Position numbers and translations under genes: made by a program. Positions 1 to 37,304 of a DNA stretch of 37,304 bases are shown in pieces. The stretch spans positions 1-37,304 of the forward strand of contig DATJCV010000371.1 in assembly GCA_035497775.1 (NCBI GenBank). The letters run 5' to 3'. The notes under the pieces are model-generated. The model saw only the letters and a program-made list of their open reading frames with translations, was not told where the DNA came from and made no database searches. The first letter of the stretch is position 1, and every line of letters starts with the position of its first letter. The DNA comes from Burkholderiaceae bacterium (GTDB lineage Bacteria; Pseudomonadota; Gammaproteobacteria; Burkholderiales; Burkholderiaceae_D).

Positions 1-341
1 ATACGCTGGAAAATCAGCGCGTGCTATGGCGCGGCGAACTGTGGCCCGGGCAGCCGCTGGAATGGGAAATCAGCAAGGACGCGCCGCAAGGCGGCGATCC
101 CGCGGCGGCCGAAGCCGAGCCGGCCTGGCACAGCGTGGTGCGCTTCGAGCTGCCGCTGCTGGGCAAGGTGAGCGGAGCCATCCGGCTGGTCGGCCAGCGG
201 CTGCACATGCAGTTGCGCACCGAGACCGACGCCGCCGCCCTCGCCTTGCGCACGCATGGCGCCGAATTGGCGGATGCCTTGAGCGCCGCCGGCTCGCCTC
301 TCGACTCCCTGACGGTGAAACGCGATGCCGCCGAACCATGA
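1..341 (+). CDS. FliK-like flagellar hook-length control protein, C-terminal part only (5' end outside window)
   Basis: The frame of ORF 21..341 stays open back to base 3, so the gene is cut by the window edge. The C-terminal segment (SVVRFELPLLGKVSGAIRLVGQRLHMQLRTE...LADALSAAG) follows the same pattern as the C-terminal Flg_hook-type domain of the FliK at 8120..9328. It overlaps the next ORF by 17 nt. Confidence 0.55.
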   Translation, partial: TLENQRVLWRGELWPGQPLEWEISKDAPQGGDPAAAEAEPAWHSVVRFELPLLGKVSGAIRLVGQRLHMQLRTETDAAALALRTHGAELADALSAAGSPLDSLTVKRDAAEP

Positions 342-624
342 ATCGCCGCCGGTCGTGCCACCCAGCGCGGTCGCGCTAGCCTACCAAAACGGCGACGGCG
401 CGCCGAAAGTGGTGGCCAAGGGGCGCGGCTTGCTAGCCGAACAAATCATTGCGCGCGCCCGCGAGCACGACGTGTTCGTCCATGAATCGAAGGAACTGGT
501 GGCGCTATTGATGGAGGTCGAGCTGGACGACCAAATTCCGCCGGCGCTGTATCGAGCGGTAGCCGAACTGCTGGCGTGGCTGTATCAGATCGAAGCGGCG
601 CAAAAACGCGAGGGCAAGGTATGA
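325..624 (+). CDS. stand-alone FlhB C-terminal-domain-like protein (EscU/YscU/HrcU export-switch family)
   Basis: 99-aa ORF with ATG at 325. It aligns by eye with the post-cleavage part of the FlhB encoded at 34651..35814 (AVALAYQNGDGAPKVVAKGRGLLAEQI...IPPALYRAVAELLAWLYQ versus YAVALKYADGAMRAPKVVAKGADEVAAKI...IPEALYTAVAEVLAYVFQ). It has no TM region and no NPTH motif. Confidence 0.8.
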   Translation: MPPNHESPPVVPPSAVALAYQNGDGAPKVVAKGRGLLAEQIIARAREHDVFVHESKELVALLMEVELDDQIPPALYRAVAELLAWLYQIEAAQKREGKV

Positions 625-820
625 TGGCAAAATGTTGTCGGGTGGAACCAGCCGGATCCACGAGCGCAACCAGGGGAGATTCGGTTTTCCCGCGATTTTT
701 GCAAAAAAGACTCTACTTAAAATAGCGGGCCACCGGAAAGCGAAGCCAGGGAAGTTTCCCTTTTTGGGCGTATCCCGCAAGAATTGCTGTCACATCGTGA
801 CGTCCTCACCGATCACTTCA

Positions 821-1579
821 ATGCCAGACCACGACGACTTCCAGCCACTCGACCTCAGCGACTACGAAATCCATTCGCGGCGCGAAATCACCAATATTTT
901 GCGCAATCTGAGTGAATGCAATCAATTAATCCAATTGCGTATCGAAGACAGCGCCGACACCATCGTGACTTCGGTGCTGGCGGTCGACGAGAGCGCAGGC
1001 CATGTGGTGATCGACTGCGCGTCAAGTCCGACCATCAACCAGCGCATCATCGCCAGCGAGCACCTCTACTTTGAAACCGTGCTCAACAATATCCGCATCC
1101 TGTTCCAGACCAGCGGCGCGGCAGCCTGCCAGTTCCAAGGCGGCCCGGCGCTACAGACCGCGATCCCGCCGGTTCTGGTACGGCTGCAGCGGCGCGAGTT
1201 CTACCGCATGCCGACGCCGACCGCCACGCCGCTGCTATGCGAAATCCGGATTGGGGAAAAGGAAGGTACCCGCATCCTTACCCTGCCGCTGCAGAACATC
1301 AGCGGCGGCGGCATCGCGATCATGGATGAGCAAAAACTGCTGAATCCGGCAGCTGGTTTCATTTATCCGGATTGCCGTATCCAACTGCCGGCCGGGACCT
1401 TGCTGCAAACGGCGCTGGAAATTTGCAACGCACGCGATATCACGCTGGCCAACGGCAAGAACACGCGCCGCCTGGGCTGCCGTTTCGTTCACCTGCCCAG
1501 CGCCATGCTGAACGCGGTGCAGCGTTACATCACCAGCCTGGAGCGCGAACAGAACGCGAAAAATACCGGGCTGAGCTGA
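821..1579 (+). CDS. ycgR: flagellar brake protein YcgR (PilZ-domain c-di-GMP receptor)
   Basis: PilZ signatures are present: RxxxR (LQRREFYR) and D/NxSxxG (QNISGGGIAI). At 252 aa the size matches YcgR. The ORF in the track starts at 632, but the first 63 codons look non-coding, so I chose the internal ATG at 821 (MPDHDDFQPLDL...). Confidence 0.75.
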   Translation: MPDHDDFQPLDLSDYEIHSRREITNILRNLSECNQLIQLRIEDSADTIVTSVLAVDESAGHVVIDCASSPTINQRIIASEHLYFETVLNNIRILFQTSGAAACQFQGGPALQTAIPPVLVRLQRREFYRMPTPTATPLLCEIRIGEKEGTRILTLPLQNISGGGIAIMDEQKLLNPAAGFIYPDCRIQLPAGTLLQTALEICNARDITLANGKNTRRLGCRFVHLPSAMLNAVQRYITSLEREQNAKNTGLS

Positions 1580-1642
1580 CGCTGGCATGGCCGCCGGCAA
1601 CCGCTGGAGACGGAACGCATACGCCGTTTTCACCTGACATGA

Positions 1643-1710
1643 TCCCATATACTGGCCTATATCATGTCGAACCCAGAGCGCCAGATGGCACTATGAACAG
1701 CATACTCCGG
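1643..1710 (-). repeat. bipartite GGAGTAT-N46-GGAGTAT element, copy E4 (minus orientation)
   Basis: Read on the minus strand: a-site CCGGAGTATGCTGT (core 1702..1708) and b-site GGCCAGTATATGGG (core 1649..1655). The cores are exactly 53 bp apart. The b-site core has 2 mismatches, but AGTATATGG is identical to copies E1 and E3. Confidence 0.6.
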
Positions 1711-1782
1711 ATCGGCTGGCTATGTCGTAATTAACTATTGCGCTTTTTTCCTGCCGTTCCTGCGGAGGGTGATGCAGGGGTT

Positions 1783-1869
1783 GCGGACAGCGTGCAGTCC
1801 GCCTCCAGAACGGACTGCGCTTACCAGCGCAGATGCGCCCTGCAAGGGGGTGGGAATGCACGCATTCCC
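1783..1869. other. cluster of overlapping, mutually exclusive hairpins and one extended palindrome
   Basis: GCGGAC(1783-1788)/GTCCGC(1797-1802); GCAGTCCG(1794-1801)/CGGACTGC(1811-1818); CTGCGC(1815-1820)/GCGCAG(1827-1832); GGGAATGC(1852-1859)/GCATTCCC(1862-1869). Consecutive stems share bases. Confidence 0.4.
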
Positions 1870-2060
1870 GCCTTCGCGGAGATGACAGGAGTGGGATGTT
1901 TTTGCTGGATGAAATGGCTGATGACGGTAGGCGGATCTGTTCAACCATTGATTGCGGCATTGCCGAGCGACTCACCCTGGCGCGGCTATGGAAGCGGCTC
2001 GATCGCGTGACTGGACTGCACGCACGCTCTGTGGAATCCCAGAAAAAAATCCAATGAGGC

Positions 2061-2125
2061 AGAGTATGTGGAAATAACTTCTTATTTTCGCCCGAAAATC
2101 ATTCTCAACCTACGGAGCATCTGCG
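2061..2125 (+). repeat. bipartite element, copy E5 (degenerate, plus orientation)
   Basis: The a-site AGAGTATGTGGA (core 2061..2067) contains AGTATGTGG, identical to the E1 a-site. The b-site GGAGCATCTGCG has its core at 2114..2120. The cores are exactly 53 bp apart. This is the weakest copy. Confidence 0.45.
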
Positions 2126-2149
2126 GAATGGCGGCACCCGCAGGCACGT

Positions 2150-2497
2150 TCATATCTGCATGTTCATGATGTCGTGATACGCCGACACCAGCTTGTTGCG
2201 CGCCTGCACCGTCGCCTGGAAGGTGATGCTGGCTTTTTGCATCGAGATCATCATGTCGGACAGGCTGACCTTGTCGTCGCCCATGGCAAAATCCTGGGCC
2301 ATTTGTTCCGACTTCCGCTGCACGCTGTTGACGGAATCGAGCGACGCCTTCAAGGCATCGGCAAAGCCGGGCTTGACCACCGGCTCCTGCGACTGCAGCT
2401 GCAGCGGATTGGCCACGCCCTGGGTGCGGGCGGCGGCCGTTTTGAGTTGCGCCACCATGGCTTCGATCCGGCTGGTGTCGATGATTCCCACGCTCAT
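2150..2497 (-). CDS. fliE: flagellar hook-basal body complex protein FliE
   Basis: 115 aa. The C-terminus (MQKASITFQATVQARNKLVSAYHDIMNMQI) is typical of FliE. A GGGGAG RBS lies 8 nt upstream of the ATG. The gene is divergent from fliF. Confidence 0.9.
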   Translation of the reverse strand: MSVGIIDTSRIEAMVAQLKTAAARTQGVANPLQLQSQEPVVKPGFADALKASLDSVNSVQRKSEQMAQDFAMGDDKVSLSDMMISMQKASITFQATVQARNKLVSAYHDIMNMQI

Positions 2498-2715
2498 TGC
2501 ATTGCTCCCCTGCTGGCTGGCGCCATGCGCCGCGATGACAGCACATTAACACGTGTGCGTTTTGGCTTCGCTCCGAAAAGGGCGAGAAATATCGCTCTGT
2601 TCCAAAGATTGAAATGCGCTGGCCGCACGACAATCGGCATAAGGCTAAAAGCGTAAACAACGAGGCATCAGGTGAATCCAGACACTTTCCATCAATCCGG
2701 CGGCGGAAGCGCATC

Positions 2716-4362
2716 ATGGCGGTAGCGGCGGACGGCACCGTTACGCCCGGCTTCATGGGGCTGACGCAAACGCCGGGCGCGCGCAATGCGCTGCTGGCGG
2801 TCGCGGCGGCGGCCATCGTCGCGGTCATGGCCGGGGTCTGGATGTGGAGCCAGGCGCCGGATTACCGCATTCTGTTTTCGAATTTCTCGGATCGGGATGG
2901 TGGCGCGATCGTCGCTTCGCTGCAGCAGATGAACGTTCCCTACAAGTTCGCCGACGGCGGCGGCGCCATTCTGGTGCCGGCCGACCAGGTGTACGATGCG
3001 CGCCTGAAGCTGGCTGCGCAAGGTTTGCCGAAAGGCGGCGGCGTCGGCTTCGAGCTGATGGAAAACCAGAAGCTGGGCGTGTCGCAATTCCTGGAACAGG
3101 TGAATTTCCAGCGCGCGCTGGAAGGCGAGCTGGCGCGCTCGATCCAGGCGGTGGGAGCGGTACAGTCGGCGCGCATCCATCTGGCCCTGCCGAAGGCGTC
3201 GGTGTTCGTGCGCGAGCAGCAGCAGCCGACCGCATCGGTACTGCTGAACCTGCATCCGGGCCGCACCCTGGACCAGCAACAGGTCAGCGCCATCGTCCAC
3301 TTGGTGGCTTCCAGCGTGCCGAACCTGCCGCCGAAGAACGTCACGCTGGTCGATCAGAACGGCAATCTGCTGTCGGAATCCGACAAAAAAATCCGCGCCA
3401 ACGGCCTCGATCCGAGCCAATTGAAATACGTGCAGGAGCTGCAGCAAAGCATCGCGCAGCGAGTGGAATCGATCATCACGCCGATCGTCGGCCCCAACAA
3501 CGTGCGCGCCGAAGCCACCGCCGACGTCGATTTTTCGCACAGCGAGCAGGCAGCGGAAATCTATAAGCCGAACCAGACGCCCGATGCCGGCGCGGTGCGC
3601 AGCCTGCAGAGCAGCGAATCGCAGAACGGCGGCAGCGCCAACCCCAGCGGTGTCCCCGGCGCGCTGTCGAACCAGCCGCCGGTGCCGGCCACCGCGCCGC
3701 TGACCGTGCCAGCCGTGACCGGCCAGGCTGCCGGCGCCGCTAACCCGCCGGCCACGACGCACAAAGAATCGACCGTCAATTACGAAGTGGATAAAACCAT
3801 CCGCTACGTGCAGCAGCCGATGGGCGGCGTCAAGCGGCTGTCGGTGGCGGTGGTGGTCAATTACAAGCGCGAACTGGACGCCGATGGCAAGCTGGTGAGC
3901 CGGCCGCTGTCCGACGCCGAAAAGACGCAGATCACCGACCTGGTCAAGGAAGCGATGGGTTACAACAAGGATCGCGGCGATACCCTGAACGTGGTCAACA
4001 GTCCGTTCGCCGGGGTGGAAAAGGAAATCGTCCCCGATGTGCCGCTGTGGAAACGGCCGGAAGCGCTGGAGATGGCAACACAGGGAGGTAAATACCTGCT
4101 GGCCGGCCTGGTGCTGCTGTACCTGTTCTTCGCCTTCCTGCGCCCCACCCTGCGCAAGCTGGCCAATCCGCAGCCGGCAGCGCTGCCGGAACCGGTCGAG
4201 GAAGATGCAGTGGTGCAGATCTCCGCTGCGACGCCGGACGAGCCGCCGGCGCTGTTGCCGCGTACTTATCAAAACAACCTCGACATGGCGCGGCAACTGG
4301 CGCGGGACGACCCGAAAGTGGTGGCCAATATCGTCAAGAACTGGGTGAACAGCAATGAGTGA
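2716..4362 (+). CDS. fliF: flagellar M-ring protein FliF
   Basis: 548 aa, with an N-terminal TM segment (LLAVAAAAIVAVMAGVWMW), a periplasmic ring region and a C-terminal TM segment (YLLAGLVLLYLFFAFL). It is followed by fliG with an 8-nt overlap. The ORF opens at 2614; I prefer the ATG at 2716 (MAVAADG...). Confidence 0.9.
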   Translation: MAVAADGTVTPGFMGLTQTPGARNALLAVAAAAIVAVMAGVWMWSQAPDYRILFSNFSDRDGGAIVASLQQMNVPYKFADGGGAILVPADQVYDARLKLAAQGLPKGGGVGFELMENQKLGVSQFLEQVNFQRALEGELARSIQAVGAVQSARIHLALPKASVFVREQQQPTASVLLNLHPGRTLDQQQVSAIVHLVASSVPNLPPKNVTLVDQNGNLLSESDKKIRANGLDPSQLKYVQELQQSIAQRVESIITPIVGPNNVRAEATADVDFSHSEQAAEIYKPNQTPDAGAVRSLQSSESQNGGSANPSGVPGALSNQPPVPATAPLTVPAVTGQAAGAANPPATTHKESTVNYEVDKTIRYVQQPMGGVKRLSVAVVVNYKRELDADGKLVSRPLSDAEKTQITDLVKEAMGYNKDRGDTLNVVNSPFAGVEKEIVPDVPLWKRPEALEMATQGGKYLLAGLVLLYLFFAFLRPTLRKLANPQPAALPEPVEEDAVVQISAATPDEPPALLPRTYQNNLDMARQLARDDPKVVANIVKNWVNSNE

Positions 4363-5350
4363 ACTCGGCATCCAGAAAGGCGCGATCCTGATGCTGGCAC
4401 TGGGCGAGGATGAAGCGGCCGAAGTCATGAAATACCTCGGCCCGCGCGAAGTACAGAAGCTCGGCGCCGCCATGTCGGTGATGAAAGGCGTGGCCAACGA
4501 AGACCTCGGTGCGGTGTTGAACGAGTTTCGCAATGAAACCGAGATGCACACCTCGCTCGGCCTCGATTCGGACGAATATATCCGCTCCGTGCTGACCAAG
4601 GCGCTCGGCAACGACAAGGCATCCTCGCTGCTGAACCGGATTCTCGGCGGGCGCGACGCGTCCGGCATCGAAAGCCTGAAATGGATGGATGCGCAATCGG
4701 TGGCCGACCTGATCCGCCACGAGCATCCGCAGATCATCGCCACCATCCTGGTGCACCTGGAGCGCTACCACGCCTGCGAGGTGCTGGACCAGTTCACCGA
4801 GCGGCTGCGCAACGACGTCGTGCTGCGCATCGCCACCCTGGATGGGGTGCAGCCGGCGGCGCTGCGCGAGCTGAACGAGGTGCTGACCAAGCTGTTGTCC
4901 GGCAACGAAAACCTGAAGAAGAAGCCGATGGGCGGGACACGCGCCGCCGCGGAAATCCTTAATTTCCTGTCGGGCGAAAACGAAGCTTCGGTGATGGAAA
5001 ACCTGAAGAACTACGACGCCGACATGGCGCAGCGCATCATGGACGAAATGTTCGTGTTTGACAACATCATGGACATTGACGACCGCGGCGTCCAGATCAT
5101 CCTGCGCGAAGTGCAGTCGGAATCGCTGATCATCGCACTGAAAGGCGCGCCGCCGGAATTGCGCGAGAAAATCTTCAAGAACATGTCGCAGCGCGCCGCC
5201 GACATGATGCGCGAAGACCTGGAATCGAAAGGCCCGGTGCGCCTGTCCGAGGTCGAGGCGCAGCAGAAGGAAATCCTGCAGATCGTCCGCAAGCTGGCCG
5301 ACGAGGGCCAGATCATGCTGGGAGCGAAGGGCGATGATGCCTATGTCTAA
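4355..5350 (+). CDS. fliG: flagellar motor switch protein FliG
   Basis: 331 aa. It has a typical FliG N-terminus (GAILMLALGEDEAAEVMKYL) and C-terminal torque helix region (MSQRAADMMREDLE). Confidence 0.95.
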   Translation: MSELGIQKGAILMLALGEDEAAEVMKYLGPREVQKLGAAMSVMKGVANEDLGAVLNEFRNETEMHTSLGLDSDEYIRSVLTKALGNDKASSLLNRILGGRDASGIESLKWMDAQSVADLIRHEHPQIIATILVHLERYHACEVLDQFTERLRNDVVLRIATLDGVQPAALRELNEVLTKLLSGNENLKKKPMGGTRAAAEILNFLSGENEASVMENLKNYDADMAQRIMDEMFVFDNIMDIDDRGVQIILREVQSESLIIALKGAPPELREKIFKNMSQRAADMMREDLESKGPVRLSEVEAQQKEILQIVRKLADEGQIMLGAKGDDAYV

Positions 5351-5990
5351 CGGGGTCATTCCGAAAGAACAGATGTCGGCTTTCCAGCGCTGGGAAATGG
5401 CCTCCTTCAACGAGCGCCCGCCCAGTCCGCCGGCGGCGCCGAAAGTCGAGTACCCGACCATCGAGGAGTTGGCGGAAATCCGTGACGCCGCCCGCCGGAA
5501 GGGCCACGACGAAGGCTGGGCCGACGGCCGCGCTGCGGGCTTAGCGCAAGGGCAGGCCGAAGCGGCAGCCGAGCTGCAGCACTTGCGGCAGATCGCCGAG
5601 ACCTTCGGCCACGAAGTGGCGCGCGCCGATGAGGTGGTGGCGCAACAAATGCTCGATCTGGCCCTGGACCTGGCCAAAGCCATGCTGAAAACCGCGCTGG
5701 CGGTGCGTCCGCAACTGGTCTTGCCAATCGTCGCCGAAGCGATCCATTACCTGCCTGCGCTGCAGCAGCCGGCGCTCTTGTTTCTGCATCCGGAGGATGC
5801 GCGGTTGATCACGAATCACATGAGCGACGAGCTGGAAAAAGCCGGCTGGCGCGTGGTCGACGATGCGCAACTGGAACGCGGCGGCTGCCGGATTGAAACC
5901 GCCAGCAACCAGATCGACGCCTCCACCGCCACCCGCTGGCAGCGCATCGCCGCCGCGCTGGGCAAGGACTCGGAGTGGCTGGACGCATGA
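5334..5990 (+). CDS. fliH: flagellar assembly protein FliH
   Basis: About 215 aa, sitting between fliG and fliI. It has a charged coiled-coil centre and a C-terminal [15 protein letters not shown] motif. Three in-frame ATGs (5334, 5337, 5343) make the exact start ambiguous. Confidence 0.85.
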
Positions 5991-7420
5991 CAGAATCTTC
6001 CACACCCGCCGCGCAGCAGCCGCCGCTATCGCGCCACGGCCGGCGCTGGCAAGCCTACCTGCAGGACTGCCGGGCGCTGGCATCGCTGACCGAGCCGATG
6101 CTGGTGTCGGGCCGCGTGACGCGCGTGGCCGGGTTGGTGATGGAAGCGGTCGGGCTCAAGCTGGCGGTCGGCAGCGCCTGCACCGTGCCGCTGCCGAACG
6201 GCGCACGACTGGAAGCGGAGGTGGTCGGCTTCGACGGCGAACGGCTGTTCCTGATGCCGCAAAGCGATGTCGAAGGCATCGTGCCCGGCACGCGCGTGTT
6301 TCCGGTGGAAGCGGCGCACAGCCTGCCGCGTGCCGGCGCGGTCGACCATCCGCGCCGCCGTCCTGGCGACCGCGGCCGGCACCTACCGGTCGGCGACGAA
6401 TTGCTGGGGCGGGTGCTGGATGGCGCCGGCCGCCCGCTCGACAAGCTGGGGCCGCTGCATGCCGCCAATTCGGCGCCGCTCAACGTGCGCGCCGCCAATC
6501 CGCTGTCGCGCGCGCCGATCGTGGACATCCTCGATGTCGGCGTGCGCGCGATCAACAGCATGCTGACCGTCGGCCGCGGCCAGCGCATGGGCCTGTTCGC
6601 CGGCTCCGGCGTCGGCAAAAGCGTGCTGCTGGGGATGATGGCGCGCTACACCAGCGCCGACGTGATCGTGGTCGGCCTGATCGGCGAACGCGGCCGCGAA
6701 GTCAAGGAATTCATCGAGCAGATCCTCGGCAGCGAAGGTCTGGCGCGCTCGGTGGTGGTGGCCGCTCCGGCCGACACGCCGCCGCTAATGCGCCTGCAGG
6801 GCGCGGCCTACGCCACCGCGATCGCCGAGCATTTCCGCGACCAGGGCAAGCACGTGCTGCTGATCATGGATTCGCTGACGCGCTATGCGATGGCGCAGCG
6901 CGAGATCGCGCTGGCGATCGGCGAGCCGCCCGCCACCAAGGGTTACCCGCCATCGGTGTTCGCCAAGCTGCCGGCCCTGGTCGAGCGCGCCGGCAACGGC
7001 AAGCCGGGCGGCGGTTCGATCACCGCCTTCTACACCGTGCTGACCGAGGGCGACGATCAGCAGGACCCGATCGCCGATTCCGCGCGCGCCATCCTGGACG
7101 GCCACATCGTGCTGAACCGGGTGCTGGCCGAAGGCGGCCACTATCCGGCGATCGACATCGAGCAATCGATTTCGCGCGCGATGCACACCATCACTTCCGC
7201 CGAACACCAGGCGAAAACGCGCAAGCTGAAACAACTGTACTCACGCTACCAGCGCAACCGCGACCTGATCGCGGTCGGCGCTTACAGCCCCGGCAGCGAC
7301 CCGGTGCTGGATGAAGCGATCGCGCTCAACACCAAAATCGAAGCGTTCTTGCAGCAAGCCATCCCGGAACGGGCCGGCGTTGCCGAGAGCTTGGCGCAAC
7401 TTACCGCTCTATTCGACTGA
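5987..7420 (+). CDS. fliI: flagellum-specific ATP synthase FliI
   Basis: Walker A (GSGVGKS) and Walker B (VLLIMDS) motifs are present. The ATG at 5987 overlaps the fliH stop (ATGA); the ORF in the track starts at a GTG at 5975. Confidence 0.95.
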
Positions 7421-7511
7421 TCGACGGACGCCGGCGCCAAATACAATTAGGGCATATGCAAGACGCTTGCCGTTCGGTTACGGTCCAGCCGCAGCCTTGA
7501 TAGTTAATCGA

Positions 7512-7578
7512 TGGAGTATGTGGCTAAAATCGCCGCTATAAGCTCGATATCCACCGCTAACATTTGGAGTATATGGCC
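7512..7578 (+). repeat. bipartite GGAGTAT-N46-GGAGTAT element, copy E1
   Basis: The a-site is TGGAGTATGTGGC (core 7513..7519) and the b-site is TGGAGTATATGGC (core 7566..7572). The cores are exactly 53 bp apart. The copy lies in the 200-bp AT-richer gap between fliI and fliJ. Confidence 0.7.
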
Positions 7579-7620
7579 TTGCCAGTTCGCACGAACGGGT
7601 TTTAAGGATTCGATTCATCT

Positions 7621-8061
7621 ATGGCAACCTCGTCCGCAATCCACACGCTGATCGAACTGGCGACCCAGGAAACCGATGAAGCCGCCAAGCGGCTGGGCCA
7701 GGCCGTACGCGCCGCCGAGGAAGCGCGGCAAAAGCTGAGCCTGCTGCAACAGTACCGCGACGATTACGCGGCGCGCTTTCAGGCGAGCGTTGCAGCCGGG
7801 CTATCGGCCACCGGCTTTCGCAATTTCCAGGTGTTCATCGACAAGCTCGATAGCGCGATCGTCAGCCAGCAGCAAGCGGTGCATGAAGCCGAGCGCGGCA
7901 TTGCGCAGGAGCGCGGCGCCTGGCAAGCCAGCGAGCGCAAGCGCATGTCGTACGACACGCTGGCGACGCGGGCGCAAAAGGCAGCGCAAAAGCAGGAAAA
8001 CAGGCGCGACCAGAAGCAAAGCGACGAGCATGCCGCGCGCCTGACGCTATACAAACGCTAG
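7621..8061 (+). CDS. fliJ: flagellar export chaperone-like protein FliJ
   Basis: 146 aa, all-helical and charged. It contains LLQQYRDDY and the RKRMSYDTL...DEHA tail characteristic of FliJ, and sits between fliI and fliK. Confidence 0.85.
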   Translation: MATSSAIHTLIELATQETDEAAKRLGQAVRAAEEARQKLSLLQQYRDDYAARFQASVAAGLSATGFRNFQVFIDKLDSAIVSQQQAVHEAERGIAQERGAWQASERKRMSYDTLATRAQKAAQKQENRRDQKQSDEHAARLTLYKR

Positions 8062-8119
8062 CGCCGCACGGCAGCCAAAAGCTGTTTGCGACCTTCGACC
8101 ACAACCGGTAAATGCCATC

Positions 8120-9328
8120 ATGAACACAGCCCCGCTCCAGAATCCGGCAGGCATCCTGCCGAACGCCCCGCCAGCGGCCCGGCAAAGCGGCGCCAGCACG
8201 GCGCAGACGCCCTTCAATCAGGTATTGTCCAATGAAGTCGCACAGCGGCGCGACGCCGCCAATGCCGACGGTAAGGCGGTGGACGCCGGGCCTACTGAAG
8301 GCGGCAAGGCGGCGGCCGCCACCGGCAGCGGCGCAACGGCAGATAAAAGCGCCGACGAAACCACGGCCGTCCCCACCGCACTGGTGATCGCCGGCTCGGC
8401 CGAACTGCTAGCGCTGGTCGCCGATCTGCAGCGCGGCAGCAACACTGCCGCCGATGACGGCGAAGACGGTGCCATCGCCGCCGGCATCACGGACAATCGG
8501 GACCCGGCGCCGGCAATCGACCCTGGCTTGCCGCGCGCAAGCTCGAAACAGGATGCCGTACCCGCGCTTGCCGACGGCAAGATCGAACTGCCGGCCGAGA
8601 GTCCGGCACCCAATGGCGGCAGGATCCAACCGGCGGCCGATGGCCCGATACCCAATAAAGGCAGGATCGAACTGCCAGCCCACGGCTCGGCGCCCGCCGG
8701 ATACGCCGCCGACCCGGCCCGGGATCCCGCCGTCAAGCCGGATGCAGCATTCGCCGCCGCCGTCAAGCAGGTCAGTGAAGCCAAGCCAGCTTTCGACCCG
8801 AATTCCGCCAAAAACCTGGAAGTGGCGACCGCAGCCGCCCAGTTTGCCCCAAGTGCCGTGCAAGCCAGCCACGATGTTTCCCCTCAGGCCGCCAGCAAGC
8901 TGGCGCCGCAAGTCGGCACGCCTGCCTGGGATTCGGCACTCGGACAAAAAGTGGTGTGGATGGCAGCCGGCGCTCAGCAAAGCGCATCGCTGAGCCTGAA
9001 CCCGCCGGAGCTGGGGCCGCTGCAAGTGGTCTTGCACGTCAACAATGCCCGCGCCGACGCCACCTTCATTTCCGCCCAGCCGGAAGTCCGGCAAGCGCTG
9101 GAAGCCGCCATGCCGCGCTTGCGCGAAATGATGAACGAGGCCGGCATCCAGCTCGGCCAGGCCAACGTCAGCACCGGCACCCCGGATCAGCAGCCGGCCT
9201 GGAGCGAACAGGCGCCGCACCATGACGGACGCGGCAGCGCAGCCAGCGGGCATGCCGATACGCCATTGCGTAGTGGCCATGTGCCAGTGACCGGCATGGG
9301 CCGCGGCCTGGTGGACACCTTCGCCTGA
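8120..9328 (+). CDS. fliK: flagellar hook-length control protein FliK
   Basis: 402 aa, with a Pro/Ala-rich centre. The C-terminal domain (LSLNPPELGPLQVVLHVNNARADATFISAQPEVRQALEAAMPRLREMMNEAGIQLGQANV) is typical of FliK. Confidence 0.85.
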   Translation: MNTAPLQNPAGILPNAPPAARQSGASTAQTPFNQVLSNEVAQRRDAANADGKAVDAGPTEGGKAAAATGSGATADKSADETTAVPTALVIAGSAELLALVADLQRGSNTAADDGEDGAIAAGITDNRDPAPAIDPGLPRASSKQDAVPALADGKIELPAESPAPNGGRIQPAADGPIPNKGRIELPAHGSAPAGYAADPARDPAVKPDAAFAAAVKQVSEAKPAFDPNSAKNLEVATAAAQFAPSAVQASHDVSPQAASKLAPQVGTPAWDSALGQKVVWMAAGAQQSASLSLNPPELGPLQVVLHVNNARADATFISAQPEVRQALEAAMPRLREMMNEAGIQLGQANVSTGTPDQQPAWSEQAPHHDGRGSAASGHADTPLRSGHVPVTGMGRGLVDTFA

Positions 9329-9372
9329 TAGCTCTTCTCCGCTGGCGCTACCCTTCATCTTCCGCCGGTTTC

Positions 9373-9394
9373 TGCCGATAAGCCTTTATCGGCA
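9373..9394. terminator. perfect inverted repeat downstream of fliK (hairpin, no U-tract)
   Basis: TGCCGATAA-GCCT-TTATCGGCA: a 9-bp stem with a 4-nt loop, 45 bp after the fliK stop. No T-run follows, so function as an intrinsic terminator is uncertain. Confidence 0.3.
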
Positions 9395-9596
9395 TCCCGG
9401 CGGACAGCGCAGGCAGCTCTCCGCAGCGCCATTCGCCGTCATTTTAATTGACCCGGCGCAACTTTCGTCGCCGGCATCGGGTAACATAAAAGCGCCGATC
9501 TAAAACGGCTTCAGCCCTCTCTTCTTCGCATGCGGGCTGCGGCTATTTACCGATAATGCACTAACCGGTTCGTCGCCACGGACCAGAGGAAACAGG

Positions 9597-10139
9597 ATGG
9601 CAACAGCAAGCCCGAGGAGCATTCCGCGCGCGGTACCCAGACCCGCTCCGGCGGCACCGCCGCCGCCCGAGCCGCAGGCAGAGACGCCGCGCAAATCGCG
9701 CAAGAAACTTTATCTGTTTCTGTTGCTGCTGGTCTTGATACTGGGCGGCGGCACGGCCGCTGCCTGGCTGTATTTCAAGCCGGCGATCACGACTGCCAAG
9801 GAGGTGCGCGAAGTGCCCAAGCCGCCGGTGTTCGCGGTCATCGAGCCGTTCACGGTCAACCTCAGCAGCGGCGAGGATGGCGAACAATACCTGCAGGTGG
9901 CCCTGACCCTGCAGGTGACGGACCAGGCCCAGGTGGACCGCATCAAGCTGTACATGCCGCAGGTGCGCAGCCGGATCCTGTTGTTATTGTCGAGCAAGAA
10001 AGCGAGCGAGATTTCCACTATCGAAGGCAAGAAAAAACTGTCCGATGACATCATCGTCCAACTCAACCTGCCTTTTGCACCGAACGGCGAACCGCAAAGC
10101 GTGTCCGATGTATTTTTTACCTCCTTCGTGATCCAGTAA
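9597..10139 (+). CDS. fliL: flagellar basal body-associated protein FliL
   Basis: 180 aa, with a single TM segment (LYLFLLLLVLILGGGTAAAWLYF). The FliL core (FTVNL...YLQV...LQV) is present. A GAGGAAACAGG RBS precedes the ATG. Confidence 0.85.
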   Translation: MATASPRSIPRAVPRPAPAAPPPPEPQAETPRKSRKKLYLFLLLLVLILGGGTAAAWLYFKPAITTAKEVREVPKPPVFAVIEPFTVNLSSGEDGEQYLQVALTLQVTDQAQVDRIKLYMPQVRSRILLLLSSKKASEISTIEGKKKLSDDIIVQLNLPFAPNGEPQSVSDVFFTSFVIQ

Positions 10140-10143
10140 GCTC

Positions 10144-11142
10144 ATGGCCGATAATTTTCTGTCCCAGGAAGAAGTCGATGCGCTGCTGAAAGGCGTCACC
10201 GGCGAACAGGATGAGGTGCGCCCGGCGGAAGACCCGTCCAGCATCCGTCCGTACAACCTGGCGACGCAGGAACGCATCGTGCGCGGCCGCATGCCGACGC
10301 TGGAGATCATCAACGAGCGCTTCGCGCGCCTGCTGCGCATCGGCCTGTTCAATTTCCTGCACCGCAGCTCGGAAATCTCGGTAGGGCCGGTGCGGGTGTC
10401 GAAATACAGCGAATTCATCCGCAACCTGGTGGTGCCGACCAACCTCAACCTGGTGCACATCAAGCCTTTCCGTGGTACCGCGCTAGTCGTGTTCGACCCG
10501 ACCCTGGTGTTCCTGATGGTGGACAACCTGTTCGGCGGCGACGGCCGCTTCCACACCCGGGTCGAGGGCCGCGACTTCACCCAAACCGAGCAGCGCATCA
10601 TCGCGCGCCTGTTGGACATCGTGTTCGAAACCTACTCCAAGTCATGGGAGCCGGTGTATCCGATCCAGTTCGAATACATCCGCTCCGAAATGAACACCCA
10701 GTTTGCCAACATCGCCACCCCCAACGAAGTGGTGGTGGCAACCACCTTCAACATCGAGCTGGGACAGGTTTCGGGCGAGTTGCACGTCTGCACGCCGTAC
10801 TCGATGATCGAGCCGGTGCGCGACCTGCTGACTTCCAGCCTGCAGGGCGAAACGCTGGAAGTGGACAAGCGCTGGATCCGCCTGATGACGCAGCAGATCC
10901 AGACCGCCGAAGTCGAAATCATCGCCGATCTGGGTGTCGCCAAGGTCACCCTGGGCGATATCCTGAACATGAAGGCCGGCGACATCATCCCGCTGGCGAT
11001 TCCGGAAACCGTGGCCGCCAAGGTGGACGGCGTACCGGTGATGGAGTGCAGCTACGGCAAGCTGAACGGCCAGTACGCGCTGCGCGTGGAAAAACTGCTG
11101 ACGCACGCCAATTCCGAATCTCAAGGAGACGAACATGTCTGA
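10144..11142 (+). CDS. fliM: flagellar motor switch protein FliM
   Basis: 332 aa. It carries the N-terminal CheY-P-binding motif LSQEEVDALL and a C-terminal FliN-like domain. Confidence 0.95.
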   Translation: MADNFLSQEEVDALLKGVTGEQDEVRPAEDPSSIRPYNLATQERIVRGRMPTLEIINERFARLLRIGLFNFLHRSSEISVGPVRVSKYSEFIRNLVVPTNLNLVHIKPFRGTALVVFDPTLVFLMVDNLFGGDGRFHTRVEGRDFTQTEQRIIARLLDIVFETYSKSWEPVYPIQFEYIRSEMNTQFANIATPNEVVVATTFNIELGQVSGELHVCTPYSMIEPVRDLLTSSLQGETLEVDKRWIRLMTQQIQTAEVEIIADLGVAKVTLGDILNMKAGDIIPLAIPETVAAKVDGVPVMECSYGKLNGQYALRVEKLLTHANSESQGDEHV

Positions 11143-11551
11143 TACTGCCGATACCCAGGCCATCTCGGAAGACGACTGGGGCGCCGCCATCGCCGAGCAG
11201 GCGCAGGCCGAGGCCGCGGCGCAAGCCAAGAGCGCCAGCGCCGACGTATTCCAGGATTTTGCCAGCCCTTTGGGGCGAACCGACACCCATAACGATATCG
11301 ATTTCATTCTCGATATCCCGGTCCAACTGACGGTCGAGCTGGGACGTACCAAGATCGCCATCAAGAACCTGCTGCAGCTGGCGCAAGGCTCGGTGGTCGA
11401 GCTGGACGGCCTGGCTGGCGAACCGATGGACGTGCTGGTCAATGGCTGCCTGATCGCCCAGGGCGAAGTGGTGGTGGTGAATGACAAGTTCGGCATCCGC
11501 TTGACTGACGTCATCACGCCGTCGGAACGCATCCGCAAGCTCAACAAATGA
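11135..11551 (+). CDS. fliN: flagellar motor switch protein FliN
   Basis: 138 aa, with a SpoA-type C-terminal domain (PVQLTVELGRTKIAIKNLLQLAQGSVVELD...). An AAGGAG RBS is present. Confidence 0.95.
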   Translation: MSDTADTQAISEDDWGAAIAEQAQAEAAAQAKSASADVFQDFASPLGRTDTHNDIDFILDIPVQLTVELGRTKIAIKNLLQLAQGSVVELDGLAGEPMDVLVNGCLIAQGEVVVVNDKFGIRLTDVITPSERIRKLNK

Positions 11552-11991
11552 GCGGTTTCCGATGGCTGGCAATGCCGCTGATGCTGGCGGCAGCAGCGGT
11601 GCGGGCAGCGGAAGCCACCCTACCGGCCGCAACGCCGGCAGCCGCCGCCGCGCCGTCGGCCGGCAGCCTGTTGCAGGTCTTGCTCGGCCTGATCGTGGTG
11701 CTGGCGCTGATGGCCGCCGCCGTCTGGCTGATGAAGCGCTTCGGCATTGCCCGTGGCGCCGGCAATTCGGTGGTGAAGATCGTCGGTGGCATTTCGGTCG
11801 GCAACCGCGAACGGGTGTTGGTGCTGGAAGTGGCCGACCAATGGATCGTGGTCGGCGTTGCTGCCGGCCGCGTCAGTGCGCTGGCCAGCATGCCGCGCCA
11901 GGAACACAGCGCGGCAACCGCTGCTGTTCCCGCCGCCAGCTTTTCCGGCTGGCTGAAACAAACCATCGACAAGCGCAATGGCAACCAGTAA
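11548..11991 (+). CDS. fliO: flagellar biosynthesis protein FliO
   Basis: 147 aa with a single TM helix ([22 protein letters not shown]). It has an ATGA overlap with fliN and sits immediately upstream of fliP. Confidence 0.75.
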
Positions 11992-12781
11992 GCACTCCGT
12001 TTTCGTTGCGCCGCAATCCCCTAACTCTGCATCGATCGCCAGCGCAGCGCGGCGCTGGCTGCCGCTGGCCCTGCTCTGCCTGCCGCTGCTGGCGGGCGCG
12101 CAGCAGGCCGGCCTGCCCGCATTGACCAGCACCCCGACGCCGGGCGGCGGCCAGTCATATACCCTCAGCCTGCAAACGCTGCTGCTGTTGACCGCGCTGT
12201 CGTTCCTGCCGGCGGTGCTGCTGATGATGACCAGCTTCACCCGCATCATCATCGTGCTGTCGATCCTGCGCCAGGCGATCGGCACGCAGTCGGCGCCGCC
12301 GAACCAGGTGCTGGTCGGGCTGGCGCTGTTCCTGACGCTGTTCGTGATGGGGCCGGTGTTCGACAACATCTACACCGAGGCCTGGCAGCCGCTGCAGGAA
12401 GACAAGATCACGATGACGGAGGCGCTCGACAAGGGCGTGGCGCCGCTGAAGGCGTTCATGATGAAGCAGACCCGGCAATCCGACCTGGCGCTGTATGTGA
12501 AACTGTCGAACAGCGCCCAGCCGCAGGGACCGGAAGACGTGTCGCTGCGGGTACTGGTGCCGGCCTTCGTCACCAGCGAATTGAAGACCGCGTTCCAGAT
12601 CAGCTTCGCCATCTTCATCCCGTTCCTGATCATCGACATGGTGGTCGCCAGCGTCCTGATGTCGATGGGGATGATGATGGTGTCGCCGGCGATCGTCTCG
12701 CTGCCGTTCAAGCTGATGCTGTTCGTGCTGGTGGACGGCTGGCAGTTGTTGATCGGCTCGCTGGCACAGAGCTTCTACTGA
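11978..12781 (+). CDS. fliP: flagellar export apparatus protein FliP
   Basis: 267 aa with a signal-like N-terminus. Conserved FliP blocks are present ([36 protein letters not shown]). Confidence 0.95.
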
Positions 12782-12791
12782 GGAAATTGGA

Positions 12792-13061
12792 ATGACCCCG
12801 GAAAGCGTGATGACCATGGGCCGGCAGGCGGTGGAAGTGATGTTGATGGTGGCCGCGCCGCTGTTGCTGGTGGCGCTGGCGATCGGCCTGGTGGTCAGCA
12901 TTTTCCAGGCCGCGACCCAGATCAATGAAATGACGCTGTCGTTCATTCCCAAGCTGGTCGGCATCTTCGTCGCGCTGGTGCTGGCCGGGCCGTGGATCCT
13001 GTCGGTCATGCTGGACTACATGCGCCACATGCTGACCAGCATCCCCAGCCTGATCGGCTAG
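12792..13061 (+). CDS. fliQ: flagellar export apparatus protein FliQ
   Basis: 89 aa with two TM helices. It sits between fliP and fliR and has a GAGGAAA RBS. Confidence 0.9.
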   Translation: MTPESVMTMGRQAVEVMLMVAAPLLLVALAIGLVVSIFQAATQINEMTLSFIPKLVGIFVALVLAGPWILSVMLDYMRHMLTSIPSLIG

Positions 13062-13108
13062 GGCGCCGCCAGCGCGCAGCGCCCGCCCCGTCCGCCGACA
13101 TCTACCTG

Positions 13109-13906
13109 ATGATCACCGTCTCCAGCGCCGAACTGCAGGCATGGATCGCCGGCCTGTTGTGGCCGCTGTCGCGCATCCTCGGCCTGATCATGGTGGCGCC
13201 GCTGTTTTCCAACCGCAGCATACCGATGCGGGTGCGGGTTGCGCTCGGCATCATGATCGCACTGATCGTGGCGCCTACCGTGACCAACGTGCCGGCGATC
13301 GACCCGATGTCCGTCGCCGGCATTTTACTGCTGGCGCAGCAAATGGTGATCGGCATGGCGATGGGCTTTGCCATGCGCCTGGTGTTTGCCGCGGTCGAGA
13401 TGGCCGGCGAGATGACCGGAATGACCATGGGCCTGGGTTTTGCGACGTTTTTTGATCCGCAATCGCAAGGACGCTCGTCGGCCGTCAGCCAGTTCCTGGC
13501 GCTTCTGATGTTGATGATCTACCTCGCCGCCAACGTTCACCTGGTGCTGCTGTCGGTGCTGGTGGAGAGCTTTTCGGCGCTGCCGGTCTCGCCGGCGCCG
13601 CTGGAGGGCGAAGCAATCCGGCAACTGGTGCTGGCAGGCGGGCGCATCTTCAACCTCGGGGTGCAACTGGCGCTGCCGATGGTGGCGGCGCTGTTGATGA
13701 CCAACATGGCGCTCGGCATCCTGACCCGCGCGGCGCCGCAGTTGAACCTGTTCGGCATCGGTTTTCCAGTCACGCTGACGGTCGGCTTCATTCTGATCGC
13801 GCTGTCGCTGCCCTATCTGGCGACGCCAATGGAGCGCTTGCTGCAGGATGGAATCGAGCTGGTACGGCACTTGGGCAGCATGCCGCCGGCTGTCCCAGCA
13901 CAGTGA
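13109..13906 (+). CDS. fliR: flagellar export apparatus protein FliR
   Basis: 265 aa polytopic membrane protein starting MITVSSAELQAWIAGLLWPL. The ORF in the track opens at 12992, but that extension overlaps fliQ and is non-membrane-like. Confidence 0.9.
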   Translation: MITVSSAELQAWIAGLLWPLSRILGLIMVAPLFSNRSIPMRVRVALGIMIALIVAPTVTNVPAIDPMSVAGILLLAQQMVIGMAMGFAMRLVFAAVEMAGEMTGMTMGLGFATFFDPQSQGRSSAVSQFLALLMLMIYLAANVHLVLLSVLVESFSALPVSPAPLEGEAIRQLVLAGGRIFNLGVQLALPMVAALLMTNMALGILTRAAPQLNLFGIGFPVTLTVGFILIALSLPYLATPMERLLQDGIELVRHLGSMPPAVPAQ

Positions 13907-13913
13907 TTAAGGA

Positions 13914-13979
13914 TGGAGTATGCTGCTTTTCCGGACGTTTATAAACCGGAACGGGACGGCACCTTCAGGAGTATATGCC
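13914..13979 (+). repeat. bipartite GGAGTAT-N46-GGAGTAT element, copy E2
   Basis: The a-site is TGGAGTATGCTGC (core 13915..13921) and the b-site is AGGAGTATATGCC (core 13968..13974). The cores are exactly 53 bp apart. The copy fills the 84-bp gap between the convergent stops of fliR and flgL. Confidence 0.7.
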
Positions 13980-13990
13980 GGACGACCGTT

Positions 13991-14914
13991 CTACATGTAC
14001 TGGAACAGGGATAATCCAGAGGCGCTGACGTACGCCTTTTGCGCCGCCTGCAGGGTGATCTGCTGCTGCATCAACCGCGAATAGGCTTCCACCGGGTCCA
14101 GGCCGATCAGATCGGACAGGTTCTGCTGGTACTGGATGTCGCGCGCACTGCCGGTGTCATCCAGCGCATCGATTTCGTTCAGGCGGGCGCCGATCGAGGC
14201 GCGCACGGTGAGCACGTTGTCCAGGGTCTTGTCGAGATTGCCGTTGGCGGTAGCCAGATCCGCCGCGAGCTTGGCCTTGCCGGCATCGTCCACCACCGGC
14301 GTTTCCAGCAGCGTGATCAGGTCCTGCAGGGTCTTGAAAATATCTTCGCCTGGCTTGCCATCGCCCTGGAATATCTTCTGCCCGGAATCGCTGATATCCA
14401 TCGTGCGCGCGGCCTCGACCTGCAACTGGCGGCGCTCGGCGTCGCCCTGGTACTGGGCGCCGGCGGTGGTTTTGGAAAACGCCGGGGTGGTCACCTGATA
14501 GCCGGAAAACAGGTAATTGCCGGAGCCGTCGGTACTGTTCGCCAGCCCCAGCAATTCGTCGAAACGGCCGCGCAATTCGGTCGCGATCGAAGCACGGTCA
14601 CTGTCTTTCAAGCCGCCGTTGCCGGCGCGGACGATTGCCCCCTTGAGGTCGTGCAGCAGCGGCGTCACCCCTTGCAGCGTGCTTTCGACCATCATCAGCG
14701 AAGTCTTGGCATTCTGGCGGTTGACGCCGTACTGCTGGTTGACCGCCTGCGCCTGCGAGACGTCGAGCGCGCGCGCGGCGGCAACCGCATCGTCGGCCGG
14801 CGTCAGCACGCGGCGATTGGTGCTGATCTGCTGCATGGTCTTGTTCAAGGCCGACTGCAGGTCGCCGATCCGGCCGGCGCCGGTCTCAAACATGATGTTG
14901 CTGGAAACGCGCAT
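13991..14914 (-). CDS. flgL: flagellar hook-filament junction protein FlgL
   Basis: 307 aa, with flagellin-like N- and C-terminal helices (MRVSSNIMFE..., ...LQAAQKAYVSASGLSLFQYM). It follows flgK. Confidence 0.9.
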   Translation of the reverse strand: MRVSSNIMFETGAGRIGDLQSALNKTMQQISTNRRVLTPADDAVAAARALDVSQAQAVNQQYGVNRQNAKTSLMMVESTLQGVTPLLHDLKGAIVRAGNGGLKDSDRASIATELRGRFDELLGLANSTDGSGNYLFSGYQVTTPAFSKTTAGAQYQGDAERRQLQVEAARTMDISDSGQKIFQGDGKPGEDIFKTLQDLITLLETPVVDDAGKAKLAADLATANGNLDKTLDNVLTVRASIGARLNEIDALDDTGSARDIQYQQNLSDLIGLDPVEAYSRLMQQQITLQAAQKAYVSASGLSLFQYM

Positions 14915-14926
14915 GATGAATCGCCT

Positions 14927-16855
14927 TTAACGACCGAGTGACAACAAGGTATCGAACATGGTGCTGGCGGTCTGCATGACCTTGGCCGCCGCCTGGTAAG
15001 CCTGCTGGAAACGCATGATGTTGGCCGCTTCCTCGTCCAGGTTGACGCCGGATTCCGCTTGCTGCGCCTGGCGCGCCGACGCCAGTTGACTGGCTTCGGC
15101 GGTGCGGTTCACATCCAGTTCGTGGGTCTTGTTGCCGATCAGGCTGACCAGTTGCGAGTAAGCGCCCTGATAGCTGGCGGTGCCGCCGATCAGCGTGTTT
15201 TTGGTCTGCAGTTCGCCCAGTTTCAGTGCGTTGCCGTTGTCGCCGACATTGTTGTTGGGGCGCAGGATGAAGGTGTCGCCATCCTTCAAGTCGTCGCCGC
15301 TGATGGTGAAATTGATACCGCGAATAGTGATGGTTGCGCCGTCGGTGTAGTCGACCGGCGTCTCGACAGTCCCGGCCGGCATCAGCGTCACCGTAAAGCC
15401 GGGCGGGGTTGCCAGCGCATCGTATTTGAGCGTGAGCGTCTCTCCCCGCTGCAAAGGCGCGCCGGCGTAGCTGGCGTCGACCCCGCTCACCTGGATCGCG
15501 CCGTTGCCGGTATTGCCGCTCCCGATGGACGACAGAACCGGGTTGGCCGGTGCGCCGGCCGCCGCGATTTTGGTGGTGTCGCTGATCAGGACTTTGAATT
15601 GTTCCGCTCCATTCGCGGTTGGCTTGATCAGGAAGCTGTCGCCAGCCGCGGGCGTACCGGAAGCCAAGCTGAAATCGACGCCGTCGATGGTTTGCGGAAA
15701 AGTGCTGAAGGTGGTGACGGCGCCATCCGACAGCCGCGTCACCTTATAGTTGCTGCCGTCATATTGCAGCCGGTAATTGCTGGTGGTTAGCTTGGAGGGA
15801 TCGCTGATGGCGGCAGCCATCGCCGCGTCGCCGGTGTTATTCTTGTTTTTGCTGACGGCCGGCTGTCCCACCGCGAAAAATTTTCCTCCGGCGTCGCCGT
15901 TCTGATCCACCCCTTGCATGTGCTGGGCGTTGAAATCCGTCGCCAAACCGATCGCCACCCGTCCCAGCGCGTTTTGCGCCACATCCAGCGTTTGCGAGCG
16001 GAATTCGAACAAGCCGCCGAGCTTGCCGCCGGCCAGCGTGCTCTCCGGCAGCAACGAGATGCTGCCGTTCCTGTTGAGATATCCGACCTGCAGCCGTCCG
16101 GCATCGTCCGGCGCCGGCGCCGTGGTCAGCGAAAAAGCCTCGGTGCCCAGCACCAGCGGCTGGCCGTTGCCGATCGACACGCCATAGCTGTTGCCATCCT
16201 GCTTGACCACGGTCGCCTTGACTTCCTTGTTGAGATCGGCGATCACCTGGTCGCGCTGATCCAGCAAGTCGTTCGGCGGCTGGCCGCCGACGCTGGCCTT
16301 CTGGATCGCGTCATTCAACTGCGCGATCTGGCGCGCATAGGCGTTGATGCTGGTGACGCTGGCGGTGATCTGGCTGTTGACGTCTTCGCGGCTGGCGGTC
16401 AGTTGGCTGTCGAGGCTCTGGAAGCGCGCCGCCAGCGTCTGCGCACCGGACAGCATTGCCTGGCGCGACGCCGCAATGTTCGGATTGGCAGTCAGATCCT
16501 GTATGTCCTTGAAAAAACCTTGCAAGGCCGGCGACAGGCCGGCGGCGGTATCGGCCAGCAGGTTGTCGATGCGGCTGATCTGCGCATGGTAGGTGTCGAG
16601 CGCGCTTTTTGCAGTTTGCGAGGCCACCACCTGGTTATTCAGAAATTCGTTATAGACGCGCAGGACGGTAGTCACCTGGACCCCCTGTCCCATGAAGCCG
16701 AATCCGAGATTCTGGGCATTCGCGGTGCTCTGGATCGCCACCTGGCGGTTGTAGCCCGGGGTTGCGGCGTTGGCAATGTTGTGCCCGGCCGTACTGAGCC
16801 CGACCTGGGCCGCGCTCAGGGCGCTCTTGCCGATACTGAGGATGTTCGAACCCAT
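14927..16855 (-). CDS. flgK: flagellar hook-filament junction protein FlgK
   Basis: 642 aa starting MGSNILSIGKSALSAAQVGL, with the GHNIANAATPGYNRQ motif. The ORF opens at 16912, but the ATG at 16855 has an RBS-like AGAAGAAGAG and matches the conserved N-terminus. Confidence 0.9.
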   Translation of the reverse strand: MGSNILSIGKSALSAAQVGLSTAGHNIANAATPGYNRQVAIQSTANAQNLGFGFMGQGVQVTTVLRVYNEFLNNQVVASQTAKSALDTYHAQISRIDNLLADTAAGLSPALQGFFKDIQDLTANPNIAASRQAMLSGAQTLAARFQSLDSQLTASREDVNSQITASVTSINAYARQIAQLNDAIQKASVGGQPPNDLLDQRDQVIADLNKEVKATVVKQDGNSYGVSIGNGQPLVLGTEAFSLTTAPAPDDAGRLQVGYLNRNGSISLLPESTLAGGKLGGLFEFRSQTLDVAQNALGRVAIGLATDFNAQHMQGVDQNGDAGGKFFAVGQPAVSKNKNNTGDAAMAAAISDPSKLTTSNYRLQYDGSNYKVTRLSDGAVTTFSTFPQTIDGVDFSLASGTPAAGDSFLIKPTANGAEQFKVLISDTTKIAAAGAPANPVLSSIGSGNTGNGAIQVSGVDASYAGAPLQRGETLTLKYDALATPPGFTVTLMPAGTVETPVDYTDGATITIRGINFTISGDDLKDGDTFILRPNNNVGDNGNALKLGELQTKNTLIGGTASYQGAYSQLVSLIGNKTHELDVNRTAEASQLASARQAQQAESGVNLDEEAANIMRFQQAYQAAAKVMQTASTMFDTLLSLGR

Positions 16856-16927
16856 GTTCTCTTCTTCTGTGGTGGTACGGCGCGCGGACTGCCGATACCG
16901 TGTCATCGGCATTGGCGCCGAAAAACT

Positions 16928-17836
16928 TTAACCGCCGCTTGCGCGGGCCGAGCCGGCAGAGGTCTGGGCAATGACGCGGGTCAGCTTGGCGGCGTAATCC
17001 GGATCGGTCGCATAGCCGGCGTTTTGCAGCCCCTGGGCAAAACCCTTCACGTCCTGCGCATTGGCCAGCACGTTTTCATAGCGTGGATTGTTGCGCAACA
17101 ACCTGGCGTAGTCGCGGAACGAATCGGCATACGAATCGTAGGCGCGGAATTTCTCTACCCTCTTTTGCGGCACGCCATTCACGTATTCGGTGGTGGTGGC
17201 TTCCACCACCCGGCCGTTCCAGTTGCCGCTGGCCTTGATGCCAAACAGGTTGTGACTCGGAGTGCCGTCGGCCGCGGTGATCTGGCGCTTGCCCCAGCCG
17301 CTTTCCAGCGCCGCCTGGCCCAGCATGAATTTGGCCGGAATGCCGGTACTGCGGCTGGCTTCCTCGGCCTCGGGCCCTAGCCGCGACAGGAAGGCCTGCA
17401 CATGCGGCGGCTGCGACGAATTGGCGACCGGCGCCAGCATCGGATTCGGCCGCGGCGGCAACGCGGCGACGCCATTGCGGGCCGGAACCGCCGTAGCGGG
17501 CGCGCCCGCCGCATCGGCAGCCGGCTTGCCGACGGTATTCGATAACTGCCGGATCAACACATCGGCCAGGCCGACCCCTCTGGATGCCATGCTCTGGCTC
17601 AATTGCTGATCCAGCATCGAAGTAAACATCCGGCTTTGCTGGTTGTCGAACACGCCGTCCTGCGGCGTGGCGTCGCGCATGCTCTTCATGACCATGTTCA
17701 TGAACAGCGCTTCGAACTGGCGCGCGGTGGCTTTCAGCGCTTCCGGCGAGTTCTGCCGCGCCGCCTGGCGCAAGTCGCCGACGCTCTTGCCGTCGATGGC
17801 GAGCTGGCCGGACAAATTATTGGCGGCGTTGAGCAT
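16928..17836 (-). CDS. flgJ: flagellar rod assembly protein / peptidoglycan hydrolase FlgJ
   Basis: 302 aa. It has an N-terminal rod-binding domain (ARQFEALFMNMVMKSMRDA) and a C-terminal glucosaminidase domain (LGQAALESGWGK...NLFGIKA). Confidence 0.9.
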   Translation of the reverse strand: MLNAANNLSGQLAIDGKSVGDLRQAARQNSPEALKATARQFEALFMNMVMKSMRDATPQDGVFDNQQSRMFTSMLDQQLSQSMASRGVGLADVLIRQLSNTVGKPAADAAGAPATAVPARNGVAALPPRPNPMLAPVANSSQPPHVQAFLSRLGPEAEEASRSTGIPAKFMLGQAALESGWGKRQITAADGTPSHNLFGIKASGNWNGRVVEATTTEYVNGVPQKRVEKFRAYDSYADSFRDYARLLRNNPRYENVLANAQDVKGFAQGLQNAGYATDPDYAAKLTRVIAQTSAGSARASGG

Positions 17837-17842
17837 GACTTA

Positions 17843-18979
17843 TCAAATAATTTCCAGTTCGGCACGCAAGGAGCCGGCCGCCTTCATCGCCTGCAGGATT
17901 GCCAGCAAATCTTGCGGGGTGGCGCCGATCGCATTGAGTGCCTTGACCACATCGGCCAGCGAGGCGCCGCCGGGCAACAGCATCACCTTGCCCGGCTCCT
18001 TGTTGATCTCGATCTGCGACGTCTGGGTGACCACGGTCTGGCCACCCGACAGCGGCGCCGGCTGGCTGATGACCGGCTCGGTATTGATCACTACCGACAG
18101 ATTGCCGTGCGACACCGCGCAGGTGTCCAGCGTCACGGTCTGGTTCATCACCACCGAGCCGGTACGCGCATTCAGGATCACTTTCGCCATCATTTGCGCC
18201 GGCGTCACATCCAGGCTCTCCAGCGCACCCAGGAATGCCACCCGCTCGTTGCTGCCGGCCGGCGCCTGCACCTGGATCACGCGGCCATTCTGCGCCGCCG
18301 CGATATTGGCGCCGAAACGGTTGTTGACTGCCTGCACCACCCGGCTGGCGGTGGAAAAATCGCTGTGATTGAGTTCGAGATTGATCACGTTGTCCTGGCC
18401 GACTGCGCTCGGCACCGCGCGCTCGACCGTGGCGCCGGATGAAATGCGGCCGACGCTCAAGTGATTGATCTGCCTCGAGCTGCCGCCGGCGGCGGCGCCG
18501 GCGCCGCCGACCACGATGCTGCCCTGCGCCATGCCGTAGATCTGGCCATCGGCGCCTTTCAACGGCGTCATCACCAGCGTGCCGCCGCGCAGACTCTTGG
18601 CATTGCCCATCGAGGACACCGTGATATCCAGCATCTGGCCCGGCTGCGCGAACGGCGGCAGCGAAGCGGTCACCATCACCGCCGCCACGTTCTTCAACTG
18701 CATGCGGTTGGCCGGCGGCAGGTTGACACCCATCTGCTGCAACATGCTGACCACGCTTTGCACGGTAAACGGGGTTTGCGTGGTCTGGTCGCCGCTGCCG
18801 TCCAGCCCGACCACCAGTCCGTAGCCGATCAACTGGTTTTGCCGCACGCCCTGGATGCTGGCCAGATCCTTCAGGCGCTCGGCATGCAGCGCCGGCGCCG
18901 CGCCCAGCCCGGCCGCGCACAGCGCCATCAGCAGCAATTTGCGGGTCAGAGTGATGGTCTGTTCAAGTGCCATGTTCAA
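17843..18979 (-). CDS. flgI: flagellar P-ring protein FlgI
   Basis: 378 aa, with a signal peptide followed by ERLKDLASIQGVRQNQLIGYGLVVGLDGSGD. Confidence 0.95.
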   Translation of the reverse strand: MNMALEQTITLTRKLLLMALCAAGLGAAPALHAERLKDLASIQGVRQNQLIGYGLVVGLDGSGDQTTQTPFTVQSVVSMLQQMGVNLPPANRMQLKNVAAVMVTASLPPFAQPGQMLDITVSSMGNAKSLRGGTLVMTPLKGADGQIYGMAQGSIVVGGAGAAAGGSSRQINHLSVGRISSGATVERAVPSAVGQDNVINLELNHSDFSTASRVVQAVNNRFGANIAAAQNGRVIQVQAPAGSNERVAFLGALESLDVTPAQMMAKVILNARTGSVVMNQTVTLDTCAVSHGNLSVVINTEPVISQPAPLSGGQTVVTQTSQIEINKEPGKVMLLPGGASLADVVKALNAIGATPQDLLAILQAMKAAGSLRAELEII

Positions 18980-18993
18980 TCCTGTTTTCTGCT

Positions 18994-19662
18994 CTACAAC
19001 GGCATGACGCTGAGGAAAAAGCGCGCCAGCGCACCCATGACTTCGGTCTTGTCGATATTGGTGTTGGTGCGGTATTCGACCCGCGCATCGGCCACCTGGG
19101 TCGATGGCACGACATTGCCGGCAACGATATTGTCGGGACTGACCACGCCGGAAAAGCGGATGTATTCGGTACTCTTGTCGAGCGCAATCTGTTTCTCCCC
19201 GCTGACCACCAGATTACCGTTCGGCAGGACGTCCACCACCGTGACCGTGATGGTGCCGGTGAAGTTGTTGTTGGAATTGACCCCGCCCTTGTCTTCAAAC
19301 TTGAGTGCGCCGTTGCTGGCGAACGAAGAATCGCGGGTCGTGCTGGCCGGCACCCCGAACAGCTTGGACAGGCCGAAGCTGACGCTGCCGCTCTTGCTGC
19401 CGTTGCTGTTGGCGGCCTTGCCGGCGGCGGTTTTTTCAACGATCGCAATCGTGATCACGTCGCCCACCAGGCGCGCGCGGCGATCTTCGAACAACGGCCG
19501 GTGGGCGGCGGCCTGGAAGATCGCGCCGTTGGCCGGCGCCGGCGCCGCTGCCAACTGCGGGCGCGCAGTGGTCGGCTGCATCACGATCGAATCCGGCACG
19601 CTAGCGCAGCCGCCCAGCGCGAGCAGGATGGCGAAAAAAACTACCGGCGACAGGTTTTTCAT
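18994..19662 (-). CDS. flgH: flagellar L-ring lipoprotein FlgH
   Basis: 222 aa from the ATG at 19662 (MKNLSPVVFFAILLALGGCAS, with a lipobox LGGC). A GGAG RBS is present. The ORF in the track extends to 19725 without support. Confidence 0.9.
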   Translation of the reverse strand: MKNLSPVVFFAILLALGGCASVPDSIVMQPTTARPQLAAAPAPANGAIFQAAAHRPLFEDRRARLVGDVITIAIVEKTAAGKAANSNGSKSGSVSFGLSKLFGVPASTTRDSSFASNGALKFEDKGGVNSNNNFTGTITVTVVDVLPNGNLVVSGEKQIALDKSTEYIRFSGVVSPDNIVAGNVVPSTQVADARVEYRTNTNIDKTEVMGALARFFLSVMPL

Positions 19663-19724
19663 ATCAGCTCCATCGCGCCTGCGAACTGCGTTGCACCCGC
19701 GTCCCGTGCGCACTTGCTTGAACA

Positions 19725-20507
19725 TTACAGTTGAGACAACCGCTGCAGCATCTGGTCGGATGTGGTGATGGCCTTGCTGTTGATTTCATAAGCGCGCTGG
19801 GTCTGGATCATGTTGACCAGCTCCTCGACCACGTTCACGTTCGAGGTTTCCACGTAACGCTGCGCCAGCGTGCCGGCGCCGTTCTCGCCCGGCGTCTCGA
19901 CGTTCGGCTGGCCCGAGGCGGCGGTCTCGATGTACAGATTCTCGCCGCGGCTTTCCAGCCCGGCCGGATTGATGAAGGTGGCCAGTTGCAGGTTGCCGAT
20001 CTGCACCGGCTGGGTGGAGCCAGCCTGGGTCACCGAGACGGTGCCGTCGCGGCCGACCGTCAGGCTCAAGGGGCCGGCTGGAATCTGCATTGCCGGCTGC
20101 ACCACGTAGCCGCTGGAAGTGACCAGTTGCCCCTGGCTATCGGCCTGGAACGAACCGTCGCGGGTATAGGCGGTAGAGCCATCCGGCAGCAGCACCTGGA
20201 AAAAGCCGGCGCCCTGAATCGCCACGTCCTTGTCGTTGCCGGTCTGCTGCAGGTTGCCCTGTGTATGAATGCGCTCGGTCGCCACCGGCCGCACCCCGGT
20301 GCCGAGCTGCAGGCCGGATGGCAACTGCGTCTGCTGTGACGACTGCGCGCCGGGCTGGCGCAGGGTCTGGTACAACAAGTCCTCGAACACCGCGCGCGAG
20401 CGCTTGAAGCCGGTCGTACTGACGTTGGCCAGGTTGTTCGAAATGACATCCATCTGGGTTTGCTGCGCTTCCAGACCGGTCTTGGAAATCCATAGTGAGC
20501 GAATCAT
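19725..20507 (-). CDS. flgG: flagellar distal rod protein FlgG
   Basis: 260 aa, [16 protein letters not shown]...[14 protein letters not shown], with the conserved C-terminus [18 protein letters not shown]. Confidence 0.95.
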
Positions 20508-20582
20508 TGTTCCTCCGAACCTGCAGTGCCGGCGCTCCGGGACGGGGCGCCCGCTTGATTACCGATTGTGCCTGCCGCGCGC

Positions 20583-21323
20583 CTAACTCAAAGCGAAGAG
20601 CTGAGCGGCTTTATTGGCGTTCGTCTCGGCGTTCTGCAACAACTTCATGTGCAGTTCGAACTGGCGCGCCAGGCTGATCATGTTGACCATCGCATCGACC
20701 ACGTTGACGTTGCTGCCTTCCAGTGAGCCGCCAATCAGGCTGACGTCGGCATCCGCCTCCGCCTCGCCGCCGCCCTTCAGCCGGAACAGGCCATCGTCGC
20801 CGCGCACCAGCGCGTCCGGCGCCGGATTGACCAGCTTGATGCGGCCCAGTTCGTTGACCGCATTCTTATCACTGGTGGTCGGTACCGCCGATACCGTGCC
20901 GTCGCGGGCGATGGCCACATTCACGTTCGGCGGCACGCTGATCGGTCCGCCGTCGCCCAGCACCGGCAGGCCGTTATGCGTTTGCAGCACGCCGTTCTCG
21001 CTCAATTTCAGGCTGCCGTGGCGGGTATAGGCTTCGGTACCGTCTGCCAGTTGCACTGCAAACCAGCCGGCCCCCTGCAGCGCCACATCCAGCTCGCGCC
21101 CGGTGTGCTGCAGCGGCCCGGGCGCAAAATCGCTGCCGACCGTCGAATCGACCACAAAGGCGCGCGTCGGCAAGCCGTCGCCTTGCACCGGCACCGCGCG
21201 AAACGCGTCGACCTGGGCGCGAAAACCGGTGGTAGTGGCATTCGCCAGGTTGTGCGAGACGGTCGCCTGCTGGTGCAGGATGTGCTTGGCGCCGGTCATC
21301 GCGGTGTAGATCAGGCGGTCCAT
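20583..21323 (-). CDS. flgF: flagellar proximal rod protein FlgF
   Basis: 246 aa, MDRLIYTAMTGAKH...SHNLANATTTGFR. It sits between flgE and flgG. Confidence 0.9.
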   Translation of the reverse strand: MDRLIYTAMTGAKHILHQQATVSHNLANATTTGFRAQVDAFRAVPVQGDGLPTRAFVVDSTVGSDFAPGPLQHTGRELDVALQGAGWFAVQLADGTEAYTRHGSLKLSENGVLQTHNGLPVLGDGGPISVPPNVNVAIARDGTVSAVPTTSDKNAVNELGRIKLVNPAPDALVRGDDGLFRLKGGGEAEADADVSLIGGSLEGSNVNVVDAMVNMISLARQFELHMKLLQNAETNANKAAQLFALS

Positions 21324-21354
21324 GCTTGCTCCTGTAATCGACGGTCAGCCACGC

Positions 21355-22614
21355 TTAGCGCAGGTTGACCAGGGTTTGCATGATCTGGTCCTGGGTCTTG
21401 ATGGTTTGCGCATTGGCCTGGTAGGCGCGCTGGGCAGTGATCATGTTGACCAGCTCGGCGGTCAGGTCGACGTTGGAATCCTCAGTCGCACGCGCTTGCA
21501 GCGTACCGAAATTGCCGGTAGTCGGCGTGCCGATCAACGCTGAGCCTGCGTCTGCGCTGGCGGCAAATAGATTGTTGCCGAGCGGTTGCAAGCCGTTGGG
21601 ATTGGCAAAATTCACCAGCAATACCTGACCCAGACTCTGAGTGCGGCCGTTGGAATAGCTGCCGATAATCTGCCCATCCTTGGAGATGTTGAAGCTGGAC
21701 AGCACGCCCGGCGCCATGCCGTTTTGGAACTGCGCCAGATTCACGAAAGGCGAGCCGGTTTGCGTTGAACCGAGGTAGTCCACCGAAATGCCGGCCGGAT
21801 CGAAGGAGGCACCCGGCTGGGCGGTCAAATTCAGCGGCGCCACGGTCGATCCGGTCATGATCCCATTGGTATCGAAGGTCAGCGTGCCAATGTCGGATTG
21901 CGTTGCCGGCGGGACAAAGGCCGGATAGGGCGCGCCGTCCACCGTGGCATACACATCCCATGTGGTCGCGGTGGCGGTCGATGTCGCCGTATTTTTCACG
22001 TAATACATTTGCACGTTGTACGTGTTGCCCAAGCTGTCGTATACCGTGACGTAGGAGGAATTGTTATAACTGGTCGGCTCTGTGGCAGCAAACGGCGTTG
22101 TCGACGGCGCGTTCAGACGCGAGTCGAGGTTGACCTTGGTCTGGATGCCGTTGGTTTCGATGGCGGGAAGGTTGGCGGTATTGATCTGCAACGGCACTGG
22201 ATCGCCGCCGCCGACGCCCGCCGGCCAACCCGTCAGAAAAGCGCCGTTCTGGCTGGGATTGATGATGTACCCCTTGTCATTGAGCTGAAACTGACCGTTA
22301 CGGCCATACAGCGGCGCCTGATTGGTCAGGCTCCCGACCATCCGGAAAAACCCATCGCCGTTAATTGCAATATCCAGTGGATTATTGCTGGAACTGATGT
22401 TTCCCTGAGTAAATTGCTGCGAGACATTGGCAACGTTGACCCCAATCCCGACCGGCGAATTGCCGGAACGGTTCATCGAATTCGCGTACATGTCGGCAAA
22501 TTGGGCCTGCCCCTGCTTGAAGCCGACCGTGCCCGAGTTGGCGACATTATTGCCAATCACTTCCAGATTTTTTGCTGCCGCGTTCAGGCCACTCAAACCT
22601 TGTTGAAAACTCAT
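21355..22614 (-). CDS. flgE: flagellar hook protein FlgE
   Basis: 419 aa, MSFQQGLSGLNAAAKNLEVIGNNVANSGTVGFK, with C-terminal QRAYQANAQTIKTQDQIMQTLVNLR. Confidence 0.95.
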   Translation of the reverse strand: MSFQQGLSGLNAAAKNLEVIGNNVANSGTVGFKQGQAQFADMYANSMNRSGNSPVGIGVNVANVSQQFTQGNISSSNNPLDIAINGDGFFRMVGSLTNQAPLYGRNGQFQLNDKGYIINPSQNGAFLTGWPAGVGGGDPVPLQINTANLPAIETNGIQTKVNLDSRLNAPSTTPFAATEPTSYNNSSYVTVYDSLGNTYNVQMYYVKNTATSTATATTWDVYATVDGAPYPAFVPPATQSDIGTLTFDTNGIMTGSTVAPLNLTAQPGASFDPAGISVDYLGSTQTGSPFVNLAQFQNGMAPGVLSSFNISKDGQIIGSYSNGRTQSLGQVLLVNFANPNGLQPLGNNLFAASADAGSALIGTPTTGNFGTLQARATEDSNVDLTAELVNMITAQRAYQANAQTIKTQDQIMQTLVNLR

Positions 22615-22657
22615 TTTTCGCTCCTGTTTCAGACGTTCTGGTTATGTGGTGCGGGTA

Positions 22658-23332
22658 TCAAATAATCTGCCGGACATCCGCTATGCGGACGCTGCCGAGC
22701 AACGGCAGGTTGAGCGTGATGCCTTGCGCTCCGGTCGAGATGCTGGATACCTGGCTGAAAGACAGCGCGCTGGCCGCACTGGCGGCGCCGCCGCGGGTCG
22801 CTGCGACCTCGAAGGTATAGATGCCATCGGCAGCCTGGGTGCCATCCCTGGTCTGGCCGTCCCACAACAATGGCTGCGAGCCGGCCTCTTGCCGGCCCAG
22901 ATTGATCTGCTGCACGGGATTGCCGTCGGCATCGCGCACCGTGACCAGAACATCGTCCGCAGGCTCGGCCAGCTCAATGCCGAATATCGCCTTGCCATCC
23001 TGCAGCGCCATGCTTGCACCGGGCACCAGCACGCCGTGACCGATCAGGTTGGCTGCCTGCAGCACCTGGTTGCCCTGCTGGTCGCTCATCATCACCGCCA
23101 GCGTGGCATTCAGCTTTTCGATCCCGGTCACGGTCGACAACTGCGCCATCTGGCTGGTCACCTGCGCATTGTCCAGCGGGTTCAAGGGGTCTTGATTCTT
23201 CATTTGCGCTACCAGCAATTTCAGGAACCGATCCTCGGTGGCCGCGGTACCGCTGGCTTTTCCGCTATCCGAGGCGGGATTCATCGTCGCCAGCAGACTT
23301 GGGGATATCGTGTTGTTTTGCACTGTGCTCAT
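22658..23332 (-). CDS. flgD: flagellar hook capping/assembly protein FlgD
   Basis: 224 aa, with the FLKLLVAQMKNQDPLNPLD motif and a C-terminal FlgD Ig-like region. Confidence 0.9.
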   Translation of the reverse strand: MSTVQNNTISPSLLATMNPASDSGKASGTAATEDRFLKLLVAQMKNQDPLNPLDNAQVTSQMAQLSTVTGIEKLNATLAVMMSDQQGNQVLQAANLIGHGVLVPGASMALQDGKAIFGIELAEPADDVLVTVRDADGNPVQQINLGRQEAGSQPLLWDGQTRDGTQAADGIYTFEVAATRGGAASAASALSFSQVSSISTGAQGITLNLPLLGSVRIADVRQII

Positions 23333-23376
23333 GAGAATCCTTCCGTGCGATGGTCAGCGGCTTGTCGTGAATGATC

Positions 23377-23781
23377 TTATTGACCGATGGTCAGGGTTTT
23401 CAGCAGCATGGTCTTGGCCGCGTTCATGGTTTCCACGTTGGTCTGGTACGAGCGCGAGGCGGAAATCATGTTGACCATCTCTTCCACCGTATTCACGTTC
23501 GGCATCGCGACATTGCCGTCGGCGTCGGCCAGTGGATGTTTCGGGTCATACACCAGCCGCCCCGGCGAAGCATCTTCCACCACCTGCTGCACCTTGACGC
23601 CGGCCGCCGCCGTACCTTGCAGCGGAACCGCCTCGAACACCACCTGCTTCGCCTTGTAGACCTGTCCGGTCGAGCTGGTGGCACTGTCGGCATTCGCCAG
23701 ATTGCTGGCGACCGCATTCAGCCGTTGCGCCTGCGCGCTCATGGCGGAACCGGCGACGTTGAAAATATTGAAGAGTGACAT
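23377..23781 (-). CDS. flgC: flagellar proximal rod protein FlgC
   Basis: 134 aa, [33 protein letters not shown], with C-terminal [22 protein letters not shown]. Confidence 0.95.
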
Positions 23782-23810
23782 CTGTTAACTCCCAAAAGCC
23801 TCGCACCGAA

Positions 23811-24221
23811 TCAACCTTGAATCGCCGCCAGCAAGTTCCTGATCTGCATACTGACCACCGTCAGGCCGGCTTCGTAGCGCAGCGCATTGTCGGCAAACTG
23901 GTTGCGTTCGACGTCCATGTCGACCGTGTTGCCATCGACATTGCCCTGCGCGGTAGTGCGGTACAGCAGCGGCGCGCCGCCCGGGCCGAGCGTGGCGCTG
24001 GCGCCGTTCAAATGCGCAGTTGCAGTTTTCACCAAACCGCCGTTCGTCTGTTTGCTATGATTCAACGCTCCTTGCAGCGCCTGATTGAAATCGATGTCGC
24101 GCGCCTTGTAGTTCGGCGTGTCGGCGTTGGCGATATTCGATGCCAGCATTTGCTGCCGTTGCGCGCGCAGACTGAGCGCCATTTCATTGAAGCGCAACGC
24201 ATCGTCCAGTTTTCCGATCAT
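23811..24221 (-). CDS. flgB: flagellar proximal rod protein FlgB
   Basis: 136 aa from the ATG at 24221 (MIGKLDDALRF...), with a GGGAG RBS and the SNIANADTPNYKARD motif. The ORF in the track starts 27 nt further upstream. Confidence 0.9.
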   Translation of the reverse strand: MIGKLDDALRFNEMALSLRAQRQQMLASNIANADTPNYKARDIDFNQALQGALNHSKQTNGGLVKTATAHLNGASATLGPGGAPLLYRTTAQGNVDGNTVDMDVERNQFADNALRYEAGLTVVSMQIRNLLAAIQG

Positions 24222-24408
24222 GTCCCGCTCCCGAAATGACCGGCCCAAGATAGTGCGTCTTGCGCCGATGAGGGTTTTGTATAGCTCATATCATACGAAA
24301 GCCGAACCGGTTCGATTGCCCGATCAAGCACCCAAACCCATCCCTATTTCACGCTTTAAGCGCTGTCGGAGTCCGTAACATTGACCGTGTCCAAAATCCC
24401 CGGTCGAC

Positions 24409-25110
24409 ATGAAAAACCCCCTGCTCATCCTGGCCGTGCTGCTATCGCTGTTGTCGGCGGCGGCCGTCGCGCACGCCGCCGACCCCCGCCAGGACCTGGC
24501 GACGCTACAGAAAACTGCGCAGCAATTCCTGCGCACGCAGGCGGCGGGACTGCCCGGCAGCGTCGAGGTCGAAGTGGATGCCTTCGATTCGCGCCTGAAC
24601 CTGGCCGCCTGTCCGGCACCCAAGGCTTTCCTGGCGAACGGCAGCCGCGCCTGGGGCAAGACCACGGTCGGAGTGCGCTGCACCGCGCCGGCAGCGTGGA
24701 CGGTGTACGTGGCGGCGCGCGTGCGCGTTCTTGCCGAATACGTGGCCGCCGCCGCGCCGCTGGCGCAAGGGCAAGTGATCGGCGCCGACGATGTCGCGAC
24801 GCTGCAAGGCGATCTAACGACGTTGCCGCCCGGCGTCGTGACCGACCCTTCGCAGGCCATCGGCCGCAGCGTGGCGCGCTCCCTGCCCCTGGGTGCGCCA
24901 TTGCGCGAAGATTCGCTGCGCAACCAGCAGGCAATCCGGACCGGCCAAGCGGTGCAATTGATCACCACCGGCCCCGGGTTTCGCATTTCCGGCGAAGGCC
25001 GCGCAGTCAACAATGCCAATGAAGGCCAGATCGCTCAGGCGCGGACCGCAGCCGGGCAACTGGTGAGCGGCATCGCCCGCGCCGGCGGCGTATTGGAAGT
25101 CCGGTTTTGA
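24409..25110 (+). CDS. flgA: flagellar P-ring assembly chaperone FlgA
   Basis: 233 aa with a signal peptide (LSAAAVAHA). The C-terminal SAF-like region (GQAVQLITTGPGFRISGEGRAVNNANEGQ) is present. The gene is divergent from flgB. Confidence 0.85.
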   Translation: MKNPLLILAVLLSLLSAAAVAHAADPRQDLATLQKTAQQFLRTQAAGLPGSVEVEVDAFDSRLNLAACPAPKAFLANGSRAWGKTTVGVRCTAPAAWTVYVAARVRVLAEYVAAAAPLAQGQVIGADDVATLQGDLTTLPPGVVTDPSQAIGRSVARSLPLGAPLREDSLRNQQAIRTGQAVQLITTGPGFRISGEGRAVNNANEGQIAQARTAAGQLVSGIARAGGVLEVRF

Positions 25111-25146
25111 TCGACCGGCGGGTTTTACGAAAGCGCGGCCAAATGT

Positions 25147-25173
25147 TAAAGTTTGTGACGATATCGTCGATAA
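25147..25173 (+). promoter_or_regulatory. sigma-28 (FliA) class promoter upstream of flgM
   Basis: TAAAGTTT (25147..25154), 11 nt, GTCGATAA (25166..25173), against the enterobacterial consensus TAAAGTTT-N11-GCCGATAA. It lies about 50 bp upstream of the flgM GTG. Confidence 0.75.
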
Positions 25174-25221
25174 TCAGGTGCGCCCTGAGGCGATTTGCCC
25201 TAACCAGACAAGGATGATGTC

Positions 25222-25536
25222 GTGAAAATCGATAATTCGATCAAGAAAAGCACCGGTTTGCCGGTTGGGCCGGCCGAGACACGCGGTGGCAAGAGCGCCG
25301 GGAAGGCGGCCGCTGCCGGGGCAGCCAGCGCCGCTCCGGCCTCCGACAATGTGCATATTTCCGCGCAACTGAAGGCGCTGTCCGGCCAGGTGGCCAGCGG
25401 CGCCGTATTCGATAGCGGCAAGGTCGAGGAAATCAAGGCGGCAATCGCTGGCGGTCAGTTTCAGGTTGACCCCGAAAAAGTCGCCACTGGCTTGCTGGAA
25501 TCGGTGCGCGATCTGATTCACTCACGCAAAAGCTGA
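25222..25536 (+). CDS. flgM: anti-sigma-28 factor FlgM
   Basis: 104 aa with a GTG start preceded by an AAGGA RBS. The C-terminal FliA-binding region (KVEEIKAAIAGGQFQVDPEKVATGLLESV) is present. Confidence 0.9.
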   Translation: MKIDNSIKKSTGLPVGPAETRGGKSAGKAAAAGAASAAPASDNVHISAQLKALSGQVASGAVFDSGKVEEIKAAIAGGQFQVDPEKVATGLLESVRDLIHSRKS

Positions 25537-25538
25537 CG

Positions 25539-26012
25539 ATGACCACAACGCTCCCCGACCCTGCCAGCAATCTGGCCGAAGAACAACAGGTAGTGCAAAG
25601 CCTGCTGGCTTTGCTGCAACGGGAGCAAACGCGGTTGATGGCGACGGGAATCGACGGTCTGCCCGAAATGACCGTAGAAAAAAACACCTTGATCAACCGC
25701 ATGGCGGTACTCGGCCGGGCGCGCTACGCGGCGCTGGCAGCCGTAGCCCACGACGCCGACGAGAATGGCATGCGGGCCTGGCTGGAGCAGGGTCCGCACC
25801 ATGCCGCGCAGCGGCTCTGGACCGATTTGCGCACTCAGGCCGAAGCGGCCAGGGAATTGAATCGCACCAACGGCCTGTTGATTGGCAAGCGCCTGGCGCA
25901 CAACCAGGCCGCGCTGAATGTATTGCAAGGAAGTGCTGCCGGCGGTAATTTCTACGGTCCGGACGGTCAATCCACCAGCCGCAGTTCGAACCATCGCCTG
26001 ATTGTAGGCTGA
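25539..26012 (+). CDS. flgN: flagellar export chaperone FlgN
   Basis: 157 aa helical protein immediately after flgM. It shows a FlgN-like pattern (LLALLQREQTRL...KNTLINRM...LNRTNGLLI). Confidence 0.8.
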   Translation: MTTTLPDPASNLAEEQQVVQSLLALLQREQTRLMATGIDGLPEMTVEKNTLINRMAVLGRARYAALAAVAHDADENGMRAWLEQGPHHAAQRLWTDLRTQAEAARELNRTNGLLIGKRLAHNQAALNVLQGSAAGGNFYGPDGQSTSRSSNHRLIVG

Positions 26013-26307
26013 TCACACAGAATGATCGCTGGCGGCACTCTGCCAGCCTCACGCTTCTTCCGTATCTCGCCCTATCTCCGCATATCGACTCACGAACTGC
26101 CTGCAACTGGCTAAATAGTTTGCGATTCGTCATCGCCAACGCGCTTTTCGGCCGGCTTTGCCAAAAATAGCGGCCAAATTGGCCGTTTAGACATTGCTCG
26201 CAGCCGCACGCGCCCGGTAGACTTGGCACTCATCCCTGTCATCTTGCCTAGCGCGCCATGCCTGCGGACGTTGTCGGCGTCGGCATCGCAGTCTGCGCTG
26301 CACGCCG

Positions 26308-27423
26308 ATGCTGTCCAAAAAATTCTTCCTGTCGATCCTTGCCGCCATCGCCACCGCCGCCCAGGCCGGTGGCTCGGCCCCCTTGTTTTCGGCTCGCCCC
26401 CTGGTGCTGCCGGATCTGGCGCTGCCCAGCGATCTGCCAGCCAGGCGCTTTGCGATCGACCAGCAAAGCGCCACCCTGGGCGGCGATACCCGCGACCAGA
26501 CCTGGACCACGCACGTGAACTATGCAACCGACCCCGCACTCAGCGTTGCTTACGGCCTGCGGCTCGACCCCACCCTGGCTGGCGGCACCAACCTGGTTTA
26601 TGGCACGCGCCACAAGGAGCTGCTGCTGAATGCGATTTACGCGCCGCAAACGGATCTGCGTTTCAAGTTCAGCGGCGGCCAGCTGCGTCGCACCGACGAC
26701 TTCGAATTCGCTTCCGGCACGTACGCCGATAGCGTGATGCAGCACACTTACCTGGTGGGCGTGCGCAAATACTGGGGCAGCGCATTGTTTTCCGACTTCA
26801 GCCTGAACGCATGGCATGCTTATGCAGACGATACCGACCCTGGACAACAAGCCCTAATACAAGAAACCGCAGCGGCCAAGGAGCTGTATATCGATCCGCG
26901 CGCGCTGGCGACCGGCACCCGGCGCGGCTACCTGCTCAATCTCGCGCTCACGCCGCTGCCGGAATCACGACTGGAACTCGGCACCGGCGTCGATCAAACC
27001 AGCTACCACTTCGCCGATGGCAGCGCTTCGCATGACGACAGTGCCTCGCGCCGCCTGCACTACACCCAGTACCTGAACAACTGCGCGCGCCTGCAAGGCA
27101 ACTATCAGCGCAAGGCTGCATGGCGCAGCTTTGGCGTCAGCCTTGCCAGCGGCGCCTGGAGCATCGGCGCCGCGCGCAGCGTTGACCGCGACAGCGGCGA
27201 TGGCGGCTATGCGATCAATGCCGGCTACACCATTCCGATGGGGAAAACCGGCGGTCGCCCTTCCAGCTGCGGGTCCGACCTGAACCAGGCACGCACGTTT
27301 GGCTCGATGGTCAATAGCAGTGTCACGCGCAGCGGCAACTTGCCCGTGGAGCCGCTGGTGCAGGTCGATCCGACTGCGCGGCCGGTGCTCAGCGCGGTAT
27401 GGGCCAGGGATCAAGTGCAGTAG
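26308..27423 (+). CDS. secreted outer-membrane beta-barrel protein, possibly inverse-autotransporter (intimin/invasin) beta-domain without passenger
   Basis: 371 aa with a signal peptide (MLSKKFFLSILAAIATAAQA|GG). Alternating beta-strand-like blocks, and segments such as LLLNAIYA, YLVGVRKYW...FSLNAWHAY, RRGYLLNLALTPLPESRLELG and the C-terminal VTRSGNLPVE, resemble by eye conserved blocks of IAT beta-domains plus linker. The family call is tentative. Confidence 0.4.
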   Translation: MLSKKFFLSILAAIATAAQAGGSAPLFSARPLVLPDLALPSDLPARRFAIDQQSATLGGDTRDQTWTTHVNYATDPALSVAYGLRLDPTLAGGTNLVYGTRHKELLLNAIYAPQTDLRFKFSGGQLRRTDDFEFASGTYADSVMQHTYLVGVRKYWGSALFSDFSLNAWHAYADDTDPGQQALIQETAAAKELYIDPRALATGTRRGYLLNLALTPLPESRLELGTGVDQTSYHFADGSASHDDSASRRLHYTQYLNNCARLQGNYQRKAAWRSFGVSLASGAWSIGAARSVDRDSGDGGYAINAGYTIPMGKTGGRPSSCGSDLNQARTFGSMVNSSVTRSGNLPVEPLVQVDPTARPVLSAVWARDQVQ

Positions 27424-27443
27424 GCTGGCCCCGACCGCGGCCA

Positions 27444-27857
27444 TCACTGTTCGTCACGCTGCGGCAGGGTGGCGCCATCCTCGGCGGCCTTGAGAGGCTC
27501 GCTTTCGTGGCGCCGGATGCGCTGAAATTCCTTTTGCAGGCGGGCGATCTCCTCATCCCCCATATTTTCCAGGTCGACCAGGCCGGTACGGGCGTTTTCA
27601 ATCGCACATAACAGTTCGTCGAGCTTCAACTGCATCGCCTGGGCATCCCGGTTTTGGGAGTTCTGGATGATGAACACCATCAAAAAGGTGACCACCGACG
27701 TCCCGGTATTGATCACCAGTTGCCAGGTATCCGAATAGCCGAACAAGGGACCCGTCACAGCCCAGACGGCGATCACCAGGCAGGCGATCAGAAATGCCCA
27801 GGACGAGCCAACCGTGAGAGCGCAGTATTGCGCGAATCGATGAAAAATTCCGCTCAT
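27444..27857 (-). CDS. low-affinity iron permease family protein
   Basis: 137 aa with two TM helices. It carries the family-typical block SDTWQLVINTGTSVVTFLMVFIIQNSQNRDAQAMQLKLDELL. Confidence 0.75.
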   Translation of the reverse strand: MSGIFHRFAQYCALTVGSSWAFLIACLVIAVWAVTGPLFGYSDTWQLVINTGTSVVTFLMVFIIQNSQNRDAQAMQLKLDELLCAIENARTGLVDLENMGDEEIARLQKEFQRIRRHESEPLKAAEDGATLPQRDEQ

Positions 27858-28031
27858 GATCTGCTTCCGCTGTAGCGATGGCCCTGCACCTCGATGCCGG
27901 CCTTGCCATCTTCAGTCCGGCGGCGCCCGGCGGCTAGACTACACCGGATTGCCTGGTCCTGCGGAGGCGTCAAACAGATTTTCCCAGGGCAATTTTATGC
28001 ACGATGGAGGAAAGTGAACGGCGAATGCTGC

Positions 28032-28820
28032 TTAGCTGCCCTCGGACGGAGAGACCGGCAGTTCGGTCACGGTTTCCGGCAGGGACGACAGAATCACCAC
28101 TTCGACGCGGCGGTTGCGCTGCCGTTGCTCCGGCGTATCGTTGGCATCGACCGGGCGGGTATCGCCATAGCCGAGCGCAGTCAGACGCTGCTTGTCCACG
28201 CCATGATCGATGAACAACCGCACCACGCTGCCGGCGCGCACCGCCGACAATTCCCAGTTGGAGGGAAACAGCGCGGTGGCGATCGGGATGGTGTCGGTAT
28301 GGCCTTCAACCTGAATCACGTGTTGGCCATCCTTCAGTACCGCGGCCACCGCAATCAGCGCCTGGATCGATTCGGGGGTCAGCTTCGCTTCGCCGGGCGC
28401 GAACAGGACGCTGGCGTTGATTTCGATCTTGACACCGCGGCTGCTTTGCGTGACGCGCACCTTGCCTTGCTTCACCAGCGGCGCCAGCGCACCGAGCACG
28501 CTGCGCGCCATCGCCGTCATGCGCTCTTTCTCGCGCCGCAGCGCTTCGCTGTTGTGCGGCTTAGGGATGCCGAGCTGCATCGGCCGCGCCGGCATTTGTG
28601 GCGGGATCTGGGTCGAACCGGGCGGCACCAGCGGCGTCATGTGGGCCTGGCCGAAGGCGCTGCCCAGCGCATTGGACAGTACCCGATATTTGCCTTCATT
28701 GATCGACGACACTGCGTACATGACGACGAAAAACGCAAACAGGAGCGTCATGAAGTCGGCGTACGAGACCAGCCAGCGCTCATGGTTATCCGCTTCGTCT
28801 TCGTGTTTTTTTCGCGCCAT
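28032..28820 (-). CDS. motB: flagellar stator protein MotB (MotD-like, OmpA-type peptidoglycan anchor)
   Basis: 262 aa. It has an N-terminal TM segment with the conserved Asp (WLVSYADFMTLLFAFFVVM) and an OmpA-like C-terminus (VEGHTDTIPI...NWELSAVRAGSVVRLF...GYGDTRP). Confidence 0.9.
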   Translation of the reverse strand: MARKKHEDEADNHERWLVSYADFMTLLFAFFVVMYAVSSINEGKYRVLSNALGSAFGQAHMTPLVPPGSTQIPPQMPARPMQLGIPKPHNSEALRREKERMTAMARSVLGALAPLVKQGKVRVTQSSRGVKIEINASVLFAPGEAKLTPESIQALIAVAAVLKDGQHVIQVEGHTDTIPIATALFPSNWELSAVRAGSVVRLFIDHGVDKQRLTALGYGDTRPVDANDTPEQRQRNRRVEVVILSSLPETVTELPVSPSEGS

Positions 28821-28920
28821 GCTGATGATTCCGAATCAAGCAAAGAAGTCGGCGCCAAAGCCGTTCAACGCGCCGGAGAAATCGGGCCGAACAGCATGGT
28901 TTCCGGACGGCTCCCGTTGC

Positions 28921-28987
28921 AGCCATATACTCCCATAATTTATATGGATTCGCGCTCTAAATATATATGCATTGTCAATATACTCCC
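28921..28987 (-). repeat. bipartite GGAGTAT-N46-GGAGTAT element, copy E3 (minus orientation)
   Basis: Read on the minus strand: a-site GGGAGTATATTGAC (core 28980..28986) and b-site GGGAGTATATGGCT (core 28927..28933). The cores are exactly 53 bp apart. The copy lies in the 196-bp AT-rich gap between motA and motB. Confidence 0.7.
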
Positions 28988-29016
28988 GACTCACAGAGTT
29001 CGGCGAGTAATTTCCG

Positions 29017-29757
29017 CTATTCAAAATAGGCGCGCATCCGTTCTTCGATCACGCGCGGATTGTCGCCTTGCGCAATCCCGGCAAAGGCGTCGAGCAGCAT
29101 ATCCAGCCGCTGCACCTGCTGCGCCACTACCGCCTTCAACTTGTTGGCGATCGGCAGGAACACCAGATTGGCCAGGCCGACACCGTAAATGGTGGCGACG
29201 AAGGCAACCGCGATGCCGGCCCCCAGCTTGGACGGATCAGACAGGTTTTCCATCACGTGAATCAACCCCAGCACAGCACCGATGATGCCGATGGTCGGCG
29301 CATAGCCGCCGGCGGCTTCCCATATTTTCAATGCCTGGCGCCGGCCGCTTTCGTAGGTGGCGATGTCGACTTCCAGGATTTCGCGCATCCGGGCCGGTTC
29401 GATGCCGTCCACCAGCAGGCGCAGCCCCTTGGCGATGAATGGATCTTCGGCCCGCTCCAGGAAGCGTTCCAGGCTGAGCAAGCCTTCGCGCCGGGCGGTG
29501 AAGCTCCAGATGCCGGCATCGCGAATCAACGCTTCATGCTCCAGCGGCGGCGGCAGAAAGGCCCACACCACCATGCGCGCGCCGCGCACAAAAGGCAGCA
29601 GGCCGCTTTGCAGCAGCACCGCGCCCAGCGTGCCGATGACGACGATGACGAAGGCGGCCGGCTGCACCAGCGAGGCCAGATTACCGCCTTCCAGCAACTG
29701 GCCGCCGAGAATGCCGACCGCCGCCAGAACCAGCCCGGCTACGCTACCCCAGTCCAC
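29017..29757 (-). CDS. motA: flagellar stator protein MotA (short PomA/MotC-like form)
   Basis: 246 aa from the GTG at 29757 (VDWGSVAGLVLAAVGILGG...), preceded by a GGGAG RBS. The MotA/TolQ/ExbB channel block (GAVLGLIHVMENLSDPSKLGAGIAVAFVATIYGVGLANLVFLPIANKL) is present. The ORF in the track extends to 29943 inside fliA, with Arg-rich non-membrane sequence. Confidence 0.85.
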   Translation of the reverse strand: MDWGSVAGLVLAAVGILGGQLLEGGNLASLVQPAAFVIVVIGTLGAVLLQSGLLPFVRGARMVVWAFLPPPLEHEALIRDAGIWSFTARREGLLSLERFLERAEDPFIAKGLRLLVDGIEPARMREILEVDIATYESGRRQALKIWEAAGGYAPTIGIIGAVLGLIHVMENLSDPSKLGAGIAVAFVATIYGVGLANLVFLPIANKLKAVVAQQVQRLDMLLDAFAGIAQGDNPRVIEERMRAYFE

Positions 29758-30476
29758 GCCTGCTCCCTCAAGGTGGCGCGCATGCGCGCGATGGCCTGGC
29801 CATGCAACTGGCAGACGCGCGACTCGGACACGCCCATCACGGCGCCGATTTCCTTCAGATTCATTTCCTGTTCGTAGTACAGCCCCATCAGGATTTTTTC
29901 GCGCTCGGGCAAAGCGGTGATGGCGTCGATCACGGCTTCGCAAAAGCCGTTGTTCAACAATTGCTGCAGCGGATCGTCTTTGGTGTCGGGGCAGTAGCGG
30001 TCGAGGAAATGCTCGTGGCCGCCTTCGGAGTTGTCGTGGAAATCCTCGTAATACACCAGTTGGTGGCCACCGCCGTCGGCCAGCATGTCCTGATAGGCTT
30101 TCAACGACAGCTTCAGTTGCTTGGCGATTTCGGTTTCTTTCGGGGACCGCCCGAGGCGCTGCTGCAGCGTCGCCATCGCGGTTTCAATCTTGCGCATGTT
30201 CTGGCGCATGCTGCGCGGCAACCAATCGCTGCTGCGCAATTCGTCCAGCATGGCGCCACGGATACGCTGCACCGCGTAAGTTTCGAACTGCGCGCCGTGG
30301 GTTTCTTCATAGCGGTTGACGGCATCCAGCAAGCCGATCATGCCGGCCTGCACCAAGTCGTCGACTTCGACGCTGGGCGGCAACCGGGCTTTCATTTGAA
30401 AGGCGAGCTTCTTGACCAGCGGCGCATGCTGCGCGAGCAGATTATCCCTGTCCGTTTTTCCGTTGGCGTTATACAT
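29739..30476 (-). CDS. fliA: flagellar sigma factor FliA (sigma-28)
   Basis: 245 aa from the ATG at 30476; the start in the track is a TTG 6 nt upstream. Region 2 (DLVQAGMIGLLDAVNRYE) and the region 4.2 HTH (LKEIGAVMGVSESRVCQLHGQAIARMR) are present. Confidence 0.9.
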   Translation of the reverse strand: MYNANGKTDRDNLLAQHAPLVKKLAFQMKARLPPSVEVDDLVQAGMIGLLDAVNRYEETHGAQFETYAVQRIRGAMLDELRSSDWLPRSMRQNMRKIETAMATLQQRLGRSPKETEIAKQLKLSLKAYQDMLADGGGHQLVYYEDFHDNSEGGHEHFLDRYCPDTKDDPLQQLLNNGFCEAVIDAITALPEREKILMGLYYEQEMNLKEIGAVMGVSESRVCQLHGQAIARMRATLREQAWTGVA

Positions 30477-30478
30477 GG

Positions 30479-31309
30479 TCAAATCCCGCGATTGGCTCCG
30501 CCAGCCAGCATGCCATTGTTACCCAAAGGCAACTCTCTCAGCGCCAAGCGTCCAGCCAGGCGCCGGAACGCGACCGAGGCGCCGGCCAGCGGGAAGGCAT
30601 CCACGACCGCGCGCCCGAGGCGGGCGGCACGGCCGATGTGGTCGTCGGCCGGGACCGAGCCGACCGCGTGCAGCGGCAAAGCCAGGTAGCGATTGGCCGC
30701 CTGCGCCATGTTGCGAAACACCAGTTGCGCCTGTTCTTCACTGGCACCCGATACCAGCACGCCAAACGAGCGCCGACCGAACGCGGCATTCATGCGCTTG
30801 ATCAGCGCATAGCCGGCAGTGATCGAGGCGGCATCGGTCGCTACCTGCACCACCATTTCGCCAGCCGCCAGCGCCGCCAGTGGCAGGCTGCCGTCGTCGC
30901 CGAGCGCGGCGTCCGCCAGCACGATGTCGCTTTGCTGTGTCAGCCGGCCACATAGCCGTTCCAGTTCGTCTGCATGCGCCGGCCGGTTGCCGGTCGCAAC
31001 CAGCGCCGCCAGCCGAAAGCCCTGCGGCAGCATGCGCACCGCCTGCTCCAGCGTGCATTCGCCGCGCGCCGCCTGCATCAGGGTCGCGCGCGGCAAGTCG
31101 CCCAGGCGGCCGGCGACGCCATCCGCCCGCAGACTGGCGTCGAGCACCAGGACATCGCTGCCGGCGCGCGCCAGAGAGGCGCCAAGATTAATCAGCGTCG
31201 CGCTCTTCTCAGCTTCCGGCAGCACCGACAGCAGCGTGACAATACGCGGCTTCGGCCCTGCCAGCATGCGCCGCAAGCCTTCCGCCTGGTCGTGCTCGTA
31301 ATTAGGCAA
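30479..31309 (-). CDS. flhG: FlhG/FleN-like MinD/ParA-family flagellar number regulator (degenerate P-loop)
   Basis: 276 aa sitting between flhF and fliA. It has the N-terminal DQAEGLRRML activator-helix motif and a ParA-like fold pattern. TTG at 31309 is the only start upstream of that motif. The expected KGGxGK[ST] Walker A is replaced by SVLPEAEKSAT. Confidence 0.7.
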   Translation of the reverse strand: MPNYEHDQAEGLRRMLAGPKPRIVTLLSVLPEAEKSATLINLGASLARAGSDVLVLDASLRADGVAGRLGDLPRATLMQAARGECTLEQAVRMLPQGFRLAALVATGNRPAHADELERLCGRLTQQSDIVLADAALGDDGSLPLAALAAGEMVVQVATDAASITAGYALIKRMNAAFGRRSFGVLVSGASEEQAQLVFRNMAQAANRYLALPLHAVGSVPADDHIGRAARLGRAVVDAFPLAGASVAFRRLAGRLALRELPLGNNGMLAGGANRGI

Positions 31310-32573
31310 GGCTCACCTCGCGCAGGCTCTTGTCGTTCATCGCACGCGCGGCGTTGGCCACCACCAGCGGCAATTCGGCGTCCTGGAAAAGGAACGGTGC
31401 AGTTTCGCGTTTCAGCTTGAAGGCGCGGTCGACCAGGTAATGGCGATTGGCCACATGCAGGTCTTCCGGCACGCGCTGGCCGTTGGCGACGTAATACAGG
31501 CAGAGCTTGTGGCGAATCAGCGCATCCAGCGTGCTGCCGATGGTGGCCGCCTCGTCCAGCTTGGTCATGATGCAGCCGGCCAGGCCATCACCCTTGTAGG
31601 CACGGATCACTTCGTTCAGGGTTTCGCCGGTCGAGGTGGCGTTCAGGCACAACAGGCGCTTGACCTCGGTGCCAGCGCCGGACAACATCGCCACCTGCTG
31701 CGCCACCATCTGGTCGCGCTGGCTGACGCCGATCGTGTCGATCAGCACCATGTGCTTGCCTTTCAATTCCTGCAGCGCGATCCTCAGGTCGGCTTCGTCC
31801 TTCACCGAATGCACCATGACGCCGAGGATCTTGCCATAGATGCGCAATTGCTCGTAGCCGGCGATACGGTAGCCGTCGGTGGTGATCAGCGCCAGCTTGC
31901 CAGCACCGTGCCGCATCACGCAGCGTGCCGCCAGCTTGGCGGTGGTGGTGGTCTTGCCGACCCCGGTCGGGCCGACCAGCGCGTACACGCCGCCCTTTTC
32001 CAGGATCTGGTCTTCGTTATTCATCGTGGCCAGATTGCGCGCCAGGACGGTCTTGATCCAGTTCATGCCAGCTTCCCGGCTGTCGCCGTCCCGCAGCTTT
32101 TCGGTCAGGTAGCGCGCCAGGCTGGCGGAAAAGCCGGCCGCCAGCATCTCGCGCATGGCCACCGCCTTCATCGGCTCGCGCTTTTGCTGCGCGCCCCAGG
32201 CCAGCCCGGCCAGTTGTGCTTCCAGCATGCCGCGCATCGAACGGATTTCGCTCATCACTTCATTCAGCTCGTTGCCGCCGACCGCCGCAGCCGCAGGTGC
32301 GGGCGCGGGCGCCGGCTCCGGAGCCCGATTGAACATCGCAGCCAGATTCGCCGCCTGCATGTTTTCGTTGCGACGCGGCAGCGCTTCGACCACGGGTTCC
32401 CGGTCGCGCGCGGGAGCCGCCAGCGAAGCGATGTCGTCGTGCGCCAGCGCCAGGATTTCGACCCCTCCCTCCACCGTGCGGTTGGACAGGATCACCGCGT
32501 CCGGTCCGATCGCATCGCGCACCTGGCGCAATGCCTCACGGGATGAGTGGGCTAGAAATTTCTTGACGTTCAT
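31302..32573 (-). CDS. flhF: flagellar biosynthesis GTPase FlhF (SRP-type)
   Basis: 423 aa with the G1 motif GPTGVGKTTT, DTIGVSQRD and an NG-domain pattern. It has an ATGA overlap with the flhA stop. Confidence 0.9.
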   Translation of the reverse strand: MNVKKFLAHSSREALRQVRDAIGPDAVILSNRTVEGGVEILALAHDDIASLAAPARDREPVVEALPRRNENMQAANLAAMFNRAPEPAPAPAPAAAAVGGNELNEVMSEIRSMRGMLEAQLAGLAWGAQQKREPMKAVAMREMLAAGFSASLARYLTEKLRDGDSREAGMNWIKTVLARNLATMNNEDQILEKGGVYALVGPTGVGKTTTTAKLAARCVMRHGAGKLALITTDGYRIAGYEQLRIYGKILGVMVHSVKDEADLRIALQELKGKHMVLIDTIGVSQRDQMVAQQVAMLSGAGTEVKRLLCLNATSTGETLNEVIRAYKGDGLAGCIMTKLDEAATIGSTLDALIRHKLCLYYVANGQRVPEDLHVANRHYLVDRAFKLKRETAPFLFQDAELPLVVANAARAMNDKSLREVSLA

Positions 32574-34654
32574 GCTTGGCCTCCAATCAGGCTGGTGACT
32601 CTAATGGTTTTCGAATCGGGCAGTTCGGTCTGCGACAGCACCTTCAACTGCGGCAGCGCGCGGCGCAGGAAGCGGGCCAGCAAGGCTCGCAGCGGCGCCG
32701 GCACCAGCAGCACCGGCGGCAGCCCCAGTTGTTCCTGCTGGCGCGTGGCGTGCTCGGCCTGCTGCGCCAGGGCGTCGGCCAAGCCGGGTTCGATGCCGGC
32801 GCCCTCCGGGCCGCTGGCGTGCAGCGCCTGCATCAACAAGCGCTCGAGCCGATTGTCCAATGTCATCACCGACAGTTCGCCGGTGGATGGGAAAATCTGC
32901 TGCACGATTGCCGGGCCGAGCGCGACGCGCACCATCGCCGTCAGCTCATTCGGGTCCTGCGTGCGCAGCGCCTGTTCCGCCAGGGTTTCGACGATGGTGC
33001 GCATGTCGCGGATATGAATGCCTTCGGCCAGCAGGTTCTGCAGCACCTTTTGCAGCGTGGCCAGCGGAATCAGCTTCGGCACCAGATCTTCCACCAGCTT
33101 CGGCGCATCCTTGCCGACGTGGTCCAGCAATTGCTGCACTTCCTGCCGCCCCAGCAGGTCCGCCGCGTGGGTCGTGATCAGGTGGTTCAAATGGGTGGCG
33201 ACCACGGTGCCGGCATCAACCACGGTATAGCCCATGGTCTGCGCCTGTTCGCGCATGGCGCCATCGACCCAGGTGGCCGGCAGGCCAAAGGCCGGATCGC
33301 TGGTGGTCGGGCCCGGCAAGGCGCCGGTCACCATGCCGGGGTTGATCGCCAGGAATTGGCCGGCGTGCGCCTCGCCGCTGCCGACCTCGACCCCTTTCAG
33401 GGTAATACGGTAGGCCGACGGCTTCAGCTCCAGGTTGTCGCGGATATGCACCGGCGGCGACAGGAAGCCCACTTCCTGCGCGAACTTCTTGCGGATGCCC
33501 TTGATCCGGCGCAGCAGTTCGCCGCCCTGCCCCTTGTCCACCAGCGGGATCAGGCGATAGCCGACTTCCAAGCCGAGGGTATCGACCGGGACGATGTCTT
33601 GCCAGGTCGCTTCCTCGATTTCGGGCGCGGCCACCGCAGCCGCCGCCTCCGGCGCCGCCTGCACCGCCTGGACGGCGCGCTGCGACAGCACGTAGGCGCC
33701 GCCGCCCAGCACGCCTGCCAGCAGCAGGAAGGCGACGTGCGGCATGCCGGGGATTAGGCCCATGCCGCCGATGATGGCGGCGGTGATGTACAGCACCTGC
33801 GGCTTGGCCAGCAACTGCCCGACCAATTGGCCGCCGATATCCTGTTCGCTGGCCACGCGCGACACCACCACGCCGGCGGCGGTGGAAATGATCAGTGATG
33901 GAATCTGCGCCACCAGACCATCGCCAATGGCCAACAGCGTATAGTTTTTCAGCGCCAGATCGAACGCCAGGTCATGTTGCACCATGCCGACCACCAGACC
34001 GCCAATGATGTTGATGACGGTGATGATGATGCCGGCGATGGCGTCGCCGCGCACGTATTTGGAAGCGCCGTCCATGGCGCCGTAGAACTCGGCTTCCTGC
34101 CCAACTTCCTGGCGGCGGCGACGCGCTTCCTGCTCGCCGATCAGGCCGGCATTGAGATCGGCGTCGATCGCCATCTGCTTGCCGGGCATCGCATCCAGCG
34201 CAAAGCGCGCACCAACCTCGGCGATGCGGCCGGCGCCCTTGGTGACCACCATGAAGTTGATGATGGTCAGGATCACGAATACCACCAGACCAACCGCATA
34301 GTTGCCGCCGATCAGAAAATGGCCGAACGCCTCGATCACCTTGCCGGCAGCGTCCGGCCCGGTATGCCCCTCGGTCAGCACGATGCGGGTGGAGGCGACG
34401 TTGAGCGACAGGCGCAGCATGGTGGAAACCAGCAGCACGGTCGGGAACACCATGAAGTCGAGCGGCTTCACCGTATACAGTGCGGTCAGCAGGACGATGA
34501 TCGACAACGCGATATTGAAGCTGAAGAACACGTCCAGCGCAAACGCCGGCAGCGGCAATACCATCATCGCCAGCATCATGACGATGATGATTGGCGCCGC
34601 CATCGCGCGTGAACCTTCGCCAGTCATCCAGGCAGGCAGTTTCAGCGCGTTCAT
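32570..34654 (-). CDS. flhA: flagellar export gate protein FlhA
   Basis: 694 aa, with a polytopic N-terminus (MLAMMVLPLPAFALDVFFSFNIALSIIVLL), the FHIPG-like linker region and a large cytoplasmic domain. Confidence 0.95.
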   Translation of the reverse strand: MNALKLPAWMTGEGSRAMAAPIIIVMMLAMMVLPLPAFALDVFFSFNIALSIIVLLTALYTVKPLDFMVFPTVLLVSTMLRLSLNVASTRIVLTEGHTGPDAAGKVIEAFGHFLIGGNYAVGLVVFVILTIINFMVVTKGAGRIAEVGARFALDAMPGKQMAIDADLNAGLIGEQEARRRRQEVGQEAEFYGAMDGASKYVRGDAIAGIIITVINIIGGLVVGMVQHDLAFDLALKNYTLLAIGDGLVAQIPSLIISTAAGVVVSRVASEQDIGGQLVGQLLAKPQVLYITAAIIGGMGLIPGMPHVAFLLLAGVLGGGAYVLSQRAVQAVQAAPEAAAAVAAPEIEEATWQDIVPVDTLGLEVGYRLIPLVDKGQGGELLRRIKGIRKKFAQEVGFLSPPVHIRDNLELKPSAYRITLKGVEVGSGEAHAGQFLAINPGMVTGALPGPTTSDPAFGLPATWVDGAMREQAQTMGYTVVDAGTVVATHLNHLITTHAADLLGRQEVQQLLDHVGKDAPKLVEDLVPKLIPLATLQKVLQNLLAEGIHIRDMRTIVETLAEQALRTQDPNELTAMVRVALGPAIVQQIFPSTGELSVMTLDNRLERLLMQALHASGPEGAGIEPGLADALAQQAEHATRQQEQLGLPPVLLVPAPLRALLARFLRRALPQLKVLSQTELPDSKTIRVTSLIGGQA

Positions 34655-35814
34655 GGCGCGACCCCAGCCGCCGCGGCCGCATTATGCGGATCCAGTTCCG
34701 GCGGCACGTCCAGCTCCTGTGGCAATTCCGGCCGCAAGCCGCCCTGCTGCTTGTAGCTGCGCAGTTGGAACACGTAGGCCAGCACTTCGGCCACCGCGGT
34801 GTACAGCGCTTCCGGAATTTCGTCGCCCAGTTCGGTATGCCGGTGCAGCGCCCGCGCCAGCGCCGGCGCTTCCAGCATCGGCACGTTGTTGGCGGCGGCG
34901 AGTTCGCGAATCTTGGCCGCGACTTCGTCGGCGCCCTTGGCCACCACTTTTGGCGCGCGCATCGCGCCGTCGGCATATTTCAGCGCCACCGCATAGTGGG
35001 TCGGGTTGGTCACCACGACGTCGGCGGTTGGCACTTCCGACATCATCCGACGCCGTGCCATCTCGCGCTGCATCGACCGGATCTTGGCCTTGATCTGCGG
35101 ATCGCCATCGGATTCCTTGGATTCCTGCCGTACTTCCTGGCGCGTCATCATCAACTTCTTGGCGTAGCGCCACATCTGGAATGGCGCATCGATCAACGCG
35201 ATCAGCACCAGCGCACCGACAATCGACATGAAGCCGATCAGCAACAGGCGCGCCAGATGCTGCATGCCATCCTTGGCCGATTCCACGCTGAGGCCGAGCA
35301 TGGCCTCGATTTGATGACTGATCACCAGCCAGGACACGGTGCCGACCAGGATAGTCTTGGCGATCGCCTTGCCCAGCTCGACCGCGGCATTGACCGATAC
35401 CATGTTGGAGAGGCCCTTCAGCGGATTGAGCTTGCCGAACTTCGGCTGCAGCGCCTTGGCCGAAAACAACCAGCCGCCGATCAACAGCGGCGAAGCCAGC
35501 GCCACGATCACCAGCAAGGCCGCGATCGGCGCAAAGGACAGCATCACGGCCGAGACGTTCGCGCCCACCTGGCTAAGCAGCACATTCGGATCGAAGGCCT
35601 GGGCACGATCGAAACCCAGACCTGACTCCAGACTTTGGTTCAGGCGCCGCACCACGCCAGCGCCAAAAACCCATAAGCCACCGCCGGCCGCCAGCAAGAT
35701 GGTGCACGTGGCCAGTTCGCGCGAACGCGGAACGTCGCCCTCTTCGCGCGCCTGCTCGATGCGCCGGGGCGATGCGGGTTCCGTCTTTTCGAGATCGCTG
35801 TCTTCAGCCACCAC
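34651..35814 (-). CDS. flhB: flagellar export switch protein FlhB
   Basis: About 386 aa, (M)VAEDSDLEKTEPASPRRIEQAREEGDVPRSRE. The NPTH autocleavage motif is present (VVVTNPTHYAVAL). Tandem GTG codons at 35814 and 35811 follow an AGGAG RBS, so the start is ambiguous by one codon. Confidence 0.9.
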   Translation of the reverse strand: MVAEDSDLEKTEPASPRRIEQAREEGDVPRSRELATCTILLAAGGGLWVFGAGVVRRLNQSLESGLGFDRAQAFDPNVLLSQVGANVSAVMLSFAPIAALLVIVALASPLLIGGWLFSAKALQPKFGKLNPLKGLSNMVSVNAAVELGKAIAKTILVGTVSWLVISHQIEAMLGLSVESAKDGMQHLARLLLIGFMSIVGALVLIALIDAPFQMWRYAKKLMMTRQEVRQESKESDGDPQIKAKIRSMQREMARRRMMSEVPTADVVVTNPTHYAVALKYADGAMRAPKVVAKGADEVAAKIRELAAANNVPMLEAPALARALHRHTELGDEIPEALYTAVAEVLAYVFQLRSYKQQGGLRPELPQELDVPPELDPHNAAAAAGVAP

Positions 35815-36301
35815 CGACTCCTGTCATGGCGCCATTGGCGTTCCAAACGACGCCATAAGCCCATCAGGCTCGATTATTGGCGAAGCGGCAGGTTCGCCAT
35901 CAGCCGAACAAGGGGGGGAATTGGCTTCTTTTCGTGACTCTCCGGCACTAGCGCGCAGCGCGTCGGCCGGAATGCCGGTGGCATCGTCAGGAGTCCGCAC
36001 GGCAAAGTGGGTGCCGCGAGGATTTGGTCGCAGCCGAGTGCGAGGCTACCGTACTCAGGTTGAAACGACTATTTATCGAGGACCGGCTTGCGGGCCGGCC
36101 GCCCATTGCGCACCGCGGACAAAGTCCTCGAGAAGGCCGTCGCCGGGCCGTGCGCCATCAGTAAGCCATGCGTCTCAAGTTCAGTGCCGTACAAACCGGT
36201 TCCCACCGCCGCTCATCTTCTTCAGATCGCGGAAGCTGAATTACCGCAATGGGCGATAGGACTGAAGTCCATGGCGTTCTGGAGGAGTGCGCCGACGGCC
36301 G

Positions 36302-37288
36302 TCACAACGCGGGTAACAGCATGGGGTTGCGTTGCGGCACCGAGATGCTCAGCAGCAATGCCAACAGCAGCGCGGCGGTCAGATTGTGCGCCAAGACCAG
36401 CGCCAGCGGCAGGTCCAGCGCAACCAGTACCAGCCCCAGTACCACCTGTAGCGCCGGCAAACCCACCAGCAGCATGGCGACAGTCCGTTGCCCTTGGCGC
36501 CGGGCGCGCCAGGCCAGCACCAGCAGCGCCGCAACCAGCAGTAGCCCGCCCGCACGATGCAGCACATGCACCAGTGCGCCGCCCGCATGAGTCGGCAGTG
36601 CTCCGGCCGGAGGCTCCACCCAAGGGACAAGCGCCTGCCACGAGCCCGCACCAAGGTCGCAGGCACCCAAGGCGGGACAGCTCAGGCCGGCATGGCCTGT
36701 GCTCACGAGTCCACCCAGGGCTGCCTGCGCCAGCACCAGCAGGCCGGCCAGCCAGATCCAGGCGATCGGCGGTGCCCGGCCCACAGATGGCGCGGGGCTG
36801 CGTGCTGTTACCAGGGCCAAGCGCACACTGAGGGCAAACATGGCAATTCCCCCCAGCAGGTTGCCCAGCGTCACAGCGGGCAACCGGGCCTGCGCCGTCC
36901 AGCGTCCGAGCACGGCCAGAAACAGCACCAGCGCCAGCAGCCCCAATGCCAGGCGACCTTCGGGCCACAGGACGGGGCGCAAGGCCAGGGCAGTCATCAC
37001 CATCACCAGCACCAGTAAGAGGGTTACCGAGGCAACCACCCGATGAATCATGCGTGCGGCGGCCGTGGCCCCATCGGTCGCCGGTGGAGCGGCATCCGCC
37101 GCCCGCAGCGCCTGGCCGTAGCACTGCGGCCAAGGCTCGCAGCCCAGCCCCACTTTGGACAGGCGGAGGTAGGCGCTCAGGCTCATGATCAAGAGCACCA
37201 TGACGGCGCATACCCAGGCCAGGCGCCGCAGCAGCATGGATCTGCGCGCCACAGAGCGGGCCTCCGGTCCCATATCAACAGAAGTCAT
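36302..37288 (-). CDS. ctaA: COX15/CtaA family (heme A synthase-like) membrane protein
   Basis: 328 aa polytopic protein with the N-terminal GLGCEPWPQCYG motif, a second Cys pair (GLSCPALGAC) and conserved His residues (MIHRVV, VHVLHRAGG). The start could also be at internal Met codons. Confidence 0.7.
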   Translation of the reverse strand: MTSVDMGPEARSVARRSMLLRRLAWVCAVMVLLIMSLSAYLRLSKVGLGCEPWPQCYGQALRAADAAPPATDGATAAARMIHRVVASVTLLLVLVMVMTALALRPVLWPEGRLALGLLALVLFLAVLGRWTAQARLPAVTLGNLLGGIAMFALSVRLALVTARSPAPSVGRAPPIAWIWLAGLLVLAQAALGGLVSTGHAGLSCPALGACDLGAGSWQALVPWVEPPAGALPTHAGGALVHVLHRAGGLLLVAALLVLAWRARRQGQRTVAMLLVGLPALQVVLGLVLVALDLPLALVLAHNLTAALLLALLLSISVPQRNPMLLPAL

Positions 37289-37304
37289 AGAGATATTCGA
37301 AGAA

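Follow-up and report, generated by a model that had tools for sequence, protein, structure and literature searches.

The window, viz., the whole stretch of 37,304 nucleotides analyzed here, encodes a flagellar gene cluster of the betaproteobacterial type, which comprises ycgR, fliE, fliF to fliR, flgL to flgB, flgA, flgM, flgN, motB, motA, fliA, fleN, flhF, flhA, and flhB. Its intergenic gaps contain five pairs of direct copies of a heptamer whose cores lie 53 bp apart (E1 to E5). These pairs were pointed out in an earlier note made from the sequence alone, and a search for GGAGTAT-N46-GGAGTAT with up to two mismatches recovers exactly the same five, against 0.01 expected by chance. E1, E2, and E3 are the three exact pairs of the window, beginning at 7513 (+), 13915 (+), and 28986 (-), and none of 100 dinucleotide-preserving shuffles of the window contains an exact pair, which confirms the observation. 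E4 and E5 are degenerate, and the title of the note, which spoke of five copies of GGAGTAT, was to that extent overstated; the a-site (upstream) and b-site (downstream) sequences that it quoted are correct on re-reading the window. All seven exact GGAGTAT heptamers of the window lie within an element and none in coding sequence, and all five elements sit in intergenic gaps of reduced G+C, in agreement with the note.

The first of the intact elements, E1 (7513 to 7575, forward strand), lies in the 200-bp gap between the tandem genes fliI and fliJ, inside an operon, and displays the a-site GGAGTATG at 7513-7520, a central CG dinucleotide at 7545-7546, and the b-site tGGAGTATATG at 7565-7575. E2 (13915 to 13977, forward strand), also intact, takes up nearly all of the 84 bp between two convergent genes, fliR, whose stop is at 13906, and flgL, whose stop is at 13991. 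E3 (28924 to 28986, reverse strand), the third intact copy, is placed in the 196-bp gap between the tandem genes motA (end at 29017) and motB (start at 28820) and is oriented along their operon. The two degenerate copies share the 570-bp gap between the convergent genes ycgR and fliE and were recovered as two-mismatch matches. E4 (1646 to 1708, reverse strand; match 1708 to 1649) has the a-site GGAGTATG (GGAGTAT) and the b-site CCAGTATATG (CCAGTAT), and is directed into the 3' end of ycgR, 66 bp beyond its stop codon. E5 (2061 to 2123, forward strand; match 2061 to 2120) reads AGAGTATG (AGAGTAT), then CG at +32/33, then GGAGCATCTG (GGAGCAT), and is directed into the 3' end of fliE (stop at 2150). 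In nhmmer comparisons with the profile of the family described below, E1 (E=2e-10), E2 (E=3.8e-10), E3 (E=1.6e-7), and E5 (E=2.4e-4) were recovered, with a weak score for E4. Three of the five copies in the window (E2, E4, and E5) face convergent genes. E4 and E5 point apart, away from a 352-bp stretch that contains no recognisable gene, whose ORFs have no Pfam match, and which, by eye, is unlike the stretch within a similar divergent pair in two further loci (L014/L024).

Architecture of the repeat unit

A gap-free alignment of 113-114 non-redundant copies from across the family delineates a unit of ~63 bp, or ~73 bp inclusive of phased flanks, whose edges are sharp at 0 and +62, with the information content at background before -1 and after +62. 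One side is formed by GGAGTATG and the other by GGGAGTAT(ATG), in an overall consensus of gGGAGTATGt..aaaat.cg.ccattttaCGccCG..AtagG..g........GGGAGTATATG, whose interior portion (t..aaaat.cg.ccattttaCGccCG..AtagG) is weak. The spacer had been described as free of sequence conservation, a claim that does not hold for the family: the strongest feature besides the heptamers, which were imposed by the search pattern, is a CG dinucleotide at +32/33, present in E1, E2, E3, and E5 and in 94% of the 113 copies (1.6 bits), the AT-rich copies of Undibacterium included. The G+C content drops from 0.66 outside the unit to 0.35-0.5 inside it, and the A/T content peaks near positions -5.5, 4, 13.5, 25, 36.5, 46.5, and 58, with a periodogram maximum at 10.75-11.5 bp (permutation p<0.0005). 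As the GG of the a-site lies 32 bp from the central CG, and the latter 21 bp from the GG of the b-site, i.e., three and two helical turns, the a-site, the CG, and the b-site are predicted to present themselves on the same face of the helix.

The 53-bp register is strongly preferred, but it is not invariant across the family as had been claimed for the five loci: spacings of 52 (twice), 54 (once), and 55 bp (twice) were found in the fetched loci, and a 62-bp variant in two relatives (L112 and L114). Moreover, the apparent invariance is inflated and partly built in, because most copies were recovered by a pattern in which perfect heptamers, the ATG, and the 53-bp register were obligatory. Among copies not chosen by this perfect-end pattern roughly one quarter have 52, 54, or 55 bp, and all 12 full copies reached via FliJ instead of the pattern have 53 bp; a sampling of metagenomes by an interior pattern gave two clear members, both with exact ends, which are too few to count. 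The ATG following the b-site is largely search-imposed, since 13 of 15 second copies in the same loci do not have it. The heptamer on its own shows no enrichment.

Several variants of the unit are encountered. In Curvibacter an extra, inverted heptamer abuts the a-site (ATACTCC-N3-GGAGTAT) and one locus (L002) has a copy whose ends are inverted but equally spaced, which suggests that the heptamer is an independent protein-binding unit. Another locus (L007) carries a tandem dimer with one heptamer common to both units, and in yet another (L020) the element provides the stop codon of the upstream gene. Resemblances seen by eye to the Escherichia coli Ter site (AGTATGTTG), the SlmA site, the RfaH ops element, and the IHF consensus were judged to be coincidental or subfamily-specific.

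A structured RNA or single-stranded DNA was ruled out as the general form of the element by covariation, folding, pair probabilities, a dyad scan, and Rfam searches. The folding energy of the 113 copies is close to that of shuffled versions (mean z-score -0.33), no base pair reaches an average probability above 0.12 among them, and fixed-column covariation is absent from the aligned copies. The dyad scan yields a weak dyad about position 25 (C17G18 with C32G33), and a central stem of at least 5 bp is formed by about 10% of the copies, chiefly those of Ottowia. There is no Rfam match at the gathering threshold in the window, and across ten element-bearing loci the only matches, to 6S RNA and tRNA, lie off the elements. 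A strong GC hairpin at the center of the element is confined to the Ottowia and Curvibacter subfamily, and because of it a single-strand or RNA role may apply in those lineages.

Spread, placement, and history of the family

Reference genomes, one per species, were scanned with the pattern GGAGTAT-N46-GGAGTATATG. At least 109 stretches match it, ~10 of which are evident chance matches in unrelated phyla, and all other matches listed come from Burkholderiales, from several genera of two families. Four uncultured genomes (labeled Burkholderiaceae or betaproteobacterium) contribute at least 11-30 loci each, across many contigs, and the named carriers among the matches listed are Ottowia beijingensis, Curvibacter soli, Xylophilus sp., and Undibacterium arcticum. 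One of the uncultured carrier genomes (L037) possesses an orthologous fliR/flgL region with ~84% nucleotide identity to the window and is hence a relative of the window organism, whose nearest named relatives by comparison of FliJ are Herbaspirillum, Noviherbaspirillum, and Herminiimonas (64-69% identity). If the flagellar region is assumed to be typical, its density of five copies in 37 kb of the window, and of two or three per 20 kb in relatives, extrapolates to several hundred copies per genome.

The genes adjoining sampled copies are unrelated to flagella, viz., those for an EamA transporter, PPK2, RpiA, an HlyD-type protein, and a response regulator. An all-against-all comparison of ORFs from 740 kb of loci uncovered no gene recurring beside the copies other than orthologues, and no recurrent transposase or RAYT gene was seen beside copies in the same loci; the genes located between paired copies are trpA and a 314-aa ORF with no evident transposase similarity as judged without a Pfam scan. 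Viral contigs gave 121 matches to a 14-base pattern, of which four have the CG at +32/33 and none matches the family profile; carriage of the element by phages was rejected, as these are chance matches devoid of the family interior. The family is abundant, lineage-restricted, and present in many copies in certain Burkholderiales genomes, and is unrelated to flagella as such. A literature search for the motif or comparable repeats returned nothing relevant.

On gene calls in the fetched loci that are crude, being based on third-position G+C, the element is present in 39 of the 111 gaps that are convergent, 45 of the 374 that are tandem, and 5 of the 88 that are divergent (promoter gaps). Occupancy is thereby about 4-fold higher in convergent than in tandem gaps (p=1e-7) and about 9-fold higher than in divergent ones (p=3e-7), and the gene downstream of the element is convergent in 61 of 98 cases. 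Within tandem gaps 29 copies are in the sense and 13 in the antisense orientation (p=0.02). Three of the convergent gaps, that of E2 included, are merely 83-84 bp long, so that the element constitutes essentially the entire gap. The element is tolerated mainly after the 3' ends of genes, both within operons and between convergent genes; this is the distribution of REP and BIME repeats and the opposite of that expected of promoters or operators.

The flagellar clusters of relatives, fetched through their FliJ homologues, allow the individual sites to be traced. The E2 site (fliR/flgL) is filled in the window and in L111, L112, L114, and L037, and empty in L117 and L118; the E1 site (fliI/fliJ) is filled in the window, L116, and L119, and empty in L111, L112, and L114. 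The E4 site is shared by the window and L111, with the CCAGTAT variant in both and an ungapped 53-bp register in the latter, and the E5 site by the window and L114, where the copy (4482-4544) is intact, with CTG following the b-site in both. The number of genomes that retain the copy is thus five for E2, three for E1, and two for each of E4 and E5, and the register is 53 bp in every case. In the fliK/fliL gap, which is devoid of the element in the window and L116, a copy is found on the forward strand in L111, on the reverse strand with 62-bp spacing in L112 and L114, and as a partial reverse-strand copy with the a-site alone in L119. No copy occurs anywhere in the flagellar clusters of Noviherbaspirillum sp. 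UKPF54 and Herbaspirillum sp. RV1423, whose fliI/fliJ gap is just ~35 bp long.

Orthologous gaps lacking the element contain no heptamer, which indicates that the whole unit, including both heptamers, arrives by insertion and that the heptamers are not a duplicated target; a target-site or att-core duplication was rejected on this ground. In gaps shared across lineages the copies differ in position and orientation, and no conservation of flanks is apparent beside aligned copies. In every pair of closely related genomes the site is filled in both, and the flanks of distant pairs are too diverged to give exact boundaries. In 12 correctly aligned ortholog pairs, a set to which the E4 pair of the window and L111 does not belong, the a-site is identical at 7-8 of 8 positions in all 12 and the b-site at 9-11 of 11 in 11 of them (8 of 11 in the E2 pair of the window and L114). 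The interior identity of these pairs ranges from 0.34 to 0.84 and is usually lower than that of the flanks. One pair (L065/L082) has offsetting indels that preserve the 53 bp, and another (L014/L024) has spacings of 53 and 54. Orthologous regions that carry the element thus conserve the ends and, usually, the 53 bp, but not the interior, which has diverged, and some relatives have no element. Between copies of the same genome the interiors average 39-43% identity in the uncultured genomes, with means of 0.39-0.55 and maxima of 0.60-0.73 overall; since no such pair exceeds 73%, the family appears to be old and without a recent burst. At the level of sequence comparison, the orthologous sites demonstrate that the unit enters a gene gap whole, by insertion, and that both direct end motifs, the central CG, and the spacing are under purifying selection as the interior drifts.

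Alternative explanations and a proposed mode of action

The earlier note had envisaged a flagellar regulator, an RNA-binding protein of the CsrA type, or a small mobile element behind the five loci. A binding site or promoter for a dedicated regulator of flagella and chemotaxis would be in keeping with the presence of five copies in a single 37-kb flagellar cluster and with the retention of E2 in the flagellar clusters of five related genomes. Yet all but a small minority of copies are found in other parts of the genome, beside unrelated genes, and the family is met with mostly at the 3' ends of genes and in gaps of the convergent type; divergent gaps are avoided, E2, E4, and E5 are located between convergent genes where a promoter is unnecessary, and Herbaspirillum and Noviherbaspirillum have flagellar clusters without the element. 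Scans for sigma-70-like promoters found none at E1, E3, and E4/E5, and the family consensus, by eye, does not match the spacing of either sigma-28 or sigma-54 promoters, as the note had already observed for the motif. A flagellum-specific role is for practical purposes excluded, and we regard the dedicated regulator as extremely improbable. Site scans and the stemless family consensus likewise led us to reject a promoter or an intrinsic terminator as the identity of the element: no terminator-like site lies inside any element of the window, and the single one detected is downstream of E3, outside the element. An action at the level of RNA, as a 3' UTR or intercistronic element in which a dimeric RNA-binding protein or ribosomes would recognize the GGAG(UAU)(A)UG sites, and which would tune mRNA stability, processing, or polarity, could account for the resemblance of the sites to a Shine-Dalgarno sequence and start codon (GGAG then AUG), the placement of copies within operons or behind genes of the same direction (E1 and E3), the sense bias of 29 to 13 in tandem gaps, and the AU-rich interior within a GC-rich genome. 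It is, however, improbable in our estimation. The copies share neither a conserved nor a stable fold, and a GGA displayed in a hairpin, as in the CsrA/RsmA type, is not consistent across them; about 30% of the copies in tandem gaps are antisense, and upstream of E4 and E5, which point toward convergent genes, no gene is recognisable. The strict length and the ~11-bp A/T phasing are properties of duplex DNA, and the AUG after the b-site is missing in the 13 of 15 copies mentioned above. The short ORFs that start from the ATG of either site are not conserved between orthologues, and encoded peptides were rejected for this reason.

A purely selfish, non-autonomous element, in which the heptamers would be the binding or cleavage sites of a transposase or recombinase encoded in trans, would serve no host function, and its distribution would mirror only where insertions are tolerated. 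The filled and empty orthologous sites, with a position and orientation that vary per lineage within one gap, the depletion of divergent promoter gaps, the upstream stop codon supplied by the element in L020, the spread over several genera of two families, and the tandem dimer with a shared heptamer in L007 are all compatible with this explanation, and the filled and empty sites lend the mobile-element suggestion partial support. On the other side, there are no terminal inverted repeats, no target-site duplication, with the empty sites free of the heptamer, no hairpin for a Y1/HUH enzyme, no recurrent neighboring gene or linked transposase in 740 kb of loci, and no near-identical or otherwise young copies, the interiors within a genome being at most 73% identical. 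Further, old orthologues keep perfect ends and length, in one case by means of offsetting indels, which is unexpected of decaying relics. We consider the purely selfish explanation, which is the main rival, rather unlikely.

Against these alternatives, we interpret the five loci as members of a dispersed, non-palindromic, intergenic repeat comparable to REPs and BIMEs that would act as double-stranded DNA together with a putative protein, an interpretation to which we give about an even chance. The earlier idea of a protein that binds one DNA face at two sites is the best supported of the three in the note, minus its flagellar version, given the five-turn 53 bp, the A/T phasing, the lack of a fold, and the ends kept in orthologues; the end motifs and their spacing probably hold a putative DNA-binding protein. 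The whole-turn spacing and the ~11-bp A/T phasing, together with the absent folding, suggest an action as duplex DNA. One face of the helix would offer both direct heptamers (a, GGAGTATG; b, GGGAGTAT) and the central CG, and the A/T tracts every ~11 bp would bend the spacer in one direction, such that a sequence-specific protein or small oligomer might reach and contact both ends over the curved 53-bp spacer. The likely outcome, by analogy with the BIME and RIP repeats treated below, would be an architectural or boundary complex at the ends of genes, and the same protein, or a relative, may spread the element. Such a complex could form a boundary or a topological barrier, could be a transposition complex, or could combine a structural with a transposition role; an architectural role at gene 3' ends, with copies originating by insertion, is the favored option. 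Its fullest version we put forward tentatively, as a possibility well short of an even chance: an undescribed, sequence-specific architectural protein of Burkholderiales would bind the heptamers and the CG on one face of the curved spacer, the resulting complexes at gene 3' ends would bound transcriptional read-through or the spread of supercoils, and the sites would be spread by insertion and kept by the host. The moderate sense bias in tandem gaps is not predicted by an orientation-neutral function at the DNA level.

Comparison with known repeats and significance

REP and BIME repeats are known from enterobacteria and pseudomonads; the BIME/RIP repeats of enterobacteria recruit IHF and gyrase, and structural as well as transposition roles have been proposed for both REPs with their RAYTs and BIMEs. 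The present element resembles these repeats in being short, in many copies, strictly intergenic, and of lineage-specific sequence, in its preference for positions past the 3' ends of genes, whether in operons or between convergent neighbors, with promoter gaps seldom occupied, and, as in BIMEs, in its modular unit of conserved ends and a spacer. REPs, however, are imperfect palindromes with a GTAG head that work as hairpins for RAYT enzymes, whereas the element has direct rather than inverted end motifs, a fixed five-turn spacing, and highly diverged copies. Set beside REP/REPIN elements, it shares the many copies and the bias toward gene 3' ends, but in most lineages forms no stable hairpin. 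It likewise departs from MITEs, as its ends are direct repeats (GGAGTATG ... GGAGTATATG) with no terminal inverted repeats, no conserved interior ends, no target-site duplication, and no sets of near-identical copies.

In the NIMEs of Neisseria, 20-bp dRS3 repeats enclose variable units; Correia elements contain an IHF site, generate TA target duplications, and occur in many near-identical copies. Like these, the present family is betaproteobacterial, intergenic, and abundant, with short conserved ends and a more variable interior; yet the dRS3 and Correia ends are inverted and neither has a 53-bp register of direct heptamers. The uptake signal sequence of Haemophilus, a 9-bp core with helically phased A/T tracts that is read as a duplex, offers a parallel for a short invariant core followed by such tracts, but that core is single, mostly intragenic, and found in both orientations, in contrast to a bipartite, intergenic element of 63 bp. 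Unlike integron attC sites, the element has direct ends, no palindrome, and copies that are dispersed singly. The ends of IS607 also have no terminal inverted repeats or target duplication, with GG at the junctions, and their subterminal repeats are bound cooperatively by transposase dimers (PMC6188088); however, IS607 is kilobase-sized with tnpA and with or without tnpB (PMC6188088), and no such genes are near the studied copies. IS607-type ends were set aside, as they have little target or flank specificity (PMC6188088) and leave the 63-bp unit with two heptamers unexplained.

REP, BIME, Correia, and ERIC repeats are among the few known sequence-defined organizers of bacterial chromosomes and operon expression. 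Small dispersed bacterial repeats of this kind are, to our knowledge, almost all palindromic; a family of direct repeats spaced by exactly five turns, with a phased bend and clear purifying selection on its ends and length, points to a different recognition logic and a putative new protein partner. If the proposal is true, the complexes at gene 3' ends would amount to a bacterial 'insulator' system. The short length of the element and the half-turn versus full-turn geometry provide a direct experimental handle. The element is also a marker for annotation, which should not be taken for a flagellar regulatory site, and the family accounts for the oddly long gaps in otherwise compact operons, such as those between fliI and fliJ and between motA and motB.

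Alternative heptamer arrangements and a 62-bp variant

The two direct GGAGTAT heptamers that bound the intergenic element, its a-site and b-site, are also deployed in other configurations among the loci fetched for comparison. All four Curvibacter soli copies (L092, L095, L104, and L023) show an inverted heptamer abutting the a-site upstream (ATACTCC-N3-GGAGTAT), this arrangement being degenerate in L023. An inverted-end version with unchanged spacing, GGAGTAT-N46-ATACTCC, is found in L002, while L007 (881-998, minus strand) features a tandem pair of elements with one heptamer in common, resulting in a three-site array with spacings of 53 and 55 bp. The flagellar clusters of two relatives, L112 (~11730-11810) and L114 (~11660-11745), each carry on the minus strand, directly past the fliK stop codon, a variant with the a-site GGAGTATG and the b-site CCAGTAT, whose sites lie 62 bp apart as against the usual 53; in L114 the added length is an interior GC hairpin, GCGGGCTC...GAGCCCGC.

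Metagenomic matches to the element interior

The search of metagenomes with the interior pattern strongly matched the family interior, as TGAAAAAATCGCCATTTCACGCCCGG, on a high-G+C contig (L298, ~620-680, minus strand), with GGAGTAT absent at both expected positions. This match is either due to chance or represents a related family with different ends. The pattern was also matched by chance by an AT-rich repeat, tatgaaaaaatttccatttcgacgccgaaaatttct, which is unrelated to the family and occurs on several contigs of the metagenome Ga0081606 (L292, L244, L270, L281, L295, and L312), with two tandem copies 77 bp apart in L292 (674-775).

Surroundings of the elements in the flagellar cluster

The fliI/fliJ gap of relatives lacking E1, the copy at 7513-7575, contains a hairpin, e.g., GTCGTCCC...GGGACGAC (L111, ~9945-9975; L114, ~9935-9965). 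In the window, hairpin-like sequence flanks E1 on both sides, at 7467-7476 and 7581-7600 (CTTGCCGTTCG and CTTGCCAGTTCGcacGAACGGG, followed by TTTT), and could represent a partial duplication stemming from insertion, although the flanks are strongly diverged. Within the 570-bp convergent ycgR/fliE gap, the diverging copies E4 and E5 are separated by a 352-bp stretch (1709-2060) with no recognizable gene: its two ~90-aa ORFs have low third-position G+C and neither has a Pfam match. Comparison by eye revealed no likeness to the stretch within a similar divergent pair of elements in L014/L024.

The fliK/fliL gap of the window contains two blocks shared with relatives, namely CCCTTCATCTTCCGCC...GCCGATAAGCCTTTATCGGC (9350-9400) and, upstream of fliL, GGGTAACATAAAAGCGCCGAT (~9470-9500), both of which recur in L111, L112, L114, L116, and L119. 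The first block includes GCCGATAA, which resembles the sigma-28 -10 element and, being palindromic, is present on both strands. The two blocks probably represent FliA-dependent promoter or regulatory sequence of the fliL operon.

On the margin of the flagellar cluster, flgN and the gene for a low-affinity iron permease flank a 371-aa ORF (26308-27423, plus strand) with coding-like third-position G+C and no Pfam family.
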